Shown here: piece by piece, positions 1-56,792 of the stretch
How positions within the stretch are numbered: position 1 is the first letter of the stretch
How the letters are laid out: every line of letters starts with the position of its first letter
Origin: a virus
Taxonomy: Duplodnaviria > Caudoviricetes
Virus record (IMG/VR): IMGVR_UViG_3300036906_000230
Span: 1 to 56,792 of that record
Length of the DNA stretch: 56,792 bases
Direction: 5' to 3' (one strand)
Position numbers and translations under genes: made by a program
The notes under the pieces: model-generated
Database searches by the model: none
Told to the model about the DNA's origin: nothing
Seen by the model: only the letters and a program-made list of their open reading frames with translations

Positions 1-801
1 ATGAGCGACCGCGATCCCACCACCGAACAAGCGATCGAGGAAGTCGCGGAGATTCTCGCAAAGGCCTATTTGCGGCTCCTGGAGAAGCCTCCCGAAACAA
101 CTGCCGAGCCTGCGGGGCCGTCAAACACGGCGGAGAAGAAACGCGCGGCACCGTCAAAGCGGAAGAGTGACCAGAGGTCGAATGCGGAGCCTGTTCAACT
201 TCCCGAACCGTTGCCGGCGCCGCCTCAGGTATCGACCAGTGGCCGTCCAGCGGTACCGGAGTCCGTGCGCGCGGAGATTACCGAGAGGCTGCAGAAGCTT
301 GCAAAAATGAACTTGAGTGAGCTGCGCACAGAATACCAACGTGTCTTCAGCACCGCGCCGAGGTCCACCAATCGACAACATCTATTGCGCCGAGTAGCCT
401 GGGAGATCCAGGCTCAATCGGAAGGGCGTCTGCCGGAGGAGGTCCGAGAATATGCGTGCCGGATTGCCGAGCAGACGGACATGTTTCGGCGCATCGACGA
501 AGCTCTGCAGAAGAGGCGGGCGGCGCCAACTCCATCTGGATCGACAGTCGCCCCAAGACCAGCGCATCGAGCAAGGCACGGCCGAACCAAGCAGCGCGAC
601 CCGCGGATTCCGGCACCAGGATCGCTAATTATCGTCAAGCTCGGGCGTCAAACCGTGCGAGTAACAGTTCTCCAAGCTGGCTTCGAATATGCTGGCAAGC
701 AGTACCGGTCGCTGACTGCGGTTGCTCGGGAGGTGACGGGTCGGAATGTCAACGCCTACGAGTTCTTCGGTCTAGGATCGACAACTGAACCTACTGTATA
801 A
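1..801 (+). CDS. DUF2924 domain protein
   Basis: Motifs NRQHLLRRVAWEIQAQSEG and RDPRIPAPGS...GFEYAGKQYRSLTAVAREVTG..NAYEFFGL are typical of DUF2924 proteins of mobile elements. Confidence 0.8.
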   Translation: MSDRDPTTEQAIEEVAEILAKAYLRLLEKPPETTAEPAGPSNTAEKKRAAPSKRKSDQRSNAEPVQLPEPLPAPPQVSTSGRPAVPESVRAEITERLQKLAKMNLSELRTEYQRVFSTAPRSTNRQHLLRRVAWEIQAQSEGRLPEEVREYACRIAEQTDMFRRIDEALQKRRAAPTPSGSTVAPRPAHRARHGRTKQRDPRIPAPGSLIIVKLGRQTVRVTVLQAGFEYAGKQYRSLTAVAREVTGRNVNAYEFFGLGSTTEPTV

Positions 802-1936
802 CGGCGGCTTCAACAACCATAGCCGTTTTCTGCTGCCGCTCGGCATTTTTCGCGCGCTTCTCGTCGGCCGCGTTCTGGCGCGCGGCGATTTCGTCGAGGG
901 CGCGCCGCTTCGCCTCCATCCGTACGTGGGAGTACCGGGAGAGCATGGCGCGAGAGACGTGGCCCGCGATGCTCATGATCACCTCATCGCCCGCGCCCGA
1001 TTCGGCAAGCTCCGTTACCAGCGTATGGCGGTTATCGTGCCACCGGCCGACGACCTTCGCCTTGTCGCGCACCTTCGTCCACGCCGTCCGCAACGTCGTT
1101 ACGGGGCGGGTGGGATCATTCGGTTGCCCCTTCCCCGCCGGGAAGACGTACCACTCCGGCTTGCATTCGCCGAACCGGCGGCTGTACCACGCGGCGTGCG
1201 CCTCAAGGGCGATCATGACCGTATCGTTCAGCGGGATCACCCGGCCCGTGCCTGCTTCGGTTTTTGACTTGCCCACTGTAAGCTGCTTCTTATGGACGAG
1301 GTCTACCTGCTGCCACCGGAGTTCCCGCAGTTCCTTGTCGCGCAGTCCGCAGTTCAAATCCAGCACGAGGGCGGGATACATGTTCTTGCTCCGCAGCTTT
1401 GCAGCCTCCGCGAGCATCCGCGCTTTCTCGTCGGCGGTGTAGGCTTTCCCCGGCGATGGCGGGGTCGCGAGCTTCATCGCCTTTTCGCGGCGCAACCTTC
1501 CCCGGATCAGATCTCCTTGGTCGCCGCAGAGCCGCAACAATAACAGTACTTCGTTGTTGATGCTCTTCGGGCCCGCCTTTTCCGCCAGCCGGGCAGTCTG
1601 GTAGCCCTTCACCACTGTCGGCGTGATTTCCACAACAAGCCTCTTGCCAAGGTGGTCTGTTATGTGGCCGAGGGCGTAAGCCGCGAATGTGGGCGATTCG
1701 TGCTTGGCCGTGTACTCGACCAGGAATTCGTCTGCCGCAAGCTGGATTGTCTTCCGCCTCTGTTCGCGCGATTCCTCTTCGATGACTTGGCTGTAGCTTT
1801 TCTCTAACCGCTCGCGTTGGACACGTTCCTCCTTAATTGCCTGTGCCTTGTTGGCAGTGCCGGTGGAGCCGCGGTGCCGCCGCCCATCCAGGAAGAACTC
1901 GTAATGGTAGAACTTGCCGTTCTTGAAAACACTCAT
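791..1936 (-). CDS. int: Tyrosine recombinase/integrase
   Basis: Catalytic motifs GLRDKEL, KSKT, HDNRHT, GH...YSH; N-terminal arm-binding-like segment; likely ATG at 1936 (MSVFKNG). Confidence 0.95.
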   Translation of the reverse strand: MSVFKNGKFYHYEFFLDGRRHRGSTGTANKAQAIKEERVQRERLEKSYSQVIEEESREQRRKTIQLAADEFLVEYTAKHESPTFAAYALGHITDHLGKRLVVEITPTVVKGYQTARLAEKAGPKSINNEVLLLLRLCGDQGDLIRGRLRREKAMKLATPPSPGKAYTADEKARMLAEAAKLRSKNMYPALVLDLNCGLRDKELRELRWQQVDLVHKKQLTVGKSKTEAGTGRVIPLNDTVMIALEAHAAWYSRRFGECKPEWYVFPAGKGQPNDPTRPVTTLRTAWTKVRDKAKVVGRWHDNRHTLVTELAESGAGDEVIMSIAGHVSRAMLSRYSHVRMEAKRRALDEIAARQNAADEKRAKNAERQQKTAMVVEAAVIQ

Positions 1937-1986
1937 GCGGCGGACTCTTTGCCTCGACCCCATGGGGGTCCAGTGTCGCGAGACAG

Positions 1987-2274
1987 TCAAGTCGAAGATT
2001 TGCGCGGCCGGCCTGGTCGGGCACGAGTCTGATTATCGGGCTCGACGCCACCGCCGCCACCAGGCTGCGATTCCAGAAACACCGTGATGTCGCCCATCCT
2101 GTATCGAATCGTCGTGCCATTGATGCGCCGGAAGGGGCAGCCGATATTCAGCCGGCGCTCCCTCTGCAGCACCTTCACGCTGCAGCCGCGGATTGCGGCG
2201 TATACGCGCTCATCGACCCAGGCCCAGGGAACCGAGGACACCTTCGTCAGATCGACGACTTCGGGGGCGCTCAT
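1987..2274 (-). CDS. Excisionase-like small HTH DNA-binding protein
   Basis: Small basic protein (GCSVKVLQRER...GCPFRRINGTTIRYR) immediately upstream of the integrase. Confidence 0.7.
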   Translation of the reverse strand: MSAPEVVDLTKVSSVPWAWVDERVYAAIRGCSVKVLQRERRLNIGCPFRRINGTTIRYRMGDITVFLESQPGGGGGVEPDNQTRARPGRPRKSST

Positions 2275-3965
2275 ATCGCTACCGCCATACCGGTCTCGCG
2301 TTGGCAGAGATAGAGCTTCTCGCGCGTGCGCGTCACGCCCACGTAGAACTGCCGGATGACGGAGTCGCGCGCCGCGCCGCCGCGTGCGTACTGCGCGTCG
2401 CCCGCCTGCGAGAGGTCCGGAAAGAGATACACAACGTCGGCCTGGCCCCCCTTCACCGAGTGGATGGTCCCAACGATCGCCTTCGGCGTTTCAAAGAGAG
2501 CGCGCGGGCCCCGCCTGGCGGCTATGTCGGCGGGAAACTGGGACCGCGCATGGACGTCGGCGGTGACGTGATCGCGCCACCACTGGAGCAGCACCCGGTA
2601 GTCGCCCTCGTAAGCTTCCAGCAGAGAATCGAGCGCGGGGCGTTCGAAGAGATCGTCGAAGGCATCGCTGCTCACCGGATCCTCGCCGGCATAGCCCGCG
2701 AGCTTCTTCTTCGCTCCATGGCGCAGCACGCCCTTCGATTGAAGGCACTCTGCCCATTGACCCAGATCGCCGTGCGTCCACGGGCGGGCGTCGTCTCCCC
2801 ACCCCGGATGCGCCACGAGCAGCGCGGCGATCCGGTTGACCGTCGAACCGCGCCGGCCCGCGCGGATCGGATTCCAGAAGCCATTGCTGCGGCGGTACGG
2901 GTTGTGGAAAGGCACGCCATTCTTCCGAAGGACGGAAACGAGCGGGCGCAACATATAGGAGCACGACGCCAGGAACATCACGGTTTGGCCGCGCTCCATA
3001 TGCTCGTTGGCGCTTTTGAGAATGAAATACTCGGGGGAGCCATACGATCCTCGGGTAAGCCGCTCCACGCCGCCGGCCTCGCTGCGCGCCAGGTATTCCT
3101 TCTCCTGGCGGCGAGTCACCTGCTGGATCAGCCCGTTCGCCAGCCGGTGGACCGACTGTGGGACGCGGTATGACTGCTTCAAGATGATCTTGTGATCGAG
3201 GGGAATTTCGGGATCGAGCATGGCTTCCGGCGTGGCGCCCGTGAACGAATAGATCGTCTGATCGTCGTCGCCTGCCACGATGAAGTACTCGGCGCGCCGG
3301 CCCCACTTCCGGATCAGCGTCAACTGCATTTTGTTGAGATCCTGCGCCTCGTCGGCGAAGATCACGGACGGATTCTTCGGTGCGGTGTAGACGTCGCGAA
3401 GGCAGGCGTCGATCAAGTCGGTGAAGTCGAGCAGCCCGTTCGCCTGCTTGTACGTGCTCCACTGCTGTTCGAATTCCCGCAGCATGACCGGCCAAAGATC
3501 GCGCGACAGCATCATGCCGCGGAACCGCGACAACTGGGCAAGGAGTTCGTCGCCCCGCTTCTCCAGGTCGTCGCTCTCGTCTTCGGCGGTCTCTTCCCCG
3601 TCGAGCTTCGTGTGCTTCTTCACCGGCGTGATGGCGAGGTGCGGGTTGTCGCGGTTCCATTCTTCCACGTTCGCCTCCGCGATCTCCGGACCTCCCAGCG
3701 CGTGGAAGCAATGAGAGTGCAGCGTGCCTACCCTGTCCGGATCGACGGGGAGGTCGCGGCCGGCGAGCTCATGGGCGGCGGCGCGCGAAAAGGAAGTGAC
3801 CAGGATCGCGTTCGAGCCATACCGCTCGACGGCGCGCCGAATCTGGCGGGTGAGGTTGGTGGTTTTGCCCGTGCCTGGTGGTCCGAAGATCCTGTATTCC
3901 GAAGTTTCCTCGTGGTCCTGCTGGCCGATTCCCTCGAGGGTGCCGGTGGCGTCGGCGTTACTCAT
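2271..3965 (-). CDS. UvrD/REP-family SF1 helicase
   Basis: GPPGTGKT, DEAQD, GDDDQTIYSF, QSYR, TIHSVKGGQ, YVGVTR motifs; ATG at 3965 overlaps the upstream stop. Confidence 0.95.
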   Translation of the reverse strand: MSNADATGTLEGIGQQDHEETSEYRIFGPPGTGKTTNLTRQIRRAVERYGSNAILVTSFSRAAAHELAGRDLPVDPDRVGTLHSHCFHALGGPEIAEANVEEWNRDNPHLAITPVKKHTKLDGEETAEDESDDLEKRGDELLAQLSRFRGMMLSRDLWPVMLREFEQQWSTYKQANGLLDFTDLIDACLRDVYTAPKNPSVIFADEAQDLNKMQLTLIRKWGRRAEYFIVAGDDDQTIYSFTGATPEAMLDPEIPLDHKIILKQSYRVPQSVHRLANGLIQQVTRRQEKEYLARSEAGGVERLTRGSYGSPEYFILKSANEHMERGQTVMFLASCSYMLRPLVSVLRKNGVPFHNPYRRSNGFWNPIRAGRRGSTVNRIAALLVAHPGWGDDARPWTHGDLGQWAECLQSKGVLRHGAKKKLAGYAGEDPVSSDAFDDLFERPALDSLLEAYEGDYRVLLQWWRDHVTADVHARSQFPADIAARRGPRALFETPKAIVGTIHSVKGGQADVVYLFPDLSQAGDAQYARGGAARDSVIRQFYVGVTRTREKLYLCQRETGMAVAI

Positions 3966-5745
3966 GGCGCGACTCCTTGTTGGTCGAGTAATCAGCCGGA
4001 TCGAATTCCTCCGGCAGCACCCACCTCGATTGCTCTTTGAATTTCGCTCCACGATGCCGCATGCTTTTTGCGCCCAGCGCCGAGAGCATCCCGGCCACGG
4101 CTTTGACCGAAAGCGCCTGGAACGTGGTCTTGTTGACGTACACCTGGAGATCGCCAGCGCAGACTGTGATCTTCCCGTCGATCACCATGGGCCTGCGCTG
4201 GTCCTGAATACGCTGGTCCTCGACGGACGGGATGAAGCCAGTCTCGGAGAGGTAATGCTGCAAATACATCCGGGCGGCACCTTCCCACTCGACTTCTTCA
4301 GTGCCTTCTTCGATCTGGCAGGCGTCAAGAAGCATCTGCGCCAACTGGTCCCAATGCTTGGGCTTCAGCTTCACAATCAATCTGCCCACCGTGGCTGCGA
4401 TGGCGACCCGTACGGCATCCTGGGAAATGAGCTTTACCACGGAAGGGAACTCGATCTTCCCCTCCGCCAGTTCCATCCGGTACTGAGGCTCCTTGCCGGT
4501 GATCTTGATGAGGCGCAGCACCCGGATTCCGAGGACCTGCGACACCTTTTCGCACAGCTTCGCCCTGGCGCGCGCCGGATCGAGGGTGGCGTTCTGCTTC
4601 GGCTGGCCGTTCTCCGGCGCGCCTGAGGCACCCTGTTCGCCAGAGGGGCCGGTCTGTGCCGATCCGGGCGGCGCCGGGAGTGCGGGCGCTGGGACGCCAG
4701 GAGTTCCGAGTGGCGCGGCGAATGGGTCTATTCCTTGGACCCGCCTCGCCGCCTTCGTGATGGTCCGCTGAAAGTAGTCAACCCTGGTGCGAGGCCTCTG
4801 GCCGTGAAGATGGCGGTGGTGGATGATGAGATCGACGATCTGGCCTTCGGAAAGGCTGGCATCCAAACCGAAGCACGCCAGGGCGAGATCGTAACCGCTC
4901 TGGCTTTGGTCCTTCAGGTCGTGCCTCTGGCGATTCCAAGTGTTCCGGAATCGCATTCCCGCGACGTCGCCGCAGTTGGCCCACGCCTCAATCACGTCAT
5001 CAGGAATCCGTGCGTTCAGATCGATGACCAGGGGCTTGTCCGCGAACCGTTCGGCCCACTGTCGCGAGGCCTTCTCATCGGCTTCTGGATCGGGGATCGC
5101 GGCGTCGTCCAGGAATTCTTCGAAGTCCGAGATGTTGTATCGGCGGTCGGTAAAGGAGTAAAGCTCGACCGGTTTCGGATGCGCGCCGTCCTTGAAGTTG
5201 GTGGTGGACGGCAGGCGCAACACGCGCGCCAGGTCGGAAAGCCGATCATATGCCCAGCCGTGCGTCGCGGCGGTCAACTGCAACATGGTGTGCCACCGCG
5301 TTACGACGCGAGCCACGTCCTCGCGGTCCTCCTCGCCATCGAAGATGTACGGCTCCTTGAACAGCCACCAGCAGTGCAGGCCATTGCCGGTCGCGATAAT
5401 GATCGTGGGCGGCATCGAAGCGGGCAGGATGGCGAGGGCCTGCTGAACGGTCTGCGGGAGCGCCTTCTTGCTGTGCGCGTCGGACAGGAGATCCAAATCC
5501 GACCACATGCCGGTCAACCCGGTGATCTCTTCCGAGGCACACCGGTGCGTGGGCCCGTGGTCCTTACCGGCCAGCCCGACGCCGACGTACACGTCCCTGC
5601 CGCCGTTGACGGACCCCACGTATTCGGCCGCGGAGCCAACGCTGGTGAACCACCGCGACCGCTTATCGGGGTGCGTCCATATAAGGATGTGATGATCTTC
5701 GGGCTTCTCCTGCCAAAGTTGATTGAGGAATTCAAGCGGGGTCAT
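3958..5745 (-). CDS. RepB'-type (AEP-like) DNA primase / replication protein
   Basis: DVYVGVG, WSDLD, TGNGLHCWW, ARVLRLPSTTN motifs and SQSGYDLALA helical domain. Confidence 0.8.
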   Translation of the reverse strand: MTPLEFLNQLWQEKPEDHHILIWTHPDKRSRWFTSVGSAAEYVGSVNGGRDVYVGVGLAGKDHGPTHRCASEEITGLTGMWSDLDLLSDAHSKKALPQTVQQALAILPASMPPTIIIATGNGLHCWWLFKEPYIFDGEEDREDVARVVTRWHTMLQLTAATHGWAYDRLSDLARVLRLPSTTNFKDGAHPKPVELYSFTDRRYNISDFEEFLDDAAIPDPEADEKASRQWAERFADKPLVIDLNARIPDDVIEAWANCGDVAGMRFRNTWNRQRHDLKDQSQSGYDLALACFGLDASLSEGQIVDLIIHHRHLHGQRPRTRVDYFQRTITKAARRVQGIDPFAAPLGTPGVPAPALPAPPGSAQTGPSGEQGASGAPENGQPKQNATLDPARARAKLCEKVSQVLGIRVLRLIKITGKEPQYRMELAEGKIEFPSVVKLISQDAVRVAIAATVGRLIVKLKPKHWDQLAQMLLDACQIEEGTEEVEWEGAARMYLQHYLSETGFIPSVEDQRIQDQRRPMVIDGKITVCAGDLQVYVNKTTFQALSVKAVAGMLSALGAKSMRHRGAKFKEQSRWVLPEEFDPADYSTNKESRHE

Positions 5746-5969
5746 TTGGTCAACTCCCGGCAGCGGATCGCCTCCTCGATCAACCGCTTCTCATGCGACC
5801 AATCCGAAAGCGCCAGCAGCAGCCCTTGGAGATCGGCGTGGCCGGCACGGAGCAGGGCTTCAATCGCGGCAATCTCGGCGTCGCAGCGGGCGAGGTCGTC
5901 CAAGTCAGCCATTCGCCGCCTCCGCGCGGGCTTCTTGGCCAGATGAATCCCCGACATTGCCGCTTCCAT
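5742..5969 (-). CDS. Hypothetical phage protein
   Basis: Translationally coupled ORF in the early operon. Confidence 0.6.
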   Translation of the reverse strand: MEAAMSGIHLAKKPARRRRMADLDDLARCDAEIAAIEALLRAGHADLQGLLLALSDWSHEKRLIEEAIRCRELTK

Positions 5970-6414
5970 TTCTCTTTCCTTCGGCGCGCCAACCGTTCAC
6001 TGGCGCGCCGTACCAGAACTCTGCCGTCCGAATCGCGTGCCCCAGGAAGGGCGAGGCAAAATCGCGCCGCCGGCCGTTGGCTTTCCGCGATCCCACATGC
6101 ATCAACCAGCGGTCGCCATCGCGCACGAGCCACACCAGAGTGCCGCCGCAAGTCCCGGTAACACATGTGGCGTCGGCAGGGATTGGCGTTTGCTCGACGG
6201 CTACCGACTCGACGCTGATCGGCCGCGAAGCGACCCATTTCGCGTATGGGATGAATTTGTCATCGACCCACACGTGGAGTAGAGCATCCGCATCTTCGTA
6301 CGGCGCGTCGGCTGGCACGTCTGCCAGCGTGATCAGGCGGGCCGAGACCGTGTTTCCGGCCTCGCGTTCCTGACGCGCTTCGCGCATGGCCGCACGGCTG
6401 TAAAAGCCGTTCAT
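5905..6414 (-). CDS. Hypothetical phage protein
   Basis: ATGA overlap with the MTase stop; operon position. Confidence 0.6.
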   Translation of the reverse strand: MNGFYSRAAMREARQEREAGNTVSARLITLADVPADAPYEDADALLHVWVDDKFIPYAKWVASRPISVESVAVEQTPIPADATCVTGTCGGTLVWLVRDGDRWLMHVGSRKANGRRRDFASPFLGHAIRTAEFWYGAPVNGWRAEGKRNGSGNVGDSSGQEARAEAANG

Positions 6415-7928
6415 GCCGCCTCCGTGAGGACGCGGTCGACGTGGTCAATGCGCTGGCCGATCCAGCGCATGACCGGAACTGCCATGGAGTTGCCGATTGC
6501 CTTGTACCGGGGCCCGTCCGGAGTGGCGCCCAATCGAATGGCTTCCTCGATCGGGATTCCCAAATAGCAGGCCATCTCCTCGATCTCTTCCGCGCGGAGT
6601 CTCTGCCGGTAGTTCGGGATAAGCGTCCAGTCGTCGGGAAATCCCTGCAGCCGCTCGCACTCGCGCGGTGTGAGCCTTCTGACGGCGATCCACGTGGCCA
6701 ACAGCGGTGCGCCGTCGCCCCGGCCGGAACTCCCCGACTGCGCCTTCAATGGCGGGGCGACGACATCGGGCGCGCCGCGACCGTTGCGCGCGAAGCGGGA
6801 CTCGAAGACCATGGGGACGCCGATGTTGCCGCCATCGGTGGCCAGGATCGGCGGTGTCACCTCGCGTGGAACGAACCCGTCCTGGCCGCAGCCGCGGAAT
6901 GCCACCGCGATCTGTCCGCCCGCGTTCGGATGCGAGGCGTCGTGGCCCATGGCACGCAGCGTCGGCGCAAGGTCGTCCATGGCATCGGCGCCATGGTCCT
7001 TGCACGAGAACGCGATTGGTACCAGCAGGTTGGATTCGGCGTCCTGCTGAGTCGCACTGCCCGCCGCCTTACCGTTTGAGTTCAACGTTCCACAGGGTTC
7101 GCAAACCGGGAGGATGGGAATGCCGCGCCCGCTGCCGTCCTCCGTTGCGTCGAATCCCTCGCCACGGAGTGTATGCGCGACGAGGTTGTGGTGCTCGTTG
7201 CCGCTGGGCCCGCTGGTCCGCTTGGCCCACTTCGCGCTTACGGAGTGCTGGACGACTTCGGCGGGGAGGATGTGGCCGGCCTGGGCTTGCTTTGGATCGC
7301 CGCCACACGTTCCAAGGCTGTTCGCAGTGATGGCGGTAACGACCTCCCGCGGCTTCCGGCGCGGCGCAAGATCCCGGCGCAGGCTTTCGCGCTCAAAAAG
7401 TACCGCAGCGGCAGCCTGCCATGCTCCAGCAAATCCAACAACGAAGACGCGGCGGCGGCGCTGGGGCACTCCGAAGTGCTGAGCGTCCAGAATTCGGTAA
7501 GCGGTCCCATACCCGAGTTGAGCCAGGGTCCGGAGGATGGTTCCAAACGTCCGTCCTGAGTCGATCGACAGCACACCAGGGACGTTCTCCCAGACGACCC
7601 ACCGAGGTCGAAGGCGCTTAACAGCGCCGAGGAATTCCAGCGTGAGGTTGCCACGCGGGTCATCCATTCCAAGCCGGTGGCCCGCGACGCTAAAGGCCTG
7701 GCAGGGAGTTCCTCCGACGAGAAGCTCAACTGGAGTTGTTCCGATGCGCCTGAGCCAGTGCCCCCGAATCGCCGTGAAATCGCCAAGGTTCTTTACCTCC
7801 GGATAGCGGTGCGCCAGGACCGCGCGCGCGAACGGATCGATCTCGGCGAACCACGCGGGGCGCCAGCCCAGGCTGTGCCAGGCGACGGTGGCCGCTTCGA
7901 TGCCCGAGCACACCGACCCGTAGGTCAC
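6411..7928 (-). CDS. Phage C5-cytosine DNA methyltransferase
   Basis: SVCSGIEA, GGTPCQAFS, WENVPG, PQRRRRVF, RRLTPRECERLQGFP, YKAIGNS motifs. Confidence 0.95.
   Translation of the reverse strand: MTYGSVCSGIEAATVAWHSLGWRPAWFAEIDPFARAVLAHRYPEVKNLGDFTAIRGHWLRRIGTTPVELLVGGTPCQAFSVAGHRLGMDDPRGNLTLEFLGAVKRLRPRWVVWENVPGVLSIDSGRTFGTILRTLAQLGYGTAYRILDAQHFGVPQRRRRVFVVGFAGAWQAAAAVLFERESLRRDLAPRRKPREVVTAITANSLGTCGGDPKQAQAGHILPAEVVQHSVSAKWAKRTSGPSGNEHHNLVAHTLRGEGFDATEDGSGRGIPILPVCEPCGTLNSNGKAAGSATQQDAESNLLVPIAFSCKDHGADAMDDLAPTLRAMGHDASHPNAGGQIAVAFRGCGQDGFVPREVTPPILATDGGNIGVPMVFESRFARNGRGAPDVVAPPLKAQSGSSGRGDGAPLLATWIAVRRLTPRECERLQGFPDDWTLIPNYRQRLRAEEIEEMACYLGIPIEEAIRLGATPDGPRYKAIGNSMAVPVMRWIGQRIDHVDRVLTEAA
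7238..7786 (-). CDS. Nested alternative-frame ORF, M.EcoHK31I beta-polypeptide-like
   Basis: 182-codon out-of-frame ORF inside the MTase with WLNSGM...FWTLSTSECPS...SLLDLLE...RYFLSAKACAGILRRA, a pattern recalled from such overlapping polypeptides; start uncertain. Confidence 0.65.
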   Translation of the reverse strand: MAISRRFGGTGSGASEQLQLSFSSEELPARPLASRATGLEWMTRVATSRWNSSALLSAFDLGGSSGRTSLVCCRSTQDGRLEPSSGPWLNSGMGPLTEFWTLSTSECPSAAAASSLLDLLEHGRLPLRYFLSAKACAGILRRAGSRGRSLPPSLRTALERVAAIQSKPRPATSSPPKSSSTP

Positions 7929-8251
7929 GACGCCTCCGTTTCGACCGGCCGCCCCAAACCGAGAATGACCAGAGCCTCCTCAACACTGCGCGCCACGCCG
8001 GTGATCGCGCCCGCCGCTTTCCATTCCATGAGCCTCTGCGTCTGGAGCTCGGTCAACTGCGACGACGAATCGTTGGGCCGCTTCACCTCGATCTCGAAAT
8101 GGCGCCCGTTGATGGTGCCGTAAAGGTCGGGGTCGCCGGCCATCCCCATCGCGGTACCGTGGCGCTTCCGGACGACCACGTGCGGCCTGCTCTTCAGCGT
8201 TTTGATGATCCTGGTAACGATGGCCTTTTCAAGAACGGCTTGGTGCTTCAT
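7925..8251 (-). CDS. VRR-NUC domain nuclease
   Basis: LEKAIV, AGDPDL, FEIEVKRP, LQ..RL...AAGA PD-(D/E)xK pattern. Confidence 0.85.
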   Translation of the reverse strand: MKHQAVLEKAIVTRIIKTLKSRPHVVVRKRHGTAMGMAGDPDLYGTINGRHFEIEVKRPNDSSSQLTELQTQRLMEWKAAGAITGVARSVEEALVILGLGRPVETEAS

Positions 8252-8447
8252 GGCTTGCCTCCCCCATTTCCCGTGCACCGACAACCTGTTCGCGCATCCG
8301 CCCAAACTGCACCACCGACCGCCGCCGCGCCCCGCACTTCGTGCAGGTCTGCACGTCGACGTTGGCTTGGCCTTGGAACGCGGGCCACCGGCGCGGAAAA
8401 CTCCAGCGATGCCGGCAAAGCGAACTGGGGAGCGCGGCGAACTTCAT
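8229..8447 (-). CDS. Small hypothetical protein (CRH..CTKC, possible zinc binding)
   Basis: Starts directly after the upstream stop codon and fills the operon gap. Confidence 0.5.
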   Translation of the reverse strand: MKFAALPSSLCRHRWSFPRRWPAFQGQANVDVQTCTKCGARRRSVVQFGRMREQVVGAREMGEASHEAPSRS

Positions 8448-17247: not shown

Positions 17248-20200
17248 TCAGTAAATGAATGAGCGGTCATCGCTCGTGGGCAGTGGTAGCGGCCATGCAA
17301 ACAGGCAGAGATGGTCGTAGGCCCACAGCTTGATGACCGGAACTCCGAGACGGCTGGCGTTTACGAATTCCCGCGTCCACGGCCACGTGCCGTAATAGAG
17401 TCCCATCAGGTAGCGGCAGTGGGCCTGGTCCCAGGAGAGTTCCTTCCACGGGTACGCGGCGCACCGGGTCGCCTGGTCGAGGTTGTGATCGATGCCCGGA
17501 TACTGGTAGCCCTCGATCAGAAACGTGTCGAAGCCGGAGCCCGCGCGGGCTGCCCACTGGGAGGGTAGGTTGATGTACCGCAGCAGCTTGCAGTTATCCG
17601 GGTCGTTCACGTCCATCGGCCACAGCAGTTCGAAGATGGCCGAGGGGCACTGGGTTAGGACGTAGCCTTGGATCGCGGCGACATAGTTGTACAGGCGCGT
17701 CCGCAGGAAGTTCGCATCGCCGTAAGTGTTGACCGACGGATCGTCGTTTGGTGTGTGGAAGGTCGCCAGTGCGCGGCCGAGCGCCGATTGCGCGGCGGCT
17801 TTCGTGTCGGCGTCGTAAAACGCCATCCCAGAGGCGTTCGCCTGGAACCACCAGAGAATCTCACCGAACTGGAGCTTGGGCGTAAGGCCCGCCGCCAGCA
17901 TTAAGCCAGCCATCGCGGCATGCGCCTGGCCCATGTAGGCCTGCGGTCCCGAACTGAAGGCGATCTGCGAACTGTTCAGCGTCCCGAAGCCGGTGGCGGT
18001 CTCGACCGGGGTACCGTCAGGGAAGCGCTGAACCCACACGGCGCCACCGGCGGGATTGTCCGGCGGCTGCACCAGTTCCTGCGAGAACGAGCAGACAGCG
18101 CTCATGCCGTTGGCCTTCAGCAGGGCGAAGAAGTCCGTGTTCCAGTCGCGGAAGGCCCGGTTGAGCACCGGCACCTGGGTCGGATCGATAACCCACTTCA
18201 CGCCATACGTCCCGCCTTGCAGATCGCCGGCCACCGCCGCGTGGCCGCTGCCAGTATTGGATGCGGGCAGTTCCGTGTACACGTGAAACTGCCACCCGCT
18301 TGCGAACGAATGGGAGGTGATCGTGAGGACGCTGCCGGTGGCCGAGGCCCACACTCCATCGAAAATCGCGTTGGTGAAGTTGGCGAAGTGCCGCGCAATC
18401 GTGTTGCTGCTGTCCTGCCCGCCGAAGACCGTCTTGCCGATCGCAGAGCCGCCGATGTGCAGCCACACGACATCCTGATCGTTCCAGGTCCCCGAGAATG
18501 TGACCGTGCATTGCGGGTACGACGGATTCGACGCCACCGCCTGCTTCCACCAGAAGACGCCGCAGTAGTGATCGATCTCGCCGAGCAGCCCAAGCTTCTG
18601 GATGTTCCACACCAGCCTCTGCGGGGAGAGCTTGTACGTGTTGTCGGTGTCGAAGTCGGTAGCCACGCCAACAGCGGTGGTCGTGACCGCCGGATCTGGC
18701 AGGTCGCTCTTCACGGCGCATTCGAGAAAATCGAAATAGAAGTACCAGCCCTGGCTCGATGGGTTCTTGTTGCCCGAGAGCGTGATCACAACTTTGTGCT
18801 GACCGGCGGCGACGCCCGGGAACAGCAGGCGCCGCGTCTGGGACGTGGTCGCCAGCGGGTAGTAGCAGTCGAGCGTCACCGGCCCGCCGCCGTCGAGCGT
18901 GGCGCTCACGATTCCGCAGTTCGTGTCCAGCCGGGTGCCCACGTAGATGTCGTGCGTGGACTGGCAGTGCGTCTCAATGGTGACGCTGGCCCCGGCAGCC
19001 ACCGCGCGGACCGCCCGCCCCTGGCTCCAGAAGGCGAACGCGCCGTTCACGGGATCGTTGCCGGGAGCTGGCTCCCAGTAACCCGACATGCCGACCCACG
19101 TGCTGTCTTCCTCGATACGAACCGATCCTGGCCCTGCCACCTTGAGAGCACGCTTGCCGGCCGGATTGCTGGTCACCGTCCAATTGGTGACCACCATCTT
19201 CCACTCGGTGGACTGGTAAGCCTGGCTGTTCGGGAGCGCGGGGGCGATGGTCCACCAAACCTTATCAACATTGCTCCAACCGAGCGCCGTGAAATCGATC
19301 CGCACGTGCCAGGACACGTTGTCGGAGGAGCCGCCGGACAAATTCCAATGGGCGGCGGTGAAGTACAATCGGCTGCTGCTGTTGTTATCCGTCTGGTAGA
19401 AGGCCACCATGTTGCCGTCGGCTCCCGGCGCGGCCGTAACGACCAACTGATTCGGTAATACCACTGCGGCGCTGAGCACGACCGGGCCGTTCTGCACCCA
19501 GTTCGTTCCGTTGATCTGGCCGGCGATGTTGTTCAGGGCGGTCGCGGCATTCGTGCCTGGGGTCAGCGATGCAGCCGCGGAGCCGTCCGAACTCGACACC
19601 GCCACTGGGCCCGCGATGCCGGCCTTCAAGGTAATCAGGATCTCGTTGTTGTACTGGCCTCCCACTGTGGCAGTGCAGTTTGGGTCGGAAGCGTTGATCT
19701 GCGCCGCTACGTTGGCCGCTATCTGCGCACTGTTCAACGATCCTTCGTAGCAGGAATACGTGACGCTACCGATCGTCACCCAGTGCTGGTAGTTCGACAG
19801 CGTGGCGCCGCCGGAACCGTCGGAGCTGGACACCGCCACGGGGCCGTACTTACCGGACCTCAGCGAAATGAAGATCTCGTTGCCATAGGCGCCTCCCGTG
19901 GTGCAGGAGCAATTAGGATCGGAGGTGTTGATCTGGCCGGCGATATTGCTGGCAACGCCAGCGCTGTTCAGGGAATCCTCGAGGCAGGAATAGGTGGCCG
20001 AACCGATCCTGACCCAATGGTTGTAGGCCGCGTTCCCTTGCCACCACAGGGCCTGGTCGGTAGTCCCCACCGAACCCTGCCACCACAAGGCCTGGTCGGT
20101 GATCGGATTGCCGGTAACGATCGCTGGGCTGATGAATGACTGATTCTGATACCAGAGCGTGACCTTGTCGCCAGCCTGCGGATTTGCCATGTTCAGCGTG

Positions 20201-20616
20201 AAGGTGGCCGACGCTCCCACGCGGCCTGTAGTGTTGCACGTGACCGTGATGCCAGGAGTGCCGATCCAGTTCACGTCGTTGTGGCCGATGCCGTTGATGG
20301 AGTAGTCGAGCGTGTTCCAGTCGGTCCACGCGCTCTTGAGCGATTCCCAGGCCTGAATGCCCTGCCACGTGATGTCGAAGTCGAGCACGAGGCCGGTGAG
20401 GTCGCCGTCGGGAAGATACGAGAACAGCGGGTGTCCGAACGGATCGTCTTTCTGGAACAGGACCAGCACTGCGAAATCGGCCAGATCGCGGAACACACCG
20501 GAGACGGTGAATCCAGTGTCGGACGCACCCCACAGTGCAGCCGACGCGCCGTAGTCGTCAAAGCCCTGCAGAGCCATCGTGCGATGCGGCTGCAGCTTGT
20601 TGATGGTATCCACCAT
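17248..20616 (-). CDS. Large tail-associated protein (receptor-binding/carbohydrate-active candidate)
   Basis: 1122 aa, beta-rich with a duplicated domain; last gene of the tail module. Confidence 0.7.
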   Translation of the reverse strand: MVDTINKLQPHRTMALQGFDDYGASAALWGASDTGFTVSGVFRDLADFAVLVLFQKDDPFGHPLFSYLPDGDLTGLVLDFDITWQGIQAWESLKSAWTDWNTLDYSINGIGHNDVNWIGTPGITVTCNTTGRVGASATFTLNMANPQAGDKVTLWYQNQSFISPAIVTGNPITDQALWWQGSVGTTDQALWWQGNAAYNHWVRIGSATYSCLEDSLNSAGVASNIAGQINTSDPNCSCTTGGAYGNEIFISLRSGKYGPVAVSSSDGSGGATLSNYQHWVTIGSVTYSCYEGSLNSAQIAANVAAQINASDPNCTATVGGQYNNEILITLKAGIAGPVAVSSSDGSAAASLTPGTNAATALNNIAGQINGTNWVQNGPVVLSAAVVLPNQLVVTAAPGADGNMVAFYQTDNNSSSRLYFTAAHWNLSGGSSDNVSWHVRIDFTALGWSNVDKVWWTIAPALPNSQAYQSTEWKMVVTNWTVTSNPAGKRALKVAGPGSVRIEEDSTWVGMSGYWEPAPGNDPVNGAFAFWSQGRAVRAVAAGASVTIETHCQSTHDIYVGTRLDTNCGIVSATLDGGGPVTLDCYYPLATTSQTRRLLFPGVAAGQHKVVITLSGNKNPSSQGWYFYFDFLECAVKSDLPDPAVTTTAVGVATDFDTDNTYKLSPQRLVWNIQKLGLLGEIDHYCGVFWWKQAVASNPSYPQCTVTFSGTWNDQDVVWLHIGGSAIGKTVFGGQDSSNTIARHFANFTNAIFDGVWASATGSVLTITSHSFASGWQFHVYTELPASNTGSGHAAVAGDLQGGTYGVKWVIDPTQVPVLNRAFRDWNTDFFALLKANGMSAVCSFSQELVQPPDNPAGGAVWVQRFPDGTPVETATGFGTLNSSQIAFSSGPQAYMGQAHAAMAGLMLAAGLTPKLQFGEILWWFQANASGMAFYDADTKAAAQSALGRALATFHTPNDDPSVNTYGDANFLRTRLYNYVAAIQGYVLTQCPSAIFELLWPMDVNDPDNCKLLRYINLPSQWAARAGSGFDTFLIEGYQYPGIDHNLDQATRCAAYPWKELSWDQAHCRYLMGLYYGTWPWTREFVNASRLGVPVIKLWAYDHLCLFAWPLPLPTSDDRSFIY

Positions 20617-20792
20617 TGTTGACAGCCTCGATCAGACTCGCTGCGGCGATGGCCATTGTCGGGCCGAGTATTCCGCTAATCACGAAAACTCCTGCTCTGA
20701 CAACAACCTCCATCGGGACCGAGCAGCGCTTCGGAGTCGTCTCGGCGGCTAATATGAGAGCTTCGCGTTGTGCGGCGATATCCTAGAGCTCT

Positions 20793-21293
20793 ATGCAGCC
20801 AACAAAGGTGCCTCACGCCCGGCTAGTTCTGCAGGATGCGATGTATGTCCGCGAGAAGCTTGAGAATGAAACAGGCCGCATTGAATGGCGACTGTTTTGG
20901 ATCCTCGCCGTCGTTCTCCTTCGAGCCGTGGGGCACGTACTCGACAAGGTAGATGGAGCGGCTGATCCCAAAGTGAAGAAAGCGGCGAATGATTTACACC
21001 GCTCTTGGCGAACTGGTGCCGACCATGCAATCTTTCGCGATTTCATCGAACATGAGCGCAACAACATTCTGAAAGAATATGAGTTCGAGATGACGGAAGG
21101 CCCAGTTCCAATCATGGCTATCCTCCAGAGTCACGACGGTTTCGACGTCGTACGGCAATTCCTGATTGAGGAGAATATTTATCGTCCAATGTCTTCGGGT
21201 GCGTTCGAGGGAGAGGATGGCCGCACGCTCCTAGATGAGGCGATTGCATGGTGGGCTGCTCAACTTGAGGCGGTCGATCGGGCTGTCTTGTAG
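20793..21293 (+). CDS. Moron, hypothetical helical protein (possible HEPN-like)
   Basis: Opposite strand, lower GC, inserted between tail genes; ERNNILKE motif. Confidence 0.65.
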   Translation: MQPTKVPHARLVLQDAMYVREKLENETGRIEWRLFWILAVVLLRAVGHVLDKVDGAADPKVKKAANDLHRSWRTGADHAIFRDFIEHERNNILKEYEFEMTEGPVPIMAILQSHDGFDVVRQFLIEENIYRPMSSGAFEGEDGRTLLDEAIAWWAAQLEAVDRAVL

Positions 21294-21311
21294 CCTCGAT
21301 AGTGCTTGAAA

Positions 21312-24300
21312 TCATGAATACAGAAAGACCGAGAGGCCTGCACCTGGAAACGTGTTTCCCACGGCGGTTATGCCAATCGACACTGCTGTGTTCGCCGGAA
21401 TCTCGGTAAGCGTGCCGATCTGCGACGGTGTGGCCACCACCACGGTCTGGCCGGCGGGAATAGTCAAAGTGAGCCACGCGGCACCTCCCACGTAGATCGT
21501 GAACGTGATCGGCGCTCCGGTGGGCGCCGCCTGGACGTAAGCCTTCACGTCGCCCACGGTGACCGGGCGATTCAAATAGAGAGGCTGGGCGGCGTTGGAC
21601 TCGATGCCCAACGTGCCCTGCATCTGGAACACCAGGCCCGCGACTTTCGAGAGTCCCTCCGCACCGAACACCCAATCCTCCCGGATCGGCGCGTCGCCGT
21701 CTGGTGACTCATTCCCATTGATATCCACGGTGAAACCTGCGATGACGAGGGTCTCGTCCACGAAATTGCCGGTGGGCATGTTGATCGTCGCCACCGCCAG
21801 CGGATTGGCGTTATCAAGAGAGGTCGTGTCGCAGGAATAGGGCCACGTCGGCTCCTCCACAATCCAAACGTCGCCGGGGTTGATGACCATTGGGAGGTCC
21901 CACGCGATGGCGGTTGCGGTGTTGGAGACGATCTTCCGCGGCGGCGTCCCGCGCGATGCTCCCTGAATTACCCGGACCAGATTGCCGACCTCGGCACCGG
22001 GCGTCATGCCGCCGGGATAGACGATGTTCTGGCAGCCGGAATCCGTGATGGATGTGGGGCTGGCAGAGTTCGACGCATCCGCGTTGAACCGGATGACGAA
22101 GCAGTCGCCCTCCTGCACGATGCCGTTCGGGTCGGGAGTGACGCCGATGGTGCCGGTGGTCTGGTCCCACGAGGTGATCCTCCCGCTGAAGAACGGCGTG
22201 GCGCTCTCCGGTCTGCCAATGATCGAGACTATGCGGCCGACCGGCGTGAACGAGGGATTGCTGGCCGGCGGCGCGCCCTTCAGGTACCCGGACACCAACG
22301 TCCCGGCCGAGACGCTGTCCACGGACGCGCCGATAATCCCGCCGTGAATCTCGTGCTTCGCCTTCAGCCGGACGCTGCTCACGTACGGCGACGGCAGCGC
22401 AAACGTTGAGCGCTGCAATGGCCCGGCAAAAGTGATCGTACCGGGCGTGTACACGGTGCCGTCGCCGGTTGAAGTGAGCGCGCCGCTTGCGATCACGCCG
22501 CCGAAGGTCCCGAGCTGCTGGCCACAGATCAGGTCGTCCTGCGCCGCCGCGAAGATCGCGTAATTCTTCAGTCCGGCCACGGCAGGCCAGACGACGTTGT
22601 TCAGAGTGATCGAGTACGTCGTCACGTTCGTGGGCGTCACCACGGGCAGCGGAACGATTGCGATGGCCATCGGCGCGGACGGCAGTCCATTGCTGTCCAG
22701 AGCGCACAGCGTGAGCCGAATCGTGGTACCGCCCACGAGCGACCCGCCGGTGGCGCTCACGGCGATGCTCCCGGCAACGGGTGCGCCGACGCCGGGACTG
22801 AACGTATTCGTCGGTAGCTTCCCTGTCACCAGCAGATTCGCCAGCATGCTACCGTCGGCCATCTGCGCGTAGGACTGGTTGGTGTCGAATGTCCACTCGC
22901 CCGGAAACAACGCATCGTCCGCGCGCGCCTGAATTTGGTAGGGCGCCCACGCCGGGCCGAACGGGATCGGGTAGAAAAGCGCCGGCAGCGGGGAGGGCGC
23001 CACATCTAGCGGCTTGGGCCCGACCGTCAGATCGTACATCGACGCCGTCACGGTTTTCGCCGTGATGTTGATCGACCAGTCTTTGTTGAGCCGCCACGAC
23101 TGGATACGGAAATCGCCGGTAATGAACTGGAACGTTGCGTTGGACGAATTGGCTGGTGCCGGCGAAACAGCGAATCCCGTGACGGTCTTGTAGTCTGCCG
23201 ACGTGAAGATCTGCGTCACGGTGCACTGCACACCGTTGATCAGCACCTCCTTGTTGACGATGAACGTGTCGAGCGCATCGCCCGTCAGGTTGCCGCACTG
23301 GCCGCTTGTGACGGAGCATGTGCCCTTCATGCCGGGCACATCGGGATGGGTGATCGAGACTACCTGCCCGACCTCGGTGCCGAGAGCCAGGATCGTCGTC
23401 TTCCAGGACGCGTTGCGGGCATTGCGCCACTCGGCCGCGTTGACGCCGCCGATCTCTTCACGCGTTCGCACGGCAGCCAGGCGAAGGGCCTGGGACAGCG
23501 TGGCGCATCCCACGAGATGCTGCCGCGCGGTCACCGGAGCCCCGGACCTCGAGTAGTATGCCGCGTGGGTCTTGTCCTGGTACTCGGCGGTGTTGGCCTG
23601 ATACTGATACGCCTGGTCGGCGAAGTCGATGATGAGGTGCTCAAACGATGCGTCGACCGGCTCCAGCCGTAGGCTCTGGAAGAGGAAGTTGCCGATGGTG
23701 AAGGCGTCGGTTGCGGAGGCGTTGATCCGGCAGCCGAGCTTCAGCTTGCCGAACTCCCACGTGAAATAGCCCAGACCGCACGCCAGGATCTCCGTGAGCC
23801 AGTCGCGGAAGGGTTTCTGCTGCGCCAGCACGCCCTGAAACCGAAACTGCTTCTCCACGCCAAGCCCGAGGATCGGCGTCACCAGGTCGTCGGCAATCTC
23901 GGCAGTGCCGCTGCCGTCGCCAACGAATAGAGAAGGCAGCACGAACATCCCAACCTGAACTGTCGAGTTGGCTCCAGATGAACCGAGCGCGCGCAGCAGG
24001 CTGTTTACCGCGATCCAGAACGGATTTGTCAGGCCGGTGACCGCCGTGCGGTTGCCGTTCTGGTCCCAGGTCCAGCCGGTGAGGCCCTGCGCGATGGGCA
24101 CCTGCATCTGGTGCTGGTCAGTGGTCGTCGGCTGAATCCCCGATTGATCCGTGCGCCGGATTTCGACGAACGCGGTGCCCGCCGCCGTTTCTGGTCCCCA
24201 CACCTGCGGCGATCCCTGGCCGAGCGAGAAGGAATTCGACTGCGGATCGTTGCCGGCCACTTCGCGTAGCCCCATCGTGGGGTTGTCCGAGGTGACGTTG

Positions 24301-25697
24301 AGCCCGCCGTCGACCTTGAAGCCCTGCGGCGGCTGGCCGTCGAGCATGGGCGCGATGATGTAGCGGTAGCCGTCAGCGTTCTGGTAGACCAGCATGCCGG
24401 TATACCCGCCGATTGGGCCTGCGCCCACGATGCCCAGGGCGTCGTAGAAATCGGATTCGTCCCGGCCCGCCGCGATCATGCAATTGACCCAGAACGCCTT
24501 GCCCGGGTCGCCATCGTCGTTGCACCAGATCTCCTGGAGAGCGTTGCCCCAGATGGTGTCCGAGATGATCGAGGTCGCCGTCACCGTGCTTCGTCCAAAG
24601 CCCCACAGCCCGGTCGAGTTGTCCTTGATGACTACGCCCTGCGGTTCGGCGGGATGGCCGCCGAAGTAGGGAGTCATCCCGTGCGCCTGGCAGCCGTTGG
24701 TGGAATCGAAGTAGTAGTCGCAGGAAGCCGGGTCGCCGCCGTGACCGTGCGTTGCGTAGGGACAGTTCACGCCATCGCTGAAGGTTTTCCAGCACTGCCG
24801 CGAGATCGCGCGCGGCGGGTACATCTGCGTGATCTGGTACAGGCCGTCGCTGGCGCGCACGGTGAATTGCGGCGAGCCATCAGACACGAAACCGACGATG
24901 AACCCCGACCACAACTGGAGCAGGATGCCGGTATTGACGTGGTACAGCGACAGGTCGATGCTGGCGAACTTCAGATCCGTGTCGTTGGCGAGGGCGGTCA
25001 TCGCGCGGTCGGCGTTTCCGAACGTGAATTGGACGTTGTCGGCGGTTCCCTTGATGTCCTGGGAGATGATGACATCCGAACCGGGCTCGCCCAGACCGAG
25101 CACACGTGGCAGGTATAGTTGGCCGCCGACCGTGCAGCGACGGTCCGAGAGATAGATGTCGGGTACGGCCTGCTCGCGCACGCGGATGTGGATCAGCGGA
25201 ATGATTTGCTGGACCTGAGAAAGAAGCGCAGTTTGGAGCGTGCTGGACGGGAATCGCAGGCAGGTGGAATTGACGGGATAGCTGGGCGCGGCCGACGGAT
25301 TGGGGACCTCTATGAAGTTGAACCCGACCTGGCAGGCGTTCGCCAGATACTGGATTGAGAGAGGCGCGTACTCCCAGGTCACCTTCGTGGAGCTGGTGGT
25401 CTGGTCGGCGTTCGGCACGTTGTAGGTGAAGGACTTCCAGGCACCTTGCAGGCTCTCCCAGAAGGAGACCAACGACGCGCGGTCGCGCATGCTGAGGTGT
25501 TGCCGGCGGAAGGCGAACTTGCGCGAACCGATGCCGACGGCGAATCTCTGTTCGGCTTTGGCGTCCAGCTCGCCGAACTGATGCACGACGACGGGACGCT
25601 CCTGGGTGAACCCGTAGCCGAAATCGCCGGTGAACGGGAACGTCAGGCCCGAATCGACGAGCGAGGGCACACTGATGCGGCCGATGGTGTCGGACAT
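21312..25697 (-). CDS. Tail tip/hub (host-specificity-type) protein
   Basis: 1461 aa downstream of TMP and Dit; CWKTF..CPY..CDY..GCQ cysteine cluster typical of tail-tip proteins. Confidence 0.75.
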   Translation of the reverse strand: MSDTIGRISVPSLVDSGLTFPFTGDFGYGFTQERPVVVHQFGELDAKAEQRFAVGIGSRKFAFRRQHLSMRDRASLVSFWESLQGAWKSFTYNVPNADQTTSSTKVTWEYAPLSIQYLANACQVGFNFIEVPNPSAAPSYPVNSTCLRFPSSTLQTALLSQVQQIIPLIHIRVREQAVPDIYLSDRRCTVGGQLYLPRVLGLGEPGSDVIISQDIKGTADNVQFTFGNADRAMTALANDTDLKFASIDLSLYHVNTGILLQLWSGFIVGFVSDGSPQFTVRASDGLYQITQMYPPRAISRQCWKTFSDGVNCPYATHGHGGDPASCDYYFDSTNGCQAHGMTPYFGGHPAEPQGVVIKDNSTGLWGFGRSTVTATSIISDTIWGNALQEIWCNDDGDPGKAFWVNCMIAAGRDESDFYDALGIVGAGPIGGYTGMLVYQNADGYRYIIAPMLDGQPPQGFKVDGGLNVTSDNPTMGLREVAGNDPQSNSFSLGQGSPQVWGPETAAGTAFVEIRRTDQSGIQPTTTDQHQMQVPIAQGLTGWTWDQNGNRTAVTGLTNPFWIAVNSLLRALGSSGANSTVQVGMFVLPSLFVGDGSGTAEIADDLVTPILGLGVEKQFRFQGVLAQQKPFRDWLTEILACGLGYFTWEFGKLKLGCRINASATDAFTIGNFLFQSLRLEPVDASFEHLIIDFADQAYQYQANTAEYQDKTHAAYYSRSGAPVTARQHLVGCATLSQALRLAAVRTREEIGGVNAAEWRNARNASWKTTILALGTEVGQVVSITHPDVPGMKGTCSVTSGQCGNLTGDALDTFIVNKEVLINGVQCTVTQIFTSADYKTVTGFAVSPAPANSSNATFQFITGDFRIQSWRLNKDWSINITAKTVTASMYDLTVGPKPLDVAPSPLPALFYPIPFGPAWAPYQIQARADDALFPGEWTFDTNQSYAQMADGSMLANLLVTGKLPTNTFSPGVGAPVAGSIAVSATGGSLVGGTTIRLTLCALDSNGLPSAPMAIAIVPLPVVTPTNVTTYSITLNNVVWPAVAGLKNYAIFAAAQDDLICGQQLGTFGGVIASGALTSTGDGTVYTPGTITFAGPLQRSTFALPSPYVSSVRLKAKHEIHGGIIGASVDSVSAGTLVSGYLKGAPPASNPSFTPVGRIVSIIGRPESATPFFSGRITSWDQTTGTIGVTPDPNGIVQEGDCFVIRFNADASNSASPTSITDSGCQNIVYPGGMTPGAEVGNLVRVIQGASRGTPPRKIVSNTATAIAWDLPMVINPGDVWIVEEPTWPYSCDTTSLDNANPLAVATINMPTGNFVDETLVIAGFTVDINGNESPDGDAPIREDWVFGAEGLSKVAGLVFQMQGTLGIESNAAQPLYLNRPVTVGDVKAYVQAAPTGAPITFTIYVGGAAWLTLTIPAGQTVVVATPSQIGTLTEIPANTAVSIGITAVGNTFPGAGLSVFLYS

Positions 25698-25709
25698 GGA
25701 GGTTGGGGA

Positions 25710-26102
25710 CTACGCAACTTCTGCGAGTTCGATCTGCGGCACATCAGTGCGCAGCAGGCCGGTATTTTGCGACCAGGTGCCACGGAACACGACCGTGTAC
25801 CGGCCTGGCGTCGAGTTGCCCGAGGGATCGTAGGCACCTTCGGCGAGGTTGTAGAACAGAAACGGCACCACACCGCCCTGCTGACCGTCCCAGAAGGCCT
25901 TTAGGGCGATTGCGCCTGCGGCGGTTAACCGCTGTGCAAGCTTGAACGTTTTTCGCGATGTCTGCGCAAGCTGCGACCGCTCAGCGCTCCCATCGTGGTA
26001 CTGGGCTTGGAGTTGGACAAACTCGCGCGATTCCGAGAAGGCGGTACAGAGCGCAGAAGGCATCACACCGCTCGGTAGCACTGTCAGGATATTTCCCGGC
26101 AT
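25710..26102 (-). CDS. Distal/minor tail protein (gpM/DUF2460-like)
   Basis: DGSAER, LKAFWDGQQGGVVPFLF, VVF pattern; position after the TMP. Confidence 0.65.
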   Translation of the reverse strand: MPGNILTVLPSGVMPSALCTAFSESREFVQLQAQYHDGSAERSQLAQTSRKTFKLAQRLTAAGAIALKAFWDGQQGGVVPFLFYNLAEGAYDPSGNSTPGRYTVVFRGTWSQNTGLLRTDVPQIELAEVA

Positions 26103-26215
26103 TTTCGAATGGCCAATGACGATTCGCAGACAGCACCCGGCCAGGCGTGCATCGTTACAACACTCGGCGGATAATTAGACGTTCGGGCAAACCGTTCAAT
26201 CGCGAGGAGCGTTCT

Positions 26216-28018
26216 ATGCCACTTCTGATCCCTCCAGAGACTTGCAAGATCCTCGAGAATGTCGATGCGGGGTTGCAGCCACTTGCTGAATTCGAACTCG
26301 CAGACCAACTCTCGGTCGTGCTCAACGACGCTGGGCTTTCTTCGAACGAACGCAGGGGAGCGTCCGCTGAATGGGCAGCATTCTTCTTTCGGGCGCTCGG
26401 CGACGAAAACGCCGGCCCCTGGAACACCTATTACGGTCCAACACTTACCGCCAGTAACGCGCAAGGGCACCCAGTTTATATACCAGACCTCGCTCAAGTC
26501 GACACGGAAACAGTAGCCCACTGGGAGCAACGCTCGACCGCCGCAAAGCACCCCATTCTTCGCGCTCGATACGCGGACTTGGTATGGGACCTCAAGCCGC
26601 ACGCGATCCAGCAACGGGCAGACGTACAGTTTGCACGCATAGCCATCGATGCCTACATCGACGCCATCCGCGCAAGGTTGTACAAACATTCAGTTTCCTC
26701 CGTGCAATCCCTCCAGCGAGCATTAGCTCTCGCGCTGATCACGAAAGATTCGGCACGCCTACAAATGTGCAAGGGGGTGATGCTCGTGAGTTTCGATGCA
26801 GTAACCGAGTCACGGGAGTTCGGGAACTGGACAATGGTTGTTGATAAAACCCTTCGCAACAAGAAGCTCGATCTTACCCAGGAGGAAACCGCACGCTTCG
26901 TTACCGGCCTCGAGCGACTCCTGGCGGCTTGCACGATCGCAGGAAGTCCCCAGTTCGACCCGTGGGCCGCAGAAGCCGCAGCTACGGTACTCGCTTCACA
27001 CTATGACCGCACCAGCCAAAAAGACCAGGTCCATCGCGTCATCCGTGCCTATGGCACCGCGTTCGAGTATATCGCCGCAAACGCGAGCGCGACGTTTGCC
27101 ATGGGGTGGCTTCAGCCGATCTTCGACGAGTACCGATCCCGCGGCATGACAGCCGATGCAGACCGGGTATTGCAGGCTTACACAGACAAGGGCAAGCACG
27201 CCGCCGACGACCTCAAGAGCATCCACGCACCTATCGAGATTCCTGAAGCGGAGTTCGAGAAGTTTCTCGACGCGATCAGCGAGGGCACTGTCCCCGAGTG
27301 CCTCGCGAGAGTCGCAGTCCGATTCATACCCAAGGCCGGGAAGATCAGGGACCTCCTCCAAGAGATGCTGAGTCGCACGCCGATTCTGGCACGCATCGAA
27401 GTAACCCGAATTGTTGACGGCCACTTCGCCGCGCAGGCCGGGTCAATAGAGACCGACCCCGATGGGCGACTCATAATGCAACTTGCGCAGTACATCGATG
27501 GTGAGGATCTCTTTCTTATCCCGGCCCTTGAGAGAATACGGCAAAGGCACCAGCCTGATGCTCGGACAATCCTATCCGTCTTGGAGGCATCTCCCATTTT
27601 TGACCCGGAACGGCGCGCGCTACTCGAAGGTGGCATACAGGCCTACCTGGCTGGAGATCACGTCAAGGCTATCCATGTCTTCATACCGCAAGTGGAACAC
27701 ACGCTGCGAAGACTTCTCACTCTGCTGGGAGTGCCGACCCTCAGAGCGGGCAGAAGTGGCCTCATGCAGGTTAAGAACCTCAATGAGATTCTGCGCGAAG
27801 CTGCGATTCAAACTGCACTGGGAGAGGACCTGCAGCTTTACCTTTTAACGCTTCTTGTCGATCAGCGCGGCCAGAACATCCGAAACATGATCTGTCATGG
27901 GTTCGCTAGTCCCGTACACTTTAACCAGCGGGTGGCGGATCGCATGCTCCACGTTCTACTAACCCTGTCACTGGTCCGAGAAAGGACCAGTCCGAATGCG
28001 CCGACATCTACTTTGTAG
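26216..28018 (+). CDS. DUF4209/HEPN domain protein (moron, putative anti-phage RNase)
   Basis: C-terminal PQVEHTLR...GQNIRNMICHG (RxxxxH); HPILRARYADLVW N-domain; GAGGAG RBS before ATG 26216. Confidence 0.75.
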   Translation: MPLLIPPETCKILENVDAGLQPLAEFELADQLSVVLNDAGLSSNERRGASAEWAAFFFRALGDENAGPWNTYYGPTLTASNAQGHPVYIPDLAQVDTETVAHWEQRSTAAKHPILRARYADLVWDLKPHAIQQRADVQFARIAIDAYIDAIRARLYKHSVSSVQSLQRALALALITKDSARLQMCKGVMLVSFDAVTESREFGNWTMVVDKTLRNKKLDLTQEETARFVTGLERLLAACTIAGSPQFDPWAAEAAATVLASHYDRTSQKDQVHRVIRAYGTAFEYIAANASATFAMGWLQPIFDEYRSRGMTADADRVLQAYTDKGKHAADDLKSIHAPIEIPEAEFEKFLDAISEGTVPECLARVAVRFIPKAGKIRDLLQEMLSRTPILARIEVTRIVDGHFAAQAGSIETDPDGRLIMQLAQYIDGEDLFLIPALERIRQRHQPDARTILSVLEASPIFDPERRALLEGGIQAYLAGDHVKAIHVFIPQVEHTLRRLLTLLGVPTLRAGRSGLMQVKNLNEILREAAIQTALGEDLQLYLLTLLVDQRGQNIRNMICHGFASPVHFNQRVADRMLHVLLTLSLVRERTSPNAPTSTL

Positions 28019-28020
28019 CG

Positions 28021-31000
28021 TCATGCGATCACCAGCCCCGGCTGCTGAATGATCGCTGAGTTCTGCAATCGCCCGTTGCTGGCTGATGCCGCGCTCGACC
28101 ACTGGGACTGAACGAACTCCGGCGTGACGACTTGGCCGGCCACGAACTGCGCGGCACCCTGGCCAGCAACGTTCACCTGCAACGTCATCGGGCCAGGAGC
28201 GGGATACGTGCCGGTCGAATAGCCGCCTGCCACCGGTAGGTTGCTCTGGAACGTGTACGGCGTACCGTTGACATAGGTCGCCTGCTGGTAGAGCTTGCCG
28301 CCCATTTCCGCAAGACTCCCCGACTGCGGGGTCGTGGCCGACAATGGCATCTTCTGCCCCGTGGATTCCGAATAGAGCATCAGCATCTTCCGCACGTCCG
28401 GATCGCGGACCGCGATGCTTACGTGGCCGGCGTATTTCTGCTGCGCGATGCCAGCGATCTGCTTGGCCATCGAGTTGTCGATGCTGATGGAGTAAAGCTG
28501 CTTGACCAGCCGCTTGGCCTCATTCTCCGGGGACTCAACTCCGAACACCTTTTCCCCGACACCGGCCAGGAAGCCCGCGCCCGCGCCGATTGCCGCGCCG
28601 AGCGGACCGCCAATCTGCTCCCCGATCAGCGCGCCTCCGGCGGTGCTTTCCGCGATACCACCCCACGTACCGCGCTGCGAGCCGAACAGGCCGTTCATCG
28701 CGAGCATCATTCCGGCGGCACCGGCGGCAGGCGATTTCGCGACACCCTGTACGCCACCCGAGAGCCCGCCACCGGCGTCGTCAAAGACCTTCTGGTTCCA
28801 TACAGTGCCTTTCAAGTTCTGAAGCGTCTTTGAGAGGCCATCTTTGGAGAACAGGCTGTAGACGCCCGACGTTCCGCCCTTCTGGCTCGCACCCAGGATC
28901 ATGCCCAGGGGATTCATGTTGAAGCCGGAGTGCGTAATGGGAAGGTTGAAGATGTCGGCGGGTGGAACACCCGATGCGCCAGGACTGGCCGCGCCTCCGA
29001 TGCTGATCGGAATGGACGCCCCCGGTCCAGTACCACCTGCGCCGCCCGAAACAGAGCTACCGCCAGCCGCCGGAATCGAAATCGCCGGAAGCGAGATGCC
29101 GCCTGGGATGCCGGTCGGCGCGGCAATGGCGGGCGCACCCATGCCCATCGCAGCCGCGAAAACAGCCGTCAACGATGCAATCGCCATCGAGTTCTGCGCC
29201 GTGACTGCTGTATTCAGATCGGTAGCCGCCTTGATGGGGTCCTGCTTGCCGGCGCCGAAGATCCCTTTGAAAACACCCGCGATCCCGCCGTGCCCGTCGC
29301 TGCCATATATCAGAGGATGGATCGCACCCGCTACCATGCCTCCCAGACCCTCCGTGATCGGCTTGAGCACAGCCTCGCGAATCGTGCCGGCAAGCTGCTT
29401 CCCAAATTCCTGCGGCTTCGTAAACAGCGTATGGAAGAGGCCCGAGGAGACCTTCTGCAACCCGTCGATCTCCTGCTGCAACTCCTGTACCCGCTTTTGC
29501 GCGATTTGCGCGCGCTTTTCTTCGAACTGATCCTGAGCCTGCGCCAGGTCCGTGTAGAGGCCCTTCTGCGCCTGCGCCGCCAGCACCGCCCGCTTCGCGG
29601 CATTTTCCTCTTTCGAGATCCGCACCGCCTCGATGCCCGCCAATTGGACAGCCAGATCGACTCTGACTTGGTAGGCTTGTTGCGCTGCGGTCTGTTCCTT
29701 TCGAGCCGACCGCTCGCGCTTTTCGGCCTCCGACATCGCCATCGGCGTTTCCTGGCCCGCGGTCAGTTCCGCCATGCGCCCGGAGCGCGCCGCCCGGCGC
29801 CGCAGCTCTTCCCGCTGTGCCTGCACACCGATGTCTTCAATCCGTTCCTGGGCCGCGAACCCCTCTTCCCACTCTTTCATCTGCTGCTTGCTGGGCATCA
29901 TCAGCATGGCCATCTTGTGCGCCCGATCCGCGGCCTGCTTCTGGTCGTACTTCTCGAACTCTTCCCACGCCTTCTTCGATATCACCGACGCCTGCTCATC
30001 CGCCGACTTCCGGATGGCTGCTATCTCCGCTTCCGAAGCCTTCACCTGCGTAGCCTGCTTGAGCAACAGATCGCGCTGGTAGTAAATCTTCTCGATGGCC
30101 GAGAGGTCTGCTTCGTCGCCCTTCTTGGTGAACGCCGAGGCTTCCGTCGTGAACTTCTTCCGTTCCTGCTCGAGGTCGAGAGCCCCTTTCAACCGCGCCT
30201 CGTTGCGCTGTGCGGCGGCGAGGCTCTTGCCGATGTCGGTGGCCTCGGATTTGGTCAACGGTTTTTCGGGGTCGCCCTCGAACAACTCCTTCCGGTACTT
30301 CTCCACATCCTTCTTGGCCTGCTGGTACGCCTGCTCCAGCCCATCGTGAGTGGCGAAGAACTGTCCGCGCAGCCCGTCGATGTACTGCTTGCCCTGTTTC
30401 AGTTCGGTGCGCCGCGTCGCCTTGCCGGCCGCATTGAGCAACTGTTGGAGGCTGTCAATTTCCTTGTGGATCTGGTCAGCCTTCTTCATGCGCGCAAGTT
30501 CGTCTTCCGTGGGTGCGATAGCTTGCAGGATGCCGAAATCGCCTGTGAGTTGCTGCTCCTGCCCCCGCAGCGCTTCCATGCGCTTTAACGTGGCATCGCG
30601 GTTGCGCATGATCTCCGGCGCCTGCCGCTCCATGTCGGCCTGCTGCTTTCGATGCGCGCTCAGCGATTCCTTTGCGCCGATTCCGCCCGCTGCCCAAATC
30701 TGGCGCGCTTCCTCTTCCTCCTGACGTGCCCGCTCGTCATCCCCGGCGGTGCCGACGTTGTCGAGGAACCACTTCACGCCCGCGCCGATCCATTTGATGG
30801 AAACGGAAAGCGTGGTGACCAGGCCCTCCTTGAACTTGCGCATCAGGCCGTCCCACTTGGTCTCCAGTTCGGCCACGTCGCGCTGGTATTCCGTGAAGCG
30901 CCGGATGTCGTCCTCGGTGGGGCCGAAGCCTTGCTCCCTGGCTATGCGCAGGTTCTCGGTCAATTCGGTGATCATCGGCACGGCTTCGATGCCTGCCCGC

Positions 31001-31872
31001 TTGAAGATGTCCATCGCCGCGCGGTTACGGTCGATCGCATCCGGAAGGCGATTCAGACCCTCCCCGAGTTCCTGGAGGATCTCGGAGGTGGGGCGCAGGT
31101 TCCCGAGCTCGTCGCGAGTGGAGACGCCGAGGCTGCGCAGCGTGGTGCGCGCCTTCTCGCCCTCGCTGGTGTTTTCCGTGAGGGCGTTCGTCAGCCCGCG
31201 CATCATGCGCTCGACGAGAGAGATATCCTGACCGACGGCTTTCGCCGCGAAGCTGAACTGGCCGACCTCTTTCGCGGTGAGGCCGGTGCGGAGTTCGGCA
31301 TCCTTCACCCTCACGCCGTATTCGCCCAGGCTTTTGGCCGCTTCCCATCCGGCAGTGGCGACCGCCGCGAGCGCGGTCGCGCCGATGGCAAGGCTACCGC
31401 CCATTGGCCCGATCTTTTCGAGGAGGCCTGTGGCCGCTTCCTTCGACGCGTTCAGCGGATCTCTGAGGAAGCCCTCTATGTTCCGGCCGAGAGCCTGAAA
31501 GCTCCCGCCGGACTTGCCGCTCTCGACGTCGATCATCTTCGCGTAGGAGGCAGTAACGCGGTCGATCATGCCCTGCTCATCGCCGAGCTTTTTGATGATC
31601 CGGTCGCGGTCGGCAATGAGACGGTCCACGCCGGTCTTGCCATAAGCGGCCGCCTGCTTTTCGATGGACTGCGTAAGCCGCTCCATGGAACTCCGGGAAC
31701 GGTCGTTCATCTTCAGCAACATGTCGGCCATCCGCTCCAGCGACTTCTGCATCTTGTCGCCGGAACCGATGGTCTGTTTCTCCCAGCCCTCCACGGCCTG
31801 GTTGGCCTGCTTGATAGCAGTCAGCACGCTGCGCGGATCGACGTCGAGGACGATAGATTCCTGGTCTGGCAT
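28021..31872 (-). CDS. Tail tape measure protein
   Basis: 1283 aa alpha-helical Ala/Glu/Lys-rich protein with a Gly-rich C-terminus; follows the chaperone genes. Confidence 0.9.
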   Translation of the reverse strand: MPDQESIVLDVDPRSVLTAIKQANQAVEGWEKQTIGSGDKMQKSLERMADMLLKMNDRSRSSMERLTQSIEKQAAAYGKTGVDRLIADRDRIIKKLGDEQGMIDRVTASYAKMIDVESGKSGGSFQALGRNIEGFLRDPLNASKEAATGLLEKIGPMGGSLAIGATALAAVATAGWEAAKSLGEYGVRVKDAELRTGLTAKEVGQFSFAAKAVGQDISLVERMMRGLTNALTENTSEGEKARTTLRSLGVSTRDELGNLRPTSEILQELGEGLNRLPDAIDRNRAAMDIFKRAGIEAVPMITELTENLRIAREQGFGPTEDDIRRFTEYQRDVAELETKWDGLMRKFKEGLVTTLSVSIKWIGAGVKWFLDNVGTAGDDERARQEEEEARQIWAAGGIGAKESLSAHRKQQADMERQAPEIMRNRDATLKRMEALRGQEQQLTGDFGILQAIAPTEDELARMKKADQIHKEIDSLQQLLNAAGKATRRTELKQGKQYIDGLRGQFFATHDGLEQAYQQAKKDVEKYRKELFEGDPEKPLTKSEATDIGKSLAAAQRNEARLKGALDLEQERKKFTTEASAFTKKGDEADLSAIEKIYYQRDLLLKQATQVKASEAEIAAIRKSADEQASVISKKAWEEFEKYDQKQAADRAHKMAMLMMPSKQQMKEWEEGFAAQERIEDIGVQAQREELRRRAARSGRMAELTAGQETPMAMSEAEKRERSARKEQTAAQQAYQVRVDLAVQLAGIEAVRISKEENAAKRAVLAAQAQKGLYTDLAQAQDQFEEKRAQIAQKRVQELQQEIDGLQKVSSGLFHTLFTKPQEFGKQLAGTIREAVLKPITEGLGGMVAGAIHPLIYGSDGHGGIAGVFKGIFGAGKQDPIKAATDLNTAVTAQNSMAIASLTAVFAAAMGMGAPAIAAPTGIPGGISLPAISIPAAGGSSVSGGAGGTGPGASIPISIGGAASPGASGVPPADIFNLPITHSGFNMNPLGMILGASQKGGTSGVYSLFSKDGLSKTLQNLKGTVWNQKVFDDAGGGLSGGVQGVAKSPAAGAAGMMLAMNGLFGSQRGTWGGIAESTAGGALIGEQIGGPLGAAIGAGAGFLAGVGEKVFGVESPENEAKRLVKQLYSISIDNSMAKQIAGIAQQKYAGHVSIAVRDPDVRKMLMLYSESTGQKMPLSATTPQSGSLAEMGGKLYQQATYVNGTPYTFQSNLPVAGGYSTGTYPAPGPMTLQVNVAGQGAAQFVAGQVVTPEFVQSQWSSAASASNGRLQNSAIIQQPGLVIA

Positions 31873-32322
31873 CTATGCCGCCTTGGCGACGCGCACGACC
31901 CGCGCCTGTTTGAGGACCGCCAGCACAATGGCGTTCAGCGCAAGCCGGTCCCTGGGCGAAACACCGAACTGCCGCTCGCGCAGATTATTCACGTGCGCGA
32001 TGCGATCCGCGTTCGGATCGACAAAGCCGATCACCACGCGGTTCTCGCTTGCGCTCTTGACCTTGAGCGAGCGCATCGTGCGCCCGGTCCAGAACCAGTC
32101 GCGGAACGGTTGCAACCCGCGCGCCGCCTTGTAATCCGGATAACCGCGATGGCCGTTCCTGCCCGGCTTGAGTGGCCGCGCCTCCGCGTCGCTCACGTTG
32201 ACGGCTTTCCGGATGCGCGCGGAAATGCTGTCCACGAGAACGGTCCCGATGGTCTGCATGTCCTCGGCGGTGAAGGGCCCCAGGACCCACCGGGCGCGCG
32301 TGATCTTAGGTTGGAAGGGCAT
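31873..32322 (-). CDS. Virion morphogenesis/tail completion-like protein
   Basis: Basic protein with WTGRTMRSL...VVIGF...RQFGVS pattern. Confidence 0.55.
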   Translation of the reverse strand: MPFQPKITRARWVLGPFTAEDMQTIGTVLVDSISARIRKAVNVSDAEARPLKPGRNGHRGYPDYKAARGLQPFRDWFWTGRTMRSLKVKSASENRVVIGFVDPNADRIAHVNNLRERQFGVSPRDRLALNAIVLAVLKQARVVRVAKAA

Positions 32323-32344
32323 AGCATTCCTCTAAAATGAAGGC

Positions 32345-32611
32345 GTGAAGAACATTGCGGAAATCAAAGCGGCTTTCGATCTGACGGGCATCATGCAGCA
32401 TTATGCGAAAGGCGAACACAAGGACAAGATCGGCCTCCAATACGACGTCCTCGCGTGGATTTTGTGCGATGGCGAGAGCGCGGAACCGTTCGAATCGTTC
32501 TTGGACATCGGCCGGAAGTTCATGGAGAAGAACAATGCGACAATTACCCGCGTGATGCCCGATGGCCGGACCGAGCAGGGTGCCGATTTCCGGCGAAAAC
32601 CAAACACGTAA
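32345..32611 (+). CDS. Small moron, hypothetical protein
   Basis: Opposite-strand 88-aa ORF filling the gap between tail genes. Confidence 0.5.
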   Translation: MKNIAEIKAAFDLTGIMQHYAKGEHKDKIGLQYDVLAWILCDGESAEPFESFLDIGRKFMEKNNATITRVMPDGRTEQGADFRRKPNT

Positions 32612-32634
32612 ATGGGGACGATGGAATGCCGCAA

Positions 32635-33081
32635 TCACACGATTGGCGGTTTCTGCGATTGCTCCCGCTGATACCGTTCGCGTTCTTCCTTCAGGATCTG
32701 CAACCCACGGACCTCTTCCGCGGTGACGTCGCTCCAGGGAATACTGAAGTGCGCGGCGTCGAACTCCAGTTCCAACAGCCGCTCAAAGAGGCGGCCGGCG
32801 TTGGAATGCGTCCGCGCGTAATCCAGATCGTCCAGTTTGCAGTGGGCACAGCGGTTCACCATGAATTGCCAGCCGCCGCACTGCGGGCAGGCGCCAGGCG
32901 CGTTGGTGTCCTCCACCGTTCGAACCACGCCGCACTTTCCGCAGGCGACGTCGTTGGCGTCGGGGCAGCCGCGCGGGCCGTCCGCACCGCCATCGCACAA
33001 CTCGCACGCGCGCACCGAACGATGGATCAATAACCGGAGAGGGACCGGCGCGGGCCACTCATCCGGCGCTAAGAGTTTGGG
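32635..33081 (-). CDS. Tail assembly chaperone gpGT frameshift extension (Cys-rich)
   Basis: Open -1 frame from slippery site C CCA AAC (33075-33081) to the stop at 32635; several CxxC motifs. Confidence 0.75.
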   Translation of the reverse strand, partial: PKLLAPDEWPAPVPLRLLIHRSVRACELCDGGADGPRGCPDANDVACGKCGVVRTVEDTNAPGACPQCGGWQFMVNRCAHCKLDDLDYARTHSNAGRLFERLLELEFDAAHFSIPWSDVTAEEVRGLQILKEERERYQREQSQKPPIV

Positions 33082-33683
33082 TCGAGCGCCGGGTCGAGGT
33101 CGTCGATGGCCTGCACCAACTCCACGGTGACCGCCGACTTGTGATGCGGCGGGACATCCGCCGGCTTGAACGACTCCGCGTATCCCTCGATTTTGCCGGC
33201 GACCGAATCATACAGATCCACTGCCGGTTCAATCCGGTATCGCAACTCTTCCTGGCCGTGGGGGAGATCGGTGGAGGAAACCACCGTGCGCCGGTACACG
33301 GTGATGTCCCGCTGCGTCGGGATTTTCACCGTGTGGACGGTCGTTCCAAACGGCGTCTTCAATGTGACCTGGTACTCGTCGCCGGCCCGCTGGCAATCGG
33401 CTACCTCGCAGTACGTCAGTTTCGAGACGGCGTTCCCCGCCTCGAATTCGTCGAACTCCGCGCCGCCCTTGTCCAGCCGGATCTGGTTGAACAGGTCGAG
33501 GTCGGCCTTCGGATTCGGCACGAATTCCGTCTGCGATTTCCGCCGGCCAATCGTGCGCCGGATCGATTTCTGCTGGGCCAGGCGGTCCAGCATCTCCTGG
33601 CTGGTCGGCAACCGCACCATCGCAGTTTTCGGCGGGTTTGGCACCCGGATCGTAATGCCCTCGGCGGGAATGTCTCCGTACAT
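33069..33683 (-). CDS. Tail assembly chaperone gpG-like
   Basis: Lies between the major tail gene and the TMP; ends in a slippery heptamer. Confidence 0.8.
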   Translation of the reverse strand: MYGDIPAEGITIRVPNPPKTAMVRLPTSQEMLDRLAQQKSIRRTIGRRKSQTEFVPNPKADLDLFNQIRLDKGGAEFDEFEAGNAVSKLTYCEVADCQRAGDEYQVTLKTPFGTTVHTVKIPTQRDITVYRRTVVSSTDLPHGQEELRYRIEPAVDLYDSVAGKIEGYAESFKPADVPPHHKSAVTVELVQAIDDLDPALDPNS

Positions 33684-33699
33684 ACCGTTCTCCTCTTTC

Positions 33700-34713
33700 C
33701 TACTGCGCGATTCCTGCGATGCCGCAAAGCGTCGTCACGGACATCACCGTGTTCTGCGAGTTGCTGTACTGCGGCGCGCCCGTTACCGTCACGGCCACGA
33801 TGCCATCCGCCTCCGCATTTTCCGCGACCTGAAATGCCATCTGCGGGAACGTGAACGTCACCGAGTTGTTGGCGTCGTGCTGCACGCTGAGCGTCGCGGT
33901 CCCGGTGGTCTGGCTCACCAGCGTGTTGTACTCCGGTGATCCGGCAAGCAGCCGGGCGGTGAACTGGAACGACGGCACGCGCGCGCCCACTTCCATCCGG
34001 CCGCGCACCTGCAATCCGTTCTGCAAGCCGGATCCGGGGAAGAAGCCTGCGTTCAGCAGGAGGTTATTCTTCCAGCCCACCGATCCTGACAGGATGCGTT
34101 TCGTCGCGACGTAATCGACGCCGTTAACTGAGAGCGTCATGCCCGCCGCGAGCATGTTGTTTTCGCTGGTGAGCGCGGGGACGGTAATGCCGCTCGGCGT
34201 GGTCAGCAGCCCGGAGCCGACCCAGTTGACCGTCAGCTTCGAGGACGCGCGGCCGGGCCCGTAGGTGAACTGGTACGTGAAATCTTCAATGGCGCAGCCG
34301 ACGTACAGGTTGTCCACCGCGCTGCCGCCGCCTTCCGCCACCTGCTCGACGATTGAGAAATACGGCAGTTCGAGCGTGGTTCCCGGATTGATCGGCAGGA
34401 TCGTGTACGTGTAGGGTGCTGCCGAACCGGTCTGCGCCACGTTGCCGAGACCGAACGCGCAGGCCCAGGTCACGAATTCCGCGCTGGCGTATTTCTCGAT
34501 GCGGTTGGCCACCTCGTAGTGCGATGGGAAGGTCTGCGTGATGAATTCATGCCCCTTGCCGATTTCCGCCGCATCGTTCTCAAAGATCGGTTTCGGCGTC
34601 GTCAGCACCGTGTCCAGTTTCTTCAACCGCAGGAACGTGGCGCCTGCGGCCGAGATGCTGGCCTGCTTACCTTTGCCAAGCCCGAGGATGAGTTGCTGAA
34701 TTCTTGCCGGCAT
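33700..34713 (-). CDS. Major tail (tube) protein
   Basis: Size, composition and position; YTYTILP, YVGCAIEDFT patterns. Confidence 0.75.
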   Translation of the reverse strand: MPARIQQLILGLGKGKQASISAAGATFLRLKKLDTVLTTPKPIFENDAAEIGKGHEFITQTFPSHYEVANRIEKYASAEFVTWACAFGLGNVAQTGSAAPYTYTILPINPGTTLELPYFSIVEQVAEGGGSAVDNLYVGCAIEDFTYQFTYGPGRASSKLTVNWVGSGLLTTPSGITVPALTSENNMLAAGMTLSVNGVDYVATKRILSGSVGWKNNLLLNAGFFPGSGLQNGLQVRGRMEVGARVPSFQFTARLLAGSPEYNTLVSQTTGTATLSVQHDANNSVTFTFPQMAFQVAENAEADGIVAVTVTGAPQYSNSQNTVMSVTTLCGIAGIAQ

Positions 34714-34716
34714 CCT

Positions 34717-34923
34717 TTACTCTCCTTTGTATTGCTCGTATCCGAGGCCCATCAGCGGAATCATCGCCGCTGGCACGGCGTCCACTTCCTGGATATCGCC
34801 GGTGTGCGGGTGCCGGAGCTTCACCTTTCCGGGCGCGGGCGCCGGGATCGCCGCGGACTCCTGTGCTTCCACCTTTTCTATAGCCGCCTGCACATCGGCA
34901 AGTTCCTGTCTCAGATCTGCCAT
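34717..34923 (-). CDS. Small hypothetical protein
   Basis: Coupled ORF in the neck/tail operon. Confidence 0.6.
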   Translation of the reverse strand: MADLRQELADVQAAIEKVEAQESAAIPAPAPGKVKLRHPHTGDIQEVDAVPAAMIPLMGLGYEQYKGE

Positions 34924-35387
34924 CAGTTGTCTCCAATCTCCGGAATGACGAAAGCGCCCGCGAACCTATCCTGCAGGTCCTCGTCGAGCGCGTGGGCCAC
35001 GCTCGGCGTGTCCATGATGTCGAGCCCCGGATAGAGCTGCATGTACCGGATGTTGACCTGGCTGCCGGTTGGCGGCTTGTTGCAAACGATCCACCACAGG
35101 TCTTCGTAGCCGACCGGATCGGTCAGTCCCGCCGCGTTCCCCATCCGGAAATACACATTGAAGCGGTGCTTCCAAATGGTCTGGCCATTGAAGTTGCCGC
35201 CAAGCGTGCCATCCCATGCGACCAGCATCGACGGCGCGGCCATCTTATATATACGTTCAGCCAGCCGGTATTCCTGGCCCAGCCGGTAGTGGAAAGCTGC
35301 AATGCGACCGTCCATTGCAGCGTTCAGATCCGTAATTGCCAGAAGGGTGCTCGCGATGGCGTCCGTAACTGGAGCGGGATTCAGCAT
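34923..35387 (-). CDS. Tail terminator-like protein
   Basis: Position and size. Confidence 0.55.
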   Translation of the reverse strand: MLNPAPVTDAIASTLLAITDLNAAMDGRIAAFHYRLGQEYRLAERIYKMAAPSMLVAWDGTLGGNFNGQTIWKHRFNVYFRMGNAAGLTDPVGYEDLWWIVCNKPPTGSQVNIRYMQLYPGLDIMDTPSVAHALDEDLQDRFAGAFVIPEIGDN

Positions 35388-35705
35388 TTATGTGGTCCTC
35401 AGCTTCAGAACCGCGCCGCCCTGCGTATCAACAGAGACTTCCTGCACGGCGTAGATCGTGCCGTTGATGGTGACTGTGTCCCCGCCTCGCGGTGGCGGTG
35501 CGATGCCGGCGAACCGGACAAACAACCGGACCACAGCGGTGCCCTGGACGCTGCCTGGAACGTAGTCCTCGGCCATCGCTGGAGTCTGAATGATCCCAGT
35601 GATCTGCTGCGCTCCGGAACCATCCTGCGGATTAAACGTAACCGGCGTGCCAAAGGTGGCGATGCACGCGGTGTCCATCGCGTTGACGAGATCGGACCAA
35701 GGCAT
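35388..35705 (-). CDS. Head-tail joining protein
   Basis: FGTPVTF, PRGGDTVTINGTIYAV pattern. Confidence 0.7.
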   Translation of the reverse strand: MPWSDLVNAMDTACIATFGTPVTFNPQDGSGAQQITGIIQTPAMAEDYVPGSVQGTAVVRLFVRFAGIAPPPRGGDTVTINGTIYAVQEVSVDTQGGAVLKLRTT

Positions 35706-35708
35706 AAA

Positions 35709-36056
35709 CTACCCAGCGGGATACGTCCACGACGGCTTGTTCCAATAGGAAACGATCAAGCCCTCACCCGCGATCGCAGCGTCGATCCAGTAGTCGGAAA
35801 GATCTAACGCGTCCGAGTCCGTGCTGGCCCACACCTCGTAGGAGTCATCGACGCCGCCAGCCGAATTGGGCCAGAGCTCTTTGATGACTCCGGCCAGCGT
35901 GTTCTTGTTGACAGCGGCAGTGCCGAAATACATCTTGCCGGTCAGCCCCGCGATCACCTGCACGCGGATGCGGCAGCACGGCGTGCGCGTAGCCGCCAGG
36001 TGGACCGGCGTACCAGGAGTGGGCACGTTCACACGGCCGAGCGAAGTCGGCGTCAT
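35709..36056 (-). CDS. Hypothetical structural-module protein
   Basis: ATGA-coupled ORF (MTPTSLG...). Confidence 0.6.
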   Translation of the reverse strand: MTPTSLGRVNVPTPGTPVHLAATRTPCCRIRVQVIAGLTGKMYFGTAAVNKNTLAGVIKELWPNSAGGVDDSYEVWASTDSDALDLSDYWIDAAIAGEGLIVSYWNKPSWTYPAG

Positions 36057-36340
36057 AACCAGGCCAGCACGTCGAAGTGCTTCGCGTTCGTGACGGTCAC
36101 GACCACGTTCGTCGCGGTGTGGGTGCCATACGTTACGGTGCCGCCGTCCGTTGGGATACAAAGCACTCCGGCCGGCACCGCGCCCAAGCCGTGGGCGACA
36201 TTCTGACTGGCTCCCGTTCCCGCCTGCTGACTCGCGAAGAACAGCTTTTGCAGCGACAGAAACACGCCCTTCAATTTCGGGTGGGGGCCGTTGCTCTGGA
36301 ACTCTGGCGCGTTGACCGGGACCTTCTTAATTTCGACCAT
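36053..36340 (-). CDS. Hypothetical structural-module protein
   Basis: AAAGGAG RBS, MVEIKK start; VAHGLGAVP motif. Confidence 0.6.
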   Translation of the reverse strand: MVEIKKVPVNAPEFQSNGPHPKLKGVFLSLQKLFFASQQAGTGASQNVAHGLGAVPAGVLCIPTDGGTVTYGTHTATNVVVTVTNAKHFDVLAWL

Positions 36341-36635
36341 ACGCTTTCTCCTTTCTGGTCTTCGCCGGGACGGCGGCTTTGTCGGCGTGCTCTGTCGGTA
36401 GCGGGGCCCGCCCCGACTTGGCCAGCGCCAACTCCAACTCTGGCCACGTGCCGATCCGGCGCTGCTCGTACATCTGGCGGGCGCGCGCCATCTGGAATTT
36501 GTCTGTGGACTCCGGAGGGGGATATTCGTCGCCCGTGGCAGGCGGCGTGAACCCGCCCGCAAGCGGACGCAGCACGTACAGCGGCGGGACGCCGTTCCGG
36601 ATCAACTGCGCCCATTGTGGTCTGCGATGGAACAT
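36327..36635 (-). CDS. Hypothetical protein downstream of the capsid gene
   Basis: Operon position. Confidence 0.55.
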   Translation of the reverse strand: MFHRRPQWAQLIRNGVPPLYVLRPLAGGFTPPATGDEYPPPESTDKFQMARARQMYEQRRIGTWPELELALAKSGRAPLPTEHADKAAVPAKTRKEKAYGRN

Positions 36636-36637
36636 GA

Positions 36638-37642
36638 TTACACCGCCGAGATGACGTTGTTGAAGAAGAAACCGCAGTCCTTCGAGACCACTCGCATATC
36701 GAATGCAGCATCGATCTCGACGCGGTCCGAACCCAGGTGCTCCATCCGGAACGTTTTGATGCGGACTCCCGCGCCGCCGGTCGATCCGATCATGCCGGTC
36801 CAGTTAAAGGTGTATCCGGCGCTCGGCGTCATCAGCCCGGCGTTGCGAGGCCGGTAGAAGAGAGCCGCGCTCGTGCCGCCGATGAAGGCGTTCGATTCCG
36901 TGGCGCCCTCGGCCGCCGTGTTGTACACCGCGTCCATGACGAGGACCTCTTCCAGTTCGAGGATCTCGGCGATGATGCGGCGCGTGGCCATGGCCGGGTT
37001 CGGCGCGGTCTGGCCGTACTTGGTGCGGTCAATGAAGTCGGGGTGATCTACCAGCTTGTCGAACACCGGGCGCGAGAAGACACCGATGTTGGGCACGAAG
37101 CCGCCGGAGTTCAGACGCGCCTGGGTCTTGGCGTGCCGGATGTCCGTGATCGGGCTGGCTGTGGCGTAATCCCAGAACGCCACGTGGGTGCTGTCGGAAG
37201 CAGCTTGGCCCGCCAACTCGCCGGTCCACACACCGCTCTTGAAGAAGGCTCCGGCCCACACGTTCTCGCGGCGGATGAGCGCCTTGTTGGTCAGGAAGAT
37301 GGTCGCGTCGCGATCGGGTGAGAGCGGCGAGTCGCTGTTCGCGCGGATCTGGTCGTCCACATCCTTGTGCAGCGCCCACACGTCGCAACTGTACGTGCCG
37401 GTCGAATCGAGCCCATATCCGGAGCCCGCGGACTCGGTCGCGAGCGCGCGCTTCTGCATCTCGTCGCGATTGAAGTCGGCGCGCTTGTAGGTGTAGTACA
37501 GGTCGCTTTTGCTTTCGACGGGAATTCCAGGGAAGGCGCGGTCGGCGACGAATTCGACGCCGGCCGCCTCCTGGCTGTACGCCACCGAAACGTTGGTCAA
37601 CGGGCGGTTCACGTGAACGTCGCCCAAAGTCGGTTGAGGCAT
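36638..37642 (-). CDS. Major capsid protein
   Basis: HVNRPLTNVSVAY, FVADRAFP, PSAGYTF motifs; strong RBS. Confidence 0.9.
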   Translation of the reverse strand: MPQPTLGDVHVNRPLTNVSVAYSQEAAGVEFVADRAFPGIPVESKSDLYYTYKRADFNRDEMQKRALATESAGSGYGLDSTGTYSCDVWALHKDVDDQIRANSDSPLSPDRDATIFLTNKALIRRENVWAGAFFKSGVWTGELAGQAASDSTHVAFWDYATASPITDIRHAKTQARLNSGGFVPNIGVFSRPVFDKLVDHPDFIDRTKYGQTAPNPAMATRRIIAEILELEEVLVMDAVYNTAAEGATESNAFIGGTSAALFYRPRNAGLMTPSAGYTFNWTGMIGSTGGAGVRIKTFRMEHLGSDRVEIDAAFDMRVVSKDCGFFFNNVISAV

Positions 37643-37682
37643 TTACGTTTTCTCCTTTTCTGTGGATTGGGCTGGCTGCCGC

Positions 37683-38051
37683 TTACAGCTTGCCCTTCTG
37701 CTGGATGAGCGCTGGGATGATGACTCCGGCGGCGCCGGTCGCCAGCGCGCGGCCCAGGATCTTGTTGCCGGTGGTGGCGGTGACCGCCTTGCCATTCACG
37801 TCGGTGGCGAGCAGGTCGCCGGCAGTGACGCCCGCCGCGCCCACCACCAGTTTGCTGACGCCGAGAATGCCGACCTCGCCGTATACCCCAGCGCCGTTCG
37901 GCTTGTCCTGGAGGATGCCCTCCGCATCGCCGCCTGCGGAAGGCAGCGCGAGTTGCCCGTTCGCGTTCACCGCGACGAAGCAGAACTGAGAAGCGCTCAG
38001 ATCCGCACTCGCGGGAGCGCCGATAGTCCGAAGAGTCTGTTCGTAAGCCAT
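37683..38051 (-). CDS. Head decoration/capsid cement protein (DUF2190-like)
   Basis: Gly/Ala-rich, GILQDKP, GDLLATDVNGKA; just upstream of the capsid gene. Confidence 0.75.
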   Translation of the reverse strand: MAYEQTLRTIGAPASADLSASQFCFVAVNANGQLALPSAGGDAEGILQDKPNGAGVYGEVGILGVSKLVVGAAGVTAGDLLATDVNGKAVTATTGNKILGRALATGAAGVIIPALIQQKGKL

Positions 38052-38078
38052 TTTGAATTTCTCCTTTCCTCGAGGTGC

Positions 38079-38726
38079 TTACCGCGCCAGACGGACGCCC
38101 GCCGCTTCGAGCGTGGCGATCAGGCCCTTGGCGTTGTGCTGCGCACGGAAGGCGGCGTATGCTTCGGGATGGTCTTCGAGCATCTGGGCATAGGCGCGCT
38201 CCTTGGTGACCTTGGCCGTGGTCCCAGAGACGTAGAGTCCAGCGGTAGCCTGGCCCCGGTTCTGGCGTGCGAACGAAATGGCCTGCGCCTCCAACTCCTG
38301 GACGCCGCCTGCGCCAGCATTCGGATTCACGTGCGAACTGATCATGCGGCTCTCGCTTTCCGCGACGCGGGCAGCGGTCAGCACGTCGCTGACCTCCGCG
38401 ACGCTCAGATACTGGCCGGCGGCGTTCTTCCGGGTCAGGAACTCCGCGGCCTTTTCGGGCTGGCCGGCCATCTTGCAGAGCGCGGCGATGGCCTGAATGT
38501 CGGATTCGGCGCGCATGCCCTTCAGCGGTTCGCCGCTAATCGCCGCGACGCCGGCAGCTTTCTTCTTGCCTTCGTCTTTGGGTTTGTCCTCGGTCATGTC
38601 GTCATCCTTGTCGTCGTCCTCGGCGGGCGGCTTGGCATCCACCGGATCCGGCTTCTTTTTGGCCTTCTTTTCCTCGGACTCGCCGTCCTTCTTCGCGGCG
38701 GCGGCCTCGGGCTCAATCTGTGCCAT
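38079..38726 (-). CDS. Nested in-frame scaffolding protein (Nu3-like)
   Basis: Internal AAAGGAGA RBS before ATG 38726 (MAQIEPE...). Confidence 0.7.
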   Translation of the reverse strand: MAQIEPEAAAAKKDGESEEKKAKKKPDPVDAKPPAEDDDKDDDMTEDKPKDEGKKKAAGVAAISGEPLKGMRAESDIQAIAALCKMAGQPEKAAEFLTRKNAAGQYLSVAEVSDVLTAARVAESESRMISSHVNPNAGAGGVQELEAQAISFARQNRGQATAGLYVSGTTAKVTKERAYAQMLEDHPEAYAAFRAQHNAKGLIATLEAAGVRLAR

Positions 38727-39650
38727 TGCTGATTCTCCTTTCGTGAGATTTGCGGCTCCCGCCGCCTTGAACGTTACGCCTGCGCCGCCCAGTAACTGGC
38801 GCAGCGCGTTCATGGCATCGTCGAACATGCCAACCTGATCGGCCAGCAGCGGCAGGGCGTTGTCTGCCCATACCACCGCCGCTTGTGTTGCGACGATGTC
38901 TTTCGTGCCGGCCTTGCGATTCCGCGCTACGGTCTCAGTGAAGATGCCGTACTCGCGATCCACCTCGTCCTGAATGTCCGCGCGCGCCCGTTCGGAAAGC
39001 GGCTGATGGGGGTTGCCATCCACCTTGCGCTCGCCCGCGAAGACGTAGGTGTATTTTGCGCCGAGTTCCTTGTCGAACCCCGATTGGTCCACGTGCAGCG
39101 CATACACGCCGACGGAACCGACGGCGCCCGTCCGGTTCAGAAATACCCGGCTGGCAGAACTGGCAATCGCGTAAGCCGCCGACAGCGCGATGTCGTTCGC
39201 GACCGCGTACACGGGCTTGATGCCCCGAATCGAATAGATGTAGTCGGCCAGGTCGAAGCACCCGGCAGTCTCGCCGCCGGGCGAATCGATATCCAGCAGG
39301 ATCGCGCGCGCGCCGCCGTCATCGACCGCGCCGGCTATCTGGCGCTGGATCTGTTCGTAGGAGCTGCACCCGCTCCACGCGGACATGAACGACTCCTTCT
39401 TGAGGAGCACTCCCTGAACTGGGATTACCGCAATTCCGTCCACGACGGCGTAATCCCGCTCACCGCCCGCTTCCATGTAGCGAGCCATCAGCGTGGCCGT
39501 CGCATCCATGCGGACTCTTCGCGCCCAGATCGCGTCCGGGTCGATCCCCAACCGCGGACCGATGGCCTTGATGATCACCTCCAGCTTCGGCGGATGGATC
39601 ATCAGCGGGCAGTTGATGAACCGCGATGCAACGTGAGTCAGATGCGTCAC
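38079..39650 (-). CDS. S49 head maturation protease (lambda gpC-like) with C-terminal scaffold
   Basis: LDIDSPGGE, ALSAAYAIAS, GSVGV motifs; GTGA overlap with the portal stop. Confidence 0.9.
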   Translation of the reverse strand: MTHLTHVASRFINCPLMIHPPKLEVIIKAIGPRLGIDPDAIWARRVRMDATATLMARYMEAGGERDYAVVDGIAVIPVQGVLLKKESFMSAWSGCSSYEQIQRQIAGAVDDGGARAILLDIDSPGGETAGCFDLADYIYSIRGIKPVYAVANDIALSAAYAIASSASRVFLNRTGAVGSVGVYALHVDQSGFDKELGAKYTYVFAGERKVDGNPHQPLSERARADIQDEVDREYGIFTETVARNRKAGTKDIVATQAAVVWADNALPLLADQVGMFDDAMNALRQLLGGAGVTFKAAGAANLTKGESAMAQIEPEAAAAKKDGESEEKKAKKKPDPVDAKPPAEDDDKDDDMTEDKPKDEGKKKAAGVAAISGEPLKGMRAESDIQAIAALCKMAGQPEKAAEFLTRKNAAGQYLSVAEVSDVLTAARVAESESRMISSHVNPNAGAGGVQELEAQAISFARQNRGQATAGLYVSGTTAKVTKERAYAQMLEDHPEAYAAFRAQHNAKGLIATLEAAGVRLAR

Positions 39651-41218
39651 TGAACACCCACCTTGTCGGCCTGCGCGTCCTTCTCGATTTCGTCCTCGGT
39701 GAGGCCTGCGTTGCGGCCCGTCAGCACCTTGCGGCCATCGGAGTCGTAGGAGAGGCCCAGCTTGTCGGCGCGCTCGTTGTCGCCCTGCTGCTGCGCATCG
39801 ATCACCGCCGCGTCGTAGCCCTGCGCGGCGCACTCAATGGAGCGAGTCGAAAGCCCGTCGCGAATCGCGCGCTCGGCAGCCTTCATGTCCTTCTCCGGAT
39901 CGACCCACGGCCAGCCAGGCGTGACCCACTGCGCCGCCTCGAAAGGCTCCGGGTCCTTGTCGTAGGCGTTCAGAAGTTCGATGCCGAACACCATCGCGAG
40001 CATTGCCTCCCGCAGCCACCGTCGATAAATCGGATGGCAAACCTGGAAGATGAACACCGAATGCTGGTACTGTTCGCACTTGCGGCGGAACTCCAGCAGG
40101 CCCGCGCGAATCGAGGAGTAGTTGATCCCCGAGAGATCTCCGCTGATCTGGTATTCTGCGAGGCCCGCGCCGCTGGCGAAGGCCTGTAGGCACGCGCGGA
40201 CGAACGCCTTGTAGTCGCCACTATCCTTGGCATCGGCAAACTGGACCTCTTCGCCGAAGCCCAGAACCGGGAACGTGCCCGGCTCCAGCTTGCTGATCTG
40301 CGTCCCCGGGTCGGTCTGACTCTGCCCGTTCGCGGGTTGATCCGGCGTCATCACCGGATTGTCCGGGCTCACCTGCTTGATGAAGCCGGTGATCATGGCC
40401 GAGATTTTCTTGCGCACGATCTCGGCGTCGGTGTACTGCTCCAGTTCGTAGAGCTTCGCCAGAACGGTGGTGAGCCACGGCTGGCCGCGGAACTGGCCCG
40501 CGCGGATCGGCTTGTACACGTGCAGCACATCCGCCGCCTGCACGCGCTCCACCTGGAGCGCCTCGAGCGGATAGAACATCGTCTCTCCCGGATGCGCTCT
40601 CCAGAAGTGGTAAGCCGCCCGCCGCCCATCGGGGCGGAACTCGACTCCGCACCGCACCCGGTTCGCATCCGGCACGTCCGGCGCGGGCTGATTGCGCCAC
40701 AGCGGCAACTGTTCCGCTTCGATCAACTGCAACTGGAGCGGCACCGCCAGGCCCTCTTTCGGCGCGCGCGGCCTGAAGCGGACAAAGCATTCGCCAGCCT
40801 CCATCACTTCGCGCGCGATGATCATCTGCTGGCCGTAGAAATCCGTCTGGCCGGACGCCGGGTTCTTCGGGTCGTACTCGACGTCCGACTCCCGAATCCA
40901 CCGCGCCCACTTCTGCCGGATCACTTCGCGGATCTGCTCGTCCGGGTGCTGCGGGATCAGCCGGATGCCTCGTCCGATGGCGTTCGCCACATACGAATCC
41001 ACCGCTCCCGCCGCCCAGGCGCTGTTGCGCACGGCGTCGCGGTTGCGGGTCAGCAGTTCCAGCCCGTGCGAGAACAGGAGCGTGTTGAGGCCCAGGTAGC
41101 TGGGATTCCATCCGTAGCCCCGACGCCCTTTGCCCGCCGCCTCGAAAGGAGTGGTTCCCATGGCCTGGCGCACGGGCGGCGCAATCGTCATCTGAGCAGC
41201 TCTACGGACGAGGTTCAT
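39647..41218 (-). CDS. Portal protein, lambda family
   Basis: LQLIEAEQL, DVLHVY, GQFRGQPW, NYSSIRAGLLEF, WVDPEKD motifs. Confidence 0.95.
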   Translation of the reverse strand: MNLVRRAAQMTIAPPVRQAMGTTPFEAAGKGRRGYGWNPSYLGLNTLLFSHGLELLTRNRDAVRNSAWAAGAVDSYVANAIGRGIRLIPQHPDEQIREVIRQKWARWIRESDVEYDPKNPASGQTDFYGQQMIIAREVMEAGECFVRFRPRAPKEGLAVPLQLQLIEAEQLPLWRNQPAPDVPDANRVRCGVEFRPDGRRAAYHFWRAHPGETMFYPLEALQVERVQAADVLHVYKPIRAGQFRGQPWLTTVLAKLYELEQYTDAEIVRKKISAMITGFIKQVSPDNPVMTPDQPANGQSQTDPGTQISKLEPGTFPVLGFGEEVQFADAKDSGDYKAFVRACLQAFASGAGLAEYQISGDLSGINYSSIRAGLLEFRRKCEQYQHSVFIFQVCHPIYRRWLREAMLAMVFGIELLNAYDKDPEPFEAAQWVTPGWPWVDPEKDMKAAERAIRDGLSTRSIECAAQGYDAAVIDAQQQGDNERADKLGLSYDSDGRKVLTGRNAGLTEDEIEKDAQADKVGVQ

Positions 41219-41507
41219 TGCGCTCCACCGAGATCAGCATTCCAAGCCACACCGCGATCCCACCGCCGACGATTGGCCCCAGTGGGTGATAGATCATCCA
41301 ACAGCCGCACACGACTGCTCCCATGCCGCCGAAGAACAGGGACTTTTCGAGCACCGCCGGAGTTCGCTTCCGGCACGCCGCCGCGAGAAGTCCGCCACCG
41401 CGCCGCACCGCCGCAACCGCGCGGGCCGGCGTGGACCGCGCATGCGGCTTCCGCGCCGCCGCTGCAATGGCCTGGAAGGGGTTCTCTTCCACGCTCAGTG
41501 TCCCCAT
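41202..41507 (-). CDS. Small two-TM membrane protein
   Basis: SLFFGGMGAVVCGCWMIYHPLGPIVGGGIAVWLG; sits just before the portal gene. Confidence 0.55.
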   Translation of the reverse strand: MGTLSVEENPFQAIAAAARKPHARSTPARAVAAVRRGGGLLAAACRKRTPAVLEKSLFFGGMGAVVCGCWMIYHPLGPIVGGGIAVWLGMLISVERNEPRP

Positions 41508-41707
41508 CCGCTTCTCGTGTAAATCCGGACTTGCCGAATCTGCTGCGGCCCGGTCTGCTGCGCGATATCGTTGAGTATCAGATTCCGGAGCTTGATGTAG
41601 TCGTCCACGGAATCGAATTCAAAGTCGCGATCTTGAAACCGGATGCGCTTCGCCCCTTGCTTGCGCGCCGCGTCGAGTGCATCGAGATCGGTCTGGGTGA
41701 ACGCCAT
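41495..41707 (-). CDS. gpW-like head-tail adaptor
   Basis: MAFTQTDLDAL..A..GAKRIRFQDR pattern. Confidence 0.8.
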   Translation of the reverse strand: MAFTQTDLDALDAARKQGAKRIRFQDRDFEFDSVDDYIKLRNLILNDIAQQTGPQQIRQVRIYTRSGWGH

Positions 41708-43621
41708 TCAGATTTCCACCTTGAATCGGACCTGGTTGCGCGGCCGTGCCGCCGGGGCTCGCTGCTCTTGTTGCTTTTCGTCCGGTGCCGAAGGCGGTGC
41801 CACCCGGCGCTCCCATTCGGCCCAGTGCTTCTCCTGGAACCTGTCGATGCCGGCCCGCCCCGCCGCGGCGCGCGCGTAAACACGGCAGTCGAGCGCCTCA
41901 TTGCGCTCGCGCATCTTCTGCCACTCGTGCCGCCGGTAGCCCTTGACCAGCTTCGTCACCAGTTGTTCGGCGGTGATCTGCTTGAAGTACTCCTCGCCGT
42001 ACTTCGGAAAGTGGCAGTAGCCCGCCGGAAACGGCATTCCGCGGGTCAGGTCTTCATCGGTAGGCCGGTCCAGGCGCAGCCACCGATACAGTTCCTCCTT
42101 CGCCATCCCCGAGTTCACCGGCCAAATACGGATACCGCGTTTGATCCGGGCGCCCAACGGGCCCACATCGACTGGCGATGCCGCACCGAGCAGTGCTGGC
42201 GCGCGCGAATCGCCCTTGATCACCAGCACTCGGCCGCCTTGCCGCCGCGCCCACTGGTAGACCTCGGTAGTGGCGAACCCGGAATCGACGGCGAGCTGCA
42301 GGATGGGCAACTCCAGCCCAGAAGCCGTGGTGAACGTTTCGTTCAGCAAACCGGTCAGCTTTTCCCACACAAGCGGGCGCGACGTGTCGCCTTCCAACAC
42401 CCGGTAATCAACCGACCACGACTCCTTGCCGCGCCCCCAGGCAACAATCTCAACCTCGATGCGGTCCTTCTGAACGTCCGCGCCCGCCGTCAGCAGCACC
42501 CCGCCGCGCGGCACGATGCCGATCTTGTACGTCTCGCGGCGGTCGTAGAGTTTCTGCCACTCCGGCGCCTCGCCCAGCAGCGTCCAGGTCTCGCCCAGCA
42601 CCGTGTTGACGAAGACCTGAAGAAGCGCTGGGTTCTTCTGCGCCTGGTCGAACTGCTTGGCAGCGTCGCCCCAGGAGAACCACCCGACCGGCGAGTAGAG
42701 GCTGGACAGGTGAAAGCCGGCCGTCTTGTGATCCCAGTTCGCGCCGGGATTCGCGCGCCACTGGCCGCGCGCCAACATCCATTGCTTCTGGTGATTCTGA
42801 ATCTCCTGGCCGCAGTGCTCGCACACGTACACCGCTTTGTCCGGCTGTCCCTTCGGCCACCGGATCTGCGCGAACTTCAGAACCTGGAATTCCCGGCACA
42901 CCGGACATGGCACCCAATAATGCCGCCGGTCGCTCTCCTCGAAGACCGCCTCGATCCGGCTCATGCCGGTGATCTTCGGCGTCGAAACCATGAAGACCTT
43001 CCGCCGCGCGAACGTCCGCGTGCGGGCCAGCGCGAGGTTGATCGGATCGCCTTCGCCGTCCACGTCGCCCGGATAGCCGTCGATCTCGTCGAGGAACAGG
43101 TACCGCGCCGCCATCGAGCGCAGGCCGACGGCGCTGTTCGCACCGGTCATCACCAGTACGCCGCCGGGGAATTCCTTCGACAGCATCGTGTTGCCGGAGT
43201 CGCGCGACCTGGGATCGCTCACCAGCGCGCGCAGCACTTCGGACTCTTCGATCAGCGGATCGATGCGCTGCTTCGAGTTGCGTTTGGCCATCTCCACGGT
43301 CGGCTGGACCGCCATCATCGGGCCTTGCGCCTGGTGGATCACGTACCCGATCCAGTTGTTCCCGCACTCGGTGCCGCCGATCTGCGCGCCCTTCATGAAC
43401 GCGGTCCGCTCCGTCGGTGACGACGGCGACAGGCAGTCCATGATCTCGCGCAGGTACGGCGTCCGATCCGTGCGCCACGGGCCCGGCTCTGCGCTCGCCC
43501 GCTGCGATAGCTTCCGGTATTTGTCGGCCCACTGGGAGATCGTGAGCAGCGGGTCCGGGCGCATGCCGGCCGCAGCCGCCGCGGAATAGATCTCTTCAGC
43601 CGTTGGCGTCGGCAAAATCAT
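41708..43621 (-). CDS. terL: Terminase large subunit (GpA family)
   Basis: KGAQIGGTE, LFLDEID, STP, FVNTVLGETW, GADVQKDR, RNEALDC motifs. Confidence 0.97.
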   Translation of the reverse strand: MILPTPTAEEIYSAAAAAGMRPDPLLTISQWADKYRKLSQRASAEPGPWRTDRTPYLREIMDCLSPSSPTERTAFMKGAQIGGTECGNNWIGYVIHQAQGPMMAVQPTVEMAKRNSKQRIDPLIEESEVLRALVSDPRSRDSGNTMLSKEFPGGVLVMTGANSAVGLRSMAARYLFLDEIDGYPGDVDGEGDPINLALARTRTFARRKVFMVSTPKITGMSRIEAVFEESDRRHYWVPCPVCREFQVLKFAQIRWPKGQPDKAVYVCEHCGQEIQNHQKQWMLARGQWRANPGANWDHKTAGFHLSSLYSPVGWFSWGDAAKQFDQAQKNPALLQVFVNTVLGETWTLLGEAPEWQKLYDRRETYKIGIVPRGGVLLTAGADVQKDRIEVEIVAWGRGKESWSVDYRVLEGDTSRPLVWEKLTGLLNETFTTASGLELPILQLAVDSGFATTEVYQWARRQGGRVLVIKGDSRAPALLGAASPVDVGPLGARIKRGIRIWPVNSGMAKEELYRWLRLDRPTDEDLTRGMPFPAGYCHFPKYGEEYFKQITAEQLVTKLVKGYRRHEWQKMRERNEALDCRVYARAAAGRAGIDRFQEKHWAEWERRVAPPSAPDEKQQEQRAPAARPRNQVRFKVEI

Positions 43622-44084
43622 TCAAAGCCTTCCTGAGTTCGCTGGTCAGGATTTCGTAGCACTTCGCCGGTTCGGTTTCCGCGGCAAGGATCGCGGCCAG
43701 CCGGTCCGGAATGTTGAGGACGTGGTCGCGGTAGCGCCGAAAGAGATTGAACGCCGTGACCTTCACCTCGTCGGCGGGAATCAGCGTCGCGGTTCTCTCC
43801 TCGAATTCGAGCTTGGCGAGCCGCGCCTGGTAATGCTCCCGCACGGCGCGTGCTTTGTTGTACTGCGACGCGCCAAAGGCGTCGATGTCGTCGTCCTGCT
43901 GGCTGCGGCGCGACCCGGGCGGCACCGCCTGGCGCGTGTTGCGCGCCCATTCCTTGTCCGCGACATCGGAATCGATCTGTCCATCCGGCAGGGTCTGGAT
44001 GCGATTGGTGGCGATGGCCTCCTGCACCGTGCTGATCGCGCATCCGCGATGGCGGGCATAGGCCCGCTGGCTCATAATCGCCAT
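43596..44084 (-). CDS. terS: Terminase small subunit (Nu1-like)
   Basis: N-terminal HTH (SQRAYARHRG), YNKARAVREHYQARLAKLE. Confidence 0.85.
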   Translation of the reverse strand: MAIMSQRAYARHRGCAISTVQEAIATNRIQTLPDGQIDSDVADKEWARNTRQAVPPGSRRSQQDDDIDAFGASQYNKARAVREHYQARLAKLEFEERTATLIPADEVKVTAFNLFRRYRDHVLNIPDRLAAILAAETEPAKCYEILTSELRKALNDFADANG

Positions 44085-44105
44085 GAAAATCCTCTAAAAC
44101 ATCAC

Positions 44106-44142
44106 TTGCATTCCGGGCCAACCGGAGTGATGAATCGTCATG
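44106..44142 (+). promoter_or_regulatory. Repeated promoter-like element, copy 1
   Basis: TTGC-N11-ACCGGAGTGATGAATCGTCATG; repeated at 44691-44727. Confidence 0.65.
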
Positions 44143-44183
44143 CAAGCGGACCGAAGCCGCAGAAAAGGAAACAGGAAACCAAC

Positions 44184-44624
44184 ATGACGAACGAAACAGC
44201 AGCCACCGTAGAAACCGCCGCCGTTGCGGAACAGGGCGCGAACGTCGCGCCGGAGAAGGCATCCTCGAAGAAGGGCGCCAGCCAGAAGAAGGGCGCGCCC
44301 AAGGCCAAGAAAGCCGCCAAGACAGCGCCGCCCAAGAAGGAAGCGAAGACCCCGCCCAAGAAGGTTGCCAAGGAGAAGGCCCCCACCAGCAAGAAGGCGT
44401 CCAAACCGGCCGCCGAATCGCGCGACGGCAGCAAGAAGGGCATCGTGATCGAGCTCCTGCGCCGCAAGGATGGTGCAACGCTGGCCGAGATCGCCAAGGC
44501 CACCGACTGGCAGAACCACAGCATCCGGGGCTTCATTTCCGGCCAACTGACCAAGAAGATGGGCCTCATCGTCGAGTCCAGCAAGAATGAAGCTGGCGAG
44601 CGGACCTACCGGTTGGCGAAATAG
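44184..44624 (+). CDS. DUF3489 protein with Lys/Ala-rich N-terminus
   Basis: RDGSKKGIVIELLRRKDGATLAEIAKATDWQNHSIRGFISG motif. Confidence 0.9.
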   Translation: MTNETAATVETAAVAEQGANVAPEKASSKKGASQKKGAPKAKKAAKTAPPKKEAKTPPKKVAKEKAPTSKKASKPAAESRDGSKKGIVIELLRRKDGATLAEIAKATDWQNHSIRGFISGQLTKKMGLIVESSKNEAGERTYRLAK

Positions 44625-44638
44625 GTCCAGCCCACCGC

Positions 44639-44668
44639 GCCGCCGCCCGCGAGGGCGGCGGCTTCTCT
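44639..44668 (+). terminator. Intrinsic terminator
   Basis: GCCGCCGCCC-GCGA-GGGCGGCGGC followed by TTCTCT. Confidence 0.7.
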
Positions 44669-44690
44669 GCTTCTGGGCCCGATTATTCCC

Positions 44691-44727
44691 TTGCCTTTCC
44701 TCCGGACCGGAGTGATGAATCGTCATG
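44691..44727 (+). promoter_or_regulatory. Repeated promoter-like element, copy 2
   Basis: Identical 22-mer and the same TTGC offset as copy 1; directly before ATG 44729. Confidence 0.65.
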
Positions 44728-44728
44728 T

Positions 44729-45061
44729 ATGAAGCACGCCACCAAGAAACAAAACAACAAGCGCCACCCGCTCTTCGGACGCGTGGAAGGCGACGCCGAC
44801 CTGGGAATCGCGATGCTGATCGCGGAAACCGAAGGCGGCCAGTACGAACTGAACGGCCCGGTCGCCACGATTAACGAAGCCATCGAGTGCGCCCAGCACG
44901 ACATGGCCAGCCGGATGCGCGACGTGGAGCGTGGCGGCGAACCGGCCTGCCCCGCGATCTACAAGGTCTGGTCCCGCGATTACGAGGGCGAGTACACGGT
45001 GATCTACGAGATCGACGCCGCCACCCTGAAGCCAGCCGCGACTACCCGGAAGCGCAAGTAA
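44729..45061 (+). CDS. Hypothetical protein (moron)
   Basis: Has its own promoter-like repeat and terminator. Confidence 0.7.
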   Translation: MKHATKKQNNKRHPLFGRVEGDADLGIAMLIAETEGGQYELNGPVATINEAIECAQHDMASRMRDVERGGEPACPAIYKVWSRDYEGEYTVIYEIDAATLKPAATTRKRK

Positions 45062-45078
45062 ACCACCTCCGCATCCAC

Positions 45079-45112
45079 GCCGCCAGCGTTCTGCTGGCGG
45101 CTTTCTCTATTT
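45079..45112 (+). terminator. Intrinsic terminator
   Basis: GCCGCCAGC-loop-GCTGGCGGC followed by TTTCTCTATTT. Confidence 0.7.
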
Positions 45113-45340
45113 GGGCGCGGCATCCGGCACGGGCGGCAGCAACGCCACCAGGAACTCCGCGATGCAGGCTTTCCACGTGTTTCCCACGTGTTCATCCATC
45201 ACATCGAACGGCGCTGAGGCCGCATCCACGCCAACCGACTGCGCGATTTCAATCAACGACGCGAAGGACCGATCCGCCAGCGTCTGCAAATGCGGCGCGA
45301 CGCGCGGATCGTCACAACGATCAGACCACTGCGATTCCAT
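45107..45340 (-). CDS. Hypothetical protein
   Basis: Overlaps the upstream small ORF in the late operon. Confidence 0.45.
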   Translation of the reverse strand: MESQWSDRCDDPRVAPHLQTLADRSFASLIEIAQSVGVDAASAPFDVMDEHVGNTWKACIAEFLVALLPPVPDAAPK

Positions 45341-45485
45341 TCGAAGCCTCCAGGATTTCCAACGCTTCCTTCATCGGGTGCCACAGCCCGGTCTTCGGGT
45401 CGCGGTAGCGCACCCAACCACGGTCCGCATTCGTCCGGTATGCCCAGCCGGCATCGGTCAGCCTCGCGTGATTACTACGTTCCAT
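45321..45485 (-). CDS. Small hypothetical protein (54 aa, MERSNHARL...), not in the ORF track
   Basis: CAGGAGG RBS; overlaps the MTase stop. Confidence 0.55.
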   Translation of the reverse strand: MERSNHARLTDAGWAYRTNADRGWVRYRDPKTGLWHPMKEALEILEASNGIAVV

Positions 45486-46806
45486 TGCGCGCCTCCTGCG
45501 AGTGGCTCACCGGATGAGCCACCTCAACTTCGACCGCCAGATCGTTGAACGCGCGGCCGGAGTCGGCGTGCCGCGCGACGTCGCCCGTGTATTCCTGCCA
45601 GCGACGAATCGCCACGTCGCAGTACCTGGGCTCCAATTCGACCAGCCGTGCCTGCCGACCCGCCTTCTCGCAAGCGATCATCGTTGTCCCGGATCCTCCA
45701 AACGGGTCGAGGACGGTGTCGCGCGTCTTGCTGCTGTTGCGGAGCGCGCGCTCGACCAACTCCACCGGCTTCATAGTCGGGTGCTCCTGGCTGCTTGCGG
45801 GCCGCTTGATGAACCAGATGTCGCCCTGGTCCCTGGCGCCGCACCAGAAGTGCTCGGTTCCCTTGCGCCAGCCGTAGAGAATCGGTTCGTACTGTCGCTG
45901 GTAATCCGATCGGCCCAGCGTGAAATGGTGCTTCGCCCAAATCACGAACGTGGACCAGTAGCCGCCCGCATCCGCGAATGCCTGGTAGAGCGTGTGCAGC
46001 TCCGACGACGACATGCAGACGTAAATTGCGCCCTTGGTGACCGCCAGCATGTTGGCGCTGGCGTCCCGCAGGAATTCATAGAACTTGCCGGCCAGAGCAT
46101 CGTTACCGATCTTGAGCTTCCTGGCGGTCTTGCCCTCGTAGTCGACGTTATACGGAGGATCGGTGAAGACCATGTCGGCCAGCCCGCCGGCCATGATCTT
46201 TTCGATATCGGCCATTTGCGTGGCGTCGCCGCACAGCAAGCGATGCTCGCCCAGCAGCCACACATCGCCGAGGACCGTAACAGCCTTCTCCTGCTCGTCC
46301 GGAACCGCATCGTCCTCGGTCAATCCGTCGTGCGTCTCTTCAGGCGCCAGGAGATCCTCAATCTCCTCGTCGGTGAAGCCAACGATATCGAGATCGAAGT
46401 TTTCTTCCTTTAGCGACGTCAACTCGACGCGCAACATCTCCTCGTCCCAACCGGCATTCATCGCCAGGCGGTTGTCCGCGAGCACCAGCGCGCGGCGCTG
46501 CGCCGGAGTAAGGTGGTCGAGGACGATGACTGGGACATCGGCCATCTTCAACTTGCGCGCCGCCGCCAGGCGCGCATGGCCGGCGATGATGACGCCATCG
46601 CCGCCCACCAGAATAGGATTCGTCCACCCGAACTCGATGATGGATGCCGCAACCTGCGCCACCTGCTCGTCGCTGTGCGTCCGTGCGTTCCGCGCGTAAG
46701 GAATGAGGCGGTCGATGGGCCAGCGTTCGACAACGAGATCGCGCAGAACACGCTCCGTGATGGTGGCGCTCACATGATGCTTGGCTGTGTCCTGCGCGAT
46801 CTGCAT
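45475..46806 (-). CDS. ParB-N-terminal + N6/N4 DNA methyltransferase (DPPY)
   Basis: RNARTHS, IIAGHAR, FTDPPY, HPTMKPV, DPFGGSG motifs. Confidence 0.92.
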   Translation of the reverse strand: MQIAQDTAKHHVSATITERVLRDLVVERWPIDRLIPYARNARTHSDEQVAQVAASIIEFGWTNPILVGGDGVIIAGHARLAAARKLKMADVPVIVLDHLTPAQRRALVLADNRLAMNAGWDEEMLRVELTSLKEENFDLDIVGFTDEEIEDLLAPEETHDGLTEDDAVPDEQEKAVTVLGDVWLLGEHRLLCGDATQMADIEKIMAGGLADMVFTDPPYNVDYEGKTARKLKIGNDALAGKFYEFLRDASANMLAVTKGAIYVCMSSSELHTLYQAFADAGGYWSTFVIWAKHHFTLGRSDYQRQYEPILYGWRKGTEHFWCGARDQGDIWFIKRPASSQEHPTMKPVELVERALRNSSKTRDTVLDPFGGSGTTMIACEKAGRQARLVELEPRYCDVAIRRWQEYTGDVARHADSGRAFNDLAVEVEVAHPVSHSQEARNGT

Positions 46807-46808
46807 AT

Positions 46809-46988
46809 TCACTGCTTGGCGAGGTGCGCGCCGAGGGCCGATGCGACGGCCTGCTGGTGAGAAGCCGGAGTCTGGCCGGCGGTGAAAGCGGCTTCGATGG
46901 CCTGCACGAGCGCCACCACCTCCTGCGTCAACTGAATGCCGGAGGGAGCCACGCTGAGAATCGTCTGGATGATCTGCAAGAAGTTCAT
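46809..46988 (-). CDS. Small amphipathic hypothetical protein
   Basis: AAAGGA RBS, MNFLQIIQ start. Confidence 0.6.
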   Translation of the reverse strand: MNFLQIIQTILSVAPSGIQLTQEVVALVQAIEAAFTAGQTPASHQQAVASALGAHLAKQ

Positions 46989-47092
46989 CGTGTTGTTCCT
47001 TTCTGGTCCGCAATCGGGAAAGCCGAGAGGAGCGGTCTTGGACCGGAGGGTTCCGCAACCGCCCCACATCGGGCTCTCCCGTATGGGGAGAG

Positions 47093-47611
47093 TTACGCCG
47101 TCGGCTTGGCCTGGGTCTGGGAAGGGGTTGACGCACCACCCGAAGCCGTCACGACGACGGGCACCAGCGCCGCGATCGTCTGCGAGATCGCGGCAGCAAG
47201 AGCGCTCGCGATCACCGGCGTGAGCGACGTGAACAGGTTCGCAACGTTGGCCGTGACAGCCTCCGCGCTCACCGCCTCACCCGCTCCGGCCGCCGCGACG
47301 GCGCCCTTGGTGGTTTCGCTGGCCGCAGTGCCTGCGGGCGACACGGTCTGCTGACCCTCGGTCGTGCCGACCTGACCGGCCAGCACGATGCCGGCGTTGA
47401 TGGCGTGGTCGATAGTGGCCGCGTTCTGCGCGCGGCGGCTGGCGGTCTGCGCCAAGTCCAGCGAGACCGCTTCCCAAGCGCGCTGCCGCGCCAGGGTTTC
47501 GCGACGGTTGTCGAGCTCCTCGTCGAAGAGGAGTTTGATGTTCTCGGCGCCGCCCAACAGACTGGGCTGATGGGTGACACACGGAGAGAGATTCGGATTA
47601 CCTTCTGCCAT
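47093..47611 (-). CDS. Ala/Thr-rich helical hypothetical protein
   Basis: AAAGGA RBS; clean codon usage. Confidence 0.7.
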   Translation of the reverse strand: MAEGNPNLSPCVTHQPSLLGGAENIKLLFDEELDNRRETLARQRAWEAVSLDLAQTASRRAQNAATIDHAINAGIVLAGQVGTTEGQQTVSPAGTAASETTKGAVAAAGAGEAVSAEAVTANVANLFTSLTPVIASALAAAISQTIAALVPVVVTASGGASTPSQTQAKPTA

Positions 47612-47689
47612 ACGGGAAATGTCCTTTCGGTTGAAATTCGGATTGGTTATGCGGCCTGGAACACCAGGCCGCGAAATGGAGAAGCGAGA

Positions 47690-47761
47690 CGCTCGATGTT
47701 TTTGGTTCCCTCAATCTGCTTGGCTCGCTCAAGGAGCATGGCGCTCCCGATGTCGATGGCT
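47690..47761 (-). ncRNA. TIGR-like mini-array A2 (2 units)
   Basis: Minus strand: (TA)AGCCA tcgacatc GGGAGCGCCA tgctcctt GAGCGAGCCA agcagatt GAGGGAACCA aaaacatc GAGCG. Confidence 0.8.
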
Positions 47762-49317
47762 TACGAAGCCTTTCGCTGTGGCCCATAGTGCGGGTTCGGG
47801 CCCGTGTGTTTGATGGCTCGCGAATCCTGGGTTTTGGAATTCAATGCGGCATCCGGGTCTACGCCGCGCGACTCGGCAACCTCCGCGTACGGCTGGCCGG
47901 TCGATTCAAGCACCGCCGCCGCGCCAGCCAGATTGACCAACCGCCGCACAATCACATCGCAGTAGGACGGCGAGATTTCACATCCATAGCCGACGCGGTC
48001 CAATAATTCCGCGGCAGCCATCGTGGTTCCGGAACCGAGGAATGGATCGTGGATCACGTCGCCAGCGTCGGAAAACGCGAGCACGAAGAACTCAACCAGC
48101 GCCCGCGGAAACGGAGCGGAGTGTGATCCCTGGCTGCTCTCCGACTTCACTTCGATCACGTTGCTGGGACGCGCCAGCCCCGTGTGACGGCCCTCCGAAT
48201 CGCTCGACAGACTCGACCGTGTTCGGCACCACGCTCCCTGATTCTTCCCGCCATCGGCGGCCGCGCCGCGGACTCCGGTACCCAGTAGCCCGCTTCCGGA
48301 CCGTGACTTCGGGTTGTTAGGCGAGTACTCAAAGCAGTCATCCGATTCGTGGCCCACCGCCTGGGGCCGGAACTTGATCCGCTGCTGGCGGCAGAAATGG
48401 TAAATCGGCTCGAAAGCATTCTTGAAACGGTTCCCCCAGCCGCCAGGCACGCCGTTGTCGGTCTTGCGCCAGCAAAACTCGTCTACGAAACGCCAGCCCC
48501 ACTGACGCCGATGCGCCAGCACCAGATCCATCACGTACAGATTCCGCTCGCCCTCGTCGGCGTGCGCTTTGATATTCAGGAAGTAGGAGCCGTCCGGTGC
48601 AAGGACCGACTCCACGCCGCCGGCCACCTCGCGGAACCACTCCACGTACTCCTCTGGCGGAACCGGCTTAAACCCGCTCGCCAGATCGTATTCGCGCTGC
48701 GTGGCGTAGGGCGGCGATGTGATGCAGACACTCGCGCGCGCACCGGACGGGAATAGCGTGGCGAGAACATTCCGGTCCCTGCAATCGCCGCACACCAGCC
48801 GGTGCTTTCCGATCAACCACGCGTCGCCAGGCCGGGTGACCGGCTCGGTGGGCGGCTCGGGAACGTCTTCCTCTGCGTCGTCCGGTACTTCCGGTTCGAC
48901 CAGCAGGCTTTCCAATTCTTCGTCGGAGAAGCCCACCACCGCGAGGTCAAGTCCCTCGCCCTCGAGTTCGCGCAACTCCGCGGCCAGCACCTTTTCGTCC
49001 CAGCCGGCATTAAGCGCCAGCTTGTTGTCCGCGATGATGTAGGCCCGCCGTTGAGTCTCGGAGAGATGATCCAGCACCACTACTGGGCATTCCGCGAGAC
49101 CCAACTTACGCGCCGCCAGGAGGCGGCCGTGGCCGGCCACGATCCCGGCGTCGGAGGCCACCAGGATCGGAGCATTAAAACCGAACTCGACAATCGAAGC
49201 CGCGATCTGCGCGATTTGCTCTGGAGAATGCGTCCGCGCGTTGCGCGCGTAGGGTACGAGGCGATCAAGTGGCCATAGTTCGATTCGGCGGGCCATCGAG
49301 AGAGTCGAAGCGCTCAT
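47761..49317 (-). CDS. ParB-N-terminal + N4/N6 DNA methyltransferase (SPPY)
   Basis: RNARTHS, IVAGHGR, ITSPPY, HSAPFP, DPFLGSG motifs; start at 49317 or 49296 (the longer ORF-track extension runs through the array). Confidence 0.9.
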   Translation of the reverse strand: MSASTLSMARRIELWPLDRLVPYARNARTHSPEQIAQIAASIVEFGFNAPILVASDAGIVAGHGRLLAARKLGLAECPVVVLDHLSETQRRAYIIADNKLALNAGWDEKVLAAELRELEGEGLDLAVVGFSDEELESLLVEPEVPDDAEEDVPEPPTEPVTRPGDAWLIGKHRLVCGDCRDRNVLATLFPSGARASVCITSPPYATQREYDLASGFKPVPPEEYVEWFREVAGGVESVLAPDGSYFLNIKAHADEGERNLYVMDLVLAHRRQWGWRFVDEFCWRKTDNGVPGGWGNRFKNAFEPIYHFCRQQRIKFRPQAVGHESDDCFEYSPNNPKSRSGSGLLGTGVRGAAADGGKNQGAWCRTRSSLSSDSEGRHTGLARPSNVIEVKSESSQGSHSAPFPRALVEFFVLAFSDAGDVIHDPFLGSGTTMAAAELLDRVGYGCEISPSYCDVIVRRLVNLAGAAAVLESTGQPYAEVAESRGVDPDAALNSKTQDSRAIKHTGPNPHYGPQRKAS

Positions 49318-49420
49318 CAATACTGGTTCACTCATCTGGCCTGGCTCGCTCTCAAAACTTGGCGCTCTCAAAGGAGATGGCTCGCTCCATTCCCCGGGTG
49401 CTCTCAACGGACGTGGCTGC
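49310..49420 (-). ncRNA. TIGR-like mini-array A3 (3 units)
   Basis: Minus strand: GCAGCCA cgtccgtt GAGAGCACCC ggggaatg GAGCGAGCCA tctccttt GAGAGCGCCA agttttga GAGCGAGCCA ggccagat GAGTGAACCA gtattgat GAGCGC. Confidence 0.85.
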
Positions 49421-49529
49421 ACATCGCGTCGCCCTTTGCGCCCCCGTTGGCCCACGTTGCGCCTGGTGGCGGCAGATTGGCCCGTTGTACCAGCCGTTCC
49501 TGGCGGCGCGAACAGGGCGCGCCGGTGGC

Positions 49530-49620
49530 CGACCGGTGACCGGGAATTTTTCGGCGTGGCGCAAGTGAAACGCGGCTATTCTTCAACGCGCCGCCGCCGC
49601 GCGCCGGGAAGTACCTATCG
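49530..49620 (-). other. Putative cos/packaging initiation region
   Basis: AGGTACTTCC (resembles lambda cosQ GGGTCCT) followed by GC-rich GGCGGCGGCG; non-coding, upstream of the MTase-terminase block. Confidence 0.45.
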
Positions 49621-49631
49621 AAGCATTAAGC

Positions 49632-49667
49632 CGCTCATGCCCCATGGTTCTCTCGGACGGCATGGCT
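49632..49667 (-). ncRNA. TIGR-like single unit A4
   Basis: Minus strand: (TG)AGCCA tgccgtcc GAGAGAACCA tggggcat GAGCG; exact 18-nt spacing. Confidence 0.75.
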
Positions 49668-50098
49668 CAATACGCGAAGTCGGCCAGCACCAGATCGCTG
49701 GCATCCCATGCATAGCCCGCGACGGGGCTGATCTTCATCGCGGTGGCGTCGTAGGTGTAGTCATCGCCCGCCGATTGACGAACGCCGTTCCGATATACCC
49801 TCAACGAAGCGGCAGTTGCTGCTTGCGACAAGAGGTATGTGCCATCGGCCTGGCGCGCGGGCTTCGACCCAACCACCACGTTGGGCGTTGCCGCCTGGAT
49901 TGTATAGCCGCTGCCGTTGGCGACGAGCGTGACGCCAGCGCCAACGCTCGCCACGACGACTTGGCCGGCTGGCGTCACCACCAGCACGCCGCCGTTCGCG
50001 AGCGCGGGTGCAAGCAGCATCCCGATGCGGACGGTGGTGGGCCCGGCCCACAACACCACCGCCATCAGCACGACTCCGATAATCGCTTTACGCAGCAT
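49667..50098 (-). CDS. Hypothetical exported/membrane protein
   Basis: N-terminal signal/TM segment; LRVYRNGVRQSAGDDYT beta motif. Confidence 0.65.
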   Translation of the reverse strand: MLRKAIIGVVLMAVVLWAGPTTVRIGMLLAPALANGGVLVVTPAGQVVVASVGAGVTLVANGSGYTIQAATPNVVVGSKPARQADGTYLLSQAATAASLRVYRNGVRQSAGDDYTYDATAMKISPVAGYAWDASDLVLADFAY

Positions 50099-50255
50099 GA
50101 GCCTTCTCCTCGGTCACCAGTTCATCGACGTCGCCAAACGATCCGCATTCGTCGCACTCGTACCGTTCACCCATATCGTGGTAGCCCGTCTCCGGGCATC
50201 GTCCGAAGTCGAACGGCGTAACCCGCGCATTGTCGCTTCCACATTCCGGGCACAT
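50088..50255 (-). CDS. Small zinc-ribbon protein (55 aa, MCPECG...YECDECG), not in the ORF track
   Basis: Two CxxC motifs; coupled to its neighbours. Confidence 0.6.
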   Translation of the reverse strand: MCPECGSDNARVTPFDFGRCPETGYHDMGERYECDECGSFGDVDELVTEEKAHAA

Positions 50256-50258
50256 GGT

Positions 50259-50594
50259 TCACACCAGGCAGTCGAGCACGACCGCCATGAAGACGGGTCG
50301 CAGCGCTGCGGGCGCCAGCGTTGAGTCGGAGCTGCCGCCCTGCAACGGCCGGAGCCTCCAGCACTCATGCCCGTCGTCGAGCTTCTGCTCAAAGGAATAG
50401 CCTTGCCCCTGGTAATCGCGAACCGTGGTGGGACGGCGCGGATCGCAGGCACGGCGGCGCAGGACGACGCGATTGATCGTGCCCTTCTTGTGGCGCACGA
50501 CCTTGGCGATGCCGTCGCGTTCCAAACGAAGCGCGTGCCGCCGGCCGATAAAATCAATCAGAGCGAAATCGAAGGTATAGAGCGGGATGGACAT
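50259..50594 (-). CDS. Hypothetical phage protein
   Basis: First ORF downstream of the 50733-50762 promoter. Confidence 0.6.
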   Translation of the reverse strand: MSIPLYTFDFALIDFIGRRHALRLERDGIAKVVRHKKGTINRVVLRRRACDPRRPTTVRDYQGQGYSFEQKLDDGHECWRLRPLQGGSSDSTLAPAALRPVFMAVVLDCLV

Positions 50595-50730
50595 AGGACA
50601 CCATCGGCTCGCTCGTTTCCGCTGTGGATTGGATCTCTCGTGGGCGTCTGGCTATGAGACACGTGCCCTGAAGCGGTGCGGGAAGGAGTGTTTGAATCGT
50701 GGTGTCCCGGCACCACGCGTTTAACTGTGG

Positions 50731-50762
50731 CGATTATGGCAAAACGACATAATCGTAGTCAA
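50731..50762 (-). promoter_or_regulatory. Putative sigma70 promoter with overlapping palindromic operator
   Basis: TTGACT-18 nt-CATAAT; inverted repeat CGATTATG-N9-CATAATCG (50731-50755). Confidence 0.65.
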
Positions 50763-50823
50763 ACGTTTTATTTGGATTGTTTTCAATGAGTAAAGCTACC
50801 TTCGGAGTGAACGGTTTTGCGAC

Positions 50824-51066
50824 TTATTGAATCGGGCCCCTGGAATCGAGTTCTTCCAGATCGATGTCGGGACTTTCCGCCGCCCCCGCTTGCGACTGCT
50901 CGATTGCCATGCGCGCGAGCGCCATCCACAGCTCACCCGGGTGCTTGCCCTTCAGCTTCCGGTACATCGTGGCGAATGCCGTGCCGGTATGAACACTGGT
51001 GTAGGAGGCGGCGAAGCGCCTGGCAATCTCTTCCACGTACGGCTGCAATTTGGGATCTGACAACAC
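50824..51066 (-). CDS. Hypothetical protein
   Basis: 80-aa ORF with plausible composition; start uncertain. Confidence 0.45.
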   Translation of the reverse strand: MLSDPKLQPYVEEIARRFAASYTSVHTGTAFATMYRKLKGKHPGELWMALARMAIEQSQAGAAESPDIDLEELDSRGPIQ

Positions 51067-51117
51067 GATGGCACCCGTAGTGTATCAGCGTACGCGCCAC
51101 ACGCGCGGACGCTGGTA

Positions 51118-51505
51118 GCCATGGGGATCATGGAGACGTATATAAGGGAGGGCCCGTTTTTTGTCTCCTCCTCGTCCTCGATCCGAAAACGGTGACACTA
51201 TCCTCCCATCCATACCACAGGTACCAAATCCTGAGTATGCAGGAGCATACGGCGGTAACCGTCAGATCCACACGGTTACCACGTCTACCAGTGGACATCG
51301 AAACACCCCTTCTGAACACGGTGCGGCGTTGGTCCCAGTGCCGAGTATGGGCACACCACTCGCACACCGCTTCACACCGTGGCATTCCACGTGCTTTTCA
51401 CGCACGCGCGCGGTCGAAACCGCCTTTTGAAATTCCTCTCCTTCAGCACGGGGAGGAGACAAAAAACGAGCACTCCCTTATATACGTCCCCATGATTCCC
51501 ACGGC
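51118..51505. repeat. 58-bp imperfect inverted repeats (51118-51175 / 51448-51505) enclosing about 270 bp of non-coding DNA
   Basis: Arms match at 52/58 positions; core GACGTATATAAGGGAG...CGTTTTTTGTCTCCTCC. Confidence 0.9.
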
Positions 51506-51571
51506 CCCGGCGCATGTGAACTTCACCAGCCGTCACGGCTCGCTCGCAGATGACGTCCCGGCGTGGACAAC

Positions 51572-52564
51572 TCACACGGAGGATTCATGTGGCTGGCCAT
51601 TGCGGCGCGCGATTGGCGCCCGGAAGATCGCTGCCAAGTCCGTGTGGCCGTGTTTTACCGCGATCTTCGCGAGCGCCATCCGGTGGCTGGGCGACGGCCC
51701 GTCGATGCCATGTTCCCATTTCGAGATCATCGTGCCCTGCCAACTGACCGACCCGCCTGAACCCTTCCTGCCCAGGCTCTTGTCGAGAGCCGCCGATAGT
51801 TCTTCCTGGGTCCACCCAATCCTCTGGCGCAGTGCGCGCACAGCCTCGCTCATCGCCTGCTGCCGAACCTGCGCGGCGATTCGCTGCCTTGCCGCCGGTA
51901 TGCTCTCCACTCCCTTCGATTCCAGGTATCGCACCAACTCGGCGGCGACGGCTCCCTCGATGTGAGACCGCCCGCTCCAGGCCGGCGAACCCAGGTAGGA
52001 GTTGTCGTTCGGCCGCGCTTCGTACACCGTCTGGCAGTCGTTGATTTCCGCGGCGAACGGTTCCTCTCCCCGCCAGAACGCTTCTGGAACTTGCGCGAGC
52101 AGGAGCATTGCCGGCATGACGATGCCGTGCTGCGGGCGGTTGGCCTGGTCGATGGTGGCGTCGATCAGGTGGCTCCCGGAGCGCAGCACGAGGTGTCCCG
52201 GCCATTTCTGCTTCCCGTGATTGATGCCATAGCCGATGCCCACCGACCACACGCCCGGTTCCGATGTCCACGATTGCAATTCCTCCGGAGTTACCGGCAT
52301 GCGGCCCTCCCGATGGGCGCGCTCCACGAAGCCGGGAGAGTAAATGCGGGCCCGGACGGAGACGGCGTCGGCCAGAATGCCGGCCGCCCGGTATACGTCG
52401 AAGAGCACCCGGGTGGAGTTGATGCACGAATCCTCGCGAAACCGCCGCCGGAGCGCCGCCTTCGCCACGCCGCGTTCGGAGAGGAGGTCGAAGACCTGCG
52501 ATGCCAGATCAGCCACGGCTGCCTCGCAGGTCGTCTTTGGGTGTTCGTGCCATGCCCGTCTCAA
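51572..52564 (-). CDS. Transglutaminase/papain-like domain fused to a C-terminal XRE HTH
   Basis: DSCI...GHLV...LIDATIDQ putative Cys-His-Asp triad; VRALRQRIGWTQEELS...ISKWEHG..PS HTH; start uncertain. Confidence 0.6.
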   Translation of the reverse strand: MRRAWHEHPKTTCEAAVADLASQVFDLLSERGVAKAALRRRFREDSCINSTRVLFDVYRAAGILADAVSVRARIYSPGFVERAHREGRMPVTPEELQSWTSEPGVWSVGIGYGINHGKQKWPGHLVLRSGSHLIDATIDQANRPQHGIVMPAMLLLAQVPEAFWRGEEPFAAEINDCQTVYEARPNDNSYLGSPAWSGRSHIEGAVAAELVRYLESKGVESIPAARQRIAAQVRQQAMSEAVRALRQRIGWTQEELSAALDKSLGRKGSGGSVSWQGTMISKWEHGIDGPSPSHRMALAKIAVKHGHTDLAAIFRAPIARRNGQPHESSV

Positions 52565-52752
52565 CTGCCAATGGATGCACCAAATACGCTGGTGTCAGCT
52601 TTTCGGTGCGGGGCGGTTCGAGTGGGGAGAACCTCTGGAACCGGAACCGCCCCTCCTCAGCCGAGTCTGCGGCCTGACCGCGTGCCGCCACAAGGGTCTT
52701 ACAGTCGGGCGACGGTGAGATCCAGCGTCTCCTCCCGCAGCAATCGTGTCAG

Positions 52753-53598
52753 GTGATGTCAGATAATGGAAAGAGAGGGTCTTCTATGAACTTCGACCCG
52801 AACGAGCATGCGGAATTTCTAGGTCAGGTGCGGCGAATCCAGGCGAGCAAGCGGTTTGCCAACGCGCCCAAGGCCAAAACTCTTCTCAACTACATCGTGG
52901 AAAAGGCGCTGGAGGGTCTCGAAGGCGACCTGAAGGAGACCTCGATCGCGCAGGCGCTGTACGGCAAGGGGCCGAACTTCGATCCAGGGAACGACCGGAT
53001 CGTGAGCCAGGCCGCCGGTGACCTGCGGAAGAAGCTGAGCGAATACTATGCCGACGAGGGGCAGCGCGACCCCTGTGTGATCGCGATCCCCATAGGGAGT
53101 TTCGTTCCTGAGTTCAGGACTCGATCCAAGTCGGCGCCACCCGCCGCACTCCCGACTCCATCACCCGACGCAAGGAAGGTCGGCGCGAAACGGCGCTGGG
53201 TTTTGAAGACGTCGGTGGCTGCAGCGGCGGCGGCGATGATCCTGATTGGCGTGCTGTTTGCGCAGCACGCGGCCTCCAAGGTGCGAATCACGAGTCCCGA
53301 AAACGGGGCCACGGTCGGGCCGGTCGGGGACATCACCGGCAAAGGCTGGGAACCGAAGCTAAACAACTACCTGATCGTGGAGCCGGTCGACCAGTCCGGC
53401 CAGCGGTGGGTCCAGGCTCAGATCGCCTCGGCCGAGTGGACGCGGAGCGTGCACTTCGGGCAGGGCGACACGCCTTCGGGGATGCACTACCGGATCTATG
53501 TCATATCCACATCGACGGTGCTGCCGGTAGGTGAGCTCACCAAGCAGCCGGAGAACCCGCAGGAATCACCGGCGATCACCGTCACGCTGCGGAAGTAA
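52753..53598 (+). CDS. Membrane-anchored protein with N-terminal wHTH-like domain and extracytoplasmic beta domain
   Basis: LLNYIVEKAL..LKETSIA...FDP..DRIV...LRKKLSEYY...IPIGSFVPEF; TM helix AAMILIGVLFA. Confidence 0.7.
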   Translation: MMSDNGKRGSSMNFDPNEHAEFLGQVRRIQASKRFANAPKAKTLLNYIVEKALEGLEGDLKETSIAQALYGKGPNFDPGNDRIVSQAAGDLRKKLSEYYADEGQRDPCVIAIPIGSFVPEFRTRSKSAPPAALPTPSPDARKVGAKRRWVLKTSVAAAAAAMILIGVLFAQHAASKVRITSPENGATVGPVGDITGKGWEPKLNNYLIVEPVDQSGQRWVQAQIASAEWTRSVHFGQGDTPSGMHYRIYVISTSTVLPVGELTKQPENPQESPAITVTLRK

Positions 53599-53673
53599 CG
53601 GCTTTCAAATATTTGCGTCCTGGCGAGTCCGTCTTGCTGTTCAAACATAATCGGTTGCGAGAGAATTGGGCTG

Positions 53674-54486
53674 ATGCCCAGTAAACCGAACGAGACTCAG
53701 CTTCGGATGGTTGAACTCCTGAAGCAGTGCCCAGATGGGATGACGTGCGGCCAGCTTCGTCGCGAACTCGAGAGAGAGGGGCTCCAATCGGACGAGCAGA
53801 CCCACTTGGATCGCCGCTACCGGGATCTTCCGAAGTGGTACAGAATTGAAAAGAGCAGGGTCAAAGAAGTTGTTGGCGGCAAGACAGTTTCGGTGGTCAA
53901 ATACGCGTATCGTGGTGAACGGGGAACGATTACAGATCAAGGCCAGGTAAGCCAAAAGTTGAGAGCCGAAGTGATTCATGCGGCTCATGGCAGGTGCCAG
54001 ATGTGCGGCCGAACCGTGCAAACGCACGGCATCAGCTTGGTTGTAGATCACAAGAAGCCAAGAGATTGGGGCGGGACCAATGACCGCGAGAATCTCTGGG
54101 CCATCTGCGAAGAGTGCAATGGCGGCAAGAAGGCATACTTCTCTTCACTGAACGTGGACGCGGAGTTCATGAAGAAGGTCACTTCACACGAGAGCGTCCA
54201 CGTTCGAATCGGCGAAACTCTCAAGGCCGTCGGGATAGGGAAGCGCACCCCGCCTGAGATTCTGGACATCGTAGCCGATCAGGAGGACTGGCACAAGCGC
54301 CTTCGAGAACTTCGCTATCCGGTGATCGGATGGGAGATCGACACAGTTCCCTACAAGACCCCGTCTGGCAGGAAGAAGGTTGACTACGTGCTGAAGAAGT
54401 ACAAGCCGTGGCCCACTGATCCGACCGCGAAGATCAGACAGTTCGAGCAGGAGCGGCAGCGCCGGAACGCGGGCGAACAAGATTAG
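53674..54486 (+). CDS. HNH endonuclease (putative restriction component)
   Basis: CQMCG, VVDHKKPRDWGGTNDRENLWAICEECN. Confidence 0.85.
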   Translation: MPSKPNETQLRMVELLKQCPDGMTCGQLRRELEREGLQSDEQTHLDRRYRDLPKWYRIEKSRVKEVVGGKTVSVVKYAYRGERGTITDQGQVSQKLRAEVIHAAHGRCQMCGRTVQTHGISLVVDHKKPRDWGGTNDRENLWAICEECNGGKKAYFSSLNVDAEFMKKVTSHESVHVRIGETLKAVGIGKRTPPEILDIVADQEDWHKRLRELRYPVIGWEIDTVPYKTPSGRKKVDYVLKKYKPWPTDPTAKIRQFEQERQRRNAGEQD

Positions 54487-54890
54487 TAGCCCAAGAATCG
54501 CTGGAGTTTCTTGGCGAGCCGTTTATCCTTGGTGACTTCACATTCCCAAAGGACCAGCACCTGAAAGCCGAGGTCCCGGAGCTTCTGGAGATTGTCGATG
54601 TCTCGCTGTTGGTTTCTCTGCAATTTGGGGCACCAATAGTCCCTCCTGGATTTCGGAACGTGCGAGTCGATGCAACTACCATGCTGGTGCCAGAAACATC
54701 CCCGCACCTCAATGATTTTCTTGAGCCGTGGGAACACCAGGTCAGGCTTGCCCGGAAGCTGAGGGGCGTGGAGCCGATAGCGATAGCCCATGCCATGAGC
54801 CATTTGGCGCACCACCATCTCCGGCTTCATGCCCTTGCTCTTGATGCGGCGCATGTTTTCGCTGCGCCGATCCGCAGAGATGGTATCCAC
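54483..54890 (-). CDS. vsr: Very short patch repair endonuclease
   Basis: RSENMRRI, KPE, LPGKPDLVF, GCFWHQH, VLWEC motifs; GTG start at 54890. Confidence 0.95.
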   Translation of the reverse strand: MDTISADRRSENMRRIKSKGMKPEMVVRQMAHGMGYRYRLHAPQLPGKPDLVFPRLKKIIEVRGCFWHQHGSCIDSHVPKSRRDYWCPKLQRNQQRDIDNLQKLRDLGFQVLVLWECEVTKDKRLAKKLQRFLGY

Positions 54891-54900
54891 AGTTAGGATT

Positions 54901-56007
54901 TTAGCCGGCCACGCGCACAAGCCGGGATGTGGTCAAACAAGCTCTCAACTTCTCGGCAACGGCTCTGGCGAACGGTGGAGGAAAGGCGTTGCCAACCTGC
55001 CGGTACGCTGCGGTCTTCTTGCCGGAGAACTGCCAATCATCAGGAAATCCCTGAATCCGTGCCACCATGCGAACCGTTAGCCGTGGCATGCCCACGAAGT
55101 CGGTACCGGGAGCCTCATCCACAATGCCGAGTCCATCCACACCGAGCATGGCCCAGGCCTTCCTGGCCCTAGTGGGTCCAAGGTCTGGACCACCGTGTTT
55201 GTGTGATCCCCCGACAATGGTGGGGGCAATTTCGTCGGCCAAGTCTTTCCAGGCGTCGACACCCTTCCAGCCGTTCGCCGCCATTAGATCGTACAGCTTT
55301 TCCCCAACCGTCGGTGGTTGCAAGCCGTTGCCGCCGGGCCACGTGAAGTGCTCAGAATAGTCGTCTCGCAACCCGATGAAAACCACCCTGGGGCGCAGTT
55401 GCGGCACGCCGAATTCCGAAGCGTTCATGAGCTTCCATCCGGTCTTGTAGCCGAGCTTCTTCAGTTGGTCCCTGATGTACAGACGGTAGTCGATAAAGAC
55501 CGCGTCCAGGATGCCGCGGACATTCTCAATCATCACCGCTTTCGGCCGGATCTGGTCGACCAGCCGGATCATGGCCGGGAACAGGTTGCGTTCGTCCTTC
55601 GTCCCAAGCTGTTTCCCCGCCACCGAGAATGGCGGGCAGGGCAGTCCCCCGGAGATGATATCCACGCCGATGAAGCTGGAGCCATCAAAGGTGTTTAGAT
55701 CATGCTCGATCACGTTCCAGGCAGGCCGGTTCAGACGTAATGTAGCGCACGCAGCCTTATCGAGCTCGACCAGCCCGGCGTGGTCGATCCCGGCCTGATC
55801 GTAGCCCAGAGCTTGACCTCCGGCCCCCGCACACAGTTCCAAGGCCCTCAGTCCGCACATACGCCGCCTTCCAGTACCCTCGCTCGCTTTTCCAGGCCTG
55901 GTCAACCACGGATTCTCGGACATCTCCGGAAATAGAACACCGTTCTCTTCGTCGCGCCGCCGTTTCATTCGTCCTACCTGTAGTATCGGCTGTTTTTTCG
56001 TTTTCAT
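54901..56007 (-). CDS. C5-cytosine DNA methyltransferase (M.NaeI/M.NgoMIV-like)
   Basis: ELCAGAGG, GGLPCPPFS, ENVRG, APTIVGGSHKHGGPDLGPTRA, QVGNAFPPP; start uncertain (55860-56007). Confidence 0.9.
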   Translation of the reverse strand: MKTKKQPILQVGRMKRRRDEENGVLFPEMSENPWLTRPGKASEGTGRRRMCGLRALELCAGAGGQALGYDQAGIDHAGLVELDKAACATLRLNRPAWNVIEHDLNTFDGSSFIGVDIISGGLPCPPFSVAGKQLGTKDERNLFPAMIRLVDQIRPKAVMIENVRGILDAVFIDYRLYIRDQLKKLGYKTGWKLMNASEFGVPQLRPRVVFIGLRDDYSEHFTWPGGNGLQPPTVGEKLYDLMAANGWKGVDAWKDLADEIAPTIVGGSHKHGGPDLGPTRARKAWAMLGVDGLGIVDEAPGTDFVGMPRLTVRMVARIQGFPDDWQFSGKKTAAYRQVGNAFPPPFARAVAEKLRACLTTSRLVRVAG

Positions 56008-56667
56008 GCGGACATCCAATTCCAGATGACCGGACCAAAGCTGAAACCTTCCGGCCAAGCAAACCATTTTACCGTTTCGCGGTTCGAACAAGGTGTATCG
56101 ATCACGTAGGCGGCGCGGGCGTTGCAGCTGAAGCCAACGTCTTGCACCGCTGGCGGCGGGAGTTCCGCGATCGTCCAGGGAATGTCTTCTCCGGCAACGG
56201 CGAGCAGCGCTGGTCGGATGGGCGGATCGTAGGGTGTGTCTCAACCTGTTTTGTGTCAGCCGAAGGGGCCGGGGGACGAAAATGCCTTATTTTGTCCCAA
56301 AACCCGTCCAAGTACTGATGCCTTAAGAGAGCGTTTGGATGCCTCCCTTTAGCAATAGCCGAAAGGAGTTCTTGATCTGGTTGTACACTCGGACTAGATA
56401 CAGCGATATCCTTATGATTCCATGTCGCCGAGGCTGTCCCCAAAACTCGAAGCGGGCACCGCAGGCAGGCATTCCACAATGATCCAACGAGCCGCCAGGG
56501 CATTCGAACTTCGCTTCAAGGAGCGCTCGAAATGGCACCCTATTCCGGCTTGGGCGAAGTATCTTATTTCTATCGGATCCAGCTTAACGACGGCCCAGTC
56601 TCCTGAATGCAGAATAGTAGCGACTATTTCAGTCCCGACGTCTTCCTTCGCGGCCGCCTTCATTTCG

Positions 56668-56792
56668 GGCGCTTCCGGCTATTTAGTGGCTTCTGGGGCC
56701 ATGTCGAGGCCGCCGCAGTGGAAGTAGATGGCGTGAACGAAGTTCTGTTTGTTCCGGAAGCCTCGCGCGGTGTACTTCACCCATTGGATCTT
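56668..56792 (-). mobile_element. ISL3-family IS right end with transposase C-terminus (CDS fragment 56679-56792)
   Basis: Minus frame reads KIQWVKYTARGFRNKQNFVHAIYFHCGGLDMAPEATK*; terminal GGCGCTTCCGGCTATTTAGTGG resembles an ISL3 inverted repeat. Confidence 0.8.

What the first reader, a model, noticed from the sequence alone, without database searches (positions are those of the whole stretch)
47529..47720. A2 unit-2 guide resembles the immediately downstream gene (13/16)
Seen: B + revcomp(A) = AAAACATCAATCTGCT (E N I N L L) versus the resident AGAACATCAAACTCCT (E N I K L L, 47529-47544), about 150 bp away. All three mismatches are third codon positions (two synonymous). This is a second independent case of a guide aimed at a homologue of its neighbouring gene.
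Basis: partly seen in the sequence, partly recalled or inferred. Interest (0 to 1): 0.8.

Follow-up and report, generated by a model that had tools for sequence, protein, structure and literature searches.

The report
Phage guide RNAs matching neighbours' relatives
A small guide-RNA array in a soil prophage carries two guides that almost perfectly match conserved sites in the two genes beside it, as those genes read in related prophages that lack the array, giving candidate natural targets for an RNA-guided system whose targets are unknown.

Summary
The unit is a real tigRNA unit of a dual-repeat TIGR-TasA system: the 279-aa ORF at 10175-11014 matches solved TasR and TasH structures, and the window holds five arrays with ten units. 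Its guide, in the published tandem-spacer geometry, matches the resident gene at 47529-47544 in 13 of 16 letters. That is the only site of 13 or more in the 56.8-kb record, and all three mismatches fall on third codon positions.

On its own this is marginal: shuffled spacers give 0.3% for this guide and 3.7% across eight guides.

Of 68 homologues from related Acidobacteriota prophages, 42 read 15/16 at that site, 19 read 14/16, 7 read 13/16 and none reads 16/16. No relative has the array there. The sister guide (unit 1) matches the gene on the other side at 15/16 in 2 relatives and at 14 or more in 27, against 11/16 in the resident. Only 4 of 850 guides from other phages reach 15/16 in the same DNA.

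Points against: no perfect target exists, because the mismatch sits in an invariant Lys codon. Published Tas nucleases do not tolerate internal mismatches. The resident shows no local escape signal. Across the 850 guides there is no general tendency to resemble nearby DNA.

Best reading, at about 50%: guides aimed at array-less relatives.

The parts
47685..47766 (-). Satellite TIGR array A2. It has two 36-nt units and begins on the stop codon of the upstream ParB-methyltransferase gene. Unit 2 spans 47685-47730 and unit 1 spans 47721-47766.
   Evidence: 18-nt CCA periodicity with alternating edge and loop repeats and 8-nt spacers. It is absent from all 68 relatives with a recognisable site. 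Identical copies occur in contigs of two other studies.
47695..47720 (-). Unit-2 guide: spacer B (47702-47695), loop repeat (47712-47703) and spacer A (47720-47713).
47529..47544 (-). Resident near-target of the unit-2 guide (13/16), at codons 23-28 of ORF172. In related prophages the homologous site reads 15/16.
47093..47611 (-). ORF172, a conserved 172-aa phage protein of unknown function with no Pfam or PHROG family. It is the gene immediately downstream of A2.
   Evidence: The fold model has low confidence (pLDDT 54) and is mostly one long helix.
47651..47672 (-). 9-bp GC-rich hairpin between A2 and ORF172. It is also present in array-less relatives, so it belongs to the intergenic region and is not specific to the array.
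   Evidence: No U-tract; the terminator scan found none.
48563..48578 (-). Resident near-target of the unit-1 guide (11/16), at the F-L-N-I-K site of the ParB-methyltransferase. Relatives read up to 15/16.
47761..49335 (-). ParB_N plus N6/N4 DNA methyltransferase gene, bracketed by arrays A3 and A2. The true start may be the third in-frame ATG, at 49296.
49306..49423 (-). TIGR array A3 (three units), directly upstream of and overlapping the first possible start of the ParB-methyltransferase.
49627..49672 (-). Single-unit TIGR array A4, starting on the stop codon of ORF 49667-50098.
14971..15016 (-). Single tigRNA unit A5, lying in frame inside ORF 13531-15228.
11026..11143 (-). TIGR array A1 (three units), immediately upstream of tasA.
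10175..11014 (-). tasA: a 279-aa Nop-domain Tas protein without a nuclease domain.
   Evidence: PDB 9mty_A (TasR) at E 1.2e-19 and TasH 21kl_A at E 2.7e-12. phrog_4285 at E 4e-48. No nuclease family above the Pfam cut-off.
8448..10178 (-). ParB_N-DUF5131 gene overlapping the tasA stop, i.e. a tasParB-like operon partner.
   Evidence: The tasA-tasParB operon is described in PMC12045711 section 44.

Best explanation
Shown:
- The window is a roughly 57-kb prophage of peat and soil Acidobacteriota.
- It carries a dual-repeat TIGR-TasA system with a ParB-like operon partner and ten tigRNA units in five places.
- A2 is a promoter-less two-unit array inserted between two conserved genes of the packaging-side module.
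- Each A2 guide, read in the published tandem-spacer geometry, is one letter short of a highly conserved 16-bp site in one of the two flanking genes, as those genes read in related prophages.
- Those relatives have neither the array nor, in the five largest records searched, tasA.
- The resident copies are further from the guides (13/16 and 11/16).

Inferred:
- The guides are aimed at, and probably derive from, the alleles of array-less relatives, which share hosts and samples with this phage.
- A TasA-tigRNA complex would bind the rival's copy 67 bp into ORF172, and inside the methyltransferase gene, and act there as a roadblock or repressor. TasA has been shown to do this in reporter assays.
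- The phage's own diverged alleles would escape.
- Placing the array between its two target genes keeps each guide genetically linked to the insensitive alleles in a mosaic, recombining phage population.
For: System identity:
- Tas homology.
- 36-nt units with CCA before 19 of 20 spacers, and terminal edges that keep only the half retained in mature tigRNA, in all 5 arrays.
- The same edge repeat occurs beside 36-64%-identical TasA genes in other phages.

Relation to flanking genes:
- Unit 2 is 15/16 in 42 of 68 homologues.
- Unit 1 is 15/16 in 2 loci and 14 or more in 27 loci of 73.
- Of 850 foreign guides, 4 reach 15/16 and none has 14 or more in over 16 loci.
- 0 of 24 wrong-geometry controls and 2 of 56 mispaired controls reach 15 in the 45-locus set. 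In the 73-locus set, 3 of 80 controls do.
- 0 of 400 shuffles of unit 2 reach 15.
- Both sites are among the most conserved windows of their genes: rank 7 of 503 and 22 of 605.
- At the 6 positions where the resident differs from the relatives' consensus within the two sites, the guides agree with the consensus 5 times and with the resident 0 times.

Opportunity:
- 0 of 5 large relatives' records have tasA, and 4 whole relatives' records have no arrays.
- Several MAGs hold 2-3 related prophage loci.
- In three peat and permafrost runs, the guide-matching letters at 47531 and 47543 stand beside identical copies of this phage's A2. For example, in X3 they account for depth 199 of 217.5 and 108 of 164.

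Function:
- TasA represses targeted genes (10.64898/2026.09.09.750476, section 12).
- The unit-1 mismatch to the best allele is an rG:dT wobble (derived).
Against: - No 16/16 target exists in 68 ORF172 homologues or 42 methyltransferase sites.
- The exact 16-mers occur in IMG/VR only in unrelated genes (99 and 40 hits).
- A perfect unit-2 target would need Asn at a Lys that is invariant in 12 of 12 aligned homologues.
- The unit-2 mismatch is rA:dG, at an internal spacer position.
- For TasR and TasH, internal single mismatches abolish editing or cleavage. Tolerance in TasA is unknown.
- The resident alleles show no local excess of divergence: 23% and 53% of 16-nt windows differ from the consensus as much as the sites do. 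Self-avoidance is therefore explained by general divergence of the module.
- The step from 13 to 15 for unit 2 uses the commonest codons.
- The other eight guides have no match of 15 or more in relatives.
- Across 850 guides of this repeat family there is no excess of near matches in the true geometry, in their own loci or in each other's.
- No expression data exist for A2: the RNA run covers it at depth 0-1.
This does not affect the unit-1 statistic.
Confidence: 0.5

Rival explanations
1. Spacer-origin relic. The two A2 spacer pairs were copied, by the unknown TIGR spacer-acquisition process, from the flanking genes of an ancestor or a co-infecting relative. They have since drifted by one letter each. 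The resemblance records where the spacers came from, and they no longer act on anything.
For: - The best match is 15/16 and never 16/16.
- The mismatches fall on codons whose amino acids are invariant, so no functional homologue can match fully.
- Tas nucleases are intolerant of internal mismatches.
- The origin of TIGR spacers is an open question (PMC12045711 Discussion).
- Relative L016 has a degenerate single unit at the same intergenic site, in a 35.6-kb record without tasA.
Against: - The repeats of A2 are intact and the terminal edges are correctly truncated.
- The array is identical in contigs from two other studies.
- The match holds only in the functional tandem geometry.
- Both sites lie in the most conserved 1-4% of their genes. 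Random acquisition would not favour this.
Confidence: 0.2
2. Chance. The resemblances are the best of many comparisons: ten guides, both strands, two flanking genes and dozens of allelic variants.
For: - The resident match alone has a family-wise probability of about 0.04.
- Control pseudo-guides do reach 15/16 in the relatives' DNA: 2 of 56 mispaired in 45 loci, 3 of 80 in 73 loci and 4 of 850 foreign guides.
- There is no general proximity effect among 850 guides.
- The data set was selected through the flagged gene.
- The improvement in relatives uses common codons.
Against: - Two of ten guides reach 15/16 against a rate of 4 in 850, roughly 1e-3 by binomial estimate.
- Both guides come from the same array, each hits one of its two flanking genes, and both hit very conserved sites shared by 27 and 62 loci. 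No foreign guide has 14 or more in over 16 loci.
- The match appears only in the true geometry.
Confidence: 0.18
3. Autoregulation. The guides bind the resident copies despite mismatches and tune expression of ORF172 and the methyltransferase in cis.
For: - Proximity of guide and gene.
- TasA acts as a repressor.
- The array is probably co-transcribed with the genes it would regulate.
Against: - The resident sites are the poorest matches: 13/16 (only 7 of 68 relatives are as low) and 11/16 (lower than all 42 relatives).
- At resident-versus-consensus differences the guides never side with the resident, 0 of 6.
- Double mismatches abolish Tas nuclease activity.
Confidence: 0.07
4. The 18-nt periodic repeats are protein-binding iterons rather than RNA genes, so the 'guide' is meaningless.
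For: This was my first reading, before any protein search. No Rfam family matched.
Against: - A Tas protein gene lies next to A1.
- The same edge repeat flanks TasA genes in many phages.
- The unit length, CCA boxes and half-edge ends fit published tigRNAs.
Confidence: 0.02

Closest known systems
Dual-repeat TIGR-TasA systems with a tasParB partner. Sources: Faure et al. 2025, PMC12045711 (passages and section 44 read); Xu et al. 2026 preprint 10.64898/2026.09.09.750476 (sections 5, 12, 13 read).
   Same: - A Nop-domain Tas protein without a nuclease.
- 36-nt units made of 10-nt edge and loop repeats with two short spacers.
- CCA (box C) before each spacer.
- A truncated first and last edge repeat.
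- A ParB-like gene in an operon with tasA.
- Phage origin.
- The tandem-spacer geometry.
   Different: - Four of the five arrays lie 4-39 kb from tasA, beside or inside unrelated genes. The published finder looks around tas loci.
- Spacers are 8 nt, and GA rather than UG follows them.
- Two guides have identifiable near-cognate sites in the flanking genes of array-less relatives. Both papers state that natural targets and spacer origins are unknown.
Free-standing homing endonucleases of T4-like phages (seg and mob genes; intronless homing, marker exclusion). Source: Edgell et al. 2010, PMC2988022 (passages read).
   Same: - A promoter-less cassette in an intergenic region between genes conserved among related phages.
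- The recognition site lies hundreds of base pairs away, in a neighbouring conserved gene of relatives that lack the cassette.
- The carrier's own allele differs at the site.
   Different: - Recognition here would be by RNA guides supplied in cis, with the protein encoded about 37 kb away.
- TasA has no nuclease domain.
- No cleavage, co-conversion tract or preferential inheritance has been shown.
- The best target match is 15/16.
Virus-borne mini-CRISPR arrays used in interviral conflicts. Source: Medvedeva et al. 2019, PMC6858448 (abstract read).
   Same: - Arrays of 1-2 guides carried by a virus, away from any effector gene cluster.
- Guides directed at closely related viruses in the same population.
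- Proposed superinfection exclusion.
   Different: - Those spacers match their targets and use the host's Cas proteins.
- Here the effector is phage-encoded, the guides are 8+8 nt tandem spacers, and the matches are imperfect.

Membership tests
TIGR-Tas (dual-repeat, TasA type) | A Tas protein with a Nop domain related to characterised Tas proteins | tested here: met
   9mty_A (TasR; PDB code confirmed in PMC12045711) at E 1.2e-19. TasH 21kl_A at E 2.7e-12.
TIGR-Tas (dual-repeat, TasA type) | No RuvC or HNH nuclease domain (this defines TasA) | tested here: met
   The protein is 279 aa. Only about 68 residues precede the region aligned to TasR residues 146-322. The Pfam HNH_3 hit scores 20.3 bits, below the cut-off of 24.8, and lies in a stretch also conserved in TasR.
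TIGR-Tas (dual-repeat, TasA type) | Arrays of two alternating short repeats (edge, loop) with two spacers per 36-nt unit | tested here: met
   Ten units in five arrays, with 10-nt repeats and 8-nt spacers.
TIGR-Tas (dual-repeat, TasA type) | Box C (CCA) immediately 5' of each spacer | tested here: met
   19 of 20 repeats that precede a spacer end in CCA. The loop of A3 unit 1 ends in CCC.
TIGR-Tas (dual-repeat, TasA type) | Box D (UG) immediately 3' of each spacer | tested here: inconclusive
   Spacers are followed by GAG, GAA or GGG, not UG. The same holds in related TasA arrays L046 and L177. The published motif was defined on TasR.
TIGR-Tas (dual-repeat, TasA type) | [quoted passage not shown] | tested here: met
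   All five arrays keep only ...AGCCA at the start and GAGCG... at the end.
TIGR-Tas (dual-repeat, TasA type) | A rho-independent terminator after the array | tested here: not met
   The consensus scan found no terminator in 46900-50300. The hairpin after A2 lacks a U-tract and also exists in array-less relatives.
TIGR-Tas (dual-repeat, TasA type) | Transcription and processing into 36-nt tigRNAs bound by Tas | not testable with these tools
   Only assembled metatranscriptome contigs were available, and they give depth 0-1 over A2.
TIGR-Tas (dual-repeat, TasA type) | Sequence-specific DNA binding through both spacers on opposite strands | not testable with these tools
   The geometry was inferred from the published 3' overhangs. 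It is also supported by the fact that only this geometry gives the 15/16 matches.
Homing-type selfish cassette (as free-standing homing endonucleases) | The recognition site lies in a neighbouring conserved gene of cassette-less relatives | tested here: inconclusive
   Sites at 15/16 lie 156 bp and about 800 bp from the array position, in array-less relatives. There is no perfect match.
Homing-type selfish cassette (as free-standing homing endonucleases) | The carrier's own allele is not recognised | tested here: inconclusive
   The resident sites are 13/16 and 11/16, but this is no more divergent than the rest of the genes.
Homing-type selfish cassette (as free-standing homing endonucleases) | DNA cleavage at the site | tested here: not met
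   TasA has no nuclease domain. Whether the ParB-like partner cuts DNA was not tested.
Homing-type selfish cassette (as free-standing homing endonucleases) | Co-conversion of flanking markers or over-representation in mixed infections | not tested
   No analysis of recombination tracts was made.

The most novel reading that the evidence does not exclude
Satellite tigRNA units may be RNA-guided counterparts of free-standing homing cassettes. Each mini-array sits between the insensitive alleles of the genes that it targets in array-less relatives. During co-residence or co-infection, TasA, perhaps with its ParB-like partner, is directed to the rival's conserved alleles. Either silencing or recombination then favours the block made of array plus linked alleles. 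This would make such units selfish, self-spreading modules and would explain why TIGR units are scattered through phage genomes.
Probability: 0.15. Interest if true: 0.9.

Novelty: new variant of a known kind. Interest (0 to 1): 0.62.

Why it matters
Both TIGR-Tas papers read here say that the natural targets of tigRNAs and the origin of their spacers are unknown, and that short spacers give too many false target matches.

This locus offers a concrete, testable pair of candidate targets, with a controlled statistical argument behind them. The proposed ecological logic is competition between related prophages that share hosts and samples. The locus also shows that tigRNA units can be scattered singly or in pairs far from tasA, beside and even inside other genes, where finders that look only around tas genes would miss them.

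If the guides act on the 15/16 alleles, TIGR-TasA would be a phage weapon against its own relatives. If they do not, the locus still records where two spacer pairs came from, which bears on how TIGR arrays acquire spacers.

Tried and rejected
- Iteron reading. My first reading was protein-binding iterons. I dropped it after the PDB search.
- Rfam. No family matched at gathering thresholds.
- Phage GenBank collection. No tblastn match to ORF172.
- Function of ORF172. No Pfam or PHROG family, and no usable Atlas hit. The AlphaFold model had mean pLDDT 54, so no fold search was made. Function remains unknown.
- Exact targets, unit 2. The exact 16-mer gave 99 IMG/VR hits, none in an ORF172 homologue. 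Five GC-rich hits lie in a 719-aa ORF unrelated to ORF172, with blastp E 1.9. With a gene-specific flank in JGI metagenomes there was 1 hit, in an unrelated ORF.
- Exact targets, unit 1. The exact 16-mer gave 40 IMG/VR hits, none in a methyltransferase context.
- Local escape. I tested whether the resident alleles diverge more at the target sites than elsewhere. They do not.
- Generality. 850 guides from 118 IMG/VR stretches showed no excess of near matches to their own or each other's loci in the true geometry.
- Other guides of the window. A3 unit 1 reaches 14/16 at the R-N-A-R-T motif in 4 of 92 such sites. 109 of 850 foreign guides also reach 14 or more, so this is not significant. A1, A4, A5 and the other A3 guides have nothing at 15 or more in relatives.
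- Reciprocal test. The two guides of relative G006 have no site of 13 or more in the window.
- Promoter and terminator scan. It found nothing in 46900-50300.
- Expression. The RNA run X17 has depth 0-1 over A2, so no statement on transcription of A2 is possible.
- Supplements. The supplementary files of the TIGR papers (lists of arrays and spacers, fig. S14) could not be seen. They may already list this phage family or satellite arrays.
Full report
WHAT IS THERE

The region between the stop codon of a ParB-methyltransferase gene (47761) and ORF 47093-47611 holds direct repeats with an 18-nt period on the plus strand. The same period and the same two repeat types recur at 11026-11143 and 49306-49423.

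I first read these as iterons.
- The 279-aa ORF at 10175-11014, directly downstream of the first array, matches the solved TasR structure 9mty_A at E 1.2e-19 and TasH chains at E 2.7e-12. The Science paper names 9MTY as its TasR model.
- The ORF has no nuclease family above the Pfam cut-off.
- It overlaps a ParB_N-DUF5131 gene. This fits the tasA-tasParB operons with 10-nt repeats described in PMC12045711 section 44.

Read on the minus strand, every unit is edge repeat, 8-nt spacer A, loop repeat, 8-nt spacer B. CCA precedes 19 of 20 spacers. One is at 49627-49672, starting on the stop codon of ORF 49667-50098. The other is at 14971-15016, in frame inside ORF 13531-15228.

In all five arrays the outermost edge repeats keep only the half (…AGCCA at the start, GAGCG… at the end) that published mature 36-nt tigRNAs retain. 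The same edge repeat stands next to TasA genes of 36-64% identity in other viral contigs and in at least 118 IMG/VR stretches. A2 is therefore a real two-unit satellite TIGR array, about 37 kb from tasA.

THE OBSERVATION

The minus strand at 47544-47529 matches it 13/16, with mismatches at the third positions of codons E23, K26 and L27.

The geometry used is the one that yields the published 3' overhangs. That is my derivation from the cleavage rules quoted. One sentence of the paper on the side of the cut does not fit it, while the C-5 rule and the 3' overhang do.

This is the only site of 13/16 or more for this guide in the 56.8-kb record. With shuffled spacers, a match of 13/16 or more within 200 bp of the array arises in 0.33% of trials for this guide. 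It arises in 3.7% of trials for at least one of the eight guides. The resident match alone is therefore marginal.

ORF172 has 45 relatives in IMG/VR and 28 in GTDB genomes. The latter are nearly all MAGs of Bryobacteraceae, Solibacteraceae and other Acidobacteriota, several with two or three such loci.

- In 68 of the 73 loci the homologous site could be read: 42 are 15/16 to the guide, 19 are 14/16, 7 are 13/16 and none is 16/16.
- None of these relatives has an array upstream of ORF172. The hairpin that follows A2 is present in them, so it belongs to the intergenic region.
- Five large relatives' records have no tasA, and four whole records have no TIGR units.
- The sister guide, A2 unit 1, matches the F-L-N-I-K-E-H site of the upstream ParB-methyltransferase in relatives at 15/16 in 2 loci and at 14 or more in 27 loci. 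The resident copy is 11/16, lower than all 42 relatives' sites found by pattern.

CONTROLS

In the 45-locus set:
- 0 of 24 wrong-geometry pseudo-guides reach 15/16.
- 2 of 56 mispaired pseudo-guides reach 15/16.
- 0 of 400 shuffles of unit 2 reach 15/16.

In the 73-locus set, 3 of 80 pseudo-guides reach 15, with at most 11 loci at 14 or more.

The best null is 850 real guides of the same repeat family from other phages:
- 4 reach 15/16 anywhere in the 446 kb.
- None has 14 or more in over 16 loci.
- The two A2 guides have 62 and 27 such loci.

Two of ten guides reaching 15 at a rate of 4 in 850 is about 1e-3 by a binomial estimate. It is smaller still if one requires that both guides come from one array and each hits one of its two flanking genes. 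Both sites are among the most conserved 16-nt windows of their genes, rank 7 of 503 and 22 of 605.

Two cautions apply:
- The two extra matches of unit 2 in relatives are the commonest codons, GAA and CTG, so they add little beyond the resident match.

RESULTS AGAINST A SIMPLE TARGETING STORY

- No perfect target was found. The guide's mismatch to the consensus would require Asn at Lys26, which is invariant in 12 of 12 aligned proteins. Unit 1 would require Asp at an Asn present in all 42 sites.
- The exact 16-mers occur in IMG/VR and JGI metagenomes only in unrelated genes.
- For TasR in yeast and TasH in vitro, internal single mismatches nearly abolish activity and double mismatches abolish it. 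No such data exist for TasA binding.
- The unit-1 mismatch to the best allele is an rG:dT wobble, while the unit-2 mismatch is rA:dG.
- The resident alleles are not specially diverged at the sites. The resident module is 58-88% identical in DNA to relatives, and 23% and 53% of 16-nt windows differ from the consensus at least as much. This is general divergence, and no signature of escape mutations is visible.
- Across 850 guides there is no excess of near matches in the true geometry. In their own loci the count at 13 or more is 62, against 49-73 in five controls. In other loci the count at 15 or more is 18, against 16-24.
- The remaining eight guides of the window have no convincing near-target.

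ECOLOGY

Contigs identical to the window across A2 occur in two other studies of peat and permafrost (X2 record 11, X3 record 20). In the same runs, the letters that make relatives match the guide dominate the laid contigs. For example, in X3 at 47531 they account for 199 of 217.5, and at 47543 for 108 of 164. The candidate targets therefore co-occur with this phage. Depths of contigs are not cell counts.

INTERPRETATION

The relation between the A2 guides and the flanking gene families is probably real; I put it near 80%.

The reading I favour, at about 50%, is that the guides are aimed at the alleles of array-less relatives and act through TasA as a roadblock or repressor. TasA does this in reporters. 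The array would be kept next to the insensitive alleles by linkage.

The arrangement resembles free-standing homing endonuclease cassettes of T4-like phages. Those are intergenic and promoter-less, with sites hundreds of base pairs away in a neighbouring conserved gene of cassette-less relatives (PMC2988022). It also resembles virus-borne mini-CRISPR arrays aimed at close relatives (PMC6858448, abstract).

The rivals are:
- a relic of spacer origin (0.2)
- chance (0.18)
- autoregulation (0.07), disfavoured because the guides side with the relatives' consensus in 5 of 6 differing positions and never with the resident
- iterons (0.02)

It is an unchecked AI note and was used only as a lead.

NOVELTY

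The system itself is a new member of a known kind (TIGR-TasA with a ParB-like partner). What is new is the pair of candidate natural targets and the scattered single- and double-unit arrays. My literature search for 'TIGR-Tas' listed 47 papers, and I read parts of four of them (PMC12045711, 10.64898/2026.09.09.750476, 10.64898/2026.08.11.744272, 10.64898/2026.07.30.739390). None of the passages read reports natural targets in flanking-gene homologues. The two main papers state that targets and spacer origin are unknown. I did not read the remaining papers or any supplements.

Noticed in passing
window 49627-49672 (-): A single tigRNA unit (A4) begins on the stop codon of ORF 49667-50098. Like A2, it sits flush behind a gene. 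Its guide has no match of 14 or more in relatives.
   Followed up: partly
window 14971-15016 (-): A single tigRNA unit (A5) lies in frame inside ORF 13531-15228, in a Pro/Gly/Ser-rich stretch ahead of a helicase-like region. Intragenic units have been reported for tas genes. This one is in a different gene.
   Followed up: partly
window 11090-11097 and 11134-11141: Spacer A of A1 unit 2 is identical to the last 8 nt of A1's own 5'-terminal edge repeat, and 7/8 to that of A3. This may be a guide that recognises array ends, as an earlier scan note described for another phage.
   Followed up: no
window 11036-11061: The two spacers of A1 unit 3 are almost the same (6 of 8 letters), so the predicted target is a near-palindrome.
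   Followed up: no
window 47695-47756; relatives' sites in L001-L045: Both A2 near-targets contain the same nine letters, coding Asn-Ile-Lys, although they lie in unrelated genes. The two guides share a 7-nt core in opposite spacer roles.
   Followed up: no
L016, about 100 nt upstream of its ORF172 homologue: A degenerate single unit (edge-like, 8 nt, loop-like, 8 nt, no closing edge) sits at the same intergenic site as A2, in a 35.6-kb record without tasA. Its spacers are different and have no match of 13 or more.
   Followed up: partly
L177 / G006 (36.5-kb provirus record): This is a whole-genome relative (67-80% DNA identity over most of window 2-37 kb). It has tasA and a two-unit A1-like array with different spacers, but no ParB-DUF5131 gene. 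The ParB-like partner is therefore not always present.
   Followed up: partly
Several records have arrays in two or three separate stretches, so scattered arrays are common in this repeat family.
   Followed up: partly
window 49031-49434, run X17 record 8: A 409-nt contig from a peat metatranscriptome covers array A3 and the start of the methyltransferase, with 9 differences and a 5-nt insertion after 49335. It may be RNA of a close relative or carried-over DNA.
   Followed up: no
L261 (IMG/VR): This relative has both ParB-methyltransferases (72-74% aa identity) and a different small gene in place of ORF172. It has no array at the A2 position, but one tigRNA unit further upstream, beyond what looked by eye like a tRNA-type sequence (no tRNA scan was run).
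   Followed up: no

What the first reader, a model, noticed from the sequence alone, without database searches (positions are those of the whole stretch)
47690..49667. Three satellite guide arrays with identical repeats lie 36-39 kb from tasA, in the packaging region
Seen: A2 (47690-47761, 2 units), A3 (49310-49420, 3 units) and A4 (49632-49667, 1 unit) use the same repeats and 8-nt spacers as A1, on the same strand. A2 and A4 begin exactly at a stop codon (TAA-GCCA, TGA-GCCA), A1 begins 6 nt after one, and A3 ends on a possible ATG. Inference: a distributed guide repertoire cut out of polycistronic mRNA, like intercistronic box C/D sRNAs. One early-expressed Tas protein would then use early (A1) and late-operon (A2-A4) guides.
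Basis: partly seen in the sequence, partly recalled or inferred. Interest (0 to 1): 0.9.

Follow-up and report, generated by a model that had tools for sequence, protein, structure and literature searches.

The report
Scattered TIGR guide arrays in phage
A peat-soil phage keeps small blocks of guide RNAs for its one RNA-guided DNA-binding protein (TasA) far from that gene, packed between other genes, and some of these guides nearly spell the neighbouring genes as related phages write them.

Summary
On the minus strand there are 36-nt dual-repeat TIGR units (AGCCA-N8-loop-N8-GAGCG) at 47690-47761 (2 units), 49311-49418 (3) and 49632-49667 (1). They share the edge repeat GAGCGAGCCA with the 3-unit array beside tasA (14 pattern hits against 0.10 expected).

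The 279-aa protein is a nuclease-less Tas. It matches solved TasR and TasH structures and keeps the Y/H RNA-processing pair.

Related phages that share the methylase module but lack tasA have no intact units. Scattered arrays recur in about 1 in 10 phages carrying this repeat family.

No guide matches its own genome. Three of the five guides flanking the methylase gene match the neighbouring genes of tasA-less relatives at 14-15 of 16 positions, in the correct TIGR geometry (P about 0.002-0.006). No perfect allele was found.

Co-transcription and early/late timing remain inferred. The TIGR papers I read surveyed at most 10 kb around tas. This scan has already noted scattered arrays, kin-matching guides and in-frame units on other DNA.

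The parts
10175..11014 (-). tasA: 279-aa nuclease-less Nop-domain Tas protein (P0001), with the Y258/H265 processing dyad
   Evidence: phmmer against PDB: 9mty_A 1.2e-19, TasH 21kl_A 2.7e-12, Nop part only. phrog_4285 3.9e-48. Y/H aligned to SpTasH Y289/H296.
8448..10178 (-). ParB-like / phrog_2045 fusion gene overlapping the tasA stop by 4 nt (tasParB-like partner)
   Evidence: PHROG hits to ParB-like families at residues 10-169 and to phrog_2045 at 332-542. ORF coordinates. tasParB-tasA operons are described in PMC12045711 sections 10 and 44.
11031..11138 (-). A1, the primary TIGR array: 3 units between the DUF2303 gene and tasA
   Evidence: The equivalent arrays in syntenic relatives G006 (3 units) and L200 (2 units) have entirely different spacers.
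14976..15011 (-). Single perfect unit, in frame (12 codons, EPHVRREPSGTS) in the variable linker of the SNF2 helicase gene 13531-15228
   Evidence: Pfam SNF2-rel_dom starts at residue 118.
46751..46786 (-). Single unit (1 mismatch; loop starts GTG) in frame in codons 7-19 of ParB-methylase 1 (45475-46806)
   Evidence: Eroded homologous units with other spacers and CCG in place of CCA occur in relatives.
47690..47761 (-). A2, satellite array of 2 units. Its first base is the last A of the TAA stop of ParB-methylase 2
   Evidence: It is an insertion relative to 10 of 13 aligned relatives; L170 and L158 carry an eroded unit at the same site.
47651..47672 (-). Conserved hairpin between A2 and gene 47093-47611, with a compensatory change relative to relatives
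47761..49296 (-). ParB_N + N6_N4 DNA methylase 2, flanked by A3 and A2 (alternative in-frame ATG at 49317)
   Evidence: Pfam N6_N4_Mtase 1.5e-35, ParB_N 5.6e-05. Paralogue of methylase 1.
49311..49418 (-). A3, satellite array of 3 units, between a conserved leader and the methylase 2 start
   Evidence: Contigs from independent DNA runs are identical or near-identical over it, and one RNA-library contig spans 49031-49434.
49432..49618 (-). Conserved non-coding leader upstream of methylase 2, bracketed by A4 and A3
   Evidence: blastn 74.6% over 193 nt to L174, directly upstream of its methylase homologue. Contigs of all four laid runs diverge at 49618.
49632..49667 (-). A4, a single perfect unit. 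Its first base is the A of the TGA stop of ORF 49667-50098
47529..47544 (.). Resident site in gene 47093-47611 that matches guide A2.2 at 13/16. The same site in relatives matches at 15/16
48563..48578 (.). Resident site in methylase 2 that matches guide A2.1 at 11/16. Relatives match at 14/16
   Evidence: The resident count was made by hand from the sequence.

Best explanation
A2, A3 and A4 are genuine dual-repeat TIGR arrays of the phage's single TIGR-TasA system, as are two single units embedded in genes.

Shown: the units have the defining anatomy. The one Tas protein on the contig is a nuclease-less TasA that keeps the RNA-processing dyad. Intact units occur only where tasA occurs.

Inferred: the arrays have no room for their own promoter or terminator, so they are probably transcribed as part of the neighbouring genes' mRNAs. 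TasA would then cut them in the edge repeats into 36-nt tigRNAs and load them in trans. Each guide would direct a TasA dimer, perhaps with the ParB-like partner encoded behind tasA, to a 16-bp DNA site read as spacer A plus the reverse complement of spacer B. The outcome would be binding or repression, not cleavage.

The targets are not in this phage's own genome. For the A2 guides, and less clearly A3.1, the best candidates are the alleles of the flanking genes (the ParB-methylase and gene 47093-47611) carried by related phages that lack the system. That would make the satellites tools of competition between related phages.
For: Anatomy and statistics.

Tas identity and Y/H dyad.

All sites begin and end at the mature tigRNA ends. 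PMC12045711 section 4 describes truncated edge repeats at array ends.

Co-occurrence with tasA: 0 of 45 related loci have arrays around the methylase homologue. 0 of 10 long relatives have TasA, and 0 of 10 have a unit at 1 mismatch or fewer. TasA-less relatives L170 and L158 carry eroded units at the A2 site.

Tight co-oriented packing between genes is the rule in other phages with this repeat, with gaps of 1-60 nt.

The same layout recurs elsewhere: one tasA with arrays 10-22 kb away in G002-G005. G016 has units about 22 kb apart, but its tasA was not located.

The arrays are identical in independent peat and permafrost DNA runs, and an RNA-library contig spans A3 and the methylase 5' end.

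Kin matching: within homologues of the two flanking genes, A2.2 reaches 15/16, A2.1 reaches 14/16 and A3.1 reaches 14/16. Controls reaching 14 or more were 17 of 660 shuffled, 4 of 110 mispaired and 0 of 55 in other geometries. None of these 825 controls reached 15.
Against: There is no direct evidence that the arrays are transcribed, cut or bound. The one RNA-library contig could be DNA carry-over, comes from a variant strain (9 differences, 5 gaps), and shows neither strand nor ends.

Single units and array ends have only half edge repeats. [quoted passage not shown]

No allele matches guide A2.2 or A2.1 perfectly in the viral or metagenome collections. A perfect match would need an amino-acid change in a conserved motif.

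The resident sites' lower match (13/16 and 11/16) is not beyond ordinary divergence. Gene-wide DNA identity to relatives is 79-88%, and a third of 16-nt windows differ at 3 or more positions.

The other eight guides have no candidate target.

Across 846 guides against 2.1 Mb of related DNA there were 0 exact hits and only a mild excess of 15/16 hits: 57, against 34-46 in mispaired controls.

Both tasA-bearing close relatives (G006, G031) are incomplete and show no satellites in what is held.
Confidence: 0.68

Rival explanations
1. The satellites are inert remnants: pieces of arrays carried in by recombination between mosaic phages. They are no longer used and persist only because they are recent.
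For: They are short (1-3 units) and lie at mosaic junctions. Contigs of all four laid runs diverge at 49618. Relatives carry a C5-methylase gene where the window has ORF 49667-50098 plus A4. Some loops deviate from the pattern (GGG or GTG start; CCC instead of CCA). Eroded units exist in relatives. No perfect target is known.
Against: Erosion is seen only in relatives for which no tasA was found. In the window, 6 of 11 units are perfect and 5 have one mismatch, and the tasA-adjacent array A1 deviates as much as the satellites. Every site keeps exact tigRNA ends. The near-matches of 3 of 5 flanking guides to neighbouring-gene homologues, in the correct geometry only, are not expected of junk.
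Confidence: 0.14
2. The units act mainly as TasA-dependent RNA cleavage sites in cis. Cutting at edge repeats would separate or destabilise the flanking cistrons (methylase 2, gene 47093, and the SNF2 and methylase 1 mRNAs that carry a unit inside the reading frame). TasA level would then tune those genes, and the released RNAs would be by-products.
For: The arrays abut stop and start codons, and two units lie inside coding sequence. The Y/H dyad is present. Xu et al. 2026 raise a link between tigRNA maturation and translation for units inside tas.
Against: This is pure inference. It does not explain why spacers differ completely between equivalent arrays of relatives, nor why the A2 and A3.1 spacers resemble neighbouring genes in the TIGR target geometry. 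Half edge repeats at the ends may not be cut.
Confidence: 0.09
3. The guides regulate the phage's own genes: TasA acts as a self-directed repressor of the neighbouring methylase and gene 47093.
For: TasA proteins repress transcription when given a matching guide (Xu et al. 2026, section 12). The resident genes match guides at 13/16 and 11/16.
Against: No guide matches its own genome at 14/16 or better in the window (0 of 11). The count of 13/16 hits (9) is at the level of mispaired controls (6.4). The same holds for 111 guides of four other phages.
Confidence: 0.05

Closest known systems
Dual-repeat TIGR-TasA systems, especially the tasParB-tasA operons (Faure et al. 2025, PMC12045711; main text read, supplements closed)
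   Same: Nop-only Tas protein. [quoted passage not shown] 10-nt repeats. Both repeat types end in CCA and share a start. Array ends have truncated edge repeats. A ParB-like gene sits in an operon with tasA. The host element is a phage.
   Different: Published surveys took 5 kb (Faure) or up to 10 kb (Xu et al. 2026) around tas and describe arrays upstream, downstream or between the genes. Here three arrays lie 36.7-38.7 kb from tasA, beside unrelated genes. Spacers are 8 nt rather than the usual 9.
Intragenic tigRNAs inside tas genes (Xu et al. 2026, bioRxiv 10.64898/2026.09.09.750476, sections 5 and 11 read)
   Same: A guide unit written in frame in a disordered part of a protein without breaking the reading frame.
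   Different: That paper reports units inside the tas coding sequence only, mostly in stem-loop systems. Here the units are dual-repeat and lie in an SNF2 helicase linker and a ParB-methylase N-terminus.
SpTasH of Salicola phage CGphi29 (structures 9W03 and others; PMC13421893 section 15 read)
   Same: Phage-borne, dual-repeat, 8-nt spacers (16 nt in all, per PMC12045711 section 6). The Y289/H296 dyad that cuts pre-tigRNA is conserved in the window's TasA.
   Different: SpTasH has an N-terminal HNH nuclease. The window protein has no nuclease domain, and the aligned part is 28% identical.
Virus-borne CRISPR mini-arrays and free-standing homing endonucleases of phages (recalled, not looked up here)
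   Same: Short guide sets, or nucleases, carried by a virus and aimed at close relatives. The homing genes sit beside the gene they attack, and the resident copy is immune.
   Different: No CRISPR repeats or Cas proteins, and no nuclease in TasA. Neither exclusion nor gene conversion has been shown.
Archaeal and eukaryotic box C/D sRNAs in polycistronic or intronic settings
   Same: Nop-domain partner, two guides per RNA, and release from longer transcripts.
   Different: No K-turn or L7Ae, no fibrillarin, DNA rather than RNA targets, and 36-nt units with minimal boxes (PMC12045711 discussion).

Membership tests
TIGR-Tas (dual-repeat class) | Tas protein with a Nop RNA-binding domain | tested here: met
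   phmmer against PDB: 9mty_A 1.2e-19 and TasH 21kl_A 2.7e-12, over the Nop part. phrog_4285 over residues 16-276.
TIGR-Tas (dual-repeat class) | Arrays of two alternating 8-12-nt repeats separated by short spacers, with a 36-nt unit | tested here: met
   11 units of 5+8+10+8+5 nt at six sites. 14 pattern hits against 0.10 expected.
TIGR-Tas (dual-repeat class) | Box C (CCA) at the end and a shared box D at the start of both edge and loop repeats | tested here: met
   Edge GAGCGAGCCA. Loops follow GAGNGNNCCA in 7 of 11 units; the other four each change one base (GAA, GGG or GTG at the start, or CCC at the end). Box D here is GA(G), not the UG of TasR; the paper says such motifs covary between the two repeats.
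TIGR-Tas (dual-repeat class) | Arrays begin and end with truncated edge repeats | tested here: met
   All six sites start with AGCCA and end with GAGCG, and the flanks are unrelated to the other half of the edge repeat. Feature as described in PMC12045711 section 4.
TIGR-Tas (dual-repeat class) | C-terminal Y/H dyad for pre-tigRNA processing | tested here: met
   Y258 and H265 align with SpTasH Y289 and H296 in the HMMER alignment. Residue roles from PMC13421893.
TIGR-Tas (dual-repeat class) | Array adjacent to tas (within 5-10 kb in published surveys) | tested here: not met
   Met for A1 (17 nt from tasA). Not met for A2-A4 (36.7-38.7 kb) or the SNF2 unit (4 kb, but inside another gene). This is a survey limit rather than a stated definition.
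TIGR-Tas (dual-repeat class) | Transcription, processing to 36-nt tigRNAs and loading on Tas | not testable with these tools
   The only data are an RNA-library contig over A3, which shows neither ends nor strand.
TasA subtype | No HNH or RuvC nuclease domain | tested here: met
   279 aa. Only about 68 residues precede the part aligned to TasR/TasH. The Pfam HNH_3 hit (20.3 bits, cut-off 24.8) lies inside the Nop C-terminus and is below threshold.
Box C/D sRNP | K-turn-forming C/D boxes with L7Ae and fibrillarin partners | tested here: not met
   No Rfam family reached its gathering score on either strand of the window. The units lack RUGAUGA/CUGA boxes. No fibrillarin or L7Ae was found among the proteins scanned, which are only part of the gene set.

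The most novel reading that the evidence does not exclude
Satellite TIGR arrays work as RNA-guided counterparts of free-standing homing or exclusion cassettes. Each small array sits beside the gene whose foreign alleles its guides recognise. During co-infection, or superinfection of a lysogen, TasA (with its ParB-like partner or a phage nuclease) marks that gene in a related phage that lacks the system. This would silence the rival gene or provoke repair from the array-bearing genome. The array and its linked resistant allele would then spread, and arrays would seed new sites as exact 36-nt units, including in-frame sites inside genes. If so, TIGR-Tas would have natural targets and a route of array spread, both of which the published papers call unknown.
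Probability: 0.2. Interest if true: 0.85.

Novelty: new variant of a known kind. Interest (0 to 1): 0.6.

Why it matters
TIGR-Tas was described only in 2025. The papers I read state that its natural targets, the origin of its spacers and the way arrays arise are unknown (PMC12045711 discussion; Xu et al. 2026 discussion). Their array surveys stop 5-10 kb from tas.

This window shows three things. One TasA can be served by small arrays tens of kilobases away and by units inside other genes. Such units are intact only in the tasA-bearing phage. Some distal guides resemble the neighbouring genes of tasA-less relatives, in the correct two-strand geometry.

That makes two open questions testable with defined sequences: what TasA targets in nature, and how guide units spread. 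It also means that array finders restricted to the tas neighbourhood undercount guides.

Tried and rejected
Self-targeting. Composites of spacer A plus the reverse complement of spacer B were searched in the window (11 guides) and in four other phages (111 guides). Nothing reached 15-16 of 16, and 13-14 of 16 counts equalled those of mispaired controls. The first-stage 13/16 resemblances inside the window are therefore at chance level on their own.

ParB link. The genes flanking distal arrays in four other phages were scanned (20 proteins). None had a ParB or methylase domain. The hits were DUF1153, SMC-like, DUF5681, DUF3799, DUF3150 (weak), HTH_17 (weak) or nothing. A general array-ParB-methylase link is not supported.

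Second Tas near the satellites. ORF 47093-47611 shows no similarity to TasA (E 76) and has no PHROG hit.

Palindromic targets. Spacers A and B of 846 guides are only slightly more alike than shuffled pairs (38 against about 24 at 5-6 of 8 positions). I did not pursue this.

Targets in related DNA. 846 guides were searched against 2.1 Mb of related DNA. There were 0 exact hits. 15/16 hits numbered 57, against 34-46 in controls. The two other 15/16 hits of window guides (in L058 and L134) lie in unrelated genes.

A1 guides. Guides of the window, G006 and L200 were searched against each other's tasA regions. Nothing exceeded 14/16.

Perfect-match alleles of the A2.2 and A2.1 targets were sought with degenerate flanks. 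None was found in viral contigs or metagenome contigs.

Comparison of the satellite region in tasA-bearing relatives failed. G006 ends at the portal gene. G031 is 66% complete and shows only its primary array. ORF 49667-50098 has no relatives in viral contigs.

DNA of the SNF2 homologues P0003 and P0004, whose proteins show a P-xxx-REP-xxx-S pattern at the unit's place, could not be fetched. That point rests on protein sequence only.

Promoter and terminator scans found nothing next to the arrays and were at shuffle level. They are no evidence either way for an unknown host.

The parts of the laid stretch without cover in the RNA run X16 say nothing.

Literature. Searches (badly posed and uninformative) found no paper describing distal TIGR arrays or units in non-tas genes. 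I read sections of PMC12045711 and of 10.64898/2026.09.09.750476, passages of 10.64898/2026.08.11.744272 and 10.64898/2026.07.30.739390, and passages plus section 15 of PMC13421893. Supplements are closed. Table S1 and figures S4 and S14 of Faure et al., and the TIGRSafari resource, may show distal arrays that I could not see. The preprint 10.64898/2026.09.22.753630 appeared in a listing but could not be opened.
Full report
WHAT IS THERE. The window is a whole 56,792-bp virus record, 62% G+C, with nearly all genes on the minus strand.

It looks like a temperate phage. Going down the minus strand from about 50.6 kb, the order is:
- small ORFs;
- two paralogous ParB_N + N6_N4 DNA methylase genes;
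- terS, terL, portal, head and tail genes;
- an SNF2 helicase and a DUF2303 gene;
- tasA, a ParB-like fusion, a C5 methylase, primase and helicase;
- an integrase at the far end.

Names attached to SNF2 homologues point to Acidobacteriota hosts. The DNA recurs in peat and permafrost metagenomes.

THE OBSERVATION. On the minus strand, the pattern AGCCA-N8-GAGNNNNCCA-N8-GAGCG occurs 14 times at up to 2 mismatches, against 0.10 expected. These hits are 11 in-phase units at six sites plus 3 out-of-phase hits.
- A1, 11031-11138: 3 units.
- 14976-15011: 1 unit.
- 46751-46786: 1 unit, one mismatch.
- A2, 47690-47761: 2 units.
- A3, 49311-49418: 3 units.
- A4, 49632-49667: 1 unit.

No further unit with 3 or fewer mismatches exists. 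Internal edge repeats are all GAGCGAGCCA. Loop repeats vary around GAGAGMRCCA. Spacers are 8 nt. Every site starts at AGCCA and ends at GAGCG. These are the ends expected of mature tigRNAs, and they fit the 'truncated edge repeats' that Faure et al. describe at array ends.

A1 lies 8 nt, not 6 nt, after the preceding stop.

THE PROTEIN. ORF 10175-11014 (279 aa) matches the Nop part of the solved TasR (9mty_A, 1.2e-19) and TasH (2.7e-12). It matches phrog_4285 over its whole length. It has no room for a nuclease domain, and the Pfam HNH_3 hit is below threshold and lies inside the Nop C-terminus. In the HMMER alignment its Y258 and H265 fall on SpTasH Y289 and H296. Those are the residues that cut pre-tigRNA in the edge repeat (PMC13421893 section 15; Xu et al. 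section 10). It is therefore a TasA of the dual-repeat class.

The next gene overlaps the tasA stop and encodes a ParB-like domain fused to a phrog_2045 domain. This resembles the tasParB-tasA operons of Faure et al., which also have 10-nt repeats. No second Tas lies near the satellites.

SETTING OF THE SATELLITES. A4 begins on the stop codon of ORF 49667-50098. Next comes a 187-nt leader (49432-49618), which is conserved upstream of the methylase homologue of relative L174. In all four laid runs, contigs diverge at its upstream end. A3 sits between that leader and the start of ParB-methylase 2. A2 begins on that gene's stop codon and is followed by a conserved hairpin and then gene 47093-47611.

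The arrays are thus co-oriented with their neighbours and packed tightly between genes. The same tight co-oriented packing, with gaps of about 1-60 nt, is seen for arrays of this repeat family in nine other phage records (crude gene calls).

The two single units are in frame. One supplies 12 codons of the hypervariable linker of the SNF2 helicase. The other supplies codons 7-19 of ParB-methylase 1.

COMPARISON WITH RELATIVES.

(a) Two syntenic tasA-bearing relatives carry the A1-equivalent array, with every spacer different. G006 has TasA at 75% identity and 3 units. L200/G031 has TasA at 75% identity and 2 units. Spacers therefore turn over far faster than the genes. Both records are incomplete and do not reach, or do not show, the satellite region.

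(b) Forty-five loci share the module methylase 2 - gene 47093 - methylase 1 - terS - terL, with gene 47093 at up to 99% protein identity.
- None has arrays around the methylase 2 homologue.
- Five have one unit-like sequence (2 mismatches or fewer), always at the methylase 1 N-terminus.
- In the alignment, A2 is an insertion between the stop codon and the conserved hairpin.
- L170 and L158 carry an eroded single unit there, starting on the stop codon as in the window.
- The methylase 1 units of relatives are homologous to one another, have CCG where box C should be CCA, and have spacers unlike the window's.

(c) Ten long records of these relatives (24-58 kb, 33-100% complete) were searched.
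- 0 of 10 have TasA. The same search found TasA in 4 of 5 other records.
- 0 of 10 have a unit at 1 mismatch or fewer.
- There were two hits at 2 mismatches, one of them the methylase 1 site.

Intact units therefore go with tasA.

HOW COMMON IS SCATTERING. A TasA homologue lies inside 64 of these 118 stretches.

By my count from the table, these are 109 contigs, of which 51 are 40 kb or longer. Five of the 51 have pattern loci more than 10 kb apart.
- Whole-record searches of those five gave 17-85 half-unit-pair matches each, and none for the reversed control pattern.
- G001 and G003 share arrays and so represent one lineage.
- In the four records fetched whole, a single tasA was found, with arrays 10-20 kb away.

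Of 14 records chosen without regard to this feature (G007-G020), 1 has units more than 10 kb apart: G016, at about 22 kb. Wide scattering is therefore a recurrent minority layout, roughly one in ten.

TARGETS. Faure et al. state that DNA is cut 5' of the base that pairs with the fifth guide base after box C, leaving 3' overhangs. This fixes the target as spacer A followed by the reverse complement of spacer B.

With this geometry no guide matches its own genome beyond chance, in the window or in four other phages.

I then searched the 45 related loci, restricted to homologues of the two genes that flank A2 and A3.
- Guide A2.2 reaches 15/16 in 26 loci and 14/16 in 13 more. The site lies in gene 47093 homologues.
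- Guide A2.1 reaches 14/16 in 14 loci. The site lies in methylase 2 homologues.
- Guide A3.1 reaches 14/16 in 3 loci. The site is the ParB motif of methylase 2 homologues.
- Controls reaching 14 or more: 17 of 660 shuffled-spacer composites, 4 of 110 mispaired composites and 0 of 55 composites in other geometries.
- None of the 825 controls reached 15.
- The chance of 3 or more of 11 guides reaching 14 is about 0.002-0.006.

In most matching loci the spacer-B half pairs perfectly, and the mismatches lie in spacer A. The resident sites match less well, at 13/16, 11/16 and 11/16 (two counts made by hand).

Points against. The resident genes differ from relatives by 12-21% at the DNA level, so three differences in 16 nt is ordinary. 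No perfect-match allele exists in the viral or metagenome collections. A perfect match would need Lys to Asn or Asn to Asp in conserved motifs. The other eight guides have no candidate target.

I read this as moderate evidence that the A2 spacers, and perhaps A3.1, are related to the neighbouring genes of kin phages. They could be guides aimed at those genes, or traces of where the spacers came from.

EXPRESSION. Contigs of three DNA runs from other samples cover A2, A3 or A4 with no or one difference, so the arrays are stable in nature. One 409-nt contig of a peat metatranscriptome run covers 49031-49434, that is, A3 and the methylase 5' end. It has 9 differences and 5 gaps. It comes from a variant strain, and DNA carry-over cannot be excluded. 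Timing (early or late) is untested.

WHAT IS KNOWN. TIGR-Tas, TasA, dual-repeat arrays, the tasParB association, Tas-mediated processing, repression by TasA and guide units inside tas genes are all published.

The surveys extracted 5 kb or up to 10 kb around tas. In the text I could read, I found no mention of arrays tens of kilobases away, of units inside non-tas genes, or of natural targets (finds; searches). Supplements were closed.

Earlier notes of this scan, which are unchecked AI notes, report the same three features on other DNA:
- scattered arrays with one distant TasA;
- guides that match neighbouring genes as related phages write them;
- in-frame units in non-tas genes.

My tests here were made independently on this window and agree with them.

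VERDICT. The finding is real and is a member of the TIGR-TasA family with an unreported layout. The trans-acting, co-transcribed model is the best reading but is inferred. The kin-matching of the A2 guides is the most interesting lead and remains open.

Noticed in passing
window 14976-15011: A perfect TIGR unit lies in frame in the variable linker of the SNF2 helicase. Protein homologues at 74% and 70% identity (P0003, P0004) show the same P-xxx-REP-xxx-S frame with other 'spacer' residues. More distant homologues, G006 and L200 lack it.
   Followed up: partly
window 46751-46786; L155, L158, L160, L165-L167: A unit sits in the first 20 codons of ParB-methylase 1. Relatives for which no tasA was found keep a homologous but eroded unit there (CCG instead of CCA) with different spacers. 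Others (L170, L179, L189) lack the whole N-terminal extension.
   Followed up: yes
window 49432-49618: A conserved non-coding leader lies upstream of methylase 2. Its first ~45 nt are near-identical in L174. Contigs of all four laid runs diverge exactly at 49618, suggesting a mosaic junction or a shared regulatory element.
   Followed up: partly
window 47651-47672: A hairpin upstream of gene 47093-47611 is conserved in relatives, with a compensatory change (CCCGG/CCGGG in relatives, CCTGG/CCAGG here). It has no T-run, so it is not a classical terminator.
   Followed up: no
window 6411-7928 versus L155 and other loci: In relatives a C5 methylase homologue sits directly upstream of the methylase 2 homologue. 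In the window that gene lies near tasA, about 40 kb away, and ORF 49667-50098 plus A4 take its place.
   Followed up: no
all 846 guides from fetched loci; window spacers: Spacer base composition is close to uniform, while the phage genomes are 59-62% G+C. Window spacers are about 53% G+C (my hand count).
   Followed up: no
G003 53548-53801 and G001 24339-24592: Seven repeats recur with a 37-nt period, each with an edge-like GAGCGAGCCA between two 8-nt segments. This is a different register from the 36-nt units and is unexplained.
   Followed up: no
G016 12110/16738 and 12146/34654: Identical or half-identical guide units recur in different arrays of one phage, so array pieces are copied within a genome.
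   Followed up: no
window 50733-50762 (minus strand): This was the best sigma-70-like site in the region (TTGACT-18-CATAAT with a TG). It lies upstream of ORF 50259-50594 and could drive the string that contains A4, A3 and A2. The scan overall was at shuffle level.
   Followed up: no
window 11031-11066: Guide A1.3 has similar spacers (ATGGGCGC and ATGGGCAA), which gives a near-palindromic 16-bp target.
   Followed up: partly
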